A DNA stretch of 64,000 nt from Candidatus Latescibacterota bacterium (GTDB taxonomy: Bacteria; Latescibacterota; UBA2968; GCA-2709665), in contig CBDCOX010000002.1 in the NCBI GenBank assembly GCA_965219995.1, forward strand, positions 4,096,001 through 4,160,000, written 5' to 3'. Positions 1-64,000 of the stretch are shown one piece after another. Positions within the stretch are counted from its first letter, which is position 1, and every line of letters begins with the position of its first letter. The notes beneath the pieces are model-generated. The model had not been told where the DNA came from. It saw only the letters and a program-made list of their open reading frames with translations, and ran no database searches. The translations under genes and the position numbers were made by a program.

Positions 1-1575
1 GTTTCTTTCCAGCCACACCCCCGGTCGCAACACGGAAGGGGTCCGCAGGCTGAGCACGACACCGAAGCCCTCCCGTTCGACCCGCGCCTCGGCCTTCTCC
101 TGAAACAGGTCGCCGACGGAAAATGGCGGGCCGAGCGTCGGGGTCTGCAGCTTCAGCCGGCGGGATCTCAGCGCTCGCAACGTGTGAAAGAAGTATAACT
201 CACCGCTACGTAAATCGGCGCTGACCATCAGTCCTCCGCCGCAGATCAGGGCGCTTTCCGCACCGACGCCGCCGGACGTGCCGCCTCTCTCAACGGCCAG
301 CAGGTCCAGGCGTTTGGTCTTGACCGGAATGTCCTTGCTGTCCACCGAGGCGGTCGTCTCGACGTCGATCGCACCGGGTCCGGCCCCTGGCGCCGTCACC
401 GGTACGGCCAACTCGGTCCCGCCCTTCGGGTCGAGCGTCACCTGCCGCTCCCCTGCGTTGACTTCCACGCCGCCCGCCGGCCTCACCCGCAGTTTCGCGG
501 AACACGCCTCGTCCAGATTCGACCGCAGGGTCAGCAGCGCCTCTTGAGGCGTCCCCGGCGCAAGCACCCGACGAACGGGATCCAGGGAAACGTCAACCGC
601 CTGCCGCGCGGCGATCCCGGCCGCCAGTTCGATCCCCACGCCGTCGATCACAACGTCGGTCCGAAGCACCGCCGCTTTGGGCTCGCGCGTCTTCTCCTCA
701 ATGCCCGGATCGATGACGAACGTGCCCTCCATATCGACGGCGTCCGCGACGTCAAGCGCCTCGCGCGTTTCGACTCTGACGCCCGGATCGCCCGAGGCGG
801 CGAGAAAGACGCGCGCCGGCTGGGGCTTCCTGTTCTCGATGCGCCAGCGCACAGCGTGGGAAACGCCCGCGACCAGTTTCTCGTCGGGCAGGCTGCACGA
901 CGCCATCAGATCGTTGGTCTCGATCTCGATGATTCCCCAACTCTGCCGGTCGAACACCAGTCTGAGCAGATCGCCGTCGGGCGCGCGCCACTCATACTCG
1001 TAGACCTTCACCCTGCCGCGCGTCATCACGTCTTCTTCGAGGCTGAGTTCCCGCACCTGGGTTTCGTACCAGTCGTGCCTGGCGAAAAACGCGGCGGCGA
1101 GCGGATGCCGGCGGGCGGCGGGCGTGAAGTTCTCCATGTGCACGGACGAGTCCGGGCGCCACATGAAACCCGTCTTCTTGTACAGGGGAACGGCCTGCAG
1201 GTTTCCCGGCCAGGTGTAAAGGTCGACCTTCCGGCAGCCCGCCTCGAACGCGCGGTCCATCGCGCCCCACAGGGCCGACTTCCCGTGTCTCTTCCCGTGG
1301 TAATCGGGATGACAGTTGAGGTGCGGAATAAACGCCTGCGCCTTCTGTCCCGGCGTGGTCCTGATCGTGCACAGGCTGATGATGCGCTCTTCATTCTCCG
1401 TGACGATGGCCCCCAGCAGGTTGCTCTCCCTGATGCTTCGCTCCTGCTCTTCAGCGGACGTCTGCCATCCGCCGCCTCCAGGCCAGCCCACGTCGGCTTC
1501 CATCTCGAGCGTGGCGAGTTTCCGGTCGTCCCCCTCCCGCCAGTCCTCCACGAGGTTTCGGGTCTTATGGAGCAA
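1..1575 (-). CDS. Large GNAT-family N-acetyltransferase fusion protein (5' part only; runs off the window start)
   Basis: Not in the ORF track because there is no stop in the window. Manual translation from TTG 1575 (AGGAGGAG RBS upstream): MLHKTRNLVEDW...IPHLNCHPDYHGKRHGKSAL...KVDLYTWPGNLQAVPLYKKTGF, matching GNAT motifs A and B; the frame continues downstream. Confidence 0.8.
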   Translation of the reverse strand, partial: MLHKTRNLVEDWREGDDRKLATLEMEADVGWPGGGGWQTSAEEQERSIRESNLLGAIVTENEERIISLCTIRTTPGQKAQAFIPHLNCHPDYHGKRHGKSALWGAMDRAFEAGCRKVDLYTWPGNLQAVPLYKKTGFMWRPDSSVHMENFTPAARRHPLAAAFFARHDWYETQVRELSLEEDVMTRGRVKVYEYEWRAPDGDLLRLVFDRQSWGIIEIETNDLMASCSLPDEKLVAGVSHAVRWRIENRKPQPARVFLAASGDPGVRVETREALDVADAVDMEGTFVIDPGIEEKTREPKAAVLRTDVVIDGVGIELAAGIAARQAVDVSLDPVRRVLAPGTPQEALLTLRSNLDEACSAKLRVRPAGGVEVNAGERQVTLDPKGGTELAVPVTAPGAGPGAIDVETTASVDSKDIPVKTKRLDLLAVERGGTSGGVGAESALICGGGLMVSADLRSGELYFFHTLRALRSRRLKLQTPTLGPPFSVGDLFQEKAEARVEREGFGVVLSLRTPSVLRPGVWLERN

Positions 1576-1996
1576 CGGCTCCTCCTTCTTTCCTGAATAA
1601 TTCACTAAACATGAACTTACATGGATGGACAGGATGAACAGGATAAAGACCAAGAGCAGGACAAATGTTCACGATTCCGGGCCAAACCGATGGATCCTCA
1701 CCTTGGTGGGCTACGAAACATCACCCTGACCAATCAACTTCGTAATTCATGAAATTCCGTCGCATAATACTTCGCTGAATTTATTGAAAAACAACTCGTT
1801 ATACATCAAAACCAAGGATTTTCGTGGATAATTTACTCTACGTTAGATTCAAATATTGTTGAATTTATTTTCCGAATTAGGGAATATCAGATAGTTAAAA
1901 TACAATGACAATTACTATAAATCTATATCAGACTTCGAAAAACACAGGCGTCGAAGATCATCAGCCAGGTCCTTAGACACCGTGAACGCCAGCGAC

Positions 1997-4060
1997 CTAT
2001 CCGTTCCGTGCGAAATAGCTTGCGAAAGCCAAGAAATCGCTGTTCCCCACGGTCCCGTCGCCGTCCAGGTCGAAGCGCGCGTCATATCCTGGGTCGCCAA
2101 GGTTCAGGCCGAACTTCGCCGCGAACTGAAGAAAGTCGGAGAATCCCACGGTCCCGTCGCCGTCGAAGTCGGCAACAAGGGGTTGAGTCGCGCGAAACCG
2201 CGACACGTCCCACAGCAAAATCGTACCGTCCCGACTGCCGCTCGCCAATGTGTTCCCATCGTGCGAAAATACCACCGAGGTGACCAGATCGGTGTGTCCT
2301 TTGAGGATGCGCATTTCCTGCCCGGTGGCCAGATCCCACACCACCACCGCCTTGTACGGACTGCCGCCCGCCAGCGTCGTCCCATCCGGTGAATATGCCA
2401 ACGACCAGAATTGATGGCGAAATGGTATGGGGGTTGCAGTGAGGGCGCCGATTACCTGACCCGTGTCGACGTTCCACAAACGGATCGCATCGTCTCCGCC
2501 GCCGCCCGCCAGCGTCGTTCCATCGGGCGAAAACGCTACCGAGCGGACCGGACGCGTATGTCCTGTGAGGGCACCTATCTGCCGACGGGTGGCCGTGTCC
2601 CACAACCTCACCGTGCCGTCCCGGCTACAGCTCGCCAGCCTCTTTCCATCCGGTGAAAACACCACCGAAGCGACAGACCCCGCATGTCCTTTGAGAACGC
2701 CATTTTCCAGTCCTGCGGCCACATCCCACAACCGCACCAGGCTGTCCCGACCGGCGCTTGCAAGAGTTGAACCATCCGGCGAAAACACCACCGAATTCAC
2801 CCACCGGGTATGCCCTACCAACGTGCCATTTTCCAGTCCTGTGGTCATATCCCACAACCGCACGGTACGATCCCCATGGCCGCTTGCCAGCGCCATTCCA
2901 TGCGACTCGTATGCCACCGACTCGGCCCATCGTGCATTACCTGCAAGGATGCTCAATTCCTGCCCGGTGGCCGCGTCCCAAAACCTGACACCGTTGCTCT
3001 CGCCGCTTGCCAGCGTCGCCCCGTCCGGGGAAAACGCCACCGAACTGACCGAGCGGGTATGTCCCTTGAGGATGAGAATGTCTTCTTCGCGGCCAGTGGC
3101 CAATTCCCACAGACGAACCGTTCCGTCCGATCCGGCGCCTGTCAGCGTCGTCCCGTCCGGGGAAAACGCCAGCGAACGGACAGACGCTCTCTGTCCTGTG
3201 AGGGTGCCTTTTTCCTGCCCCTTTTCCACATCCCACAATCGCACCGATAGGTCAACACTGCCGCTTGCAAGGGTGGACCCGTCCGGGGAAAAGGCCAGCG
3301 TACGGACAGACCCCAAGTGTCCATCGAGGGCGTGTTCCTCCTGTCCGGTGCGCACGTCCCACAGGCGGACCACACTGTCCGCACCGGCGCTCGCAAGCGT
3401 CATCCCGTCCGGCGAAAAGGCCACCCGCTGGACCACGTTCGCATGCCCTGTCAGGGTGTGCTTTATCCGTTTCGAGTCCACGTCCCACAACCGCACCGTA
3501 CCGTCACTGCGAGCACTTGCCAGCGTTTTCCCATCCGGCGAAAATGCCATTGAATTGACCCATGACAAGTATCCCAGGAGGGTGCGTATTACCCGCCCTG
3601 TGGCCACGTTCCACAACCGTGTCGTGCCGTCCCGGCCGCCGCTCGCCAGCATCGTCCCATCCGGCGAAAACGCCACGGTTTCGACATCATAGGTGTGTTT
3701 ATCAAGGATGCGTAGTGTCTGTCCGGTGGCCAAGTCCCACAACCGGATCATATCGTCCCGGCTGCCACTGGCGAGTGTCATCCCATCCGGAGAAAACGCC
3801 ACGGAATTGACTCGGAACACGTGGCCCTTCAGCAAAGAAACTTCGTCACCGGTGCGGGCGTCGTAAAGCCAGACGCCGTATGTGCCTCCGACGGCCATGC
3901 GGGAGCCGTCCGGCGACCAGGCTACAGTGCGCACGTCGCCTTTGCCCATTCGAAGGAGGGCACCTTCGGGCAGGTTCCAGCGAGTGTAATCCTGCGCGCG
4001 GGCGTCCTGTGCGCACAGGGCCGCCATCAAGGCGACCATGCAGACCATCAGTTGTCTCAT
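1997..4060 (-). CDS. Secreted WD40-repeat protein with C-terminal EF-hand/dockerin-like Ca-binding pair
   Basis: Signal peptide, about 14 GH...SVAFSPDG...LASGS.D.TVRLWD repeats, C-terminal DFDGDGTVGFSDF / DLDGDGTVGNSDF. Confidence 0.93.
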   Translation of the reverse strand: MRQLMVCMVALMAALCAQDARAQDYTRWNLPEGALLRMGKGDVRTVAWSPDGSRMAVGGTYGVWLYDARTGDEVSLLKGHVFRVNSVAFSPDGMTLASGSRDDMIRLWDLATGQTLRILDKHTYDVETVAFSPDGTMLASGGRDGTTRLWNVATGRVIRTLLGYLSWVNSMAFSPDGKTLASARSDGTVRLWDVDSKRIKHTLTGHANVVQRVAFSPDGMTLASAGADSVVRLWDVRTGQEEHALDGHLGSVRTLAFSPDGSTLASGSVDLSVRLWDVEKGQEKGTLTGQRASVRSLAFSPDGTTLTGAGSDGTVRLWELATGREEDILILKGHTRSVSSVAFSPDGATLASGESNGVRFWDAATGQELSILAGNARWAESVAYESHGMALASGHGDRTVRLWDMTTGLENGTLVGHTRWVNSVVFSPDGSTLASAGRDSLVRLWDVAAGLENGVLKGHAGSVASVVFSPDGKRLASCSRDGTVRLWDTATRRQIGALTGHTRPVRSVAFSPDGTTLAGGGGDDAIRLWNVDTGQVIGALTATPIPFRHQFWSLAYSPDGTTLAGGSPYKAVVVWDLATGQEMRILKGHTDLVTSVVFSHDGNTLASGSRDGTILLWDVSRFRATQPLVADFDGDGTVGFSDFLQFAAKFGLNLGDPGYDARFDLDGDGTVGNSDFLAFASYFARNG

Positions 4061-4114
4061 ATGCGTGTCCGTAACTGCACCTATATGGAACTGGCGCGGC
4101 CGTCTCCGTGCTCT

Positions 4115-6448
4115 TCATTTCACCACGAACGCCGCATCCTTAGTGACGGTCTCGCCGCTGTTCACGTCCGTGACCGCCACCTGAAGCACCTGCCGTCCGG
4201 TTTTTTGCTGCCCCAGTTGCAGCGCCACGTACTCCACTTCCGAGCGTTGCGTTCCAACCAGCTCGTATGCCACCTCGACTTCCGCCCGCCGGTTTCCCCG
4301 CAGCCTCACAAGACGCGCGATATTGCCGATACCGGGTTCTCCCTTTTCACCCACGGTATAGGCCACGCGGAACCTTGTTTGCCCGAACGTGTCCCTGGCC
4401 AGATTGTAGATTTCATAATACACATAGACGCTGTGGCCCTTTCCATACGTGCGGGTTGGCATGGGTACGACATGTAATTCGCCCTTGCTGAATTTGTCTT
4501 CAAGACTGGTCTCCGAAATGCGCCAGGCCAGTTCCAGGTCGCTCATGCGAAGACCTGTCTCCGGGTATGCCTCCACGTGGATCGTCTGCCGGTACCGGCC
4601 GCGCCTGCCGGTGCGCCTGTCCCTGGCCTTCACTTCCATCCGATAGTTGCCCTGCGGCACGTCCAGCCGAGCGACGTCGGGAATAAACCCATCCGACCGT
4701 TGTCCCATGTCTCCCCGGCGACGAAACCGAACGTCGCCTTCAGCGCGATACACCGACCCGGTTTCCATGTTCAACACGGCGATCGTCCTTTCCACCTCGA
4801 GCGTCGTCACGTCTTCGGCCTCCACGTATTGCGCCGTTTCCTGTGGAATTCCGACGTAGACTTCAAGTGCGGACGCCGCGTCTCCGCGCCCTCGAAAGTC
4901 GGCCAGGTCGTAGTAGAACTCAAGTGGATCTTCGTTAACAGGCGGCTGGTAGTAGTTCGGCATCCGCGCGGCCGCGCGCATACTCACGTTTTGCGGACTG
5001 AACCTGTTGAACATGGCCATTCTTCGAATATCGATATCCACGTCGACGGGTGCGGGCGCGAAGTCGAACTTCCCTGTCAGTCGCTCGTCCGTAAACGTCA
5101 CCTCCATTCCGCCGCCCGCGCCGTTATAGACGTAGACCCAGCTCTCCCAGGGTACCATCGATTCGTCCGGTCGATTGGCGATCACCGGGCGGTAGGCGGG
5201 GGCCATGAATCCGCCGAAGTCATGCCCTTCGCGGATGCTGCGTACCGGAAATGCGACCAGGATGTCTCCCCAACTCGTATCCATCGGCGCGCCGTGAAGT
5301 TGCCGCGCGATCGATTCCTTTACCCGTTGGACCTCCAGACTCTGCTGGAAGTTCACCCAGTCAGACCTCGAGCGATGATCGGGCTCGCCGAATCTTACGT
5401 ACATCTCACCCCGCGTATCCCACGGCTGCTTCGCTTTGGCGAAGTGCTGCCGCGCGAACCACACGCGCCGGTAATGCTCCAGTCGCCGCTCGTTGGCGGC
5501 TGTCGTCAGATCCGGGTCCCGGTCTCCCCAGAACCGGGTAAGGTAAGCGTCCCTGTCGTTCGCCTGCGTAAGGGCCTCGAATTCGTCGGGAGAAGCCAGG
5601 AGACGGATATCCTCATACAACGCCCGTTCTGCAGGTTCACACGCTTCGAGATATCTCTCGTATGCAACTTCCGCCAGGCCAAGGGAGTCCTGTGCGAGAT
5701 AGGCGTTCGCGAGGACGAGCGACATTTCGATCGCGTCGGGATGGTTCTGAATCTGCGTACGCATCAGGTCCACAACGCGAGCGTGGTCGCCGACTCTACC
5801 ATAGGCCCCCGCCAGACGCAGAGCGGTTTCCAGATCATCGGGCCTTAGAGACAGGTATCGTTCGTAGTGCTCCGCGGCGCGCGGATGGTCTTCCTTGAAT
5901 GTCTCGTACCATTCACCGAGAAGCCGGTGCGCAGGCGCAAACGCGGGGTCCATCTTTAGCAACTTCTCCGCCTCACGACCCACGTCGTGTTCTCCCATCG
6001 CGTACCTCGCCTCGGCGATATGGTACCGCGCTTCCAGGTAGTTTCGGTCGTATTGCAGCGCCTTCTTGAAGTAGTCGATCGCCGTGTACAGGCCTTTCGG
6101 TTTCTCCCTCCATACAAGCCCGAGTCCGTTGTACGCCGGAGCGTATTTGTGCTGCCGCCGCCGCGCATCCATAAATGCCCGCTCAGCTGCCTTCAGGTCC
6201 CCGGTCTTCAGACGTACGTGGCCGAGTCCGACGTATGAGGGCGCGTGTTTCCCGTCGATCTCGATTGCCGAACGGAATTTCGCAGCCGCTTCGTCAAACC
6301 TGCCGTTTTCGAGCAGGTCCATTCCCTTGCCATATAGATTCTGAACCAGAGCGCGATTCTCAACGGACACCGGCGCCGCAAGAACGTCCCCATCGCGAGA
6401 CGTTAACGCGGTGATCGCCAGGACCGCCAGGACCGCTATGGGTCTCAT
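4115..6448 (-). CDS. Secreted TPR + GWxTD-domain protein
   Basis: Signal peptide, N-terminal TPRs, FWGDRDPD...NERRLEHYRRV...WDTRGEMYVRFGEPD (GWxTD core), C-terminal YVYYEIYNL Ig-like domain. Confidence 0.85.
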   Translation of the reverse strand: MRPIAVLAVLAITALTSRDGDVLAAPVSVENRALVQNLYGKGMDLLENGRFDEAAAKFRSAIEIDGKHAPSYVGLGHVRLKTGDLKAAERAFMDARRRQHKYAPAYNGLGLVWREKPKGLYTAIDYFKKALQYDRNYLEARYHIAEARYAMGEHDVGREAEKLLKMDPAFAPAHRLLGEWYETFKEDHPRAAEHYERYLSLRPDDLETALRLAGAYGRVGDHARVVDLMRTQIQNHPDAIEMSLVLANAYLAQDSLGLAEVAYERYLEACEPAERALYEDIRLLASPDEFEALTQANDRDAYLTRFWGDRDPDLTTAANERRLEHYRRVWFARQHFAKAKQPWDTRGEMYVRFGEPDHRSRSDWVNFQQSLEVQRVKESIARQLHGAPMDTSWGDILVAFPVRSIREGHDFGGFMAPAYRPVIANRPDESMVPWESWVYVYNGAGGGMEVTFTDERLTGKFDFAPAPVDVDIDIRRMAMFNRFSPQNVSMRAAARMPNYYQPPVNEDPLEFYYDLADFRGRGDAASALEVYVGIPQETAQYVEAEDVTTLEVERTIAVLNMETGSVYRAEGDVRFRRRGDMGQRSDGFIPDVARLDVPQGNYRMEVKARDRRTGRRGRYRQTIHVEAYPETGLRMSDLELAWRISETSLEDKFSKGELHVVPMPTRTYGKGHSVYVYYEIYNLARDTFGQTRFRVAYTVGEKGEPGIGNIARLVRLRGNRRAEVEVAYELVGTQRSEVEYVALQLGQQKTGRQVLQVAVTDVNSGETVTKDAAFVVK

Positions 6449-6570
6449 TTTGGTACCTCCAGGAAATAAGAGGTCCTGTTGGAGATTTGGAGGCGCTTCA
6501 GGTGAGCAGGTTTGCGTCTTCGCGTGAACTGAATTCCGGCAATCTATCTCCCGGACAGATACGTTGCTGC

Positions 6571-9500
6571 TTACTCCAGCACCAGTTGAACCGTCTTTTC
6601 ACGTTCGGTGCGGGCGTGGTTGTCGCGGACCCTGACTGTCAGCAGAAACTCTCCGCTGCCGGCCTTGCTCAGGTCCAGCGAGCGATATTCCCGGGTATCC
6701 GGCGCATCACCCAGCTGCGAGACGGTGACCGTCGTGGCGGGTTTCTTCCCGCTGCCGAAGATTCTGAGCAGCCTACTGACGCCCTTCCGCTTCAGCCGGG
6801 TCAGCCCGTACGAAATATCGAATGAAGTTGTGCCCCGCTCGTCGGGCGTCAGATTGTACAGCTCGAAATAGATGTATACCGGGTCCTTGCGGGAGAATCG
6901 GAGAGAGGGATTGGGTACCGCATTGATTCCACGAAGATTGAACCCCTCGCTGCCCTTGACGTCGGGCCAGATTACATGCGCCGGAACGACGCTGCTCATT
7001 TCCAGTTCCGTCTCCGAAAAATCCGGAATCCGCACGCTCTGCTTCCAACCCCCCAGCAGACGCCGCCGCGACGGCCGCAGGAAAAACGCTGCATGACTCG
7101 AGTCGGGGTCCGCCGAAAGCCTGAGTACGCCGAAACTCCGTTCTTCGTACCGGGACCGTTCGACCTGCGACTTTCGTACGTGTCCAGTAAGGTTCTCAAA
7201 CCGGTTCCATTGCATGTCATGAAGCGTCAGGCCGTACTCATAGATGGAAGACGTATCCGGTAGCGAACCGTAGTCCTTGTTCAACGCTTTAAAGGGCATT
7301 CCATAATACAGCTCGACGTCCTCCCTGCCCGATTCGCCCTTGAAGAATGCCAGGTAGGACTCGTAATCAAGCGCATCCACGTCGTCCACCCATGAATGCC
7401 GGTCCGTCTTGAGACCCATCTTTACGGAAGCGTGCGCTTCACGTCTGGATTTCTCATTCTCCCACCGCAAACGCTGTCCAAAGTTCCCCGAGCCTGAAAG
7501 GGATTCCACCAGACGCCAGTTCGAACCCATACTGCTGGGTGTGGCGACAAAATTGAACACCATTTTCGGGAATTCATCCGTCTTCCAGTAATGCCAGACT
7601 TCCGCCATTGAAAACTTCTGCGTATCCGACGGACGGCCGTGCCGTATGTATACGAGTCCCGGATCGTTGAACCGGTCGTTCAACTCGATCGTGCTCGGAT
7701 ACGGGATCTTGTCGTCTCTGTCGGGATCGTAGAACCAGGTACGAAATCCGTCGTAGATGTAATACCGTTCGACATACAGGATCCGTCGATAGTGCTCCGC
7801 CAGACGTACGTTGGGAGACACGGCCGGGGTGGGATCCCGGCTCGCCCATAGCTTCCGGAAGAACTCCCGATGGGCCTCCGGCGTTTCGAGCCTGGAAAAC
7901 GCATCCATCTCCTCTACGGTAACGATGTATTTGACGTCTTCATACATCAGCCGCGCGTCCAGTGAGTCCCGGATGTTCTCAACTGCCTTGTTGTAATGGC
8001 CCTCTCCGGCTTCCAGGTCATCGCGGGCGTAGGCGATGCGCGCCAGCGAGAGATAGGCCGGTATGACGCTCAACGATGGATGCGACGCGACCCAGGCACG
8101 CAACACCGTGTCTGCGCGGGCCGTCCGACCGGCGAGACGCAGGGCCTCGCCCTCGAAATAACGCGCGTATTCCGAACCATGCCTGCGCATCCACTTCAGT
8201 GCATCCTCCGGGTCCATATTGTCCAGGAGATACAGGTACAATCGCCGCAGCCTGCGCCGATGCACGAGTTCGTTCGGCTTGATCCGCACCTGGTTTTCAC
8301 CCAGCTTGATCGCTTTGACAAACGCCATGTCATAGCGCTTGAGTACTGCATACTGATACAACGCGTCACGGTACTCCGGCGCTTCATCCACGAGTCGTCT
8401 GAAGAACCGTTCCGATCGCCGCCAACTCAGCCAGCGCATCACAGTCGCCTGGTATTTCCCGGCTTCCCGGTGCGCGACCGCCAGTCGATAGAGTGCTTCC
8501 GGATTGTCCGGGTCCTGCTTCAGAATCCGCGCTGACCACTTCTTCTGGTCCCCCCAGTTCTCCTCCGCCATCGCCACGTCACTCAACGCCATCAGCGCCG
8601 GGGGTGACTCCGGCGCCCGCTTCAACGCCCGCTTCAGGTAATATTTCGCGTCGTCCCAGGCGTCCTGCTGCAGATACGCCCTTCCCAACCCCACAAAGGC
8701 CGGCGAATACCCGTCGTCCTCAGAGATCGCATCCTCGAATTGCCGCCTGGCCTCGTCGAGTTTGCCTGCGGCCAGCAGCCCCACCCCCTGGTTGTACGCC
8801 GCCGGCCCATCGGGGTCTGCCGCCAGCGCCGCTTCGGATGCCGGGGGTTGGCTGACGCCCGGCGGAGAAGAAGCGGATTCCCGTATCCGTCGAGGTACGC
8901 GAAGGGACCGAAAGCCCGTTTCAGGCCCCGTCGCCCGCTCGAAATCCGTGCGCCGCGTTCCCGGTCTGACGTTCAGGCGTTGCACGAGCGTGTCGCTGTC
9001 CACGAGATGGGTCAGGCGGACGCCTTCCAGGTCGCGAATCGCAACGGGTTCCGCGCGGTCCAGCAGCAGCCGTTCGGGCCGCGGCACCATCGTGGACGGG
9101 AACACCAGCACGCCGCGGGCGGGCGGGTCTTCGGCGATCGCTCCCGGCGGGGCGTGAGCGCCGGCGGGATCGGAGACCGAGACGACCGTTATCGCCCCGG
9201 CGATACCCCCGCCCCGGGCCTCATCGAGGCCCTCTACCGCGGAGGCCACCGCCTCGGCGGTGTATACGGTCACTTCCGCCGCCACGTCTGCCGCCCGATC
9301 CAGCGCATCTTCGTCCGGCATCGCTTCCTTCGCGAAACCCGAGAACGCCGGAATATAGACCACACGGATGGTATCTGTATCCCAGACGTCCGCTGCCATC
9401 TGTCCGCGCGTACGGTTCACCACCAGGACGTTCGGCGTGGCCGGCGCCGGCATGATCAGATGTACGGGAGCGCTCCACCGCGCGGACAGGTCCTCGTCCT

Positions 9501-9897
9501 TCGCAACGCGGTTCATGAAGCCCATCAGGTTCAGGCTTACACGCGCGTCGATCCGGCGCATCCGGATGTCGGCCAGCAGCAGCCGGGTCTCTTCCGCGCC
9601 GACCGAGCCCGCCTCCAGCGCCAGGTTCATCGCGTCGACGTCCCGTTTGAGCTCCAGGAGCGACCTGCGGTTCAGGACACGCAAGTCACTGAGCATCTCC
9701 TCGAAGTCTCCGACGCGGGAAGGTGTCGACCGGCCGGATTTCACGGCGTGAATAGAACCTCCCCCGCCCACCTTCAAACGAATGCTGTCCGCCGGTCCGC
9801 CGATACCCCGAACACGCACTTCCAGCGAATCGACCGCGGCCGCGTCTGCAGCGGACAGCATCGCAAAAACCAAAACGACAGGAATCACGGGTCGCAT
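6571..9897 (-). CDS. Large secreted TPR + GWxTD-domain protein with long N-terminal extension
   Basis: Signal peptide MRPVIPVVLVFAMLSAADAAA from ATG 9897, TPRs, WASRDPTP...NVRLAEHYRRI...DPGLVYIRHGRP, C-terminal YIYFELYNL domain. Confidence 0.82.
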   Translation of the reverse strand: MRPVIPVVLVFAMLSAADAAAVDSLEVRVRGIGGPADSIRLKVGGGGSIHAVKSGRSTPSRVGDFEEMLSDLRVLNRRSLLELKRDVDAMNLALEAGSVGAEETRLLLADIRMRRIDARVSLNLMGFMNRVAKDEDLSARWSAPVHLIMPAPATPNVLVVNRTRGQMAADVWDTDTIRVVYIPAFSGFAKEAMPDEDALDRAADVAAEVTVYTAEAVASAVEGLDEARGGGIAGAITVVSVSDPAGAHAPPGAIAEDPPARGVLVFPSTMVPRPERLLLDRAEPVAIRDLEGVRLTHLVDSDTLVQRLNVRPGTRRTDFERATGPETGFRSLRVPRRIRESASSPPGVSQPPASEAALAADPDGPAAYNQGVGLLAAGKLDEARRQFEDAISEDDGYSPAFVGLGRAYLQQDAWDDAKYYLKRALKRAPESPPALMALSDVAMAEENWGDQKKWSARILKQDPDNPEALYRLAVAHREAGKYQATVMRWLSWRRSERFFRRLVDEAPEYRDALYQYAVLKRYDMAFVKAIKLGENQVRIKPNELVHRRRLRRLYLYLLDNMDPEDALKWMRRHGSEYARYFEGEALRLAGRTARADTVLRAWVASHPSLSVIPAYLSLARIAYARDDLEAGEGHYNKAVENIRDSLDARLMYEDVKYIVTVEEMDAFSRLETPEAHREFFRKLWASRDPTPAVSPNVRLAEHYRRILYVERYYIYDGFRTWFYDPDRDDKIPYPSTIELNDRFNDPGLVYIRHGRPSDTQKFSMAEVWHYWKTDEFPKMVFNFVATPSSMGSNWRLVESLSGSGNFGQRLRWENEKSRREAHASVKMGLKTDRHSWVDDVDALDYESYLAFFKGESGREDVELYYGMPFKALNKDYGSLPDTSSIYEYGLTLHDMQWNRFENLTGHVRKSQVERSRYEERSFGVLRLSADPDSSHAAFFLRPSRRRLLGGWKQSVRIPDFSETELEMSSVVPAHVIWPDVKGSEGFNLRGINAVPNPSLRFSRKDPVYIYFELYNLTPDERGTTSFDISYGLTRLKRKGVSRLLRIFGSGKKPATTVTVSQLGDAPDTREYRSLDLSKAGSGEFLLTVRVRDNHARTEREKTVQLVLE

Positions 9898-9902
9898 AAC
9901 CG

Positions 9903-10376
9903 CTATCTCCACTGTTGCTCCAGTTCGGCTTCCATTTCCAGGATAGACGCCTTGATCTGCGCCAGTTCCTTTCGAATGGGCGCGGATGTTCCGTTTCCGG
10001 CCGGATGAACCGGTTCGTACATCTCCAACCCCCAGATCGCAATCATCAGGGCGGCGGCCACCGCCGCCGGCGCGAGCACGCCACGGGGAATCCTGTCAAC
10101 CAGGTCCGACAGTCGCCATGGAATGCGCCCCGGCCTCTCGGGCAGGCGATCCGACAACCCGTCCCAGAGCCCTGCAGGCGCCGTTTCGTTTGCAACGGCC
10201 GCCGCAAAATGTCCCCGGACCGCGCCCTCACTCCGGCGCAGCCGTTCGAACGCAATGGCGCAATCTCCGCACTGCGCCAGGTGCGCCCGCATCGCCTTTT
10301 CATCCATCGGCGACAGATCGGCGTCCAGCCAGCTGTGCATCCGCCTTCTGGCTTCGCGACATTCAAGATTCGGCAT
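9903..10376 (-). CDS. Zinc-finger (zf-HC2/ZAS) transmembrane anti-sigma factor
   Basis: HLAQCGDC (HxxxCxxC) motif, one hydrophobic helix, directly downstream of an ECF sigma gene. Confidence 0.85.
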   Translation of the reverse strand: MPNLECREARRRMHSWLDADLSPMDEKAMRAHLAQCGDCAIAFERLRRSEGAVRGHFAAAVANETAPAGLWDGLSDRLPERPGRIPWRLSDLVDRIPRGVLAPAAVAAALMIAIWGLEMYEPVHPAGNGTSAPIRKELAQIKASILEMEAELEQQWR

Positions 10377-10399
10377 GTTGCAATCCTTTCTTATCTCGA

Positions 10400-10978
10400 T
10401 CAATCCAACAGATCCTGTCTCTCGATTTCTTTCTGCAGCTTTTCCCGCGCCCGGTGAAGCCGCGACTTTACCGTGCCTTCGGGTACATTGAGGATTTCCG
10501 CGACTTCACTGCCGGTAAGCTCCTGCAGATAGGTCAACACCACAACCTCGTGGAGCTTTGCCGGCAGCCGGTCGATGATCGCCCGCAGGCGAATCCGGAC
10601 GTCCCGCTTCGCAAACCGGACATCCGGCGCTTCGGTACCGGCAGAGGCCAGACCTCCGAACCATGAAGGCGGCGTCAGGCGCTCCAGGAGCCGCCTGCGT
10701 CTCCTGCGCCGCGCGTTCAACGCGGTTCGTATTGCAATCCGGTACAGCCAGGCCTGAAAGGGCACCTGACCGGAAAACGAACGCAGTCCCCGGAAGGTCC
10801 GGACAAAGGCATCCTGGGCCGCTTCTTCCGCCTCTTCCCGGTCGCTCAGAACCGAGAGCGCAACCAGGAAGACAAAGTCCTGGTGGGGTTCGATCAGCCT
10901 CCGGAACGCGTCCCTGTTTCCCGAAAGACACTGCTGGATCAGGTCCCGCTCCTGGGGCATTGTGGACTCCGGCGTCAT
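10400..10978 (-). CDS. ECF RNA polymerase sigma factor (sigma-70 group 4)
   Basis: AEEAAQDAF...FQAWLYRIAI (region 2) and EVAEILNVPEGTVKSRLHRAR (region 4). Start uncertain (10960-11032). Confidence 0.93.
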   Translation of the reverse strand: MTPESTMPQERDLIQQCLSGNRDAFRRLIEPHQDFVFLVALSVLSDREEAEEAAQDAFVRTFRGLRSFSGQVPFQAWLYRIAIRTALNARRRRRRRLLERLTPPSWFGGLASAGTEAPDVRFAKRDVRIRLRAIIDRLPAKLHEVVVLTYLQELTGSEVAEILNVPEGTVKSRLHRAREKLQKEIERQDLLD

Positions 10979-11230
10979 GGCCTGCTGATGAATCGCGATC
11001 GTGAAATGCCTTTGTAGATCTGCGGATAACACTTTTTTACCCTGAACAGGCGGAGGAAGCGCTGTTTGCCGTATCTCACAACCTGCAAGACACGGCTTCT
11101 GTCCGGCAGGTTCGATAAAATTTCACCAGTTTGGGTCAAAAAGCAACCATTATCGCGGGGAAGCGAAACACGTGCGATTCCTGTATACACAATGGAGGAT
11201 GGGTCTCGCGGTCCACCGCCGAATATTCGC

Positions 11231-11259
11231 TTGACGCGCCGGGTCCATGTCCCTACTTT
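11231..11259 (+). promoter_or_regulatory. Candidate sigma70 promoter for the PhyH-HEAT gene
   Basis: TTGACG-17 nt-TACTTT about 75 nt upstream of ATG 11335. Confidence 0.45.
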
Positions 11260-11334
11260 TTTAACGTAGCGGCGTAAGAAAACGGGAATCGCGCCTGCCC
11301 TGAGCATGCTCACCATCTTCACGGAGATTTAACG

Positions 11335-12705
11335 ATGCTTGATCCGAAATACCTCCTCGACGACAGCAAAATGCAGGAATTCATCGCCAATGGATTCATT
11401 ACGATCAAGGTCGATCTCCCGCCCGGGTTCCACGAGGAAATCTACAGGAAAACCGACGAAGTCTTTCAGAAGGAAGGGAACCCGGGCAACAACGTCCTGC
11501 CTCGAATTCCCGAAATTCAGACCGTGTTCGACCAGCCCGAGGTCCGGGGCGCGTTCTCGTCGATCCTCGGGCACGACCATACCATGCACGTCCACCGCCA
11601 CTGCCACTTCAACACGCCCAACGGAAAGGGCGGGGGATGGCACAAGGACAGCTACTGGGGCTACTATAAGCTGCGTTACCTCCGCAACCGGTGGGCGATG
11701 GCGTTTTACTATCCGCAGGACGTGGAACTCGAGAACGGCCCAACGGGCGTTATCCCCAACACGCACTGCTACATGGACCGGCTGAAGGACCCGGACGAAG
11801 CCGGAGTTTCCGTTTGCGGCGAAGCCGGAACGATCGCAATTGTCCACTTCGACATCTGGCACCGCGCCATGCCCAACATGGTGGACAAGCGGCGGTATAT
11901 GATGAAGTTCCAGTTCACGCGGATGTCCGAGCCAACGCAGCCGGATTGGAACCACAGTGACGGCGCCTGGCGCAACGCGGACGTTGGAAACCGGCACCCC
12001 TTCGTCTGGAACAACACCTGGGAATGGTCTCGAGGCGCGAACGCCAACGGCCACGCGGGCGACGTGGCCGCACTTGCGCGGACCCTTCAGGACGGCGACG
12101 AACCCGCCCGGCTGAACGCGGCATTCGAGCTCGCCGCGACGGGCGAACCGGCTGTCGGACCGCTTTCGCGCGCCCTTCGTTCGGCCGACGACGGCGTCAA
12201 ACTCCACGCCGCGTACGGTCTGGCCGCCGTGGGAGAGCCCGCCGTTTCCGATCTCGCCGCCGCGCTCGGAGATGACGATGAAAAGGTCCGCGGCCACGCC
12301 GCCTTCGCCCTGGGCGACGCGGGTCCCGCAGCCGCCGGCGCCGTGTCCGCACTCGCGAAGACGCTGGACGATCCTTCCGAATGGGTCCGCCACCACGCGG
12401 CGGAGGCCCTCGGCACCATCGCGCGAAATCCGGACGAGGCCGTGCCCGCTCTGGCGAGCGCGCTGAAGGACGACGACGCCCAGGTCCGCTACAACGCGGC
12501 GTATTCCCTGGCCCGTTTCCGCGGGGACGCCGAAGCGGCCGTCCCGGCTCTCGGCGAAGCCCTTCAAGACGAAAATCGATACGCGTCCGGGCACGCGGCG
12601 GTGGCGCTGGAGTATATCGGTACGCCGGAAGCGCTCAACATCCTCCTGGACCACCTCAACACCGCGCGCTGGTGCCCCATCACCACACGGGAAGACCTTT
12701 ACTAG
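11335..12705 (+). CDS. PhyH-like Fe(II)/2-oxoglutarate dioxygenase fused to HEAT/PBS repeats
   Basis: WHKD...NGPT...WHRA facial-triad pattern followed by VR..AA.ALG HEAT repeats. Confidence 0.85.
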   Translation: MLDPKYLLDDSKMQEFIANGFITIKVDLPPGFHEEIYRKTDEVFQKEGNPGNNVLPRIPEIQTVFDQPEVRGAFSSILGHDHTMHVHRHCHFNTPNGKGGGWHKDSYWGYYKLRYLRNRWAMAFYYPQDVELENGPTGVIPNTHCYMDRLKDPDEAGVSVCGEAGTIAIVHFDIWHRAMPNMVDKRRYMMKFQFTRMSEPTQPDWNHSDGAWRNADVGNRHPFVWNNTWEWSRGANANGHAGDVAALARTLQDGDEPARLNAAFELAATGEPAVGPLSRALRSADDGVKLHAAYGLAAVGEPAVSDLAAALGDDDEKVRGHAAFALGDAGPAAAGAVSALAKTLDDPSEWVRHHAAEALGTIARNPDEAVPALASALKDDDAQVRYNAAYSLARFRGDAEAAVPALGEALQDENRYASGHAAVALEYIGTPEALNILLDHLNTARWCPITTREDLY

Positions 12706-12773
12706 AAATGATCCCTGTCGGGATTACAATTGCGCGTTGCGGGGATGCGTTTCACAGTTAAAAATACTAGAAC

Positions 12774-13013
12774 CGGTGAGACGGTAGACGGTAGACGGTA
12801 GATGACATCCTTGCTCGATTGGTTCTTCCTTTATGCCTCCGGCAAGATATGAAACCGCACCGGGCAAGTAAGATCGGGGAGACACAAGTAGAGGAAGACA
12901 TTTACAGCAGTGTTTCCGCATAAACCGTGCCTGTTTATCTACCGCTATCGTAACGACAAGAAACACCATAGGGCGCAGATATCATCTCCCGTCTCACGTC
13001 TTACCTCTCACCG
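12774..13013 (+). repeat. Modular heptamer-armed repeat, locus 1 (modules A+B)
   Basis: CGGTGAGACG(GTAGACG)n left arm, TCTCCCGTCTCACGTC...TCTCACCG right arm, and internal modules recurring elsewhere in the window. Confidence 0.9.
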
Positions 13014-13024
13014 CCTTTGTGACA

Positions 13025-14158
13025 ATGACAACCAACTTCTGCAAACTGTTTTCCCGTATCGCGGTGCTGTGTTTTCTCGTAGCCTGCGGCGGGAAAGAAA
13101 AACCCGCCGCCCCGGCGCCGGAACCGGCGCCTGCCGAGACCACGGATAACACCCCCCGGCAGCCCAGACCCCTGTTGTCGGACAGTACGTTCGGCGCCGA
13201 CTCGAACCCCACCGGCAATCCCATCGGCGGGGGAGACGGATACGATGAACTGGTAGAGGAAACCGACTACCTGGTTACCAACCGGGCGGAGCTGCTCGAC
13301 GCGCTCAAGCAGGCGACGCGGGGACAGGTGGTCTATCTGGCAGACACCGCCAGGGTGGACCTTACCGGCGACCAGAGAATCGAGATCGCCGGCGGCGTCA
13401 CGCTGGCAAGCGGACGGGGCAAGCCCGATACCGAAGGCGGCCTGGTTTACTCAAAGGAACTGGAGACGATTCCACTCTTTGTCGCCACCGGTCCGGACGT
13501 GCGCGTGACCGGACTCCGGCTGGAGGGCCCGGACACGATGAGGCGCACGGAGCAGATGAGGCAGCTCAGTGCGGAAGGACGGTACTACAGCATCCCCAAC
13601 TCGCGGGCCATCGAGACCTTCGAACCACGTCTGGAAGTGGACAACTGCGAACTCTTCGGCTGGAGTCACGGCGCGATTTTCCTCCGGGCCAATTCAACGG
13701 ACAACCACATTCACCACAACTATTTCCACCACAACCAGCGACACGGTCTGGGATACGGCGTGGTTATGGACCAGTCGGAAGCCCTGATCGAGGCCAACCG
13801 CTTCGACTGGGGCCGGCACCACATCGCCGGGACGGGCAGGCCCGGCACGAGCTACGAGGCCCGCTACAACCTGGTCCTGGAAAACGCCAACAGCCACAGC
13901 TTCGACATGCACGGCGGCCGGGACCGGGACGACGGGACGGACGTCGCCGGCACCGTAATCCGGATTCATCACAACACGTTTCTGGCCGTCGACGTGGCCG
14001 CGGTCGTCATCCGGGGCGTTCCCGAGGAATACTGCGACATCTACAACAACTGGTTCATCCACTCTGTCCCGGGCGTCGCCGTCAAACAGGTCAACGCCAA
14101 GGGAAACGTGCGGCACTACGCGAACCAGTACACCAACGATCGGGTCGTCAAGGACTGA
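13025..14158 (+). CDS. Lipoprotein with right-handed parallel beta-helix (pectin-lyase-like) domain, paralog 1
   Basis: Lipobox LVAC; LEVDNCEL..WSH, HIHHNYFHHN, IEANRF beta-helix Asn ladders. Confidence 0.78.
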   Translation: MTTNFCKLFSRIAVLCFLVACGGKEKPAAPAPEPAPAETTDNTPRQPRPLLSDSTFGADSNPTGNPIGGGDGYDELVEETDYLVTNRAELLDALKQATRGQVVYLADTARVDLTGDQRIEIAGGVTLASGRGKPDTEGGLVYSKELETIPLFVATGPDVRVTGLRLEGPDTMRRTEQMRQLSAEGRYYSIPNSRAIETFEPRLEVDNCELFGWSHGAIFLRANSTDNHIHHNYFHHNQRHGLGYGVVMDQSEALIEANRFDWGRHHIAGTGRPGTSYEARYNLVLENANSHSFDMHGGRDRDDGTDVAGTVIRIHHNTFLAVDVAAVVIRGVPEEYCDIYNNWFIHSVPGVAVKQVNAKGNVRHYANQYTNDRVVKD

Positions 14159-14346
14159 GATGACGTCCTTGCCCGATTGGTTTTTCCCTTATGCCTGCGG
14201 CAAGAGATGATACCGCACGGGGCAACAAAACCCGTTAGACGTAAGACGGTAGACGGTAGAGGACATCATTGCCCGATTGGTTGCTCCTTAATGCCTCTGG
14301 CAAGATGTGATACCGCACAGGGCAATAAAACCGGTGAGACGTGAGA
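14158..14346 (+). repeat. Modular repeat locus 2 (two tandem A modules separated by heptamers)
   Basis: Two copies of TTGCCCGATTGG...TGCCTnnGGCAAGA...ACCGCAC.GGGCAA separated by AGACGT/AGACGGT heptamers. Confidence 0.88.
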
Positions 14347-14519
14347 AAGGAAGAAGGAAGAAGTAGGAATGAAGAAATGTTGGTAACCATTTCGCATGTG
14401 ACGACCGCAATGGGCGTCTCGTTGTGCGCACCGGGATGCGAATTGCAATGGGCGTCGCGAGACCGGAAGCGGTGTGGTTCAAACCCGTCTTACGTCTACC
14501 CTTTCACCGCCTCCACCGA

Positions 14520-14629
14520 CCTACCCCCTATCCCCCTTCCCGGGGGAAGGGGGAACTGTGATCCCCTCGCGGTGTCCTGGTTTTCTCCCCCTTTCCTTTA
14601 GGAGAGGGGGCCGGGGGGAGAGGTCTGCG
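14520..14629. repeat. C-run/G-run palindromic REP-like element
   Basis: CCCCCTTCCC GG GGGAAGGGGG and CTCCCCCTTTCC..GGAGAGGGGG hairpins; related pieces near 27600, 32750 and 34325. Confidence 0.6.
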
Positions 14630-14635
14630 TAAATT

Positions 14636-14920
14636 CGGTGAGACGTAAGAGGGTAGACGGTAGATGACATCCTTGCCCGATTGGTTGCTCCCTTATGCCT
14701 CTGGCAAGATGTGAAACCGCACAGGGCAATAAAACCGGTGAGACGTGAGACGGTAGACGGTAGAGGAAGACTCTTGCAGCAGTGTTTCCGCATCAACCGT
14801 GCCTGTTTATCTACCGCTTTCGTAACGGCAAGAAACGCCATAGGGCGCAGACATCATCTCCCGTCTCCCGTCTTACGTCTACCCGTTCTTCATGCACTCA
14901 CATCCTCTCCCGTCTCACCG
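14636..14920 (+). repeat. Modular repeat locus 3 (A+B+C)
   Basis: Same arms and modules as locus 1, plus a short C module TTCTTCATGCACTCACATCC. Confidence 0.9.
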
Positions 14921-14931
14921 CCTTTCTTGCA

Positions 14932-16059
14932 ATGAAAACGACCAATTACATACTGATTTCCTGTCTCGCGATGCTGTTTTTTCTAGCGGCCTGCGGCGGC
15001 GAGGAAACGCCCCCTGCCCCCGAACCGCAACCGACCGAACCGACGGGCGGACGGGACGTGAGTAACCGCGCGCTGCTATCCGACGACAACTTCGGGGCCG
15101 ACTCGAATCCCACCGGCAATCCCATCGGGGGCGGAGAGGGATACGATCAGCTGGTGGAGGAGTATGACTATTTCGTTACAAATCGCGCGGAGCTTCTGGA
15201 CGCGCTCACGAAGGCGACCGGGGGGCAGGTGGTCTACGTGGCGGACACCGCGCGAGTGGACCTGACCGGCGACACGGACATCCAGATCCGGGCGGGCGTC
15301 ACGCTGGCCAGCGGCCGGGGCAAGCCCGATACCGATGGCGGGCTTATCTTTTCTAAACAGCTGGATACGGCCCCGCTGTTCGTCGCCGCCGGTCCCGACG
15401 TTCGCCTTACCGGCCTGAGGCTGGAGGGGCCGGACTCAATGCGGCGCACCGAACAGATGACGCAACTCCTGCGGGAGGGGCGGTATTACAGCATACCCAA
15501 CTCCAGGGCCATCGAGACCTTCGAAGAGAGGCTGGAGGTGGACAACTGCGAACTCTGGGGCTGGAGCCACGGTGCGATTTTCCTGAGGCGGAATTCGACG
15601 GACAACCACATCCACCACAACTACATTCATCACAATCAGCGTCACGGTCTCGGCTACGGCGTGGTGATGGACAATTCCGAAGCGCTCATCGAAGCCAACC
15701 TGTTCGACTGGTGCCGGCACCACATTGCCGGCACCGGCAGGCCGAATACCAGCTACGAGGCCCGATACAACATGGTCCTGGAGAACGCCAACAGCCACAG
15801 CTTCGACATGCACGGCGGCCGGGACCGGGAAGACGGAACGGACATCGCCGGAAACCTCATCCTCATTCACCACAACACGTTTCTCGCCATTGACGTGGAA
15901 GCGGTCGTCATCCGGGGAATTCCACGGGATATCTGCGACGTCTACAACAACTGGTTTATCCACTGGCTCCCGGCGACGGCGATCAAGCAGGTCTATGCCA
16001 CGGGCAATATGAGGAACTACTCGAACCAGTACACGCACACCCGGGTCGTGAAGGACTGA
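14932..16059 (+). CDS. Lipoprotein with parallel beta-helix domain, paralog 2
   Basis: ATG 14932, lipobox LAAC, closely similar to 13025-14158. The ORF-track N-terminal extension is repeat sequence. Confidence 0.78.
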   Translation: MKTTNYILISCLAMLFFLAACGGEETPPAPEPQPTEPTGGRDVSNRALLSDDNFGADSNPTGNPIGGGEGYDQLVEEYDYFVTNRAELLDALTKATGGQVVYVADTARVDLTGDTDIQIRAGVTLASGRGKPDTDGGLIFSKQLDTAPLFVAAGPDVRLTGLRLEGPDSMRRTEQMTQLLREGRYYSIPNSRAIETFEERLEVDNCELWGWSHGAIFLRRNSTDNHIHHNYIHHNQRHGLGYGVVMDNSEALIEANLFDWCRHHIAGTGRPNTSYEARYNMVLENANSHSFDMHGGRDREDGTDIAGNLILIHHNTFLAIDVEAVVIRGIPRDICDVYNNWFIHWLPATAIKQVYATGNMRNYSNQYTHTRVVKD

Positions 16060-16094
16060 ACGAACCACGCGTTGTCACGAGAGGAGTCCGGCGA

Positions 16095-16547
16095 ATGCCG
16101 AGGCAGTGGAAGGTGTACCTGGCCGGCGAAATTCACAGCGACTGGCGGGACCGGATCGTGAGCGCCGCCGCGGAGAAGGAACTCCCTGTCACGTTCACGT
16201 CGCCGGTCACGGACCACGCGGCAAGCGACAACTGCGGCGTGGACATCCTGGGCCCGGAGGACTCCTCCTTCTGGAAGGACCACAAGGCCGCGAAGATCAA
16301 TGCCATCCGGACGCGAACGCTCATTGGCGACGCCGATCTCGTGGTGGTGCGCTTCGGAGACCAATATCGTCAGTGGAACGCGGCGTTCGACGCGGGATTC
16401 GCATCGGCTCTCGGCAAACCCGTTGTCGTGATCCACGATTCTGCGAATGCTCACGCGCTGAAGGAAGTCGACGCGGCCGCGATGGCGGTGGCGGAGACGC
16501 CCGAACAGGTCGTGGACGTACTCGCCTACGTGACCCGTGGAACCTGA
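16095..16547 (+). CDS. YtoQ family protein (nucleoside deoxyribosyltransferase-like fold)
   Basis: VYLAGEIHSDWR...PVTDH..SD.CG...AKINAIRT...VVVRFG.QYRQWNAAFDAG signature. Confidence 0.88.
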   Translation: MPRQWKVYLAGEIHSDWRDRIVSAAAEKELPVTFTSPVTDHAASDNCGVDILGPEDSSFWKDHKAAKINAIRTRTLIGDADLVVVRFGDQYRQWNAAFDAGFASALGKPVVVIHDSANAHALKEVDAAAMAVAETPEQVVDVLAYVTRGT

Positions 16548-16608
16548 ATTGCGCGGTCCCCACGCGTATTCCACCCTGGATGCCGCATGCCGCTGCACAA
16601 AAAACACC

Positions 16609-16644
16609 TTGAAAGATGAACAAAGATGCACTATATTATAGTGC
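16609..16644 (+). promoter_or_regulatory. sigma70 promoter of parE/parC overlapped by a perfect palindrome
   Basis: TTGAAA-17-TATATT; GCACTATA-T-TATAGTGC at 16628-16644. Confidence 0.6.
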
Positions 16645-16785
16645 TGTCTTTCCCCTTTATTTCCCCGTAGTTAGGTTCTTTTCAGGCCCTGTTTCGCCCT
16701 GAGCCCACGCCGGGATCGTCTGTCTCCCCTTCCGTATCGTCGCCGCGCGGGATTGCGCGTTGGAGCGACCCCGAATAGGTACGCC

Positions 16786-18687
16786 ATGCCCGATACCAGA
16801 CCGACAGTCCGGAAATCGAGTCAGCTCTCCCTTTCCATCAACGGGAAACCCGCGTCCACCCCGAAGTCCGCCGGCAAGCGCAAGAATGGCGCATCGCCGG
16901 TACACGGGTACGACGAGTCCAAGGTCAAAACGCTCAGCTCGCTGGAGCACATCCGCCTCCGCACCGGGATGTACATCGGCCGGCTCGGCGACGGGTCGAA
17001 TCCGGACGACGGCATCTACGTGCTGCTCAAGGAAGTCATCGACAACGCCGTCGACGAATTCATCATGGGCTTTGGCAAAAGGATCGACGTCAGCATCGAA
17101 GACAACCGGGTCCGTGTCCGGGACTACGGCCGCGGCATTCCGCTCGGCAAGGTGATCGACTGCGTTTCAATCATCAATACCGGCGCGAAATACAACGACG
17201 ATGTGTTTCAGTTCAGCGTGGGCCTCAACGGCGTGGGCACCAAGGCAGTGAATGCCCTTTCCTCGGACTTCCGGGCGGTGGCGTTCAGGGACGGCAGTTA
17301 CTTCGAAGCGCGTTTCGAGCGTGGACGACTGAAAAAGAAAATAGAGGGGCGAAAACCCGGTGAACCCGACGGGTCTTATTTCGAATTTCTGCCCGATGTA
17401 CAGATTTTCGGAGATGATTTCGCGTTCAATTTCGATTACGTCCGGCAGCGACTGTGGAACTATGCCTGCCTGAACAGCGGACTTTCGCTCATTTTCAACA
17501 GGGAACGTTTCGTCTCCAGGCACGGGCTGCTGGACTTTCTCAGTCGCGAAGTGGGCGAGACGGCCCTATATGAACCGTTGTACTACAAGTCACAATACCT
17601 CGAATTTGCGTTCAGCCACACGGTCAGCTACGGCGAAACGTACTTCTCCTTCGTCAACGGCCAGCACACCAGCGACGGCGGGGCCCACCAGAGCGCCTTT
17701 CGCGAGGGCGTCCTCAAGGGCGTGAACGAATTCTACAAGAAGAACTACAACGGTATCGACGTCCGGGAGAGCATCTCGGGCGCCGTGGCCGTCAAGCTCA
17801 AGACGCCTGTCTTCGAGTCGCAGACCAAGAACAAGCTGGGAAACACCGATATTCGGGCGTGGATTGTCGCGGACGTCAAGAGCGCCGTGGTCGACCTCCT
17901 GCACAAAAACCAGACCGCGGCCCAGCAACTTTCCGAAAAAATCGCGCAGAACGAAAAGTTGAGAAAGGAACTCAACGCCGTAAAAAAAGAGGCCAAGGAA
18001 GCCGCGCGGAAGATCGCAATCAAGATTCCGCACTTCAAAGACTGCAAATTCCACCTGGGCCACAAGAAACACGGCGAAGACTCGACCATCTTCATCACCG
18101 AGGGTCCTTCGGCCGCGGGGTCCATGGTTTCCGCGCGCGACGTCCTCACCCAGGCCATCTTCGGCCTGAAGGGCGTTCCGCTGAACGTCTTCGGCAAGAA
18201 CAAGGCCGCGGTGTACAAGAACGAGGAGCTCTACAACCTGATGATGGCGCTCGGCATCGAAGACAACATCGAAAACCTGCGCTTCAACAGGATCGTGATC
18301 GCCACCGACGCCGATCACGACGGTTACCACATTCGCTATCTGCTTCTCACGTATTTCCTGAATTATTTCGAAGAACTCGTGCTCGCGGGACACCTCTATA
18401 TTCTCGAAACCCCGCTCTTCCGTGTCCGGAACGGCAAGGTCACCCGATACTGCTACAACAATCGGGAACGGGACAGCGCCCTGGAAGAGGTAAAGAACCC
18501 TGAGATCACCCGCTTCAAGGGCCTCGGGGAGATCTCGCCGAAGGAATTCGGTCAGTTCATCGGCGACGACATGCGGCTGGTCAAGGTCAACATCAGGTCC
18601 ATCTCCGAAATCGCCAATACGCTCAGCTTCTACATGGGCAAGAACACCCCCGAACGCAGAGACTACATTATTGAAAACCTGATCTGA
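16786..18687 (+). CDS. parE: DNA topoisomerase IV subunit B
   Basis: EHIRLRTGMYIG, EVIDNAVDE, GRGIP, GLNGVG (GHKL); TOPRIM EGPSA and TDADHDG; TRFKGLGE. Confidence 0.88.
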   Translation: MPDTRPTVRKSSQLSLSINGKPASTPKSAGKRKNGASPVHGYDESKVKTLSSLEHIRLRTGMYIGRLGDGSNPDDGIYVLLKEVIDNAVDEFIMGFGKRIDVSIEDNRVRVRDYGRGIPLGKVIDCVSIINTGAKYNDDVFQFSVGLNGVGTKAVNALSSDFRAVAFRDGSYFEARFERGRLKKKIEGRKPGEPDGSYFEFLPDVQIFGDDFAFNFDYVRQRLWNYACLNSGLSLIFNRERFVSRHGLLDFLSREVGETALYEPLYYKSQYLEFAFSHTVSYGETYFSFVNGQHTSDGGAHQSAFREGVLKGVNEFYKKNYNGIDVRESISGAVAVKLKTPVFESQTKNKLGNTDIRAWIVADVKSAVVDLLHKNQTAAQQLSEKIAQNEKLRKELNAVKKEAKEAARKIAIKIPHFKDCKFHLGHKKHGEDSTIFITEGPSAAGSMVSARDVLTQAIFGLKGVPLNVFGKNKAAVYKNEELYNLMMALGIEDNIENLRFNRIVIATDADHDGYHIRYLLLTYFLNYFEELVLAGHLYILETPLFRVRNGKVTRYCYNNRERDSALEEVKNPEITRFKGLGEISPKEFGQFIGDDMRLVKVNIRSISEIANTLSFYMGKNTPERRDYIIENLI

Positions 18688-18791
18688 AAACCGGGTCAGG
18701 ACACTGACCCGTCAGGAATACAAGCGTCAGGAGAGAACCGCGTTCCCGTCCTCCATGGCGCTTTGATTTCGAACGGTAACGAGGAGAATCC

Positions 18792-20681
18792 GTGGCATTC
18801 GTCGACACGCTGTACGAGAAATACTATCTCGAATTCGCCTCCTATTCCATCAAGAACCGGGCAATTCCCAGCATTGACGACGGCTTCAAGCCGGTTCAGC
18901 GGCGCATTCTGCACGCTCTCCACGAGATGGACGACGGCAAGTATCACAAGGTCGCCAACGTGGTGGGCCAGACCATGAGGTACCATCCCCATGGCGACCT
19001 GTCCATCTTCGGCGCCCTGGTGAACCTGGCCAACAAGGAACTGTTCATCGACAGGCAGGGGAATTTCGGCAACATCTTCACCGGCGACGAGGCTTCCGCC
19101 GCGAGGTATATCGAATGCCGCCTCACGCCGCTCGCACGCGAGGTCCTCTTCAACCCGGAGACAACCGAATTCGAGGATTCTTACGACGGCCGCAATCGTG
19201 AGCCGCTCGCTTTTCCGGCGAAGATCCCGGTCCTGCTCGCAATCGGCTCGGAGGGCATCGCGGCCGGGATGACCACCCGGATTCTCCCGCATAACCTCAT
19301 CGAACTCCTCGAGGCGCAGATCGCCTGTCTGCAGGACAGACCCTTCCGCATCCATCCCGACTTTCCCACGGGCGGTTTGGTGGACGTCTCCCAATATGAA
19401 GACGGCAACGGGAAGGTTCTCGCCCGCGCCAAACTGGATACCCGCGACTCGAAACGCATCGTCGTACGCGAACTGCCTTACGGAACGACAAGCGAAACCC
19501 TCATTGCATCCATCGAAGACGCTGTTAAAAAAGGCAAGCTCAAGATCTCGGGTATCAGCGATTATACGACCGATGAGGTCGAAATCGAGATTCAGCTGGC
19601 CCGTGGCGTGCATACCAGGGATACCGTTGACGCACTGTATGCGTTTACGGACTGCGAAACATCGATTGCGGCGAATCTGCTGGTCATTCGCGACAACCGG
19701 CCTCAGATCACGACCGTGACCGACGTCATCGAATACAACACCGGCCGCCTGGTCGACCTTCTCAAAGCCGAACTCAAACTCGAAGAACGCCGGCTGAACA
19801 CGCGGCATCACGCGAAGACGCTCGAACAGATCTTCATCGAAAACCGGATCTACAAGAGCATCGAAGACGAGACCACGTCCGAGGACGTCTACCGCGCCGT
19901 GTTCGACGGGCTCGAACCCTACCGGGAGGCCATCAGGGCGGAAGTTACCAGGGAGGACGTGGAGAACCTGCTCAAGATCCCCATCCGGCGCATCTCACTC
20001 TACGATATCAACAAGGCCCAGGAGGAGATGCAGGAAATCCGCAAGCGTCTAAGGGAGGTCCGTGCGAACCTCCGCGGCATCCAGGCATTTGCGGTTGCGT
20101 TTCTACAGGACATCATCGAGAAATATCGCGACGATCACCCCCGGAAGACCGAAGTCGCCACGATTCAGAAGGTCGACGTCCGGGATGCAGCACAGCGCAA
20201 TCTCAAGCTGCGCTACGACAGGAGTACCGGTTACCTTGGCCACGAGGTCAACGGCGCCGCCCTTTTCGACGTGTCCCCGTACGACCGTGTCCTGGTGATC
20301 CGCAAGTCCGGAACGTACTCCGTGGTGGACGCGCCCGAAAAGCTCTTCGTGGACAAAGGCATGCTTTTCTGCAATTTCGTGGACGAAAGTCGCGTGTACA
20401 ATATTCTCTACAAGGAAAACAGGACCGGATATCTCTACATCAAACGGTGCAAGATCGACAAATTCATCATGAACCGGGGGTACGAACTGGCGCCCGAGGG
20501 TTGCCGGATCCTGAAACTCACGACGAAATCCGACGGTACGATTCACGCCCAGTTCAAGCCGAAACCCCGGGTGCGAATCACCGAAGAACAATTCGCCATC
20601 GCCGATTATCCGGTCCGCGGAAACAAGGCCCGGGGGATTCGCCTGGCTGCCCGAGAAGTCCAATCCGCCAAATTCGTATGA
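18792..20681 (+). CDS. parC: DNA topoisomerase IV subunit A (short C-terminal domain)
   Basis: DGFKPVQRRIL, YHPHGD, catalytic SAARYIECRL; 629 aa; no GyrA box seen. Confidence 0.88.
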   Translation: MAFVDTLYEKYYLEFASYSIKNRAIPSIDDGFKPVQRRILHALHEMDDGKYHKVANVVGQTMRYHPHGDLSIFGALVNLANKELFIDRQGNFGNIFTGDEASAARYIECRLTPLAREVLFNPETTEFEDSYDGRNREPLAFPAKIPVLLAIGSEGIAAGMTTRILPHNLIELLEAQIACLQDRPFRIHPDFPTGGLVDVSQYEDGNGKVLARAKLDTRDSKRIVVRELPYGTTSETLIASIEDAVKKGKLKISGISDYTTDEVEIEIQLARGVHTRDTVDALYAFTDCETSIAANLLVIRDNRPQITTVTDVIEYNTGRLVDLLKAELKLEERRLNTRHHAKTLEQIFIENRIYKSIEDETTSEDVYRAVFDGLEPYREAIRAEVTREDVENLLKIPIRRISLYDINKAQEEMQEIRKRLREVRANLRGIQAFAVAFLQDIIEKYRDDHPRKTEVATIQKVDVRDAAQRNLKLRYDRSTGYLGHEVNGAALFDVSPYDRVLVIRKSGTYSVVDAPEKLFVDKGMLFCNFVDESRVYNILYKENRTGYLYIKRCKIDKFIMNRGYELAPEGCRILKLTTKSDGTIHAQFKPKPRVRITEEQFAIADYPVRGNKARGIRLAAREVQSAKFV

Positions 20682-20785
20682 AGCCGATCCCGGGGTCGAA
20701 ACGGCAAACATAAACGCAGCCGGAAGCGCGTCCGCTTTCCAGCCCGTTGATAAAGTCCATCCGTGCGACGATGAAAGAAGCCTCT

Positions 20786-21550
20786 ATGTCACCCAAACCC
20801 CTCGCGGATCTTCTGGATCTGACCGGACAGGTCGCCATTGTCACCGGCGCCAGCCGGGGCATAGGAAAGAGCATTGCCGAGGTCTTTCACCAGGCGGGCG
20901 CCGGGCTCATGCTGGTCGCGCGCAATGCGGGCCCGTTGCATTCGGTCGCGGATGCGCTATCCGATCGGGGCGACGTGCTCGCGGCCCCGGCCGACGTTGC
21001 AGACGAGGCGCAGGTCAACGCCTTCGTCCAGGAGACCGTGGACACGTTCGGACGCGTGGACATCCTGGTCAATAACGCCGGCGTATCCAGCCCAGGGCCC
21101 TATACAGGCGTCGACCATGCCGAGTGGCAGCGGGTGATCGGCGCCAATCTCACCGGCGCGTATCTCTGCTGCCTGGCGGCGGCCCCCCACATGGAGAATC
21201 AGAAGAGCGGCCGGATCATCAACATCTCCTCCATCAGCGGCCAGACCGGGGGCGTCGCGGGCGGGGTCCACTATGGAAGTTCGAAGGCAGGAATGATCGG
21301 GATGACCAAGACTCTCTCTCGCGACCTGGCTTCGAGCAACGTCACCGTCAACGCCATCACCCCGGGCGTCATCGAAACGAGCATGCAAATCCCTCCCGAG
21401 ACCCGCAGCCGGATCAACGAACTCATACCTCTGGGTTACGTCGGCCAACCCGAGGAGATCGCTTATTCCGCCCTCTTCCTGGCCTCGCGGATGGGCGCAT
21501 ACATCACCGGCGCCACGATCGACGTGAATGGCGGGATATTGAAGAGATAA
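20786..21550 (+). CDS. SDR family oxidoreductase (FabG-like)
   Basis: TGASRGIG, NNAG, YGSSK motifs. Confidence 0.92.
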   Translation: MSPKPLADLLDLTGQVAIVTGASRGIGKSIAEVFHQAGAGLMLVARNAGPLHSVADALSDRGDVLAAPADVADEAQVNAFVQETVDTFGRVDILVNNAGVSSPGPYTGVDHAEWQRVIGANLTGAYLCCLAAAPHMENQKSGRIINISSISGQTGGVAGGVHYGSSKAGMIGMTKTLSRDLASSNVTVNAITPGVIETSMQIPPETRSRINELIPLGYVGQPEEIAYSALFLASRMGAYITGATIDVNGGILKR

Positions 21551-21554
21551 AAAG

Positions 21555-21785
21555 AAGCTATCAGCTATCAGCCGTCAGCTCAAATCAAAATCGAAAATCA
21601 AATTCAAAATCCCCTTTCCCCAAATTCCCTAAGGGCGGGGAGACGCAAGACGTGAGACGTGAGAGGATATCAGTGCCCAATGGTGTTTCTTGTCGTTACG
21701 ATAACGGTCGAGAAACAGGCACGGTTAGCGCGAAAACACTGTGGTGACGTTATCATCTACCGTCTTCCCTCTACCCTCTTACCGC
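21555..21785 (-). repeat. AGCTATC-type heptamer run plus modular repeat locus 4 (inverted B)
   Basis: AGCTATCAGCTATCAGCCGTCAGC, then heptamer arms enclosing the reverse complement of module B. Confidence 0.8.
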
Positions 21786-22126
21786 ATTTGCCTGGGCGCG
21801 GGGCCTGCTATATGCATAGCGCGAACCCCCTCACAGGATGCACAGGATCTGCTGCCCTGGCAGCAAAGGTGGCACATCAATCCGCGTCGCTGGACGGATC
21901 AGCGCGCTCTGCTCTGATAGCCGTCCGGTAAGGAAATACCTTTGTAGACTGGTTGGCACCTGTACGATGAGGAATTCCGTCGACTTGAAGCAAAGACATA
22001 CAGCGAGAGGCAAACAGCGGAATCTCTTTGAAGCCGTGAAGTTGGCCTTCCTGGGATGCCATTCGCCAGCTCCGATGTGTGGTTGTTGAAGGTATTCTGA
22101 GTGTGGACACCGAACAGGAGATAGAT

Positions 22127-23317
22127 ATGCAGACTGAACGAGAGAAGTGGAAGCCAGGTCCCGAAACGATTGAATCTCTGTCCTCGCTGATCCGGTCGAA
22201 ACCCGAGGAAGTGCGGTGGACGGAAATCGGCTGGGAGACGGACCTCTGGACGGCACGTCGCCGCGCGGCAGCGGTGAACAGACCGATGTTCATCTGGGCG
22301 ATGAACGGAAACCCGCTCGGCTGCGTCTGAAACAATGGCATCGCGGGCCGTGAGTCCGTTTTCTCCCATCCCGATATTATCCGGGTCCTCAACGATTCCT
22401 ACGTTTCCGTTGCGGACAACTGCAGCTACACCCAGACGCAGAAAGACGCCAAGGGCGAGTTCTTCCGCCTCGTGGCGGAACAGGGCCATTACGGCGGGCG
22501 CACAGAACCCACGGCCACCAGGCAGGGATTGTACGCGTGTACCTCGGAGGGAGAACTGCTGGGGTCCATCAACACGCGGGATGCCGCCCCGCTCCTGGAA
22601 GTGCTCGAGCAAAGCCTGGAAAGGTGGCGCCAGCGCCCGGCCGGGAGCGCGTCGGACGATATTCCCGATACCTATTCCGTCGATCCGAGACTCGGATGGT
22701 CCTATCCGGAAAACGGACTGGCGCTCAAAGTGACGGTCCGCGACCTCCCGCGGAATTCCGACGAAGTGGACGCGCGGCACAACATCGACTTCGCGTGGTT
22801 TACAGAGGAGGAGGTCCGGTCTCTGGTACCCGGGGATGCCCGGCAAGGCCGGACCTGGCGCGCGCCGGATTTCTTCACCAGACGTCTCGCCCTGCGCCAC
22901 TTCATCGACACGGTCCGCGGGCAGTCGCCCGGATGGCGGGAGGAAAACCTGAAGGACGGAGAGTTCCGGCTGACCGTCGAGTCCGCCGAAGCCGATCTCA
23001 TCCGGCTCCGCATAGACGGACGCATCCACCTCGAAGCGGAACCCACGTATGAAACGAATCCCTTCAGCAAGCTTACGGTGGACAAGCCACGGGGTCTGAA
23101 CCTGATCCTCTACGGCATGCTCGCGTTCGATTCCCGGCGGCGGACGGTCGAATCCTTCGACGCCGTCGCGACGGGCGACCGCTGGGGATATACCACCTAC
23201 AACGTGCGCTTCGACGATCCCGGCCCGGCGCCCATCGGTTTCGCGTTCGAACTCGCGTCGGACGATCCCATCGAACGCACCCCGCCCGCCTCCATCGGGC
23301 GGAACTACTTCGCCTGA
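22127..23317 (+). CDS. Putative selenoprotein (C-V-U68) with a SelenoN-like thioredoxin-fold N-terminal domain, 396 aa
   Basis: AGGAG RBS and ATG 22127. The TGA at 22328-22330 is followed by 47 stop-free codons in frame with ORF 22472-23317: MFIWAMNGNPLGCVUNNGIAGRESVFSHPDIIRVLNDSYV. Hairpin immediately 3' of the UGA. Confidence 0.78.
22335..22369 (+). promoter_or_regulatory. Candidate bacterial SECIS element
   Basis: Stem GCGGGC/GUCCGU with a CGUGA loop starting 18 nt after the UGA (G at loop position 2); possible lower stem AUGG/CCAU. Confidence 0.5.
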
Positions 23318-23349
23318 CGCGTCATCGCCGAAACACGTACAGCAAAACA

Positions 23350-23386
23350 CGCCCCCGCAACGGCTTGTCGAGACGTTGCGGGGGCG
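23350..23386. terminator. 13-bp GC hairpin, probable terminator between convergent units
   Basis: CGCCCCCGCAACG-11 nt-CGTTGCGGGGGCG; T-rich tail on the minus strand. Confidence 0.6.
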
Positions 23387-23397
23387 CGTGTGTTGGG

Positions 23398-23536
23398 GTG
23401 GGGCAGACATTCCCGTCTGCCCGCATCGCTCAAAATGAAAGGTCGGCCGATCGCCGAAACTGTCATCCTGAGGAAGCTGCCAGGCCTGCCGGCGCGAATC
23501 ATTGGCAGGCCGGCTGACGAAGGATCTACTGCGGCA
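23398..23536. repeat. Direct repeat, left copy (composite REP)
   Basis: GTGGGGCAGACATTCC.GTCTGCC...TGTCATCCTGAGGAAG...GACGAAGGATCTACTGCGGCA; the right copy is at 24186-24298. Confidence 0.85.
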
Positions 23537-23605
23537 TCGGTTTACACCGGGCGCCTGGCATTCAATCGACGCAACAGGCGGCACGTATGCGCCCATACGG
23601 TCAGG

Positions 23606-23944
23606 CTAAGGTGGCGCGTGAGTTGACGGGATCCCGATATACGGGCATTTCGACAAGCTCAATGACCACGTTTTGGTAGGTGGTCTTCCACTCCGCTCGG
23701 GAGGGGTGAGTGAATATTCCGTCGATTCTTTATTCAGTGGATTTCGAACGCTACCTTCAAACGGGTCGGCGGTGTAATAAAAAATCCGATAGAGATCAAT
23801 CCCGCACAACTTACAGTGAGATCTTATTTTCTCAATTTGACTGAATATATCCTGAGCGGTTGGAGATTTCGCGCTCTTCCCATGTAGGTTCTTCTTGAAC
23901 CATTCGCCGTCAATGAGGATTGCATATCTATCGGGGAAACTCAT
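23606..23944 (-). pseudogene. Truncated NYN (DUF88/LabA-like PIN fold) ribonuclease
   Basis: YAILIDGEWF...LYRIFYYTADP...RNPL N-terminal motifs. The KGVD and GDSDF catalytic motifs are absent, the C-terminus runs into a REP (23641-23673), and GC is lower than the flanks. Confidence 0.7.
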
Positions 23945-23968
23945 CCATTGATGCTCGTATAAACGGTT

Positions 23969-24055
23969 GGCCCCCGCATTACGTGCATGCCTAAAGCCTG
24001 GATGCGTCCATCCAGGGTCGACATGTCTTTGGATGGGTGACGTAACGCGGGGGCC
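23969..24055 (-). ncRNA. Structured leader / candidate RNA antitoxin upstream of the NYN gene
   Basis: 16-bp outer stem GGCCCCCGCGUUACGU/ACGUAAUGCGGGGGCC and inner 8-bp hairpin CCUGGAUG-GACG-CAUCCAGG. Confidence 0.5.
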
Positions 24056-24087
24056 TAGATTTCTTCAGTGGCTCCAAGTTAAGATAA

Positions 24088-24116
24088 TATATACCCAGAC
24101 ATTGTCTCACTGTCAA
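24088..24116 (-). promoter_or_regulatory. sigma70 promoter driving the leader RNA and NYN gene
   Basis: Minus strand TTGACA-17-TATATA(TT). Confidence 0.65.
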
Positions 24117-24185
24117 GTTTATTTATCGAAACACCCCTACTCCCTTCGTGGTTTCCACACGAGCTCTGACGAAGTCGGCGTGAGA

Positions 24186-24298
24186 GTGGGGCAGACATTC
24201 CAGTCTGCCGGCGTCTGCCAAACCTGTTATCCTGAGGAAGCCGCCAGGCCTGCCGGCGAATCAATGGCAGGCCGGCTGACGAAGAATCTACTGCGGCA
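24186..24298. repeat. Direct repeat, right copy, overlapping the aldo/keto reductase stop codon
   Basis: Near-identical to 23398-23536 apart from an internal indel. Confidence 0.85.
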
Positions 24299-25277
24299 GC
24301 CGATGCGCCTCCATTCTTTCGCTGTAGCGAACGCTGGCCGCGTCGAGCTTCGCGCGCAATTCGGCCGGCAGCTTCAGCGCCGCACCGGCCAGCGTCTCAT
24401 CCACGTGAGCCGTGGACTCGGGACCGGCCAGCACCGACGTCACTTCCGGGTGATCCAGCACCCATGCGACGCAGACCTCCGCCCGGCTGACGTCCAGGGC
24501 ATTCGCCGCCTCGTCCAGTGCGGCGTGCATTTCCGCGAGCGGGGAACCCGGATCGGCCTCGAATCGGGGCGACAACTCGCCCGCATCCAGCGGGCTGTAC
24601 GCAATCACCCCGATTCCCTCGGCGCGTACGACCGGAAACATCTCGCGTTCCAGTTTTCGGATTCTGGACCGCCCGTCCGGTGTGAGCGTATAGCCCGATA
24701 CAGTGTAATAATCTTCGACAACGGACGGCGGACTCGTGCCAGCCCCCCGGGCGTGCGCGCAGCACGCCGTCACGAATGCCGCATCGTGGTTGGACAGGCC
24801 CCAGAAGCGCGTTTTCCCGGTTCTGACGAGACGATCCATCGATTCACAGATCTCCGCTGCGGGGGTCCCCTCGTCCGGCGAGTGCAGCAGATACAGATCC
24901 ACGAAATCGGTGCGCATACGCTTCAGCGAGCACTCGAGCCGCCGCGTCAGGAATTCCCGCGTGAATCTCGCCGGGCCGCTCCCGCCTTCATCGCGAGCGC
25001 GAGGATGTGTCGGCGGCACCTTCGTGCAGATGACGGCACGGTCCCGCCGGCCCTCCAGTACTCTCCCGAGCAACTCTTCCGAACCTCCCCAACCGTATTC
25101 CTGTGCGGTGTCGAAGAAGTTGACGCCCGCGTCCAGACAGTGCCGCAGCACCCGCTCCGCCTGTGGATCGCGCGCGTTCCGCTCCAGGTGACGGAAGGCC
25201 GTGCCCTGGCAGTAACGCGTTACCGCGAGATCGGTCCGTCCCAATCGCACCGGTGTCAGTGGTGAAGAGTGTTCCAT
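24288..25277 (-). CDS. Aldo/keto reductase
   Basis: LGRTDL.V, FFDTAQEYG.G.SEELLG, SLKRMRTDFVDLYLLH, GLSN, YSPL. Confidence 0.92.
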   Translation of the reverse strand: MEHSSPLTPVRLGRTDLAVTRYCQGTAFRHLERNARDPQAERVLRHCLDAGVNFFDTAQEYGWGGSEELLGRVLEGRRDRAVICTKVPPTHPRARDEGGSGPARFTREFLTRRLECSLKRMRTDFVDLYLLHSPDEGTPAAEICESMDRLVRTGKTRFWGLSNHDAAFVTACCAHARGAGTSPPSVVEDYYTVSGYTLTPDGRSRIRKLEREMFPVVRAEGIGVIAYSPLDAGELSPRFEADPGSPLAEMHAALDEAANALDVSRAEVCVAWVLDHPEVTSVLAGPESTAHVDETLAGAALKLPAELRAKLDAASVRYSERMEAHRLPQ

Positions 25278-25451
25278 ATTCGTACAATCCCTTTCTTGCG
25301 AACAGTGTGGCCGAGTTGGAATTTGCTCGAAGGGAGTCGCGCCGATGGCGCCGCATCGCATCGCTAAGGTCTTGACACCGCGTGTCGCTGCGGTTTTATA
25401 TGGTCGACCGTCACGCAGGACCGATGTCATCACCAATCAAGGAGATTCTCC

Positions 25452-26432
25452 GTGAATGTCCCACCCGATGACGGTATTCGCGTTCCCGTGGACGACCTGC
25501 GGCGCCTCGTATGCGCGATCTACGAGGCCGTCCCACTGCCTTCGGAGCACGCCCGGCTGATTGCCGATCTGCTGATCGACACCGAACTGCGCGGCGTGGT
25601 CAGCCACGGTGTAACGCAGGTGGAGCGGTACGTCCGCTCATTCCAGGAAGGGCGCGCCAATCCTGATCCTTCCATCCGGGTTCTCCACGAGGGTCCCGCG
25701 ACCGCCGCGCTCAGCGGGGACGGCGGCCTGGGGATGATCGTCGCCACGCGCGCGATGAAGATGGCCATCGCCAAGGCCGGAGAACTCGGAGTGGGTGTGG
25801 TCACCACGGTCTATCACGACCATCTGGGCAGTTCGGGGAAGTACGTGAGGATGGCGCTGAAAGAGGGCCTTATCGGCATCAGCCTCTCAGGCCGGAACGC
25901 CGCCCCGTCATACGACCGCGCCAACAGCATCCGTGCCTCGATCCAGGGCAGCCCGCCGCTGGCCTTCGGGATGCCGGGAGGCGACGGTCGACCGGAGTTT
26001 CTGCTCGACTATGCCAGCCATTTCGTGACGGACGACGAGGACGTCCGCAGAAATCCGGCGGTATACGTGAAGGCGATCGGCATGTCTCACGTGGCCAATA
26101 TCCTCTCCGGGACCCTGGGGGGGCAGATGCTTCCCGAATTCGACCGGCGGACAACGAGATTCCAGGGCGCGGACCAGTCCGGATTTCACATGGCGCTGGA
26201 CGTGGGCCGCTTCACGTCACCTGACGCGTTCAAAACGGATATGGACTATCTGATGGACGAGACCGCGAAGATGCAGCCGCTGCCCGGACTTTCGAATGCG
26301 GGTCTGCCGGGACAGCGGGCCTGGCGGAAGGAGGCCGACTATCGCGAGAACGGCATTCCCATCAGCACGAATGCGGTATCGTCGCTCGAGGGTCTGGCGC
26401 GCGAGTTCTCGCTCCCGGTCCCCTGGACCTGA
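25452..26432 (+). CDS. Ldh_2 family (malate/L-lactate/ureidoglycolate-type) oxidoreductase, divergent
   Basis: ELRGVVSHGV, GDGGLG, AIAKAGELGVG, DHLG, LPG motifs; GGAG RBS before the GTG start. Confidence 0.85.
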   Translation: MNVPPDDGIRVPVDDLRRLVCAIYEAVPLPSEHARLIADLLIDTELRGVVSHGVTQVERYVRSFQEGRANPDPSIRVLHEGPATAALSGDGGLGMIVATRAMKMAIAKAGELGVGVVTTVYHDHLGSSGKYVRMALKEGLIGISLSGRNAAPSYDRANSIRASIQGSPPLAFGMPGGDGRPEFLLDYASHFVTDDEDVRRNPAVYVKAIGMSHVANILSGTLGGQMLPEFDRRTTRFQGADQSGFHMALDVGRFTSPDAFKTDMDYLMDETAKMQPLPGLSNAGLPGQRAWRKEADYRENGIPISTNAVSSLEGLAREFSLPVPWT

Positions 26433-26453
26433 CGATGTGGCCTGCGAGGTCCT

Positions 26454-27575
26454 TTACCGGAACCAGTCATAGTTCAGACCGAGAGAGCGGTCCTCGAGCG
26501 GAAGCTCGACGCGCTCTCCGCCGCGCGCCGAAGACAGCTTCAGTGCGACCTCGACTTCCAGGGCGACCGCGATCCGCCGGCCCGAGTTCTTCGGCTCGTC
26601 CAGCCGGCCTTCCATGCAGTCGATCACGTCATTGAGCGAGTAGACTGCGCCGTACGGAGTTGCAAACTGGGGTTCAGGCCACGGCATTTCGACCCGAATC
26701 CTGCCGGTGGTCTCCAACTCTTGTCTCAGGTGCCATAGACGGTCCGGCCCGAACACGATCTCCCCGGTGCTTCCGTCCAGGCGGACCGGCGGCGCTCCCG
26801 CCCGGAAGTGCACCACCGTCCCGTCCGCCGCAACCGCGATTCCCTGGCCCCTGAATTCATCGCTTCCGCCGGGACCGCTGAATTCGTCGGTGCCCTCACC
26901 CCGCCGGGGAAGGTCGCCGGTGCCCGAGACCCAGGCTGGCGGGCTGTCCAGAAAATACGACCAGTTCTGATGCTGGGCGAACGGGGAGGATGTCTCGATG
27001 GACCGGATCTCCCCGATGGCCCCGCTCAGTACCAGTTCCCTTGCTTTGCCGAAGGACGGGTGGGTCGTGGTGATCGCGCCGCAGTTCAGCGGGACGCCCG
27101 CAGCAGCGCAGTCCGAGACCATGCGGTCCGCTTCCTCGAGCGTGTGACACATCGGTTTATCGGTAACAATGCCCCGGGCTCCGCATTGCACCGCGAGACA
27201 TGCCAGGTCGGCGCGCCCCTTCGTATTCGTGGCGATGGCCACGATATCCAGGCGCTCGGCGCGCAGCATTTCTCCGGCGTCGGTGTAGGTCGCTTCGATG
27301 CCGTAGCGTTCACGGAACGCCGCGAGCCGTTTCGGGTCCCGGTCGGCTGCCGCCACCAGGTCCACCTCGGGCCGGTTGTGCAGCGCTTCCGCATACGAGG
27401 TCGGATTCCCTTCGTTTCCAGGGTGATCGTGGTGGTAGAACCGGCGATGCACGTCCAGTTCGGGCGTCGGCCGGTCCACGTCGTCCACTTTGAAAAGGTC
27501 CGGGATGCGTTCCGCCAGATCGTAGAGCATGCCCATCCAGCCCAGACCGATCACGCCCGCGCGGTATTTCGCCAT
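26454..27575 (-). CDS. Gfo/Idh/MocA family oxidoreductase
   Basis: GVIGLGWMG, DIVAIAT, DKPM motifs. Confidence 0.85.
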   Translation of the reverse strand: MAKYRAGVIGLGWMGMLYDLAERIPDLFKVDDVDRPTPELDVHRRFYHHDHPGNEGNPTSYAEALHNRPEVDLVAAADRDPKRLAAFRERYGIEATYTDAGEMLRAERLDIVAIATNTKGRADLACLAVQCGARGIVTDKPMCHTLEEADRMVSDCAAAGVPLNCGAITTTHPSFGKARELVLSGAIGEIRSIETSSPFAQHQNWSYFLDSPPAWVSGTGDLPRRGEGTDEFSGPGGSDEFRGQGIAVAADGTVVHFRAGAPPVRLDGSTGEIVFGPDRLWHLRQELETTGRIRVEMPWPEPQFATPYGAVYSLNDVIDCMEGRLDEPKNSGRRIAVALEVEVALKLSSARGGERVELPLEDRSLGLNYDWFR

Positions 27576-27624
27576 AGTCGACTCCTATCGTTGTTTGAGA
27601 CCCTCACCCCCCGGCCCCTTAAAG

Positions 27625-27757
27625 GCGGGTAGACGCAAGACGTAAGACGTGAGATGATATGATTGCCTCGTGGGGTTTCATTTCTCGCCGGTGGCATATA
27701 GGGACAATCAATCTGGCAGGGACATCCTCTCCCGTCTCCCGTCTTACGTCTCCCCGC
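27625..27757 (-). repeat. Modular repeat locus 5 (inverted, diverged A)
   Basis: Heptamer arms enclosing a reverse-complement A-like module. Confidence 0.75.
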
Positions 27758-27918
27758 TTTCAGGCCGTTCACGTCATAAGATACTGGTATTCATGTCGCG
27801 TTTCCAGTATGGTATACATCCCTGTTCCGCCATCAACGTGCGTTATCCCGCGCCCGTTTGATCTCAGCCCGAATCACGGGTACGGAATACATCAATCTTC
27901 ACGTCAGGAGTCACCAAT

Positions 27919-28695
27919 ATGCGAAAAAGCAAACTGCTCGCGAAGCTGCGCGATGACAGGCCGGCCCGGATCTGCGGGCTGGGCCACTCTATTCCTGCTT
28001 ACATCCGGATGGCCGCGACCGCCGGATACGACTGTATCTGGCTGGACGGGGAGCACCGCTGCTTCACCGAACGGGAAATCCAGTCGTTGCTCGCCTGTTT
28101 CCACCTGTACGATATCGACTGCCTGTTCCGCCCGCCCACAACGGAGAGAACGAGGCTGTATCGATATCTGGAGGACGGCGCCGCCGGTTTGATGATTCCC
28201 CACGTCTCCACGCCGGAGAAAGCCCGGTCGCTGGTCGACGCCGTCAAATTTCCGCCGATCGGCGACCGCGGTCAGGACGCGGCCGGTCTCGACAGCGACT
28301 TCTTTCTGGGCGACGCCGAATCCTACGTCGAGGATGCCAACCGCGAGACGTACCTCATTGTTCAAATTGAAACACCGCAGGCCATCGAGAATCTCGACGC
28401 GATCGCGTCCGTCGAGGGCGTCGACGGGCTGTTCGTGGGCCCCGGCGATCTCGGGTTGAGGATCGACCGGCTGAAGCCGGGCTACACGCTTGACGAAGCC
28501 ATGCGCAAAGTCGCGTCCGTCGCGGGCGAACGGGGCGTCGCGTGGGGCTGTCCGGCGTCTTCCGGCGACCATGTCAAGAAGCTCCACGACATGGGCGCGC
28601 AACTGATCGCCTACGGCAGCGAATTCTTCGCGCTGATGCAGATGCTCGATGCGTGTTCGCGCGACCTGGATGCGGCCTACGGCGACCGGGCCTGA
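27919..28695 (+). CDS. HpcH/HpaI class II aldolase family protein
   Basis: WLDGEH, KFPPIGDRG, VQIET, DGLFVGPGDL. Confidence 0.9.
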   Translation: MRKSKLLAKLRDDRPARICGLGHSIPAYIRMAATAGYDCIWLDGEHRCFTEREIQSLLACFHLYDIDCLFRPPTTERTRLYRYLEDGAAGLMIPHVSTPEKARSLVDAVKFPPIGDRGQDAAGLDSDFFLGDAESYVEDANRETYLIVQIETPQAIENLDAIASVEGVDGLFVGPGDLGLRIDRLKPGYTLDEAMRKVASVAGERGVAWGCPASSGDHVKKLHDMGAQLIAYGSEFFALMQMLDACSRDLDAAYGDRA

Positions 28696-28719
28696 TTGCG
28701 TTCCGTCTCTTCTTCCCGC

Positions 28720-29733
28720 TCAGGTTTCCTCGAACCTGGCCAGCAGTTCGGCCGCCCGTTCCCGCATCGCCGGGTCATTGTGCCTCGCGATGATCCGCTG
28801 GAGTGCCGAGACCGCCGTCTCGTCTCCCCGCTCGGCCATGTCGAAGGCCATCCGGTCCCGCTTGTCGTGGTAACTGTTGTCGTACTCCACGACTTCCAGG
28901 TCGTATTTCTCCCAGTAGTACTTCAGCGATTCGTCTTCCCAGCCTCGATAGATGTTTTCCCAGGTGTTCGGCTGGCTGTGGGGAAGTATGCTTCCCGGCG
29001 CGATGGGATCGCTGATCCTCTGATATCGCGCGTCGATGGACATGCGGAGACGGTCGGAGTGGTTCGGAAGGCCCTTGTGGACGAGCATGCTGTGGAAGAA
29101 GAGGACGTCGCCCTGTTCGAACGGACTGTTGACCCAGGCCCCCTCGAGCGGATCGGTGACCTCGATTCCGCCCGCGCCCAGGGCCGGCTTGAAGTCGTAC
29201 ACGCCCCGGCGATGGGAACCGGCCGCCACCTGAAGGCCGCCCATCTCGAACGGCAGGTCGCTGAGCGGAATCCACGCGGTGTACGTTTCAGCCGTCCCCT
29301 GGATGGGGATGAAGTCCTGGTGCGGTGGAGTCGTATAGGCTTCCCGTTGCGGAAAGATGGTCCTCGCGATGATCCGTGGATGGGGCAGAACCGGTTCGCC
29401 GGTCATGCGTTCGAGAAGTCGGACGATGTTCGGGTGGTGCTGTAGGGCGTGAAAGGCCTGGATACCGTATATACCGGCGTAGACGTCCATGTAGTCCGCC
29501 TCGGGCTCGACGCAGAAACCGTCGAGGTCCGCGATGGCGTCCTCCGTCGGCGTGTCTTTATTAACCCATCCGGCTTCCAGCGCGATCTCCAGAAACGCCC
29601 GACGCAGTGCTTCCAGATCCTCTCCGGGCAACAGACTTCGGATGAAGAGGTATCCGTCCTCCAGCATTCGTTCTCTCAACAGACGTCCGTCGCCCGCTAT
29701 ATCTGTCGAATCTGCAAATGCATTCAAGGCCAA
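28720..29733 (-). CDS. PhyH family Fe/2OG dioxygenase
   Basis: TPPHQD, WIPL, GGLQV..GSH, GDVLFFH..VHKG, RMSIDARY; AGGAGG RBS before the TTG start. Confidence 0.9.
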   Translation of the reverse strand: MALNAFADSTDIAGDGRLLRERMLEDGYLFIRSLLPGEDLEALRRAFLEIALEAGWVNKDTPTEDAIADLDGFCVEPEADYMDVYAGIYGIQAFHALQHHPNIVRLLERMTGEPVLPHPRIIARTIFPQREAYTTPPHQDFIPIQGTAETYTAWIPLSDLPFEMGGLQVAAGSHRRGVYDFKPALGAGGIEVTDPLEGAWVNSPFEQGDVLFFHSMLVHKGLPNHSDRLRMSIDARYQRISDPIAPGSILPHSQPNTWENIYRGWEDESLKYYWEKYDLEVVEYDNSYHDKRDRMAFDMAERGDETAVSALQRIIARHNDPAMRERAAELLARFEET

Positions 29734-29772
29734 TCCTCCTTGTCAGGCGCGTCAAATACGCGACGTGTGCGT

Positions 29773-30630
29773 TCAGGTCAGATTCCGGAAGAAGAAGTGC
29801 TGTGCCGTCCCCCAAAGGATCGCGTCTTTCTCCGCGGGGCTGAGGAAACCCGCATGGTCCCGGATCAACGCCACGGCGGCAGGGTAGTCGGTCATCGGGT
29901 CCTCCATTTCGATCGGACCGCCGCTGTCGGACTCCCACATGCAGCGATGGGCGCCGTACGCTTCAACCACCCGTTGAATCAATGGCAGGACGTCGAGGTA
30001 GGGGGCGCGGCGGGAGCACAGCGCCTGCAGGGGCCCGATCTTGACCATTACCTTCTCATGCTTTGCAAACCGGAGCAGCGCGTCGAGGTCTTCCTCGCTG
30101 TAGTCGGCCTCCCGGATGCCCACGTGGCAGACGTGGTCCAGAATGACCGGCGTTTCCGGGAAGCGGGTGCACAACCGGTCCAGGTCGCGGAGCATTTCGA
30201 CTCGCATGTTGAAGCTCAGGGCGAGTTCGTGTTCCGCTCCCGCGGCGAACATCTTCTCGAATGCCGGATGATCGAATTCGGAGGGCGGCTCGCGAAACGC
30301 GAAACATCCCCGCTGCGAGAGCTCGACCATGGTCCTGTCCGGCTCACGATCGTCCAGGCTGATCATGCCCGTGCCCGCAAACGTTTCCGGGTCGCCCGCA
30401 ATCAGGTCCAGGATGTAGCTGTGGTCGTAGTCGTACCAGATCATCTGCACCAGGTTGATGCGCACGTCGCCCACCGTCCGGCTGTAGCTGAAGTACTCCT
30501 CCGGCGTGAAGGTGGGATGCCAGAGGTCCTCCTTTTTCACCTCCTCGGCCAGGGGGTAGCGTTCGAAATCGTCCGTCCATACGTGGATGTGGGCGTCGAC
30601 GATCCGGTGTGAAGATGCCTGCTCCGGCAT
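29773..30630 (-). CDS. Amidohydrolase family protein (Amidohydro_2)
   Basis: VDAHIHVW, ILDHV, RCMWESD. Confidence 0.88.
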   Translation of the reverse strand: MPEQASSHRIVDAHIHVWTDDFERYPLAEEVKKEDLWHPTFTPEEYFSYSRTVGDVRINLVQMIWYDYDHSYILDLIAGDPETFAGTGMISLDDREPDRTMVELSQRGCFAFREPPSEFDHPAFEKMFAAGAEHELALSFNMRVEMLRDLDRLCTRFPETPVILDHVCHVGIREADYSEEDLDALLRFAKHEKVMVKIGPLQALCSRRAPYLDVLPLIQRVVEAYGAHRCMWESDSGGPIEMEDPMTDYPAAVALIRDHAGFLSPAEKDAILWGTAQHFFFRNLT

Positions 30631-30773
30631 GAAAATGCTCCGTTCCGGGTTCTACCTGCTTCACGGGATATCCGTGATCCCGGTCAACCATTCCGTCCGT
30701 TTTGCGTCTTGCGAACGGATTGGCTATATTAATCCGATCCCGCGAACCTCATTCCCGTCGTCCGGAATACATT

Positions 30774-31532
30774 ATGGCGAAAGAGAAATACGACGGCGTC
30801 TGGCAACCCGATATGTTGGACCGGTTTCCAATGAATCCCAACGTCATGGTTGCCGACCTGGAACGGGAACGGCTGGACCTTCTCCTCACGTACGTGGCGG
30901 AAACCGGCCGCAGCGAATCCCTGTCCACGTTCATATCGGGGGTTGTGGAGCGCCACCCGAAATATCTTCGGGTGAAAGAGCTGTTCGAGACCTTCGAGGC
31001 GTACCGGCGAATCGGCCAGGCCATCTACGAGCAGTGGCGCGAGGGCAACGTGGACACGGTCTTCGACCTGGCATGCGGCCACGGACTTCTGGGTGTCCTG
31101 CTGGCCTGGCGGTTTCGGAAACTGCGCGTGGTCTGCGTGGACCTGGAACGCCGTCCGGCCTTCGGACACTACCTGGAAATCCTGCGTGAACAGGCCGCGC
31201 CCCTCGCGAACATCACGTATATCGAAAGCGACTTCAAGGACGTGGAACTGGGCCCGCGGTCCTACGTCATCTGCATCCACGCCTGCAACGAAGGCACCCG
31301 GGATGCCCTGGATATGGCCGATTCCGCGAACGCGGGTTTCGCGGCCATGCCATGCTGCATCCGGGACCGCCTCTACCTCCGCCGAATAAACCACCTGGAC
31401 GACGACGCCCGATATACCGCGGCAGTCGGGGTGATCGCCGGCCGCTACGGGGCCTACAAGATCACGGCGATCGACCGGCGCATCACCAACCGCAATCTCG
31501 TCATCCTGGGTGCGCCCGTGCCGGCATCCTGA
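30774..31532 (+). CDS. Class I SAM-dependent methyltransferase
   Basis: DLACGHGLLG, IHAC, MPCC motifs. Confidence 0.8.
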   Translation: MAKEKYDGVWQPDMLDRFPMNPNVMVADLERERLDLLLTYVAETGRSESLSTFISGVVERHPKYLRVKELFETFEAYRRIGQAIYEQWREGNVDTVFDLACGHGLLGVLLAWRFRKLRVVCVDLERRPAFGHYLEILREQAAPLANITYIESDFKDVELGPRSYVICIHACNEGTRDALDMADSANAGFAAMPCCIRDRLYLRRINHLDDDARYTAAVGVIAGRYGAYKITAIDRRITNRNLVILGAPVPAS

Positions 31533-31613
31533 TTCCCCAATTCTGCGCCTGCCGCGTCCTAGCTGGCAGATCAGACCCGCGGCTGCGGATTGATTTCACC
31601 GGAGCGTGCGCGG

Positions 31614-32618
31614 TCACCATTGATAGTCGGGCTCTCCCGCCTCGAACGCGGCGGCCGAAGCCATCATCGTGTCCAGGTCTCCCTTTGGCCGGTAACCGAT
31701 CAGCGTCTTTGCTTTCGTGATGTCGTGATCGTACATCCAGCGCACCGGGAGTGTTACCTCCAGGGGTTCCCGTCCCGTGATTTCCCCCAGCAGCCGGGCG
31801 CCTTCCGGGAACGTAAACGGGGCCGGGGCGCCGCCGTTGAACGACTCGCCGACCGCATCCGGAGACCGCAGCGAGCACACGATGCAGTGCGCGATATCCC
31901 GCGCGTCGTTCGGCTGATAATACCAGGGCCGCCCGGCCTCGTCCCTGGCCGCGCACGGCTGGTCGGGATCTTCGGCCCGCGCCTCGATTTCGTGCCAGAG
32001 TTCGGTTCCATCGGCCATATACATTTCCGTTCGCGGCCCCGCCTGACCCGCCTTCAATATCGCGCACACGCGTCCAACGGTGAACTGATCGAAAATCGAG
32101 CTGCCGGACAGCACGTGGCTGGGCCGTACGATGGAAATGCGCAGCCCGGTCTCACGGGATGTCCGCTCCGCCATCAGCTCCCCGATATACTTGGAGAGGG
32201 AATACTCGTTGTCGGGCCGTTTGGGATGCAACTCGTCCACGGGGTGGTAGGCGCAGGCGATGTTCTCGCCGTTGTTCGGGAAGACGCCGGACGAACTCAC
32301 GTAGACGTACCGTTCCAGCCTGTCCGCGAACCGCCCGCACGCCCGCGACACCTCCAGGTTGATTTGCGTGTTGAGTTCGAACCAGGGTCCCACCAGGTTG
32401 GCGGTGTGGATCACGGCATCCGTCCCCGACACGACCCGTTTCGCAAATTCCCCGTCGGTCAAATCCCCGTCCAGAATGTCCACGTCCAGGCCTTCCAGCC
32501 GGTTCAGGCAGGGATCGTCCGGTATAACCGAACCCCGGACTTCATAATTCAGATCCAGTAACTGCCGGACCAGCCGGCATCCCACCTGCCCTGCAGCGCC
32601 TGTCACCAGAACTTTCAT
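31614..32618 (-). CDS. NAD-dependent epimerase/dehydratase (extended SDR)
   Basis: VTGAAGQVG, YVSS, YSLSK. Confidence 0.9.
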   Translation of the reverse strand: MKVLVTGAAGQVGCRLVRQLLDLNYEVRGSVIPDDPCLNRLEGLDVDILDGDLTDGEFAKRVVSGTDAVIHTANLVGPWFELNTQINLEVSRACGRFADRLERYVYVSSSGVFPNNGENIACAYHPVDELHPKRPDNEYSLSKYIGELMAERTSRETGLRISIVRPSHVLSGSSIFDQFTVGRVCAILKAGQAGPRTEMYMADGTELWHEIEARAEDPDQPCAARDEAGRPWYYQPNDARDIAHCIVCSLRSPDAVGESFNGGAPAPFTFPEGARLLGEITGREPLEVTLPVRWMYDHDITKAKTLIGYRPKGDLDTMMASAAAFEAGEPDYQW

Positions 32619-32784
32619 GGACCACCTCCTGATCGTGCACAGACGAGTTTTCCGTCACCCGCACGAAACCCGCCAGTCCCGCAGTCGTAACAGGATGAAC
32701 GGCACCAATATAGCGCCCGTCGTTACCGTCCGCAACATCTGGTCTTGCTCCCCCTCTCCCCCCGGGTGAGAGGGGGAGCAAGAC

Positions 32785-32935
32785 CGGGGAGACGTTAGAC
32801 GTGAGACGGTAGAGGAAGACTTTTACAGCAGTGTTTCCACATAAACAGTGCCTGTTCATTTGCCGTTATCGTTACGGCAAGAAAAACCATCGGGCACACA
32901 AATCTTCTCCCCTCTTCCGTCTCCCGTCTCACCGC
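32785..32935 (+). repeat. Modular repeat locus 6 (B)
   Basis: Heptamer arms around module B. Confidence 0.85.
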
Positions 32936-33100
32936 TCTTCGAGCGCCCGCCTTTCTTCTATATGGAAACGGGTCGTCCAATTCGCTAAATTGACGAAACG
33001 CCGCACTTGCGTTGTTCCGCAAGGTGGAACTGTAGCGCGAATCCAATGCATCCCGTGCCGTTCGGCCAGGCAACCCCACGCCTCTTACGGAGCGCCGACC

Positions 33101-34171
33101 ATGTCCGCCGCATCCCGCTTCCGCCCCGCACACATGCACGCCGTCTCCCGCAATCTGCTGATGGCTGCCGGCGCCCCCCGCCACGTGGCGGAAACCGTTT
33201 CCGAAATCCTCGTCAACTCCAACCTCTCCGGCCACGATTCCCACGGCGTCCTCCGCATCCCGACCTATTTGGACGGCATCGCGGGTGGATCGATCGTTCC
33301 CGCCGCCGAACCCGAGGTCGTCCGCAAAGGTACGATTACGCTCATCGTCGACGGACACAGCGGGATGGGCATCTACACCGCGCGAAGGGCCATCGACCTC
33401 GCCATCGACAATGCCGCCGGATCGGGAGTATGCTGCATCAGTTTCAGGCGCGTGGGCCACTTCGGCCGGCTGGGCGAGTACGCGGAGATCGCCGCCCGCG
33501 CAGGATGTATCGCCATCATCACCATCGGCGTGGGGACCGTGGATGCTGTCGCGCCTTACGGCGCAACGCGGGGCCCTTTAGGCACCAATCCGATCGCCGT
33601 TGGCGTACCCACGGGCGACGCGGCCCCGTTCATCCTGGACATCGCCACCAGCATCGTGGCCGAAGGCAAGCTCCAGGTGGCGCGGGCCGAGAACGCGTCC
33701 ATCCCCGACGGATATATCCTGGACAAGCACGGCAACCCGAGTACCGATCCGCTGGATTTCTACGACGGAGGATATCTCCTGCCGTTCGGGGCGCACAAGG
33801 GTTCCGGTCTCCTGCTGCTGACCTGCCTGCTGAGCGGCTTGTCCGGCCTGCCGGAAGTGGAGGAGGGCACACTCTCGGGCGCCTACATGCAGGTGATCCG
33901 CGTGAGCGCCTTCACGCCGCTCGAGACCTATCAGCGCGGGATTCGCACCTTCCTGGATAACATCAAGGCCATCCCCCCGGCGCCCGGATTCGACGAGGTC
34001 CTCGTGCCCGGCGATTTCGAACACCGCACCCGCGTGAAGCGCCTGCGCGAGGGATTCGACATTCCGGGTCCTATCGTGGAGCAATTGCGAGATCGAGCAG
34101 ACCGGCTCAATGTGTCGATGTCGGAGGACACCATCGAACCGGGCGATGAGGAAAGGTACGAGAAGCGGTGA
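33101..34171 (+). CDS. Ldh_2 family oxidoreductase
   Basis: GHDSHGV, GHFGRLGEY, GTNPIA, LDIATS, LLPFGAHKG; ATG 33101. Confidence 0.92.
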   Translation: MSAASRFRPAHMHAVSRNLLMAAGAPRHVAETVSEILVNSNLSGHDSHGVLRIPTYLDGIAGGSIVPAAEPEVVRKGTITLIVDGHSGMGIYTARRAIDLAIDNAAGSGVCCISFRRVGHFGRLGEYAEIAARAGCIAIITIGVGTVDAVAPYGATRGPLGTNPIAVGVPTGDAAPFILDIATSIVAEGKLQVARAENASIPDGYILDKHGNPSTDPLDFYDGGYLLPFGAHKGSGLLLLTCLLSGLSGLPEVEEGTLSGAYMQVIRVSAFTPLETYQRGIRTFLDNIKAIPPAPGFDEVLVPGDFEHRTRVKRLREGFDIPGPIVEQLRDRADRLNVSMSEDTIEPGDEERYEKR

Positions 34172-34330
34172 GACGTAAGACGGGAGACGGTAGAAAAAAG
34201 CGGTGAGACGTAAGACGGGAGACGGTAGATGACATCTTTGCCAGATTGGTTTCTCCTTTTTTGCCTCCGGCAAGATACGAAACCGCACGGGGCTGACAAT
34301 CTCTCCCGTCTTACCTCTAACGTCTCCCCC
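34165..34330 (+). repeat. Modular repeat locus 7 (duplicated left arm + A)
   Basis: GCGGTGAGACGTAAGACGGGAGACGGTAGA occurs twice; the first copy supplies the Ldh_2 TGA stop. Confidence 0.88.
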
Positions 34331-34360
34331 GGGGAAGGGGGAGGAGAGGTCTGCGACAAC

Positions 34361-34420
34361 ATATCGGTACGCCGGTCCCGGAAGGAGGAGGTTGAAATCT
34401 ATGAGAGCGAAAGAACTTGA
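34361..34420 (+). pseudogene. brnT: 3' remnant of a BrnT-family toxin
   Basis: ISVRRSRKEEVEIYES matches the typical BrnT C-terminus and overlaps the antitoxin start; everything upstream is repeat DNA. Confidence 0.65.
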
Positions 34421-34643
34421 CGAGAGGTTCGACAGCGGGGAAGACATCACGAAATTCCTGGAGCTTGAGCAGGCGAGACGACCGGCCGAGGAACCGAAGC
34501 GGGTGAACGTCGATTTTCCGCTATGGATGGTTCATTCCCTGGATCGGGAAGCCGGACGTTTAGGCGTCACGCGGCAGTCCGTCATCAAATTCTGGATCGC
34601 GGAGAAATTGAAGCTGGCGTCTTCGTCAGATGGAGGGCCGTGA
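34401..34643 (+). CDS. brnA: BrnA-type (CopG/RHH) antitoxin
   Basis: MRAKELDERFDSGEDI...KRVNVDFPLWM..SLDREA.RLGVTRQSVIKFWIAEKL. Confidence 0.85.
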   Translation: MRAKELDERFDSGEDITKFLELEQARRPAEEPKRVNVDFPLWMVHSLDREAGRLGVTRQSVIKFWIAEKLKLASSSDGGP

Positions 34644-34671
34644 CAACGTCACGTTCGGGTATACAATAAAC

Positions 34672-34733
34672 GTAGGGGCGACGCATGCGTCGCCCCTTCT
34701 ACCAAAAAGGGGCGCAGAACCTCGCCCCTTTTT
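34672..34733. repeat. GTAG-type REP plus terminator-like hairpin
   Basis: GTAGGGGCGACGCATGCGTCGCCCCT palindrome, then AAAAAGGGGCG..CGCCCCTTTTT. Confidence 0.7.
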
Positions 34734-34752
34734 TTGTTTTTTCGCGGCGCAC

Positions 34753-35346
34753 CTATACGTGCGGGCCGCGTTCCCTGATAATCCGCAGCGCCAGGTCCGG
34801 ATCGATCTGCACGATCATCTCCGGTTCGATCTTGCAGTGGCCCGGCAGGTCGAACCCCGCCACCGCACTCCTCGCGTGCCACCCGGACAGCGACGCGTCC
34901 ATCCCGTCTTCGCCGAACCGCGAACCCGGCCCGCCGAACACGTCGTGAAAGACCGTGCTGTACCCGTCCACGACCTGCGGCGACTTCGAGAAAGATCCGC
35001 CGCCTGCGGAATTCACCATTCCGATGCATTTTACGCAATACCACACGTCGTTGAGCGTTCCGTACGGGTCCAGCGCCCAATGCAGCGTCACGACGTGGGA
35101 AATACCCGCCTCCCTGCCCGCTTCGAAACCGGCTTCCACGTCCGCGTCGTCGTTGGTGACCGCGCCGACCCCACCCCCTGTGCCGGATGTGAACACCAGC
35201 CCGGAAGGCGTAAACGTGGCCATGCAGATCCGCCTGCCCTGCGGTGCCGGACACGCGTCCTCCCTGGACCCCAGATCGATCCCGAGCTCCTTCAGCCGGT
35301 CGTACACGTCGAAATCCCGATGCCATGAACTGTGCAGTTCCGCCAT
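34753..35346 (-). CDS. RidA/YjgF-like family protein (divergent)
   Basis: LVFTSG, VKCIGMVNS, PQVVDGYS...VFG, HARSAV..LP...IE.E pattern. Confidence 0.7.
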   Translation of the reverse strand: MAELHSSWHRDFDVYDRLKELGIDLGSREDACPAPQGRRICMATFTPSGLVFTSGTGGGVGAVTNDDADVEAGFEAGREAGISHVVTLHWALDPYGTLNDVWYCVKCIGMVNSAGGGSFSKSPQVVDGYSTVFHDVFGGPGSRFGEDGMDASLSGWHARSAVAGFDLPGHCKIEPEMIVQIDPDLALRIIRERGPHV

Positions 35347-35492
35347 GTGCTCTCCTCTGTTTGAGATTGCGATTGAAAACGACCATTCAAAATAAAGTGT
35401 TCGAAAGCAATGTCAAGCCCCGATGAAATTACGGACTCGCGGAACCCCCGCGGAAGAAAGCTCGCCGAGTCCGGTTTTTATTCCCGTTCCCG

Positions 35493-36563
35493 CTACCAGA
35501 TTGTAGCGGCGATATACCGTTCGCCATCGGGCTCGTCGTCGTAGTAATACGCCGCGACGACCCTTCCATCGGGGCGTTCTACCGCGCGGGGATAGCCGAC
35601 GTCGTGGTCCCCTCCGTCGTCCCGCAGGACCACCGGATCGGACCATGTCACGCCTTCGTCTTCGCTCGTCACCGCGCGCAGTCCCGACGGCGCGTCGCGG
35701 TACCCGTATACCAGACACAGGCGCCCGTCGCCGAGCAGCATCATCGCGGGCGGGTTGCCGCCAGTTCCGGTTTCCGCGACCGGCCGGTTGAGATGGCGCC
35801 AACTGGCCGCGTTGTCGTCGGATCCGTACAGGTCGATCCAGTTGCCGTCCCTGCTTTCAGCGCCTCCACGACATCGCACGGCAACCAGGATGCGCCCGCC
35901 GGGAAGCCTGACGCTGGCCGGCATGATGGCGAATCCGTCGGGTTCCGCTCCGATCCAGGATCGAAACTCGAACGTCCTGCCGCCGTCGGTGGTCCGCGCG
36001 CAGAACACCCTGCCCTCGCGACCGTTTGACTTGGCCGACGTCAGGAATAGCGTGCACGTATCCCTGCCATTCAGCAGATAGTCCGTCCGGGCCGCGATGC
36101 CCGGCAGTCCGAACATGGGCAGACCGAACGGACCGTCCCAGGAGCGGCAGCGGTCGGTCGACGTGTAGAACCACGACCGCGCGCCGGCGGAGAGACCGGT
36201 CCGGGCGCACATCATCGCGAAGTCCGGGTGGCTGAAATCGATCCCTCCCGGGTGCCCCATGGGCAGCGCGGCCGCCACCTCTGTCTCCAGCGAGCGGTTC
36301 ACATGCTCGTTCGCCGATGCCCCCTTACCTTCCGGAGAGGCGATCGGTATCGGTTCGACCGTCCAGCTGAGACCGCCGTCCAGACTCCGCGCCTGCATCG
36401 TCTCGAACGGCCGGTCCCGGTCCCGCCGGTGAAATCCGCCGTCCGACTTGTGGTACCCCAGTGTGAACCCCACCACGATCTCGTCTCCCCACGACCAGAT
36501 CCCGTAATTGGCGGGCCATCCGGCGTATCGCCCTTTTTCCTTGTAAATGACGACGTGTTCCAT
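35493..36563 (-). CDS. Sialidase-like BNR/Asp-box beta-propeller protein
   Basis: Five Asp boxes (SLDGGLSW, STDRCRSW, TTDGGRTF, SDDNAASW, SEDEGVTW) and a GYP motif. Confidence 0.82.
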   Translation of the reverse strand: MEHVVIYKEKGRYAGWPANYGIWSWGDEIVVGFTLGYHKSDGGFHRRDRDRPFETMQARSLDGGLSWTVEPIPIASPEGKGASANEHVNRSLETEVAAALPMGHPGGIDFSHPDFAMMCARTGLSAGARSWFYTSTDRCRSWDGPFGLPMFGLPGIAARTDYLLNGRDTCTLFLTSAKSNGREGRVFCARTTDGGRTFEFRSWIGAEPDGFAIMPASVRLPGGRILVAVRCRGGAESRDGNWIDLYGSDDNAASWRHLNRPVAETGTGGNPPAMMLLGDGRLCLVYGYRDAPSGLRAVTSEDEGVTWSDPVVLRDDGGDHDVGYPRAVERPDGRVVAAYYYDDEPDGERYIAATIW

Positions 36564-36770
36564 ATTTCGCACTCCCAATTTCTGTAATGTGAACGACTCC
36601 GGTCGGTAGTCGGCGAATTCGATCAGAACGCACGTATGGCGACCGCGTGGGAGACGCCGTAACCGGACTTACCAACACTTGCCCACGCAAATCCGCCTTG
36701 TGCGCCGTGACAGGCGGCATTATTCTATACCGGTCGCAGCAAACAGCTTCTAAACAGAAAGGACTCTTCG

Positions 36771-37415
36771 ATGGACACACTGCAACTCGCGGCGCCTCCC
36801 AACGCCTTCATCCTGTTCAACGGCAGGGACCTCAGCAACTGGACCTCCGTCGACGGCGGCGAACCCGGCTGGTCCGTGGAAGACGGCATCCTGCAGGTCG
36901 TGCCTCGCTCCGGGAATATCGTGCATACTGAACCCCTGACCGATTTCTACATGCACCTGGAATTCCGATGCCCGGACATGCCCGAAGCCACGGGACAGGC
37001 CAAAGGAAACAGCGGTGTCTTTCTCCACGGACTCTATGAGATCCAGGTCCTGGATTCATCGGGGATCAACATTCCGGGCACAGGAGACTGCGGCGCCTTC
37101 TACGACCAGTCGGCGCCCCTGGTGAACGCGTGCAAAGCGGCCATGGAATGGCAGACCTACGACATCGCTTTCCGTGCGCCTCGACTGGACGAAGAGGGCG
37201 GGGTGGCCGAACACGCACGCGCTACCGTTTTCCAGAATGGCACCGTGATCCAGAACAACGTGCAGATCTCATGCCCGACGGGTTCCGCCTCGAACAAGCC
37301 GGTGGAAACCTCCGGCCCCCTGCTCCTGCAGGACCACGGAGACCGCGTCGCCTACCGCAACATCTGGGCCGTTCCGCTTCCGCTTACTGGATCCGATACC
37401 TACGAACCGCGGTAG
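36771..37415 (+). CDS. DUF1080 / 3-keto-disaccharide hydrolase family protein
   Basis: LFNGRDL..W, GNSGVF...YEIQVLDS, WQTYDI.F, LQDHG..V.YRNIW. Confidence 0.9.
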   Translation: MDTLQLAAPPNAFILFNGRDLSNWTSVDGGEPGWSVEDGILQVVPRSGNIVHTEPLTDFYMHLEFRCPDMPEATGQAKGNSGVFLHGLYEIQVLDSSGINIPGTGDCGAFYDQSAPLVNACKAAMEWQTYDIAFRAPRLDEEGGVAEHARATVFQNGTVIQNNVQISCPTGSASNKPVETSGPLLLQDHGDRVAYRNIWAVPLPLTGSDTYEPR

Positions 37416-37538
37416 CAATCGCATCGGGAAGAATAGATACCGAAAGATCTGACTGGTAGTGTATTGTCGCGAGAACGTACCGCCGTTCTCCCAACGATTT
37501 ATCCCATCAGGATGCCCAAGCATTTGTGGAGCTTTGCG

Positions 37539-37682
37539 AAACGTGGTCATTGAGCTTGTCGAAATGCCCGTGTTTCGATACCCTTGAACAGGCTCAGGGT
37601 GCACCGCCCGGGGCTGTTTGCTTGCCTTCGCCGACCCTTCGTCCCTTCGACAAGCTCGGGGCACCGCATGCTCAGGGAGCGG
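37539..37682. repeat. TTCGACAAGCTCA-type REP cluster
   Basis: 37539-37571 is the exact 33-nt reverse complement of 23641-23673; a further CTTCGACAAGCTC lies near 37646. Confidence 0.75.
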
Positions 37683-37704
37683 CTCTGGGCCCAAAGACGA
37701 TCCC

Positions 37705-38301
37705 ATGACCGATACCATCGAACTGAGCAGCCTGGAAACGGACCCCCGCCTCCTCAGGTTCGCCCTCAACGGGAGCGGCGTCGACGGGCCCTCCTTCGAT
37801 GCCTGGAAGCAGGCCCGATCGTTCATCTCCTCCGAAATCCACCGTCCCGGCACCCTCCTGGACATCGGCTGCGCCAACGGCTTTCTGCTGCGGTGCCTCA
37901 CCGTGTGGAGCAACCACGAACTCACCCCGTTCGGCTTCGACGCCAGCGAGGGCAGGATCATGGATACCGCCAGGTTCTTCCCCTCGCAGGAGATGCAGTT
38001 CGCCCGCCTTCCGGTCGAACGGCTGGCGGAGATCGATTCGCATGGACTCCCGCGGACCTATGACTTCGTCTACTGGGCGGTCTGGGACAACTACCGGTTC
38101 GACAGACCGGACCGAATCGATCTGCTCAGACGCGCGTTTGAAAACGTGAGAGACGACGGGCGGCTGATCCTGGGTTTCTATGACCGCAAGCCCGAGACGA
38201 TAGAAAATAAAATCGCCCAGATCAGGGCGCTCAACCTGGGGCATGCGGTCCGCGTGGCCAATCCCGACGGCCCGCAGGTTCTGCTCAGGCTATCGAAATA
38301 G
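37705..38301 (+). CDS. Class I SAM-dependent methyltransferase
   Basis: LLDIGCANGFLL, YDFV, GRLILG. Confidence 0.75.
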   Translation: MTDTIELSSLETDPRLLRFALNGSGVDGPSFDAWKQARSFISSEIHRPGTLLDIGCANGFLLRCLTVWSNHELTPFGFDASEGRIMDTARFFPSQEMQFARLPVERLAEIDSHGLPRTYDFVYWAVWDNYRFDRPDRIDLLRRAFENVRDDGRLILGFYDRKPETIENKIAQIRALNLGHAVRVANPDGPQVLLRLSK

Positions 38302-38306
38302 CAAAG

Positions 38307-38497
38307 GCGGTGAGCAAAAGCGGTGAGACGTGAGACGCAAGACGGTAGAGGAAATCCTTGCCCGATATGCTCTTCCTTAAAGCCTCCGGCCTGAATTGAG
38401 ACCTCACAGGGCTGGTAGTCTCTCCCGTCTCCCGTCTAACGACTACCCGCTCTTCAGGCACTGATATCCTCTCCCGTCTCCCGTCTAACGTCTACCC
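38307..38497 (+). repeat. Modular repeat locus 8 (A+C)
   Basis: Heptamer arms, diverged module A, module C TCTTCAGGCACTGATATCC. Confidence 0.85.
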
Positions 38498-38506
38498 TGC
38501 CTTTTC

Positions 38507-38971
38507 TCATCTCCTGATCACGTCTTCGAACTCCTGGAACATTTCGATGCTGATCCCGTCGGGGTCCAGCGCGTACATCGCGCGGGCAACCACCACCCCG
38601 TCCCGGTCCACGTCCGTGGGCGGATTGATCGACCCGAATCCCGCCGCCTTCAGTTGCGCATACATCGCGTCCACGTCGTCCACCTCAAACGCCACGTGCG
38701 ACGCGCCCAGGAACCGGTTTTCCTGAGGCCGCGCTTCGACCCGCGGATGAACATATTGGACGAGTTCCAGGATGAACTCATTCACGGGATGCCGCAGGAT
38801 CGCGATCATCAGATGGACCTGATCGTAGCCCAGAATCGTATCGTAGGACGGTATGTCCTTCCGCTCGGATATCCGCACGAGCTCCAGACCGAGCAGGTCC
38901 TGGTAGAACGAAACCGAACGATCCAGGTCCGATACCGTAAATCCGTGATGGTGCCCCATGACAATGCCCAT
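38507..38971 (-). CDS. VOC/glyoxalase family protein
   Basis: HHGFTVSDLDRSVSFY, LELVQY, HVAFEVDD, DPDG..IE. Confidence 0.9.
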   Translation of the reverse strand: MGIVMGHHHGFTVSDLDRSVSFYQDLLGLELVRISERKDIPSYDTILGYDQVHLMIAILRHPVNEFILELVQYVHPRVEARPQENRFLGASHVAFEVDDVDAMYAQLKAAGFGSINPPTDVDRDGVVVARAMYALDPDGISIEMFQEFEDVIRR

Positions 38972-39268
38972 GTTTCTTCGCTCCCTGAAAGTCAATTTAT
39001 GCCTGCTGCGCAATCGCCAAAATCGTCTGTAGTGGGCCGTCGCGCCATATCCGGTTTGGTTAATATAAAGCCTGACCCTATAATATCAAGGTCGGCTTGA
39101 GACGGCGCGGGCGGATTACGAGCGCGAGCCCCTTGTTTTCAGGGGCGATTCAGGGAACTCCCGGCCAGGTGCGGTCGTCTATATTGAACCAGCCGCGGCC
39201 GGGCCCGCTCAATCGTTGGGCCGTCTCCGGCCCGGTCCGTTCCCACACCGTTTCAAAGGAGTTGGTCC

Positions 39269-39700
39269 ATGCGCATCCGAAGCACGCTTTCCCTGGCAGC
39301 CCTTTCCGTTATCCTGATCGCCGGTCCCGGTTTCGCGGGTGCAGTCGAGGTGCCGGGCGAAGGCGATCCGGCCCTTTACGTCGTGAAAGTACACGCCGAC
39401 TGGTGCGGCGCATGCACGGCCCTGATACCCGTCCTCGATGAGGTCCGGACGTCTCTTGCGGACAAACCCGTCCTCTTTCTCGAGCTCGACGTGACCGACG
39501 CGAAACGCGCGGCCCAGTCCCGGCTGCTGGCTGCCGCTCTCGGTTTCGAAGAGCCGTTCAAAGCCAACAACAAGACAGGCCTCGTACTGCTCATCGATCC
39601 TGCCAAAAAGGCCGTCGTGGAAACCCTCACGCGCAAGAATCCCGCGCAGGAGATGACCGGCAAGATCAAGGCGCACATCGCCATGGTCGGGAAATCCTGA
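39269..39700 (+). CDS. Secreted thioredoxin-like protein
   Basis: Signal peptide and ADWCGAC motif. Confidence 0.85.
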   Translation: MRIRSTLSLAALSVILIAGPGFAGAVEVPGEGDPALYVVKVHADWCGACTALIPVLDEVRTSLADKPVLFLELDVTDAKRAAQSRLLAAALGFEEPFKANNKTGLVLLIDPAKKAVVETLTRKNPAQEMTGKIKAHIAMVGKS

Positions 39701-39764
39701 GCATCGAGGTGCTGTGCGGCGAGGGGAGACGGGCGCGTCCACTTGGCTGCTAAGGAGAGACCGG

Positions 39765-40832
39765 ATGACCATTAAAGACATCACCGCGACCAGCGTCAGC
39801 ATCCCGTATGCCGCACCGGTCGGCCCGTACGTCGGCCGGGGCGCCGGCGGCGGTACGCTGGGGGGAGCAGGCCTCATTGTCAGGATCGAGTCCGATTCCG
39901 GTCTGGTGGGATGGGGCGAGGGCACCGGGAGCTTTGAAACGGATCCCAACGCGATCCTTGCAGGCAGCCACGTTTCCGACATCGAAAAGGCGATCGGACT
40001 CCTGGAAGTTTCGGGCATCGCGAGGGGTCCCATGTCCGGCGTCGAAATGGCACTCTGGGACCTCGTCGGCAAGCACGCCGGGCTGCCGGTATGCCGACTG
40101 ATGGGCGGCGTTGTGCGCACCGAAGTCGACTTCACCGCATGCATGGGCCTGAAGGAACCCGGACGGTCCGCCGCCACGGCGCGGGAGTATATCGACCGGT
40201 GGGGGTTCCGTTTCATCAAGACGAAAGCCGGCAATGACCCCTCGCAGGACCTGGCCATTGCCGAAGCGGCCTGTAAGGAGATCGGCGGCGAAGCCGTATT
40301 CCGCCCGGATGCGAACGGCGGTTACCCGCCGGAAGAGACGATGGATATCATGCAGAAGATGGCGGACCTGGGCGTCACGCACTTCGAAGACCCATGCCAC
40401 ACCGAGCACGTGGAAACGCTCGCGCGGGTGCGCGGCGAAATCGGCACGCACATCCTCGTCAACGGCGGCGTTGCCCTGCCGGGAAGCATCCGGCCCTTTC
40501 TGGAATCCGGATGTGCTGACTCCCTGATGCCGGACACCCCGGCCGCCGGCGCGATGCTTCGCGTCAGGAAGATCGCTGACGCGGCAGAACCGTGGAACGT
40601 GCCCTGCCTGATGCACTGTTCCCACGACCTGGGCCTGAAGACCGCAGCGATTACCCATATTGCCGCTTCCACGCCCAACTTCTCGGGCCCCAACGACACC
40701 TGCTACCACGGGTTGGTGGACGACGTACTGGCCGAACCCTTCACGTTTGAAAACGGGCGGCTGAAGGTTCCTCTCGGCGCGGGCCTTGGCGTGGAAGTCG
40801 ACGAATCCAAGGTTGAACGGTACAGGGTCTGA
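39765..40832 (+). CDS. Mandelate racemase/muconate lactonizing enzyme family
   Basis: G.VGWGE, EMALWDLVGK, KTKAG, DANG, EDP, GLGVEVD. Confidence 0.9.
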   Translation: MTIKDITATSVSIPYAAPVGPYVGRGAGGGTLGGAGLIVRIESDSGLVGWGEGTGSFETDPNAILAGSHVSDIEKAIGLLEVSGIARGPMSGVEMALWDLVGKHAGLPVCRLMGGVVRTEVDFTACMGLKEPGRSAATAREYIDRWGFRFIKTKAGNDPSQDLAIAEAACKEIGGEAVFRPDANGGYPPEETMDIMQKMADLGVTHFEDPCHTEHVETLARVRGEIGTHILVNGGVALPGSIRPFLESGCADSLMPDTPAAGAMLRVRKIADAAEPWNVPCLMHCSHDLGLKTAAITHIAASTPNFSGPNDTCYHGLVDDVLAEPFTFENGRLKVPLGAGLGVEVDESKVERYRV

Positions 40833-40917
40833 TCCCCGGTCGGCCCTTCGCCCGGTTGTCGCCAGGGCGGGGCCGGACGCCTCCCCGAAGTTTTCGTTCC
40901 AAGCTGAAAAGGCTGCC

Positions 40918-41757
40918 ATGAACGCCGTCCGAGTCGACGACCGCGACTGGTCCACGCTGACCCTGGGCGAACGCATCCGCCAGATAGAACTCGACGGTTA
41001 CGTCGTGCTGCCCGATCTGCTCACTCGCGGACACGTTACCGGGCTCAAAGCCGAGACCGCCAGGCTGGAGACCCGCCCGGTGGACTACAGCGTCCACCAG
41101 CAGGTCTGTCCGAATCTGCAATTCACCGGCGGGCTCATCACCGATCTCATCGCCCATCCTCCCACCCTCGCCTTTCTGAACGAACTGTTCGGCGGGGATC
41201 CCATCTTCATGTCACACACGTATGCCCGTTCCGAACCCGGCCATCCCGGCATCAGCCTCCACACCGACGGGCAGCCCTACGGTTCTCAGATCTTCGGGTA
41301 CGGCGGCAGCGTGCCGTTCATGGTCCGGGTGCTCTATTATCTGGACGACCTCACCCGAAACGTCTCGCCCTTCCGCGTGATCCCCCGCTCCCACCTGTCC
41401 ATGCACGCCGACGCGAACCCGTACAAACGCTACGAGGACCATCCCGAACAGGTGATGGTCCCCGTTGAATCCGGCAGCGCCGTTCTGATCAACCACAAGG
41501 TCTTTCACGGGAACTTCCCGAACACCGGCGCCCACGCCCGGGAAATGCTGGCCGTTGCCTACCGTCCCGCCTGGGCCGGCCCCATTGACGAAGTTCCCGC
41601 ATGGGACGAGGCCGACCTCGCCGCATTGCCGGATCCCGTGCGTCCCCTCTTCGCCGATCCCAACACCCGCCACTGGGACTTCCACGGCGGCAACAAACCG
41701 GCCAACATGGCCAGCGAAGCGCCCGGCATCAATCCCAGCCGCTGGGACCGTCAGTAG
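40918..41757 (+). CDS. PhyH family Fe/2OG dioxygenase
   Basis: DGYVVLP, LHTD, YLDD, IPRSH, FHGN..N, R. Confidence 0.85.
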   Translation: MNAVRVDDRDWSTLTLGERIRQIELDGYVVLPDLLTRGHVTGLKAETARLETRPVDYSVHQQVCPNLQFTGGLITDLIAHPPTLAFLNELFGGDPIFMSHTYARSEPGHPGISLHTDGQPYGSQIFGYGGSVPFMVRVLYYLDDLTRNVSPFRVIPRSHLSMHADANPYKRYEDHPEQVMVPVESGSAVLINHKVFHGNFPNTGAHAREMLAVAYRPAWAGPIDEVPAWDEADLAALPDPVRPLFADPNTRHWDFHGGNKPANMASEAPGINPSRWDRQ

Positions 41758-41785
41758 CGCCCCGCGCTCAGCCGCCGGACGCGGG

Positions 41786-42673
41786 TCACGTCAGCGAGTT
41801 CCACTCCGCGCCGAGCGCATCGAACTGCCCGTAAAATGCCTCCAGCACCGGGTCGGCGAGCGGCCCCTTTGTCGTTAATTGCAGATTATGCCGGGCATGG
41901 TCGGGGTTCGTCGTCCCCACAATGGCCGTGTCGATGGCGTCCTGCGAAAGCGTGAATCGAAGGGATAGCTCGATGGGATCCTCCGGGGCTCCATCCGGGA
42001 CCTCGAGCTGCTGCGCCCGCTCCCAGTAGGCATCCGCGTATCCGTACGGCGACGCCGACTGCCCGATCGCACCGTTCGCGATCGGCCTCTTCGCAATCAC
42101 GCCCATCTCCGCGGCATGCGCCTCCGGCAGCACGTCTGCGCGCCCTTTCTGATCCACCAGGTTGAACGACGTCTGCAGTGTGCTGAATACGCCCATCCGG
42201 ATCGCCTCCAGCGCGTCCTCGCCGTCTCCGCTGTATCCTACGTACCTTGTCTTGCCCGCATCCTTCGCACGCATCACCGCGTCCACGGCCTCGCCCGTCC
42301 TGAGCACGTCCGCAGAACACGTATGCAGCTGGACGAGGTCAACGTAATCCGTTTTCAACCGCTGCAGCGACCGGTCGATGCTCTCCTCGATGATCTCTCT
42401 CGACCACGGTTCCCCGGTGGCATCCCCGGTCACGTGGCCGCACTTGGTTGCCAGGACGTATTCGTCCCGTCGTCCGCTGATGTACCGGCCGATCAGCTCC
42501 TCGCTGTTGTGGTAACAGGCCGCCGTGTCGACCAGCGTAATCCCGTCGTCCAGCAGCCGGTTGAGCAGATTTCCAACGCGACCGGCATCCACGTCCTCCA
42601 GCCCGATCCTCGCGCCGCCGAACCCCAGGCGGGTGACTTCCATATCCGTCCTGCCAAGCGTACGTGTCTCCAT
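41786..42673 (-). CDS. Aldo/keto reductase
   Basis: METRTLGRT, DTAACY..SEELIG, ATKCG, SLQRLKTDYVDLVQLH; GGAGG RBS. Confidence 0.92.
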   Translation of the reverse strand: METRTLGRTDMEVTRLGFGGARIGLEDVDAGRVGNLLNRLLDDGITLVDTAACYHNSEELIGRYISGRRDEYVLATKCGHVTGDATGEPWSREIIEESIDRSLQRLKTDYVDLVQLHTCSADVLRTGEAVDAVMRAKDAGKTRYVGYSGDGEDALEAIRMGVFSTLQTSFNLVDQKGRADVLPEAHAAEMGVIAKRPIANGAIGQSASPYGYADAYWERAQQLEVPDGAPEDPIELSLRFTLSQDAIDTAIVGTTNPDHARHNLQLTTKGPLADPVLEAFYGQFDALGAEWNSLT

Positions 42674-42706
42674 CGCATAACCTCCATCAAAAGCCGGGAG
42701 GTGTGA

Positions 42707-42739
42707 TCCTCTCCCGTCTCCCCTCTTACCTCTCACCGA
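42707..42739 (+). repeat. Solo right arm of the modular repeat (locus 9)
   Basis: TCCTCTCCCGTCTCCCCTCTTACCTCTCACCG. Confidence 0.6.
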
Positions 42740-42832
42740 TTCTGGCTGACCGCCGATAGCTTTTTTCCCGACCGTGAAGATACGGTCAGCGACAGGATAA
42801 TGCAAGAGGTTAGCCCGTAATCCCGTTTTGGG

Positions 42833-42861
42833 TTGACAGGAAAGCCGGTCTGGTTTAGGTT
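42833..42861 (+). promoter_or_regulatory. Candidate sigma70 promoter
   Basis: TTGACA-17-TAGGTT upstream of 42981. Confidence 0.5.
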
Positions 42862-42980
42862 TGAATATTGCGATGCACGCAGTGTGAAGGCTGAAAAATC
42901 CGTGGTGGCGACGGTCCGATTCATCTTGCAGACCGGCGTTCCACGGCCTGAAAACCGGCTTCGGCCAGGGGGTTACACCG

Positions 42981-43847
42981 ATGCAACAGACCCGGGAACG
43001 AGTGGCTTTCGACAATTACGTGGACGACGGCGGCTACACCGCGGACCTTTATGAGTATCACGAGATTGATGAAGGAATCGAAAGCCTCGACGCTTCCACC
43101 GATGCGGACGTGGATTTTTTCCACCGGAACGGCTATCTGGCCGTCAGAAATGCGTTCACGAGCGCCGAGGTCGATGACATGCAGAACGGACTCATGGATC
43201 TCATCAAGGGGAAGAATCCGGAATTCAAGGGCGTGCAGTTCGAAATCAGCTACAAGGACAGGCTGCACACGCTGACGGACGACGAACGGTGGGACGCCGT
43301 GCGGAAGCTCCAGTACTTCATGGGCTACGACCACCGATTGACCCGTCTGGCCGAACATTCGAAGATCCTGGACATCATGGCGCGAATCATCGGCGAGGAA
43401 CCGGCGCTCTATTCGCATCAGGCCATCCTCAAACCGCCGCGGGTGGGGCGTGAAAAACCCTGGCACCAGGACCACGCCTACTTCAACCTTCCGATGGGGA
43501 CGACCATCGTGAGCATGTGGATTTCACTGGACAGAGCCACACCCGAAAACGGCTGCATGCGGGTGATTCCCGGTACCCATCTGCAGGGTCCCAGGGTCCA
43601 TTTCAAGCGCCGCGACTGGCAGATCTGCGACACGCATGTGGTCAGAGACCGCGTGGTGGCGGTCCCGCTGGAACCGGGTGGCTGCCTCATCTGGTCGGGC
43701 ATGATTCACCACGGCACGCCTGCCAACACCACCTCCCATCGGCGCAGGGCCCTGCAGTTCCACTATTGCCCCGCGCGCGTGGAAGCGACCTCGTCACAGG
43801 AGCGCCTGGCCGTATTCGGGAGCGAAGGAAAAGACGTCACCTGCTGA
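42981..43847 (+). CDS. PhyH family Fe/2OG dioxygenase
   Basis: KPWHQD, WISLD.ATPENGCM.VIPGTH, HHGTP.N, RRALQFHY. Confidence 0.92.
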   Translation: MQQTRERVAFDNYVDDGGYTADLYEYHEIDEGIESLDASTDADVDFFHRNGYLAVRNAFTSAEVDDMQNGLMDLIKGKNPEFKGVQFEISYKDRLHTLTDDERWDAVRKLQYFMGYDHRLTRLAEHSKILDIMARIIGEEPALYSHQAILKPPRVGREKPWHQDHAYFNLPMGTTIVSMWISLDRATPENGCMRVIPGTHLQGPRVHFKRRDWQICDTHVVRDRVVAVPLEPGGCLIWSGMIHHGTPANTTSHRRRALQFHYCPARVEATSSQERLAVFGSEGKDVTC

Positions 43848-43874
43848 CGCTTGATCGAACCCGCAACCCCCAAC

Positions 43875-43912
43875 AAAAGAGCCCCGGTGAAGACTTGAAC
43901 CGGGGCCTTTTT
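43875..43912. terminator. Rho-independent terminator
   Basis: AAAAGAGCCCCGGT-loop-ACCGGGGCCTTTTT. Confidence 0.75.
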
Positions 43913-43927
43913 GACCCTTGTCGAAAT

Positions 43928-44758
43928 ATGGACTCCAAACTCCACTTCCTGCTCCGGATTCTCCTGGGAGGCCTCGCGCTCTATGTCCTCTACGCCGCCG
44001 TCCTTTTCTTCGCGCAGCGCCGCTTCATTTTTCCGCGGCACCTTGTCCGGACGCCGCCCGCCGACGCGACGGATGTGCCGGGAATCGAGCGCATCTGGTT
44101 GACATTGCGCGCCGGCCGAACGGAAACCTGGCTGCTCCCGCCCGAATCCGACGCGGGCTCCGCACCAGCGGTCATCGTAGCCCACGGCAATGCCGAGCTC
44201 ATCGACCACTGGGTCGACGAAACGACGGCTCTCGGACGTCTGGGATTCGCCGTCCTTCTCGTGGAATACCCCGGATACGGACGGTCTGAAGGCTCACCTT
44301 CCCAGGCCAGCGTCACCGAGGCCTTTGTGGCCGCGTACGATATGCTGGCGGCCCGGAATGACGTCGACGCGGACCGGATCGTATTCATGGGCCGCTCGCT
44401 CGGCGGGGGCGTGGTGTGCGCGCTCGCGGCCGAACGCCCGCCCGCCGCCCTGGTGCTGATTTCCACCTTCAAGAGCGTCAACGCCATGGCCGCGGAGAAA
44501 TTCTTCGTCCCCCCATTCTTCGCTCGGGACCCGTTCAACAATCAGAAGACGTTGAGGAGCTATCCCGGGCCCGTACTCATCGCGCACGGGACAAGGGATT
44601 CGCTGATTCCGTACCGCCACGGCGTCGCACTGCATCGCGTGGCCAGACGCGGCCGTCTCATCACGTACGAAGCCGGGCACAACAACTGTCCGCCCGACTG
44701 GCCGGCCTTCTGGGCAGAGGTCGAACGCTTTCTTCGGGAAGAGGAAATTCTTCGGTAG
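43928..44758 (+). CDS. Alpha/beta hydrolase (BEM46/ABHD13-like), N-terminal membrane anchor
   Basis: HGNA, EYPGYGRSEG.PS, GRSLG nucleophile, HGTRD, GHN. Confidence 0.9.
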   Translation: MDSKLHFLLRILLGGLALYVLYAAVLFFAQRRFIFPRHLVRTPPADATDVPGIERIWLTLRAGRTETWLLPPESDAGSAPAVIVAHGNAELIDHWVDETTALGRLGFAVLLVEYPGYGRSEGSPSQASVTEAFVAAYDMLAARNDVDADRIVFMGRSLGGGVVCALAAERPPAALVLISTFKSVNAMAAEKFFVPPFFARDPFNNQKTLRSYPGPVLIAHGTRDSLIPYRHGVALHRVARRGRLITYEAGHNNCPPDWPAFWAEVERFLREEEILR

Positions 44759-44803
44759 GCGACGTCGCCGCTCGACCCGTGCAATAGAACGGAGAATGCC
44801 CTC

Positions 44804-45580
44804 ATGCGGGCCATCGACTTCCACAACTCCTTCGTCCATTGGCGAACGGACTGGGACGTCCTTCCTTCCAAGACCGCCTCGCACAGACCGCCCTGGACGC
44901 TGAACGACGTCCGGGTCCCGATCGACAGCCGGTGCCGGTTGACGGAAAAGGCGTCGGGCGAATCGCGTGAATTCGTGCTGGGGGCGAACTGCAAGACCGA
45001 ACGCGTGGGGGTGCCGAAGGATATCTGGACGAACCCCAACGCGGATTTCGTCCCGGTCTTCACCAACGACCGGTTTCTGATTCTCAAGACCTACGACCGG
45101 GTGGGACGGCGCGTCAGCGCGTACCCGCCTTCGCTCGGCGATCAACCGGAACGACAGACGGGCCTGTCCGCGGAGACGTTCGTGGACGTACGCATCGATA
45201 TCGCAAGGAAGGAGGGACAGGTGCTGGGCAACGCCGACGACGTCATCCGGGCCGTATCCGACAACGGCCAACTCGTCGCCCGCACCGAATACGCGGATGA
45301 GCGGTATGCAGCTACCATTGACTATCCCATCCGGACGATCAACACGAACGAGCGGGACGGTTTCTTCCAGACGGATACCGGCCCACTTCTGTTCCCTGAT
45401 CTGAGCAGGGGCCCCGACGAACTGATCGATGGCATGGAACTCGCGTTCGCGGCCTTCAACGCACCGGACTGGATCGAGTTTCTCGTCCGGGTTCCGACGC
45501 CGCTGACCGACGACATCAGCGTTTATCACTACACCAGGTCCGTCAGACTGGACTGCGTGAACACGGTGATACGGATATGA
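44804..45580 (+). CDS. Hypothetical protein
   Basis: GGAG RBS, genome-typical codon usage, no recognised motif. Confidence 0.7.
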   Translation: MRAIDFHNSFVHWRTDWDVLPSKTASHRPPWTLNDVRVPIDSRCRLTEKASGESREFVLGANCKTERVGVPKDIWTNPNADFVPVFTNDRFLILKTYDRVGRRVSAYPPSLGDQPERQTGLSAETFVDVRIDIARKEGQVLGNADDVIRAVSDNGQLVARTEYADERYAATIDYPIRTINTNERDGFFQTDTGPLLFPDLSRGPDELIDGMELAFAAFNAPDWIEFLVRVPTPLTDDISVYHYTRSVRLDCVNTVIRI

Positions 45581-45678
45581 TCGCGCGACCGATGGGACGG
45601 CGGGAGGGTCGCCCCAGTCTACATTTGCACCGAGTACGCGCTATCGTTCCCCAAGTCTGAAACGCACCGACGCGCGAT

Positions 45679-46260
45679 TCATTCTCCGCCCGGTTGATCG
45701 CTCAACAGTCGAATTCGCTCTACGATTTCGTCGATGCCGGGCGAATATCCGCCTTCAGTGGAAACATGGATTGTCGGCAGGTCGAAATCGGGCGGCGTAT
45801 AATCCCCCGGAGGCGCGATTTCGGCGGTTCGCCTATAGATTTCAACGCGTTTGTCGCCGTGGTAGAACTCCCGGTCCGGATCGTCCAGGCCTCGCTCCAG
45901 GTGACGCCTGGCAGCCACCATCCCGTCGACGGCGCAGACCACGAAAACCGGCGTACACAATTCGAGGATCCGGGGGATTCTCGACGCCCAGACCCTGTGC
46001 TGAAACGCCGCCTCGATGACGACGGAGATCTTCGCGGTGAGATATCGATTCACGATGTCGAAGAACAGATCGGTGGCCACCCTGTTGGTGTCCGCCGGAA
46101 GCCGATCGTGTTTCACGCCGTGGGTGTTGACGTAACCTTCCTTGATCCCGTCGCGGCGGATCACCGGCATCCACAGCCGCCCGGCAAGTTTCCCGGATAA
46201 CGTGGTTTTTCCCGATCCCGGCCGGCCCGTGACGATGACGCAGGTGGGTTTACGGCTCAT
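45679..46260 (-). CDS. P-loop kinase (AAA_33-like)
   Basis: GRPGSGKTT Walker A followed by RDGIKE. Confidence 0.82.
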   Translation of the reverse strand: MSRKPTCVIVTGRPGSGKTTLSGKLAGRLWMPVIRRDGIKEGYVNTHGVKHDRLPADTNRVATDLFFDIVNRYLTAKISVVIEAAFQHRVWASRIPRILELCTPVFVVCAVDGMVAARRHLERGLDDPDREFYHGDKRVEIYRRTAEIAPPGDYTPPDFDLPTIHVSTEGGYSPGIDEIVERIRLLSDQPGGE

Positions 46261-46299
46261 GGTTCTACGGCTCGAAATAGGTTGAAGAACGGACCGCCT

Positions 46300-47982
46300 T
46301 CAATCCCGCGGCAGTTCCACGCTCGTCGCGCACTCCAGGTCCATTGTCACCGCGCGGAATTGAAAGCCGTATCGATCCACCGCTTCCCCGCGCGTCCCCC
46401 TGCCCGTATCCGGCAGCAGCACCGTCGCGCCCTTTATGTCCGCGTCCGCGCTGATCTCGTACGCACCGCCTTCCCTCCGTCGGAACCGCGCCGTGCGCCG
46501 CGCGCGTTCCCACGCGTCGATCCGTGCCGCCGTCCACCACGGCATGCCCTTGTCCCTGGTATAGCCGACGATTTCCCTGAGCCCGCCGCGAACGGCCGGC
46601 TCCCAGACGTGCGCGGGGTGAAAGAGGAAATGGGCGATGCCGTGGTGCTGAAACGCCTGGTCGGCGAAACAGTGCGCCAGGCGGGTGGAACAACGCTTGT
46701 GAATGTCCTGCACGGTCAGGTTCACCTCCAACACGTCGATCGGCGGGCCGCCCGGTGACTCGTCTTCAATCGGAAACCAGGGGTGGCATCCCCCGAAGGG
46801 AAAACCGTTGGTATAGGGCGTGTTCGGCCCCCGGCTCTGCTCCAAGGTGATGCCCGCGCGTTCGCACCACCGGAAGAACTCCAGCCGGCCCTGCCAGCGG
46901 AGCGTGTGGTTCTTGTTCGTGGTTACGGGGCGCCCGGACGCTTCCGTGACCGTTTTCAATTGTCCGGCCAACTCGTCATATCCCCATTTCAGATGGGCGG
47001 TCTCCGGTTTCTGGTCGTCCGACGCCGTCTGCCAGGTCTGCGCGTCGTAGTGCAGGGCTACCTCCGAGCCGTACTCGTGGATCGCGCGGTAGAATTCCGG
47101 CTGATAGTGCCCGGCCATGATGCACCACGTCGTCCGAACGTCCACTTCCTGAGTCAGCCGCAGCAACGACCAACCAAGCGCTTCGTCTCCGCCGTCCGAG
47201 TCGTGGGACATGTGCGCGATGGCAGGCAGGTTGTCCGGCCAGTACCACAGGACGGGCAGAGCGACGCCGACTTCCCGGCAGGCGTAGAGGACGGCCTTGA
47301 TGATGAGTTCGCGAAACTCGTCCGCTATCGGTTCCAGGAAGACGAGGTTTTCCTCCTCGCCCGGCACCGGCGACCGGTCGCGGTCCAGGTCCAGCGCAAG
47401 CCCCTTGATCCCGTCGATCCGCGTGGGTCCCGACGCGGGGGGTATCGGGTGCCCCTGCTGGATATGAACGATCGTACTGACGACGTCAGGACCCATGGCG
47501 ATCGCGATGCCATTGCCGGGCCGATGCTCCACTACCCCGTCGCTGGCGCCAATTACCCCCGCCAGGGCCGTCCCATCCACGGCTTTGATCCGGCGCCCGC
47601 CGAAACCGTGCAGACTGCTGGCGAATCCCGACGTTACCGGATGGTCATTCGCCGTCACCTGCACGTAGCCCTCCGCCATATCTCCCCGGTCCATCGAGCC
47701 GAATAGGTCGTCCATCCCCGACATGCCGCCCAGCCCGATCAGCGCCCCGCCCGATTCCACGAAGTTTGCCAGCAGCGCCCGCTCCGCCGCCGACAGCGGC
47801 ATATGCCAGGGCAGCAGGATCACGCGAAATCCATCCACAGCGGCAACGGGACGTTCGATCTCGTCGAACGGAATGCCGGCGTGTGCGAGGATTTCACGTA
47901 TGTAAACCCCGCCGTGATACCGGGAACCGTCCGGCGCCGTCTGTCCATCCGGATCGGTCACCACGCACAACGGAAGTTTCAT
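46300..47982 (-). CDS. Hypothetical protein: GATase-like/trimerisation N-domain plus polysaccharide-deacetylase-like domain
   Basis: LANFVESGGALIGLG; SHDSD, EVALHY, NH, LFHP pattern. Confidence 0.55.
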   Translation of the reverse strand: MKLPLCVVTDPDGQTAPDGSRYHGGVYIREILAHAGIPFDEIERPVAAVDGFRVILLPWHMPLSAAERALLANFVESGGALIGLGGMSGMDDLFGSMDRGDMAEGYVQVTANDHPVTSGFASSLHGFGGRRIKAVDGTALAGVIGASDGVVEHRPGNGIAIAMGPDVVSTIVHIQQGHPIPPASGPTRIDGIKGLALDLDRDRSPVPGEEENLVFLEPIADEFRELIIKAVLYACREVGVALPVLWYWPDNLPAIAHMSHDSDGGDEALGWSLLRLTQEVDVRTTWCIMAGHYQPEFYRAIHEYGSEVALHYDAQTWQTASDDQKPETAHLKWGYDELAGQLKTVTEASGRPVTTNKNHTLRWQGRLEFFRWCERAGITLEQSRGPNTPYTNGFPFGGCHPWFPIEDESPGGPPIDVLEVNLTVQDIHKRCSTRLAHCFADQAFQHHGIAHFLFHPAHVWEPAVRGGLREIVGYTRDKGMPWWTAARIDAWERARRTARFRRREGGAYEISADADIKGATVLLPDTGRGTRGEAVDRYGFQFRAVTMDLECATSVELPRD

Positions 47983-48090
47983 CGATGATCTCCTGGTTAG
48001 CGACCGGGTCGCCGGAAATGTGTTTCGCGGCGACCCGGTGTGCAAGCGGAGGCTATCAGGAATGGAAATCGTACGCGTAAACTTCGTCCT

Positions 48091-49101
48091 TTACCCCGCC
48101 ATATCCTTCAGTCGGTTCAGTTGTCCGTCGCTGCCCAGCGCGATGAGCACGTCGTCCTGATGAATCGTGACGCCCGAAAGCCCTGCCGAGGCCGCAGGGT
48201 CGACCCGGGGTTTTCCGTCCGACCCGTGAATGCCCACGACAATCGCCCCCGTCCGCTGACCGATATCAGTCTCCTTTAATCGCCTGCCCACCAGCGGCGA
48301 CCCCCCGCCAACGTGAAATTGCTCGAGCCGCATGGCCGCCTCGCCCTCGCCCACGACGACGTCGAGAAAGTCCACGATCGACGGCCGCAAAAGCACCGAC
48401 GCGATTCTCCGCCCCGCCAGCTGATAGGGTGACATCACTCTGTCGGCGCCCGCCGTCGTCAGCTTGCCGATGGTCCGCTCCTCCGCTGCCCGCGCCACAA
48501 TCGTCAAATCCGGATTCGCCTGTCGCGCGGAGAGCACCACGAACACGTTCAGGGCGTCCTCCCTCAGCACGGCAATCAAACCCTTTGCATTATGGATGCC
48601 GGCTTCGACCAGCACCTCGTCGTCCTCCGCGTGGCCCGCCACGAACAGGACCGTTTCGTCCCGGCCCAATTCAGAGCGTTCGGGATCCTTGTCCACAATC
48701 ACGAAGGGCATGCCCGCCCGCTTCAGTTCCTGCGCCACTTCCTTGCCGACCACCCCGCCGCCACAGATGATGTAATGATCTTTCAGGTTTGAGACCAGAC
48801 GTTTCATTCTGCGCCCTCGCATGGCGTGGACAATCTGACCTTCGAAAACGAAACCGATAAACGTCGTCACCGAATACCCGACGGCGACAAAACTGAACAT
48901 CAGAAACAGGATCGTGAATCGCTGACCCATCGGCGAAAGCGGATGTACTTCGCCATAGCCGACGGTCGTAATCGTAATCACCGTCATGTACAGACTTTCC
49001 CAGAATTCCCATCCCTCGATCCACACGTAGCCCAGCGTGCCGCCCAGCACCAGTAATACAGGAACCATGAACGCGATCGCGAAACGAACGAGCGGCGGCA
49101 T
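48091..49101 (-). CDS. Potassium channel with RCK (TrkA-N/TrkA-C) domains
   Basis: TTVGYG selectivity filter, HYIICGGGVVG, AGADRVMSPY. Confidence 0.93.
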   Translation of the reverse strand: MPPLVRFAIAFMVPVLLVLGGTLGYVWIEGWEFWESLYMTVITITTVGYGEVHPLSPMGQRFTILFLMFSFVAVGYSVTTFIGFVFEGQIVHAMRGRRMKRLVSNLKDHYIICGGGVVGKEVAQELKRAGMPFVIVDKDPERSELGRDETVLFVAGHAEDDEVLVEAGIHNAKGLIAVLREDALNVFVVLSARQANPDLTIVARAAEERTIGKLTTAGADRVMSPYQLAGRRIASVLLRPSIVDFLDVVVGEGEAAMRLEQFHVGGGSPLVGRRLKETDIGQRTGAIVVGIHGSDGKPRVDPAASAGLSGVTIHQDDVLIALGSDGQLNRLKDMAG

Positions 49102-49261
49102 CCAGAGAATCCAGAGAAGAAGCCATCAACCGGAAGGCGGTGGCGGCGGGCCCGATGGGGCGCAGTACAACACGACGGACACATCAGGCGGCGTATTCGA
49201 AGCGCAACGGTCCATCCGTCAAGAAGGAGGGGACGGGCTCACGGGGCAACCACGGAGTCTC

Positions 49262-50347
49262 TCACTGCCCGACGTCGGCATTTGCGACGAGGACCGGATC
49301 GCTGAGACCGTAGGCGTTGTTCCGGACTCGCGTCCGTCCGTCGGACCGCACCGACAGTTCGTCCGGCCGCTGGTAGAGCCAGTTGTGGTGGACGTCCACA
49401 CCTTCTTCAGGAACGCCGCGCACCACGACGGCCGTTTGCGGGCAGCGGAACGTATTGTGATGCACCTTCATCCACGTACCGGCGACGTCGGTCCCGTCTT
49501 TCCGGTCCCTTCCGCCGTGCATATCGAAGCAATGGCTCAACGACTCGCCGATTTCCACGTTGTGCCGGGCCTCGTATCCGCTGCCCGATCTGCCCGTGCC
49601 CGCCAGCGAGTGCCGGTTATAGTCGAACCGGTTGTATTCGATGAGCGAGAATGCCTCGTCGTGGCTCACCCCGTATCCCAGGCCGTTGTACTGGTTGTGA
49701 TGGATGAAGTTGTGGTGGATGTGATGCCCGTCACCGGCGCCGAGATAGATCGCGCCGTGGCTCCAGCCCGCCACCTCGCAATTGTCCACCTCCAGGCCCG
49801 GATGTCTGGTCTCGATCCCGTTGGAAATCGGAAATTTGTAGTAGTACTCGTGCCCCCTTCCTTCCCGGAACGAGCGGTTATGGTGCTCCAGACACCGCTT
49901 GGGGTTGGGTCCCTTAATTCGCAGACCCGTGACCCGTACGTCCGGACCCGTCACCTGGATCAGGGGTCTGGTATCGAACGTATCGCTCAGGATCATGCCG
50001 CCCGGGGACCCGTCCACGCCGCGGTCGCCCGCCAGAGTAACGCCTTCGGGAATCTCCAGCACGAGGGACTCGATGTACACCCGCTCGGTGCAGTCGATTT
50101 CCGCCTTGCCATCCACCCCGATCACGTCCCCGGGCTTCGCCTGCGCCAGGGCGTCCAGCAGGTCGTCCAGCGTTGACACCGGGTCGGGCAGCGGCGATAT
50201 CGCGTTTGCATACCCCTCGCCCCCGCCGATAGGGCCGTGTTTATCCGCCCGTGCACCGCAGGATTCTCCTGCAATTTCGGTCCAGGTCTGTCCCAACGGT
50301 TCCATTTCGCTACCGAACATCGCCTGCCTCCTTTTCCGTGCGGTCAT
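49262..50347 (-). CDS. Parallel beta-helix protein, paralog 3 (no lipobox)
   Basis: Shares PIGGGEGY, GVTLA..RG, LEVDNCE..GWSHGAI, FDMHGGRDR.DGTD.AG with 13025 and 14932. Confidence 0.78.
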   Translation of the reverse strand: MTARKRRQAMFGSEMEPLGQTWTEIAGESCGARADKHGPIGGGEGYANAISPLPDPVSTLDDLLDALAQAKPGDVIGVDGKAEIDCTERVYIESLVLEIPEGVTLAGDRGVDGSPGGMILSDTFDTRPLIQVTGPDVRVTGLRIKGPNPKRCLEHHNRSFREGRGHEYYYKFPISNGIETRHPGLEVDNCEVAGWSHGAIYLGAGDGHHIHHNFIHHNQYNGLGYGVSHDEAFSLIEYNRFDYNRHSLAGTGRSGSGYEARHNVEIGESLSHCFDMHGGRDRKDGTDVAGTWMKVHHNTFRCPQTAVVVRGVPEEGVDVHHNWLYQRPDELSVRSDGRTRVRNNAYGLSDPVLVANADVGQ

Positions 50348-51306
50348 TCATTCACGGCAACCACGTAACCCTTCCTGTTATCGACCACGTTCAACAGCGA
50401 CTCGCCGTCCCGGAACCGCCGCACGTTTTCCGCGATCAGTCCGATCCTCCGTTCCTCGATACGGTCTGAATGCGCCGCGACGTGCGGCGTGATCATCACA
50501 TTCTCCATCCCCCACAGCGGGTGCCCTGCCGTCAGCGGCTCCTCTTCGAAAACGTCCAGTCCCGCTCCTGCCAGTTCGCCATTCATGAGCGCCCGCGTCA
50601 GTGCGGCGAGGTCCACCACCTTTCCCCTCCCGATGTTGATGAAGATGGCGCCGGGTTTCATCGCCCGCAGCGCCGATGCGTCAATCATCCGGTCGGTCTC
50701 GCCGGTATGCGGTGCACAGATCACGAAGAAATCCACCTCTCCCAGCATCGCATGCAATTCGTCCACGCGGTAAATCCGTTCCACGTAATCCGGACGTCCC
50801 TTCGGGGCCGGATCCAGGGCGAGGACGCGCATTCCGAACGCGTGTCCCCGTTCGGCAACCGCCAGCCCGATGCCGCCCAGGCCCAGCACGCCGAGGGTGG
50901 TGCCTGCCACGTGGATGACCGGCACGTGCTTTTTCTCCCACCGACCTTCCAGCTGACTCCGGAAATATTCCGGAATCCCGCGAGCCAGGGAAAGCAACAG
51001 CGCAAACACGTGCTCCGCAATGACGTCGCTGTAGATCCCTCGCAAGTTGGTGACGATGACGTCGCTTTCATGTAATTCCGGGAAATAATAACCGTCCAGT
51101 CCCGCGCTTGTCGCCTGGACCCATCGAAGTTTCTTTCCCGCGGCCAGCAGCGCCGGCGTCATTCGTCCGTAAAACGCGTCCGCTTCGCCGATCAGATCCA
51201 GCGCCGCCGCCTCGGACTCCGCTTCGTGCGTCTCCACGCCGATTTCGCGGATTCGCCCCATCCAATCCGGACTGAGCGCCGGCCAGAATACCATTTTTAC
51301 CGCCAT
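50344..51306 (-). CDS. D-2-hydroxyacid dehydrogenase
   Basis: GLGGIG, INIGRG, GLDVFEEEP, ITPH. Confidence 0.92.
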   Translation of the reverse strand: MAVKMVFWPALSPDWMGRIREIGVETHEAESEAAALDLIGEADAFYGRMTPALLAAGKKLRWVQATSAGLDGYYFPELHESDVIVTNLRGIYSDVIAEHVFALLLSLARGIPEYFRSQLEGRWEKKHVPVIHVAGTTLGVLGLGGIGLAVAERGHAFGMRVLALDPAPKGRPDYVERIYRVDELHAMLGEVDFFVICAPHTGETDRMIDASALRAMKPGAIFINIGRGKVVDLAALTRALMNGELAGAGLDVFEEEPLTAGHPLWGMENVMITPHVAAHSDRIEERRIGLIAENVRRFRDGESLLNVVDNRKGYVVAVNE

Positions 51307-51307
51307 T

Positions 51308-52180
51308 TCAGAGCTCCTCCACCGGGATGAACTCACCCCTGTCGTCGATCATGATACGTGCCCAATTCTGCTCCGGGTCGTGCGGCCACGCGACCAGCCA
51401 GCCCTCTCCAGCCGCCTGTGTCAGCACCCGTTGCTTCACCTCGAACGTCTTCCTCGGATACAGGTCGAACGCCATGATGTAAACCGGGTGCACGTGATGC
51501 CTGGTGGGGACCAGGTCTCCTATGAAACAGATTGTCTCGCCGCCACCCTGTACCAGGACGGACTGGTGCGCCGTCGTGTGTCCGGGCGTCAGGATCGTCC
51601 GCACGCCGGGGCAGATTTCCGCGTCGCCCTCAAGAAGCTCCAGAACGCCCGCCCGTTCCAGGGGAACCAGGTCCGTCGCGGCGTTGTACCCGTGAACGGT
51701 CTGCCGGTCCGCGCCAACGGCGTCTACCCATTCCTGTCGCTGTACGATGTACCGGGCGTTCGGAAACGCGGGCTCATAATCGTTGTCCGTCCAAACCGTT
51801 GTCCCGCCCGCGTGGTCCATGTGAAGGTGGGTGAGCACCACCCGGTCCACCGCCTCCGGCGCAATGCCCGCATCGGCCAGCGCGTCGATTACGCCCCGGG
51901 AGGGGTCCACACCATAGATGTCCCGATACTTCCCGGACAGTTTCTCGGCGCCGACACCGGTTTCCACCAGCACCGTCTCCGCCGGTGTCTCCACCAGCAG
52001 GCAGGTCAGGCCGAGTTGAATCCGGTTCCGCCCGTCCGGCGGGATCTTCTTTTCCCAGATCGACCGCGGGACCACGCCGAACATCGTCCCACCGTCGAGA
52101 CTGAACCGCCCGGCGTCCAGCGCTGTCACACGGATATCCCCGACGGTCCGCGATTCACCCTTTCGACTGGAATTGCTCAC
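51308..52180 (-). CDS. MBL-fold metallo-hydrolase (YtnP-like)
   Basis: LDGGTMFGVVP, THLHMDHAGG, PGHT, GD, H. Start uncertain. Confidence 0.9.
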   Translation of the reverse strand: MSNSSRKGESRTVGDIRVTALDAGRFSLDGGTMFGVVPRSIWEKKIPPDGRNRIQLGLTCLLVETPAETVLVETGVGAEKLSGKYRDIYGVDPSRGVIDALADAGIAPEAVDRVVLTHLHMDHAGGTTVWTDNDYEPAFPNARYIVQRQEWVDAVGADRQTVHGYNAATDLVPLERAGVLELLEGDAEICPGVRTILTPGHTTAHQSVLVQGGGETICFIGDLVPTRHHVHPVYIMAFDLYPRKTFEVKQRVLTQAAGEGWLVAWPHDPEQNWARIMIDDRGEFIPVEEL

Positions 52181-52572
52181 CCGATTCCAACTGTGAATGG
52201 ACTGCGTTGAGATTGCGGATTGTCGACGATCCCTGGCAAGAAGCCGCGGGTTCGACGCGGTCATGATGCAGGTATCTGCGACGGAAAGTCAAGGGCAAAA
52301 GACCGGAGGCATGGTTGTCCGGCGGGATGGGTAAACGTCCTTCCAAACCACCTTTCCGGTCCAATTCGGAAGGTTCTGTCGCGGCGTCGCGTTGCTTCTT
52401 CTGTCGAATTAACGTAAATTGTTGGCAGGGAATGAAGTCTGTATAGAGTTTTCGGTCAGGTTGGGTCGGCTCGTGGTTCCGTCTTTGATAAACTGCGTCG
52501 CGGATTTGCCGGCAAGAACGAAGGGTTTGTCGAGGATGGCGGCAAGGAAGACAAAGCTTAGGAGCGGCACCA

Positions 52573-53748
52573 ATGAGTATGGTTCGTGCGTACACTGATT
52601 TGAGCTCGTCATTTCCTATGCGCATCTTTGTGGTCGCCGGCGCGCTCATGGCGGGCGCTATTGCCGGGTGCGGATGGACTGGCGTTGTGGATGAGATTCC
52701 GGATGAACAGCACATTCCCGAAAGGACGATACGAAATGCAGGGAAAGTGGCCCTTGAATTGCGGGAAAGTGTCGAGCTTGTGTTTGATGAGGGCCTGCCG
52801 GAGATTCGGGACGTTGAGTGGATGGGTATTTCACCTGAGGGCACCTTGTTGGTTACCGACCGTGAAAGCCATCAGGCGCACGAAATCAACTACAGGGACT
52901 TAGAGTACATTCGCTCATTCGGGCGTACAGGCAGAGGTCCAGGGGAGCATTTGTCGGCTGACAATATGACGATGGATCCCGAGGGCAGGGTCTATCTCCT
53001 GGATGGAATTCAAGGGCAGATCCTGCGATTTGATCGCAAGGGCCGATTCCTGGATCGGACCCAATCTGTCGGGGTATCGAAGATTCACGCGGGTCGCAAT
53101 GATGGAGTATTTTTTCTTCGCGTGAACTCAAGCCTTATCATGGAATTACAGCGCCGGGACCCGTCGACGTGGGGCGTTTTGGGCCGTACACCGCTTTCCG
53201 ATCCAAAACAGAGTTATGTGTCGTTTCGGATGAAATATCTCGCAAAGTTGTGCTATAACGAGTCGTTGCAGGTGTTTTATTATCTGGGCCCGAATGACTA
53301 CATGGTCAAAGAGATCGATGCGATAACAGGTGAGATTACGGCGAAATTCGGCCGGCGACCGAACGGGTTCGTTGCCGTTCCCGATCTCTACCACCATATC
53401 GGGCGCGGAACTTTTGACGAATTGACACCCTTGGATGTTACCACCGTAGGATCTATGACACTGGTTGAGGATCGATATCTGTTCATATCACACGACCACC
53501 CGGAAACTCTAACGAGGGAATGGGTCGTCTATATGATAAATCCGTCCGGGACGTTCGAAGTGTTCGATCTGGATGACGTTACGAGTGGACGCTTTCGGCA
53601 ATTCAGCGGCCATGGCGGTGTGCCGGGGATGGGAGCCATCACCGCCGCGAAGGAATCCATATATATCTGGAGACCGCCACGTAGAGAAGTTGCGGACAGA
53701 TCCATCGGTACGATAGAAAAATATGCGGTTATGTTGGACCTGAACTGA
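52573..53748 (+). CDS. Six-bladed beta-propeller (NHL-like) lipoprotein, paralog 1
   Basis: Lipobox IAGC, FGRTGRGPGE motif; lower GC than the flanks. Confidence 0.78.
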   Translation: MSMVRAYTDLSSSFPMRIFVVAGALMAGAIAGCGWTGVVDEIPDEQHIPERTIRNAGKVALELRESVELVFDEGLPEIRDVEWMGISPEGTLLVTDRESHQAHEINYRDLEYIRSFGRTGRGPGEHLSADNMTMDPEGRVYLLDGIQGQILRFDRKGRFLDRTQSVGVSKIHAGRNDGVFFLRVNSSLIMELQRRDPSTWGVLGRTPLSDPKQSYVSFRMKYLAKLCYNESLQVFYYLGPNDYMVKEIDAITGEITAKFGRRPNGFVAVPDLYHHIGRGTFDELTPLDVTTVGSMTLVEDRYLFISHDHPETLTREWVVYMINPSGTFEVFDLDDVTSGRFRQFSGHGGVPGMGAITAAKESIYIWRPPRREVADRSIGTIEKYAVMLDLN

Positions 53749-54007
53749 GGTCGGTGACTGCGATTTACCTGTTCCAGAACGTCGCCGGGACGCTCAGGGA
53801 TATCGCGAAGATTCCATTTCATTCGAGACCTTCGTGGGCTCGTCTGCCAACCCCCAGAAGATCCAAATTTGGGTAGCAGTGATCGGACATGGAATCTTCT
53901 CGTTACTTGCCGCCGGAAAACCTGGTAAAGCCACCAAGTCGCTACACTAGACACGTACACTCTGTTACCGAAGGCAATCGGCCCTCTTTGACATGATCCA
54001 ACAGTGT

Positions 54008-54162
54008 CCGGATCGAGGGCATCCCTGCCCTCGAACTTCGAGCAACCGACGAATTTCCACATCAAGGGCCAATTGCCTCCTTTCCTTCCGAGACCACATC
54101 CGTAGTGACGGCGCAAAGACCCCTCCTATTCGCCGTCGAGGGCAGGGATGCCCTCGATCCGG
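54008..54162. repeat. Inverted REP doublet (REPIN/MITE-like)
   Basis: Perfect 27-bp inverted repeat CCGGATCGAGGGCATCCCTGCCCTCGA (54008-54034 / 54136-54162); each arm is itself a hairpin. Confidence 0.82.
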
Positions 54163-54293
54163 GGAAAGGCGACTCTGACACCCAGGAATCGAGCTTATAG
54201 GCGTTTTGACCTCCGTGCTGCGCCACGTACATCCCTGCTGATGGATAGTTATTTACCGATGTTTATCAGGCAGCCTGATTAAGGAGAACACTT

Positions 54294-55466
54294 ATGGGTC
54301 TGGTTCGTGCGTACGCTAAATCGAGCTCATCATATCCAATGCGCGTCTTTCTGATCGCCGGGGCGCTCACAGTGGGTACAATTTCCGGTTGCGGAGGGGA
54401 TCGCGTATTGGAAGGGGTACCGGATGATGAGCGCATTCCCGAAAGGCCGCTGCGATATGCAGGGAAAGTAGCGCTTGAACTGCAAGAAACCATCGAGCTT
54501 GTGTTCAATGAGGACAAGCCTGAGATCGGGTATGTCGGGTGGATGGGCATTTCACCGGAGGGCACGTTGATGGTTACGGATTGGGATAACCATCAGGCGC
54601 ACGAAATCAACTACCGGAACAATAGTTACATTCGCTCATTCGGGCGCACAGGCAGAGGTCCCGGGGAGCACTTGTCGGCTCACCAGATGACAATAGATCC
54701 TGAGCGAAGGGTCTATCTCGTTGATCCGGCTCGAGGACAGGTCCTCCGGTATGATCGCACGGGCCGATATCTGGATCGGACCGAAGCTATCGGAGTATCG
54801 AAGATTCACGCCGGTCCTGAGGGAGAGATGTTCATTCTACGGGTAAACTCAAGTCTTTTCTTGGAATTACAGCGCCGGGACCCGGCGACGTTGGGAGTTT
54901 TAGGCAGTACACCGCTTTCCAATCAAAATCAGAGTTTTGTGTCGTTTCGGATGAGAGGAATGGCGCATTTGAGCTATAACGCTTCGATGCAGGTGTTTTA
55001 TTATCTCGGCCCGAATGACTACATGGTCAAAGAGATCGATGCGATTACAGGCGAGATTACCGCGAAATTTGGCCGGCGCCCTGCGGGATTTGTTGCGTTG
55101 CCCGATCGCTTCCACGATATCGGGAGTGGAACTGTTGACGATTTGAGGCAATTGGATATTACCAGTGTAGGATCTATGACATTGGTTGAGGATCGATATC
55201 TGTTCGTCTCCTTCAATAACCCGGGTACTATAATGAACGAATGGGTCGTCTATATGATAAATCCGTCCGGTCCGTTTGATGTGTTCGATCTGGATGACGT
55301 TACGATTACAAGCCTTGAGCCATTCAGGGACCACAGCGGTGTGCCGATGCAAGCCATCACCTCTGCGCGGGAATCTGTATTTATTTATAGACCGCCTCGT
55401 AGAGCAATTGCGGACAAATCCATCGGTACGATAGAAATATATGCGGTTACGTTGGACCTGAATTAA
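54294..55466 (+). CDS. Six-bladed beta-propeller lipoprotein, paralog 2
   Basis: Lipobox ISGC; colinear with 52573-53748, with long identical stretches. Confidence 0.78.
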   Translation: MGLVRAYAKSSSSYPMRVFLIAGALTVGTISGCGGDRVLEGVPDDERIPERPLRYAGKVALELQETIELVFNEDKPEIGYVGWMGISPEGTLMVTDWDNHQAHEINYRNNSYIRSFGRTGRGPGEHLSAHQMTIDPERRVYLVDPARGQVLRYDRTGRYLDRTEAIGVSKIHAGPEGEMFILRVNSSLFLELQRRDPATLGVLGSTPLSNQNQSFVSFRMRGMAHLSYNASMQVFYYLGPNDYMVKEIDAITGEITAKFGRRPAGFVALPDRFHDIGSGTVDDLRQLDITSVGSMTLVEDRYLFVSFNNPGTIMNEWVVYMINPSGPFDVFDLDDVTITSLEPFRDHSGVPMQAITSARESVFIYRPPRRAIADKSIGTIEIYAVTLDLN

Positions 55467-55553
55467 GGATGGCAAGATCGAGATTATGTCGGCCGACGAG
55501 ACCAGAGAACTCGAAAAAGACTTGACGAAGAAACGGTCAAAGAGGCGTCGTCC

Positions 55554-55982
55554 TTAGCCGATTGACCGCTCCCTCACCACCTCCACCACCCCTTCAGCGG
55601 GGCGCATGCGGACGGTGTCACCGGTGCGGATGGTCGCGAGCGGGTCGGGTTGGAGTTCGTGCATCAGCGCCACGTTGGCCAGCACCGCGCCCTGGACCAT
55701 CACGGGATTCGTGCGACCGAAGATGAACCCCGCCGGGCAGGTCCCCCGCTCCACCATGTCCAGCATCATCCACGATGTGGCCACGCCGCCCTTGGACGTG
55801 CGGAACACGACGATTCTTCCGGCGATTGACTGTCCGAAGAGTGGATGCGTCTCACGGCTGATCACACCGCTATACCGGTCATCGTCGTACCGGGCGCTGA
55901 AGCCTTCCTCGCATACCAGCGCGATGCCTTCCGCGTCGGGTCCGACGCCCGGATGGCCGCGTAGCGCTGCGTTCTCGGTCAT
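55554..55982 (-). CDS. Aconitase X swivel domain (DUF126)
   Basis: AEG.ALV, HPLFGQSIAGRIVVF..SKG, IRTGD.V. Confidence 0.82.
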   Translation of the reverse strand: MTENAALRGHPGVGPDAEGIALVCEEGFSARYDDDRYSGVISRETHPLFGQSIAGRIVVFRTSKGGVATSWMMLDMVERGTCPAGFIFGRTNPVMVQGAVLANVALMHELQPDPLATIRTGDTVRMRPAEGVVEVVRERSIG

Positions 55983-56030
55983 CGCCCGTACGATTGAAGT
56001 TGAACTCGCTTGCGATGCAGGACACCACCG

Positions 56031-56948
56031 CTACGGTCCCAACTTTATCACGCCGCAGCCAATTCTTGCTCCCGCGTTTCCCGAAGGTTGCGAGACGAAG
56101 TCATCCGGCCCTGCGTGGACGACGATCGCCTTTCCGACAACGTCGATATCCGAACCTGTGTTCATCTCCCAGAGATTGGTCGTCAGCTGGAGTCTGCCGG
56201 CGCCTTGCTCGCTGGCGGTCAGATTGCCGATGTCACCAAGATGAAACTCGCCTTCTCCCCATTTTCCGTGGGCTACGCCTGTGGGATTCCAATGCCCGCC
56301 TGCCGACGTCCCGTCCGGCGCGCTGCAATCGCCTTTCTCGTGGATGTGCACCGCGTGTTGGCCCGCGGACGCGTTGTTGAGTTCGACGACGAAAGTGATA
56401 TTGTCGCCGGTCCGGGTGAACACCGCCTTTCCGGTCAGGCCGCTTGCGTTCGACTCGCCAATTATCGCGGTCGCCTGTTCAGCCGTTCCGCCAAGACCCG
56501 TGAGCTGGTACTTTCCGGTGACCTGTGCCTTCCCCCTGATGGGCAGATCAATTACGGAACGGTAACCACCGTTGATCGGGATACTTGACCAGCGGCCGAT
56601 CCTCGTCCCATTCAGGAACGCGCGCGCCCGATAGTAACCCGTCGCGGAACCGGCGATTTCAATCCTCACCTGACCTCCGCTATCGGTCACCCCCGACCAT
56701 TGAAAGTTCGGGGCCCGGCCTGAGACAGCGCGCGAGAATTCGACCGTCGCGCCGTTTACGGGCGTGTCTTCCCGCATCACGGTCCCCACCACAATTGCCC
56801 GGGTCCCGTCACCGACGGCGACCTTACTCAGGACCGGCGGATTCTGTTCGCCGGACCCGGACGACATCGTTATACGTTCGCCGCCGCAGCCGTACACGAT
56901 ACCCATTACGAGCGTCAGAACGACGATACTGCGAATTCCGTTTGCCAT
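56031..56948 (-). CDS. sodC: Cu/Zn superoxide dismutase lipoprotein with an extra N-terminal domain
   Basis: Lipobox VYGC; HAVHIHEKGDC, GGHWNP, HLGDIGN, VVHAGPDD, GARIGCGVI. Confidence 0.88.
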   Translation of the reverse strand: MANGIRSIVVLTLVMGIVYGCGGERITMSSGSGEQNPPVLSKVAVGDGTRAIVVGTVMREDTPVNGATVEFSRAVSGRAPNFQWSGVTDSGGQVRIEIAGSATGYYRARAFLNGTRIGRWSSIPINGGYRSVIDLPIRGKAQVTGKYQLTGLGGTAEQATAIIGESNASGLTGKAVFTRTGDNITFVVELNNASAGQHAVHIHEKGDCSAPDGTSAGGHWNPTGVAHGKWGEGEFHLGDIGNLTASEQGAGRLQLTTNLWEMNTGSDIDVVGKAIVVHAGPDDFVSQPSGNAGARIGCGVIKLGP

Positions 56949-57067
56949 GGACGTCTCCTCCCTGTGGAGTGGTCTCGGTTTTTGATCGTTGGACTTTCAG
57001 GGGAGACGTCAAGAGCGGGAATCCCCGTCACAACGATCCACTTGTGTTCTAACCAAAAAACACCTGA

Positions 57068-57449
57068 GCGTTCTTCAGGCACTCATATCCTCTCCCGTCT
57101 ACCCGCCTCTTATGGTTGCCCGCCTTTCGGGTGTTTCCGGGTTCCCTTTGTGTCTCCGGCAAGGGGAAATGAAACCACACGGGGCAGGCAATAAAACCGG
57201 GTAGACGCAAGACGGTAGACGGTAGATGACGTCATTGCCCGTTTGGTTCTTCCTTTTTGCCTCCGGCAAGAGATGAAGACATACGAGGCAATAAAACCGG
57301 TGAGACGTAAGAGGGTAGACGGTAGATGAAGACATTTACAGCAGTGTTTCTGCATAAACCGTGCCTGCCAATTTACCGTTATCGTAACGACACGAAAGAC
57401 CATAGAGCACACATATCATCTCCCGTCTTACGTCTCCCTTCGACCCGCT
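57068..57449 (+). repeat. Modular repeat locus 10 (C + A' + A + B)
   Basis: Longest array; three heptamer-separated modules. Confidence 0.9.
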
Positions 57450-57457
57450 TTTGGCTT

Positions 57458-57994
57458 CTATTCCAGTATCTTCACCATATCGATGAGGTCGCAGGTCTCG
57501 CCGGAGTCCATCAATACCCAGTCCGGGCGGCGGCCGGATTCGATGTAGCCGACTTTGCGGTAGACGTGGCCCGCGGAGACATTGGCGGACCAGACGGTGA
57601 GGTACAGCCGGCGTGCGCCGAGCCTGCGGGATTCGTCTTCCAGGACTTGCATCAGGCGGGTACCGATGCCAAGGCCCCGGGCGCGGGCAATCAGCGCCAG
57701 CCCGATCGTGCAGTAATCGTGGCCGCTCTTCTGCGTGAATCCCTCGCCCAGAAGAACGCCGTCCTGTTCGACCAGGAGGTAACTCGACCGCTTCTGTTTT
57801 ATGCCCACCAGGGCCTGCGAGAGTTCCCGGCCCCCGGACGCCGCGTCGAGTTCAAGACGCCTGCACATGACTTTTTCGCGCGTGAGCGTCCCGTGCATTG
57901 CGATGAAGGCGTCCAGGTCCCGCCAGCGCGGGTACCGGAAACGGGTCTCCGTTCCCTCGACAATGAACGAATCAACGATGCGGCCTTCTTGCAT
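57458..57994 (-). CDS. GNAT N-acetyltransferase
   Basis: ARGLGIGTRLM, L.V...N..A..VYRKVGY. Confidence 0.88.
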   Translation of the reverse strand: MQEGRIVDSFIVEGTETRFRYPRWRDLDAFIAMHGTLTREKVMCRRLELDAASGGRELSQALVGIKQKRSSYLLVEQDGVLLGEGFTQKSGHDYCTIGLALIARARGLGIGTRLMQVLEDESRRLGARRLYLTVWSANVSAGHVYRKVGYIESGRRPDWVLMDSGETCDLIDMVKILE

Positions 57995-58112
57995 GGCAGG
58001 CGTCCGGGAGGTCGTCAAAGGAATTGCCACAGGGGAATAGCCGGCCCAAAATAACCCATGCGTGGTGTGGGCGCAAGCCCCGCGGGATCTGTGGAAAACT
58101 TCGTTTTAGGGC

Positions 58113-58141
58113 TTGACGCGTCTGTTTCCGGGTGTTAAAAT
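58113..58141 (+). promoter_or_regulatory. sigma70 promoter for the 58.2-63.4 kb operon
   Basis: TTGACG-17-TAAAAT with a TG extension. Confidence 0.6.
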
Positions 58142-58195
58142 GCACTTCTACCGGACCCATGGCGGTGTCCGCTCTTCGAAGAAAAGGAACTGTGT

Positions 58196-59239
58196 ATGAA
58201 GACCTATCGGGTTGCAATTGTCGGACTGGGACGCATGGGCAGTACCATCGACGAGGAAGTCGTGGGCTATCCGTCCATCACGTTGCCATATTCGGTCGCC
58301 GCTTCGTGCGTGGCGAGCGACCGCCTGGAACTGGCGGCGGGTTCGGACCTTTTGGAAGAGAAGCGGCGGGCATTCGGCGAGAAGTGGGGCGTGGAGGCGT
58401 TATACGAAGACTATCTGGAAATGATCGAGAAGGAAGCGCCGGACATCGTGGCGGTTTGCACGAAGGGGATCCTGCACGCCGAGATGGGGGTGGCGGTAGC
58501 CCGGGCCGGAGTGCCGATGCTCTACCTCGAGAAGGCGATGGCGTGCTCCATGGAGGAAGCAGACGCGGTCCGGGACGCCTGCAGGGAACACGGGACGGTA
58601 TTCAATACGGGCGTCCTGCGGCGGTTCGACAATCGTTACCAGGCGGCCAGAGCGCTGATCGCACAGGGTGAAATCGGCAAGGTCAACGTGGCCCTGCACT
58701 TTGCCCGTTCGAATCTTCTGCACGGGCATGTTCATTCGATGGACACGCTTTCCTATCTGCTTGGCGATCCGAAGATCGCGCGGGTGCGGGGAGAGCTTCT
58801 TCCCGGGGAACTGGCAATAGAGAACAACCGCCTGGACGACGATCCGGTTTCAAGGTACCACCTGGAATTCGAAGACGGGGTTGAGGCCTGGACCATCCCG
58901 GCGGGCCACTGGGAATTCGAGGTCGTGGGCAGCGACGGAGCGATCCGTTCGAGGAACAACGGGGTGGGCTGGGAATTGCGCAAGGTCGAGCCCGCGCAGC
59001 GCCGTCGCCCGTCCGTGGAAGCCGCCGCGTTTCCGGAGGTGGAACCGCGAAGCGCCGTGGTCGATTGCCTGGAGGACCTGGTGGCCGCCCACGAGTCAGG
59101 CGAGCCTTCGCTGGGCAACGTGGAGGTCACGCACCACATTACGGAAGCGTGTTTTGCGGTAGCGGAGAGCCACCGCCGAGACGGGGCGCGGGTGGCGCTG
59201 CACGAAGTGGATCGAGGGCTGTACATTTTTCACGTATGA
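58196..59239 (+). CDS. Gfo/Idh/MocA family oxidoreductase
   Basis: AIVGLGRMG, PDIVAVCT, EKAMA. Confidence 0.88.
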   Translation: MKTYRVAIVGLGRMGSTIDEEVVGYPSITLPYSVAASCVASDRLELAAGSDLLEEKRRAFGEKWGVEALYEDYLEMIEKEAPDIVAVCTKGILHAEMGVAVARAGVPMLYLEKAMACSMEEADAVRDACREHGTVFNTGVLRRFDNRYQAARALIAQGEIGKVNVALHFARSNLLHGHVHSMDTLSYLLGDPKIARVRGELLPGELAIENNRLDDDPVSRYHLEFEDGVEAWTIPAGHWEFEVVGSDGAIRSRNNGVGWELRKVEPAQRRRPSVEAAAFPEVEPRSAVVDCLEDLVAAHESGEPSLGNVEVTHHITEACFAVAESHRRDGARVALHEVDRGLYIFHV

Positions 59240-59273
59240 GGGGCGCGCCGCGCCGATACCGGAACGAGGGACT

Positions 59274-60401
59274 ATGAAGATAACGCCGTTGATTTCACCG
59301 GACGAATTCGTGGGGCTGGACGGGATTACCCATCTCTGCACGGGAGGGGAAAGCCCGTGGCTGAAGGCGCAGGAGTCGGTCTATACCGAATTCGCCCGCC
59401 TGAAAGGTGGAGGATACGACGGGCGGGGCGAGATCTATGACATCGGGGACCGGTGCCGGGGCCGCCTGGGCGAACTGTGGCGCGTGCGGCCGGAGCGGAT
59501 CGCGTTCATGCCGTCCGCGGCCGAGGGGATCAACTGGCTGGCACGGGGGCTGGACTGGCGGGAGGGGGACAACGTGGTGACGACGAACCTGGAGTTTCCG
59601 TCGGTTGCGTACGCGTGGAAGCAGCTGGATGAACTGGGTGTGGAGGTGCGGATGGTCCCGCATCGCGACTGGTTCGTCCACGAGTCGGACCTGCTGGCGG
59701 CCACGGATTCGCGTACCCGCGTGCTGGCCGTGAGCCAGGTGAGTTTTTATACCGGGCAGAATCTGGATCTTGAGCGGCTATCGGAAGGGACGCGAGGCAG
59801 AGGCGTGCTGCTTGCCGCGGACGTGACGCACGCGTCCGGCGTGGTTCGGGTAAACGCCGAAATAACGGATATGACCGTGAGCAGCAGCTACAAGTGGATG
59901 CTGGCGACGCATGGCGTGGCGCCGTGTTATCTGAGCGAGCGGGCCGAGGATCAGACAGGCACAACGTGCTACGGCTGGAGGAACCTGGCGGTGTGGCCCG
60001 CCCAGCGCGCCGAGCGCCATCCCGAAGTGGATGAAAAACCGATGCCCGATCGGATGGAGCCCGGAAATCCGGCCATGATGGTTGTGATGCACCTGGACAA
60101 GGCGCTGGAGGTGTTGATGGCGGTAGGCATCGATCGGATCGATAACCATGCGCGGGACATGTCGGAGCGGGTCAGCGCCGGGCTCGAGCGGCTCGGCCTT
60201 CCGGTGATCAGCCCGAAGGAACGCAATGCGAGGTCCGGCAACACCTGCTTTGCCGTCGACGACGCCAAGGAGTTGGAGATGCAGCTGGCGTCGCACGGGG
60301 TGCTGTGCTGGGGCGAATACGGGCGGCTGCGGGTATCCACGCATTTGTACAACGGCAGCGCGGACGTCGACAGACTGCTGGAGGTCCTCGGGCGGCTGTG
60401 A
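59274..60401 (+). CDS. Class V PLP-dependent aminotransferase (cysteine desulfurase-like)
   Basis: LEFPS, DVTH, SSYKW (PLP lysine), LRVSTHLYN. Confidence 0.88.
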   Translation: MKITPLISPDEFVGLDGITHLCTGGESPWLKAQESVYTEFARLKGGGYDGRGEIYDIGDRCRGRLGELWRVRPERIAFMPSAAEGINWLARGLDWREGDNVVTTNLEFPSVAYAWKQLDELGVEVRMVPHRDWFVHESDLLAATDSRTRVLAVSQVSFYTGQNLDLERLSEGTRGRGVLLAADVTHASGVVRVNAEITDMTVSSSYKWMLATHGVAPCYLSERAEDQTGTTCYGWRNLAVWPAQRAERHPEVDEKPMPDRMEPGNPAMMVVMHLDKALEVLMAVGIDRIDNHARDMSERVSAGLERLGLPVISPKERNARSGNTCFAVDDAKELEMQLASHGVLCWGEYGRLRVSTHLYNGSADVDRLLEVLGRL

Positions 60402-60457
60402 GTCGGGAACGGCCCCTGTCGGGCGGTTGCCGGTTCTTTTCTGGGGAGAACGACAGG

Positions 60458-61288
60458 ATGATGAAACTGGGCTGTATGTCGCTGAGCTACAAGGACCTTT
60501 TCGCGGCCGGAACGATGGACCTTGAGGGGTTTATCGACCGGGCGTACGAACTGAGGCTGGACGGGATCGACGTCCATACACGGGCGTTTTCATCCACGGA
60601 GCCGGGTTACCTGCGGGACATCCGCATGCGATGTCTGAAGCGCGGGCTGGCGATCTCCTATATAGGCGTGAGCAACGACTTCGGCAGACCGGAGCCGGAA
60701 CTTCCCGCTGTGGTTGCAGAGGTGAAAGAATGGGTGGACGTGGCGGCCTTTATGGGGATACCCATGGTGCGGATTTTCGCGGCGTGGGTGCGCGGCGGCG
60801 CGACCGAAGAGGAGGTGTGGGGGCGGATGATGCCATGCATGAAAGAGGTCGCGTCCTACGGAGAAGAGAAGGGTGTCGTGCTGGGTCTGCACAACCACAA
60901 CCACGGGTGCGTCACCCGCACCGGAAAGGACGTGCGTCGCATTATCGAGACCGTGGACAACCCGTATCTTTCGCATATACTGGACACAGGTCAGTACGTC
61001 GGGTCGCCTGGCGCCAGCGGCGCGAACGGCAGGGAGGACCCCGCGCTTGACTTTTACGGCAGCATCGCCGAGACGGCGCCGCTGGCCGTGCACGTGCGCG
61101 CGAAGATTTACAGGATTCAGACCGGCGAGGAGGCCTGGCTGGACTACCCGCGCATTTTCGAGATCCTCAGGGGCGTGGATTTCAACGGCTGGGTTTCAGT
61201 GGTCTATGAAGGGCAGGCCGTGGAGGCGGAGGAGAAGGCGGTTCCGAAAGCGGTGGACTATCTCAGGCGGTTTGTCCCGGGAGGATAG
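60458..61288 (+). CDS. Sugar phosphate isomerase/epimerase (TIM barrel)
   Basis: LGLHNH, LDTG, HVRAK, GW.SV.YEG. Confidence 0.85.
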   Translation: MMKLGCMSLSYKDLFAAGTMDLEGFIDRAYELRLDGIDVHTRAFSSTEPGYLRDIRMRCLKRGLAISYIGVSNDFGRPEPELPAVVAEVKEWVDVAAFMGIPMVRIFAAWVRGGATEEEVWGRMMPCMKEVASYGEEKGVVLGLHNHNHGCVTRTGKDVRRIIETVDNPYLSHILDTGQYVGSPGASGANGREDPALDFYGSIAETAPLAVHVRAKIYRIQTGEEAWLDYPRIFEILRGVDFNGWVSVVYEGQAVEAEEKAVPKAVDYLRRFVPGG

Positions 61289-61386
61289 AGCGCCCGAATT
61301 CAGATCAGCCGCAGGTGCGGCGTCGTGCCAGCGGGGATGACCGGGCCATCGACGAAACACCCGTTCAGTCAAGGGGGACCGGGGCA

Positions 61387-63387
61387 ATGGCCCAGGCGCG
61401 TTCAACGGATCACCGGAACCGTTCGGAAGACCCCGGGTCCGCTCGGGGCGGCATCACCGCGCGGTCCGTGGTTCTGGGTCTGTTGACGGCGGCCGCGTCG
61501 GCCTATTACGGGATTGCCGGGTCGATGGTGCTGCACGTGGGGTCGTTGGTCAAGTCGAACTTCCCCGTGTCGCTGATTCTTGTGTTTACAATCTGGGTGA
61601 TCATCAATATGGTGATCGCCCGGGTTGCGCCCCGCAGCGTGCTTTCCCGCACGGAGATGATGGTCATCTTCGCCATGACGTGGATCGCGGGGATGATGCC
61701 CGGGGTGGGGTGGACGGGGTATATGACGGGGGCGTTGCCCGCGCCGCACTTCTTCGCGACCCCCGAGAATCGCTGGGCGGAACTGTTCCTTGACGAATTG
61801 CCGCACTGGGCGTTCCCCGAGCCCGTACCGGAAATTGTGGACCGGTTCTATTTCGGGTTGCGCAAGGGGGAGTCCGTTCCGTGGGCCGGGTGGCTCGCGC
61901 CGGTGGGCTGGTGGCTGGCCGGAAGCCTCGCCATGGTGGGCGTGGCTTTTTTCGTAACGACGATCTTTCATCGCCAGTGGACCGACGCCGAGCGGCTGAC
62001 CTATCCGCTGGTCAGTTTTCCCACGGACCTGACCGAAGGGATCGGGCGCGGTCGCTGCATTCCCGCGCTCTTTCGGTCTCCGGTGTTCTGGCTGGGCTTT
62101 GCCTGGACCGCCGGGATCATCTGCTGGAATATCATCACGTTCTGGTACCCGCAGGTGCCGCGCGTCACGCTGTTCGATTCGGTGAATACCAAGTGGATGG
62201 TGGTGGCCCAGAATTTTCCGAGGGTCTACTATCGGATTCTGCCGCTCGTGATCGGTCTGGGCTATCTGTGCCGCCTCGATCTGCTGTTCAGTTTCTGGTT
62301 CATGGGCCTGCTGGCGGTGGTGAAGGTGGGCGTGATGAACCGGACCGGATTCACGGTGGGCATGGCGGGGCAGCCCTCCACGGGCAATGAAATCGTCAAC
62401 CTGGAAAGCCACGGCGCAATGACGGTCCTGGTGGTGTGGTCGCTGTGGATGGCCAGGCGTCACCTCGTCTACGTGTGGAAGAAGGCGTGGGAAGGGGGCG
62501 GCGAGGGCGAGGGGCCGGTGTCCTATCGGACCGCGGTGGCGGGTCTGGCGGTTTGCGCGACCTTCGTCTGCGGTTTCTTCATGGCCGTGGGCCTCTCGTT
62601 CAGCCTTGCCCTGGGCCAGATGACGCTGATGTTCATCGCGTATTTCACGGTTGCGAAATACATGGCGGCGACCGGGTTCGGATATCTCGTGCCCGTGGGC
62701 GGCAAGGGCGGCTGGTGGCTCAAGTCCATCACCGGCACGGCGACGATGGACACGCGCAACCTGGTCGGATTGGGGCTTCTGAACAGCAGCGTCTTTTTCG
62801 GAGGGGGAAGGCTGCAGACGATTCAGATGCTGCCGCACCACCTGAAGGCGATGGACCATCTGAAAGCCCGCCGGGGATGGATCGGCGGGACGGTTTTTGT
62901 TGGATTCGTGGTCAGCTTCCTGGTTTGCGTGGGTTTCATCGTCTATTACTGCTATACGGAGTCCGCGCTGTTCCTGCGGTCCTGGACGCTGTGGGAAGGC
63001 CCCCACGGTATTTTCAACGGTCTGGCAACGTCTATCGGCGAAACGGACAGGACCGTATTCGACCCGCAAAAGCTGGGGGTCTGGCTGTTCGGCGCGGCCG
63101 AGGCGGGCCTGCTCGCGCTGCTGCGGACGTGGTTCCCGTGGTGGCCGCTGCACCCGTTGGGTCTGGCGTTCCAGTATACGACGGGCCCCAGGTATTATGT
63201 GTTGAGCATTATGCTCGTGTGGGCGGCCAAGCTGCTGATCGTGCATTACGGCGGCCCAAGGCTGTACGAGAAAGCCAAGCCGTTTTTCTACGGTACGGTG
63301 ATCGGATATTGCGTTGGCATCGGCATCGCACAAGTCGTGGACCTGATCTGGTTTCCCGGTCAGGGGCACGGGTTTCACAATTATTAA
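61387..63387 (+). CDS. Polytopic membrane protein, DUF6785/DUF6784-like putative transporter
   Basis: Many TM helices; RQW...ERLTYPL and WWPLHPLG motifs. Confidence 0.72.
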   Translation: MAQARSTDHRNRSEDPGSARGGITARSVVLGLLTAAASAYYGIAGSMVLHVGSLVKSNFPVSLILVFTIWVIINMVIARVAPRSVLSRTEMMVIFAMTWIAGMMPGVGWTGYMTGALPAPHFFATPENRWAELFLDELPHWAFPEPVPEIVDRFYFGLRKGESVPWAGWLAPVGWWLAGSLAMVGVAFFVTTIFHRQWTDAERLTYPLVSFPTDLTEGIGRGRCIPALFRSPVFWLGFAWTAGIICWNIITFWYPQVPRVTLFDSVNTKWMVVAQNFPRVYYRILPLVIGLGYLCRLDLLFSFWFMGLLAVVKVGVMNRTGFTVGMAGQPSTGNEIVNLESHGAMTVLVVWSLWMARRHLVYVWKKAWEGGGEGEGPVSYRTAVAGLAVCATFVCGFFMAVGLSFSLALGQMTLMFIAYFTVAKYMAATGFGYLVPVGGKGGWWLKSITGTATMDTRNLVGLGLLNSSVFFGGGRLQTIQMLPHHLKAMDHLKARRGWIGGTVFVGFVVSFLVCVGFIVYYCYTESALFLRSWTLWEGPHGIFNGLATSIGETDRTVFDPQKLGVWLFGAAEAGLLALLRTWFPWWPLHPLGLAFQYTTGPRYYVLSIMLVWAAKLLIVHYGGPRLYEKAKPFFYGTVIGYCVGIGIAQVVDLIWFPGQGHGFHNY

Positions 63388-63389
63388 AG

Positions 63390-63520
63390 GGCAGCAATCA
63401 GCTGTTGGCTGTCAGCAATCAGCCTTCAGCTTGAAGCAAAGACAAGAGTCAGCATCAAATTCAAGATCCACATCTCCCCAGATTCCCGAAGGGCGGGTAG
63501 ACGCGAGACGGGAGATGATA
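63390..63520 (+). repeat. Heptamer run plus linker and left arm of the modular repeat (locus 11)
   Basis: CAGCAATCAGC...CAGCAATCAGCCTTCAGC, then ATCAAATTCAAGATCC..TCCCCAGATTCCCGAAGGGCGGGTAGACG; paralogous to 21555-21670. Confidence 0.7.
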
Positions 63521-63784
63521 ACACCGGTCTACAGAAGAACGACATGGCATTGCGACATCAACGAATGGATGACCGGACCCGCGTCCCTGCTCCGGTCGCT
63601 ACCCGCTGTAGCAACACTTGTCGGGAGTGAATCTCACCCGTCGAAGATCCGCGCCTTTTCACGGCGCACTGAATACAACGGGTTACAGGATATCGTCATG
63701 CAGCCCTTTGTGGTGTATTGCTTCTCGGGTAGGCGCTCTATGGAAATATTCAGCCCCTATCTGAATTGAAATCGATTTTACCAC

Positions 63785-63854
63785 TTGACTTCCCGGATCA
63801 TATCCCTTATGTTCCGACGTGCTCAAATATGATAATGAGTTATCATTATCATAT
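63785..63854 (+). promoter_or_regulatory. sigma70 promoter followed by a Fur-box-like palindrome
   Basis: TTGACT-17-TATGTT; ATATGATAATGA-GTTA-TCATTATCATAT at 63827-63854. Confidence 0.6.
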
Positions 63855-63960
63855 AAAGGATTGTTGCTCTCCCTTGATTCGCCGTCAATTCGCGGCAACT
63901 CCAGGCGGTCGGGCGTACTCATCGAACGCCACTGAGGATCACCCTGGGGAGGCGAGCATA

Positions 63961-64000
63961 TTGGACCCGATAACCTTGAGCCAGAAGGCCTTCCAGGCAT
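63961..64000 (+). CDS. 5' end of a gene running off the window (MDPITLSQKAFQA...)
   Basis: GGAGG RBS 7 nt before a TTG, downstream of the promoter and palindrome; only 13 codons visible. Confidence 0.35.
   Translation, partial: MDPITLSQKAFQA

Follow-up and report, generated by a model that had tools for sequence, protein, structure and literature searches.

The eukaryotic selenoprotein SELENON places cysteine and selenocysteine (Sec) side by side in an SCUG motif and carries an N-terminal membrane anchor and an EF-hand ahead of its Sec domain. Among thioredoxin folds, domains of the Thioredoxin_7/DsbD-gamma-like, Thioredox_DsbH (DUF255), AGR and UAS kinds have solved examples (3f9u, 3ira, 7tkv, 2ju5, 3ph9 and 2dlx). 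The prokaryotic selenoproteins have been compiled in a May 2026 review, Table 1 of which gives 119 families and subfamilies with model accessions (PMC13188914), and another review describes a SECIS-like hairpin directly after the UGA of the SELENON mRNA (PMC12936836). Here we set beside these systems a bacterial gene that is interrupted by a single in-frame TGA.

The gene lies in a stretch of 64,000 nucleotides from a Candidatus Latescibacterota genome (the window, whose first letter is position 1). The six-frame list of open reading frames (ORFs) divides the frame 22127-23317 (+) into two ORFs, 22079-22330 (+) and 22472-23317 (+). The sole break in this frame is the TGA at 22328-22330; the 47 codons that follow (22331-22471) are free of stops and in the same frame as both ORFs, and the first in-frame ATG, GTG or TTG after the TGA stands at 22472, 47 codons on. 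Translated from the ATG at 22127 with U in place of the TGA, the frame yields 396 residues with the site N-P-L-G-C-V-U-N-N-G, and the gene's own terminator is likewise a TGA. In every same-genus locus, the start ATG stands 67 codons upstream of the Sec codon. A preliminary description of this DNA had proposed one frame split by one TGA, and each element that it had observed was recovered. Coordinates are collected in the table below. On the opposite strand, a 565-codon ORF (21899-23596, -) spans the whole gene; it has zero Pfam matches and is likely a shadow frame of G+C-rich coding DNA rather than a real gene.

Table. Positions in the window of the features of the predicted selenoprotein locus.
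Feature	Coordinates	Strand	Evidence
Shine-Dalgarno-like AGGAG	22116..22120	+	6 nt upstream of the ATG at 22127, read directly
Predicted selenoprotein gene, 396 codons plus TGA stop, Sec as codon 68	22127..23317	+	Translation with TGA read as U
Predicted N-terminal thioredoxin-fold domain, residues 1-175	22127..22651	+	AlphaFold2 model; strand 54-59, C-x-U loop, helix 69-77
Redox-site codons Cys66 (TGC), Val67 (GTC), Sec68 (TGA, 22328-22330)	22322..22330	+	Sequence and translation
SECIS hairpin, 6-bp stem (22343-22348 with 22354-22359), apical loop CGUGA (22349-22353)	22343..22359	+	Covariation, RNAalifold
Predicted C-terminal all-beta domain, residues 176-396	22652..23314	+	Many invariant polar residues
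Strong hairpin 23 nt after the stop codon	23340..23395	+	-38 kcal/mol, z -4.69, 0 of 200 shuffles as stable

The interrupting codon is conserved across relatives. At the Sec site, which was located by script in each locus, 112 of 112 related loci have TGA. These form two sets that overlap in genomes: 32 loci from 31 related genomes, and the best 80 among 166 relatives found when bacteria were scanned with a single genome for each species; one extra regular-expression match in locus L073 was an off-frame chance match and was excluded. Of 41 related genomes searched, 31 gave matches; the full-length ones number 34, each with exactly one internal TGA. A scan of the phylum found a match in 43 of 168 genomes, and the 47 matches that span residue 68 all have exactly one TGA (three further matches are fragments that stop short of this residue). 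Upstream of the TGA at least 66 codons are open in every locus, the real stop codon varies among TGA, TAA and TAG, and conservation of the protein extends to either side of the TGA even in relatives with an overall identity of 35-40%. Relatives that align across the UGA and keep it, as in the 112 loci and the 47 spanning matches, are the support that the preliminary description had looked for.

The flanks of the site, W-A-M-N-G-x-P-L-G-C-[VT]-U-N-N-G, are nearly constant across the loci. Among the loci read, only L064, with Ala, lacks Cys66, and the Gly that precedes this Cys is replaced by Ala or Ser in some loci. Several genomes hold multiple paralogous copies, each with its own TGA (three in G017; two each in G029, G078 and G091). 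No Cys was seen in place of Sec among the closer relatives, and judging by their sequences the closer family members appear to use Sec without exception. The record titles of the best 80 of the 166 relatives name Candidatus Latescibacterota, Gemmatimonadota, Candidatus Poribacteria, Chloroflexota/Thermomicrobiales, Planctomycetota/Pirellulaceae, Armatimonadaceae and Bacillota, and the family is present in genomes labelled as at least six phyla. Records with a copy 78-81% identical to the window's bear the title Gemmatimonadota in some submissions and Candidatus Latescibacterota in others (L048, L049 and L052 compared with L044-L047); taxonomic labels are inconsistent among these records, and the Gemmatimonadota titles may reflect a difference in labelling.

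A hairpin (GCGGGC/CGUGA/GUCCGU) starts 12 nt past the UGA, with its loop beginning after 18 nt and a G at loop position 2. Such a SECIS hairpin just 3' of the UGA had been proposed at the outset; it is present as described and is backed by covariation in 91 sequences. The support is comparative, since single-sequence stability is at chance level: the fold of 22322-22400 has a z of +0.60, no better than chance, and that of 22328-22365 a z of -0.79 with a minimum-energy structure different from the proposed hairpin. An Rfam E-value scan of 21500-24000 returned three chance-level matches only, none at the hairpin.

The alignment of 91 distinct, mutually related sequences, each starting at the TGA and 54 nt long, is free of gaps. 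Between columns 15-21 and 27-33, 85.9% of the cells are paired compared with 73.5% after shuffling, a value that 0 of 500 shuffles reach. Double-sided changes occur in all seven pairs, the seventh being the outermost pair, which is weak (unpaired in 53 of the 91 sequences). The covariation score is 0.446; shuffled alignments give 0.230, with none of 500 as high, and shifting the 3' arm by one to three columns yields no more than 0.158, a control over which the tested structure has an advantage because it was derived from the window sequence. RNAalifold, to which the structure was not supplied, predicted the same six inner pairs from the 91 sequences with compensatory changes in six of six. Part of the loop conservation is at the protein level, since CGUG also encodes the near-invariant Gly-Arg75. 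Eight loci of Planctomycetota/Armatimonadaceae (L109, L113, L114, L116, L118, L120, L122 and L123) have a shifted, longer stem with the loop near +30, and their site reads L-A-C-T-U or L-G-C-T-U with Arg-Arg after it; this shifted stem may be a variant SECIS.

The window's genome holds all of selA, selB, selC and selD, the genes by which the preliminary description had proposed to judge the claim. The selA match scores 473.8 bits and is adjoined by the selB wing domain, which in turn is adjoined by a tRNA-Sec with anticodon tca (aragorn), so that the three are grouped at C2:1802578-1805869 of genome G000 (L001, L007). Elsewhere on the contig, at C2:2652925-2653848 (L008), selD scores 359.9 bits and itself contains one in-frame TGA, followed by a hairpin at a distance similar to that in the window gene. 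The long frames of contig C2 end in 819 TGA, 382 TAG and 278 TAA; TGA being the most frequent stop, the organism does not generally read it as sense. The invariant TGA in 112 of 112 loci, the covarying hairpin and the presence of selA, selB, selC and selD support the claim of a hidden selenoprotein gene, and on these sequence data 22127-23317 (+) is very probably one genuine gene for a 396-residue selenoprotein.

We modelled the protein with AlphaFold2 on a 50-sequence alignment (pLDDT 94.4, pTM 0.92). In the model, one thioredoxin-fold domain spans the UGA, and Sec68 lies at the N-terminus of helix 1, where a CxxC enzyme carries its attacking Cys. The preliminary description had named thioredoxin folds as a common setting of such C-x-U motifs, and here the motif falls at the canonical active-site position of the modelled domain. 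Gly71 occupies the place of the usual second Cys of CxxC, and the conserved Cys66 lies two residues upstream of Sec68. As modelled, residues 1-175 have a thioredoxin fold of the Thioredoxin_7, DsbH, AGR or UAS kind. A C-terminal domain of about 280 residues, as first suggested, was not borne out: the thioredoxin-like domain reaches to about residue 175 and leaves a C-domain of about 220 residues. This all-beta domain is rich in invariant Arg, Asp, His, Asn and Trp and has no clear solved structural relative.

Sequence searches with the window protein gave no family in Pfam or NCBIfam at E <= 1, in agreement with the original claim that the family is unannotated. Against the PDB the single protein had 0 matches by sequence and the profile only matches at E >= 0.15; in the weak profile alignment to 3ira (E 0.15), Sec68 falls on the first Cys of its CxxC. 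Among 50 family members, three match Thioredox_DsbH (PF03190) weakly (best E 0.031) and one matches Thioredoxin_7 (PF13899) at E 0.03, and none of the 50 reaches the Pfam threshold for either.

A hydrophobicity scan, which is not a signal-peptide predictor, found no hydrophobic N-terminal segment in the window copy. A signal-peptide-like N-terminus is present in most Planctomycetota and three Poribacteria copies (L063, L068, L069, L079, L088 and L091-L123) and in none from Latescibacterota or Chloroflexota. From these N-termini, the copy of the window's genome is probably cytoplasmic, those of the Planctomycetota and some Poribacteria appear to be exported, and the same selenoprotein may work in different compartments across phyla.

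Run in full against 1.84 billion representatives, phmmer returned 1638 matches at E <= 0.001. Among the best 150 of these, 137 begin right past the Sec site, a start that identifies them as truncated gene calls; public sources name such pieces 'hypothetical protein'. The other 13 span the site without a TGA and are distant, 25-35% identical to the window protein. Their residue at the Sec position is Cys in three (P0149, with C-T-C, P0163 and P0185), Asp in three, Ala and Ser in two each, and Gly, Asn and Arg in one each. Since ten of the 13 have a residue other than Cys, the fold can work without a redox residue. The preliminary description had expected TGA or Cys at this position and had counted any other residue against a selenoprotein: the expectation held in the closer relatives, all with TGA, and in three of the 13 distant homologues, and it failed to the letter in the remaining ten.

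Several of the TGA-free homologues are fused to other domains. Four (P0149, P0153, P0155 and P0158) have an N-terminal Ser/Thr protein kinase domain, and in P0238 a FecR domain precedes the two-domain unit. One kinase-fused paralogue also has Kelch repeats. A truncated gene call with a PQQ-type beta propeller after it is listed with P0139 among the fusion paralogues. On domain architecture, the kinase and FecR fusions suggest a sensor role of the two-domain module.

Upstream of the selenoprotein gene are two topoisomerase-subunit genes and an SDR gene, and downstream are a 432-aa ORF without a family and then an Ldh_2 gene. The 432-aa ORF (23967-25265, +) has no Pfam family and is conserved in fragments, in same-genus genomes only. 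When the flanking ORFs of 80 loci were clustered, SDR and Ldh_2 neighbours were seen in several phyla. We rejected these as functional partners: at 26-41% identity to the window's copies, the neighbours resemble them no more than paralogues of this genome do. The flanking ORFs of the 80 loci yielded no conserved operon and no neighbour hinting at function.

A promoter scan returned 0 sites. The strong hairpin after the stop codon is possibly a terminator; it has no U tract and was not flagged by a consensus terminator scan. Two metatranscriptomic contigs, X19 (22146-22754) and X20 (22146-22675), bridge the UGA and come from a relative about 93% identical to the window. They derive from two runs of one study, in which stretches without cover by RNA contigs are uninformative, and they are compatible with one transcript, which contigs cannot prove; contaminating DNA may also be their source. 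Just downstream of the gene, 23396-23429 is a short palindromic dispersed repeat with 61 blastn-short matches in its own genome, mostly to a core of about 26 nt. Many unrelated contigs from RNA runs match this repeat alone, with loose ends on both sides.

Public gene calls imply an arrangement other than one selenoprotein gene, either two separate genes or a pseudogene, with a 67-codon upstream ORF that ends at the TGA and a downstream protein that starts later. The 137 of the 150 best library representatives that start just past the Sec site are as this arrangement would have it, and most database matches cover about 64-82% of the query. Separate genes would nevertheless have to share, in 112 of 112 loci, a stop at one exact codon that is always TGA and never TAA or TAG, followed by a covarying hairpin; they would cut a confidently modelled domain between strand 1, before the TGA, and helix 1, after it; and in the window the second gene would find no in-frame ATG, GTG or TTG until 22472. 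We hold this arrangement to be extremely improbable. Equally far-fetched, in our judgement, is a UGA read as Trp, Gly or Cys through an alternative code or near-cognate read-through. Protein clusters P0077 and P0267 do have Trp at the site (G-C-V-W-N-N-G), which may stem from a gene caller that used a table with TGA as Trp, as we suspect; two metagenome scans for the DNA behind these clusters found nothing, and P0267 has a clear N-terminal signal peptide. Against such decoding stand the complete Sec machinery of the genome and the use of TGA as its commonest long-frame stop, including at the end of the window gene itself.

Two further alternatives concern what the selenoprotein does and where it belongs. 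It could be a ligand- or redox-sensing or binding module rather than an enzyme, with Sec tuning the sensing; the TGA-free paralogues that form the C-terminal part of Ser/Thr kinases or follow a FecR domain point this way, as does the lack of Cys at the site in most of them. We consider a pure sensor unlikely for the Sec-bearing clade, which holds C-x-U strictly, and for the stand-alone window protein, which has no output domain in Pfam or NCBIfam; moreover, cells that bear the expense of Sec usually do so for the sake of catalysis. The preliminary description had favoured a relationship to eukaryotic SELENON, by which the thioredoxin-like Sec domains would share common ancestry and the in-frame hairpin would parallel the Sec redefinition element. 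In both selenoproteins, Sec accompanies a Cys within what is presumed to be a thioredoxin-like domain, and in both mRNAs a hairpin follows the UGA directly. The loci read have C-[VT]-U-N-N-G, however, and not an adjacent C-U, the Sec domain of the window protein is N-terminal with the beta domain after it, the reverse of the SELENON order, and Pfam finds neither an EF-hand nor any other family in this protein. Five matches came from a profile search among longer proteins, every one a member or fusion of the family itself, and with the Sec-site region alone as the query none of 15 candidates scored at E <= 10. Both are weak negatives, since either search considers only sequences that share exact words with its query. 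Our literature search found no work joining SEPN1/SELENON with Poribacteria and nothing on bacterial SELENON homologues. The label SelenoN is not justified for the family on present evidence. Descent of the SELENON Sec domain from such a bacterial protein, with the post-UGA hairpin of SELENON as a relic of an in-frame bacterial SECIS, stands or falls together with this relationship, and we regard the whole as quite doubtful, a shade more so than the sensor.

For the selenoprotein read through the UGA, we lean towards a catalytic redox role by analogy with other thioredoxin-fold proteins and selenoproteins. The UGA at 22328-22330 is very probably decoded as selenocysteine by SelB and tRNA-Sec, directed by the in-frame hairpin 12 nt downstream. 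In the catalytic scheme that we propose, Sec68 would act as the nucleophile that attacks an oxidised substrate, Cys66 would resolve the intermediate to form an internal selenenylsulfide, and a cellular reductant would reopen it. The all-beta C-domain of about 220 residues would hold the substrate or a ligand. These catalytic steps follow what is generally known of thioredoxins and selenoproteins.

By Pfam, TIGR or NF accession, no family among the 119 in Table 1 of the review fits the window protein, the scan covering all but the few entries that have only a cd or PTHR identifier (PMC13188914). Table S9 of another study contains an unnamed 'hypothetical' selenoprotein candidate, for which no match to the window family was established (PMC4807772). 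In the text accessible to our literature search, that of the BSepDB paper included, we found nothing on the window family; the supplementary candidate lists of other studies, for example the groundwater survey named in the review, could include it. We conclude that this is a real selenoprotein family, without a name in Pfam or NCBIfam and apparently undescribed.

Because public calls cut the gene at the Sec codon, the half of the thioredoxin domain that bears the active site is missing from the databases. With a name for the family, many annotations could be corrected and the bacterial selenoproteome would grow by one family. The search for a new Sec-dependent reaction, and possibly for a new sensor domain of bacterial Ser/Thr kinases, would then have a defined target. 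If the sensor role holds, the two-domain unit, judged by its kinase- and FecR-type paralogues, would be a new kind of extracytoplasmic sensor module, and if the link to SELENON were true, the bacterial proteins would offer an experimentally accessible system in which to study the chemistry behind a human myopathy gene.

Compared with known systems, the window hairpin resembles the bacterial SECIS of the E. coli fdhF type, which lies in the coding sequence a short way 3' of the UGA and, like the window hairpin, has a G and a U in its apical loop; it differs by a much shorter stem (6-7 bp) and by having no evident bulged U. From SELENON, the window copy is set apart by having neither a transmembrane segment nor an EF-hand. 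Like the thioredoxin-fold selenoproteins in Table 1 of the review, it combines that type of fold with one Sec, set in a short Cys/Sec motif, and with a bacterial SECIS inside the reading frame; it differs from them, as told by accession, in matching no Pfam or NCBIfam model (PMC13188914). The modelled domain is of the kind found in Thioredoxin_7, DsbH, AGR and UAS proteins, yet its site is C-x-U with Gly for the second Cys rather than CxxC, and the family has a conserved insert of about 30 residues (A-E-Q-G-H-Y...T-R-Q-G) and adds a novel C-terminal beta domain.
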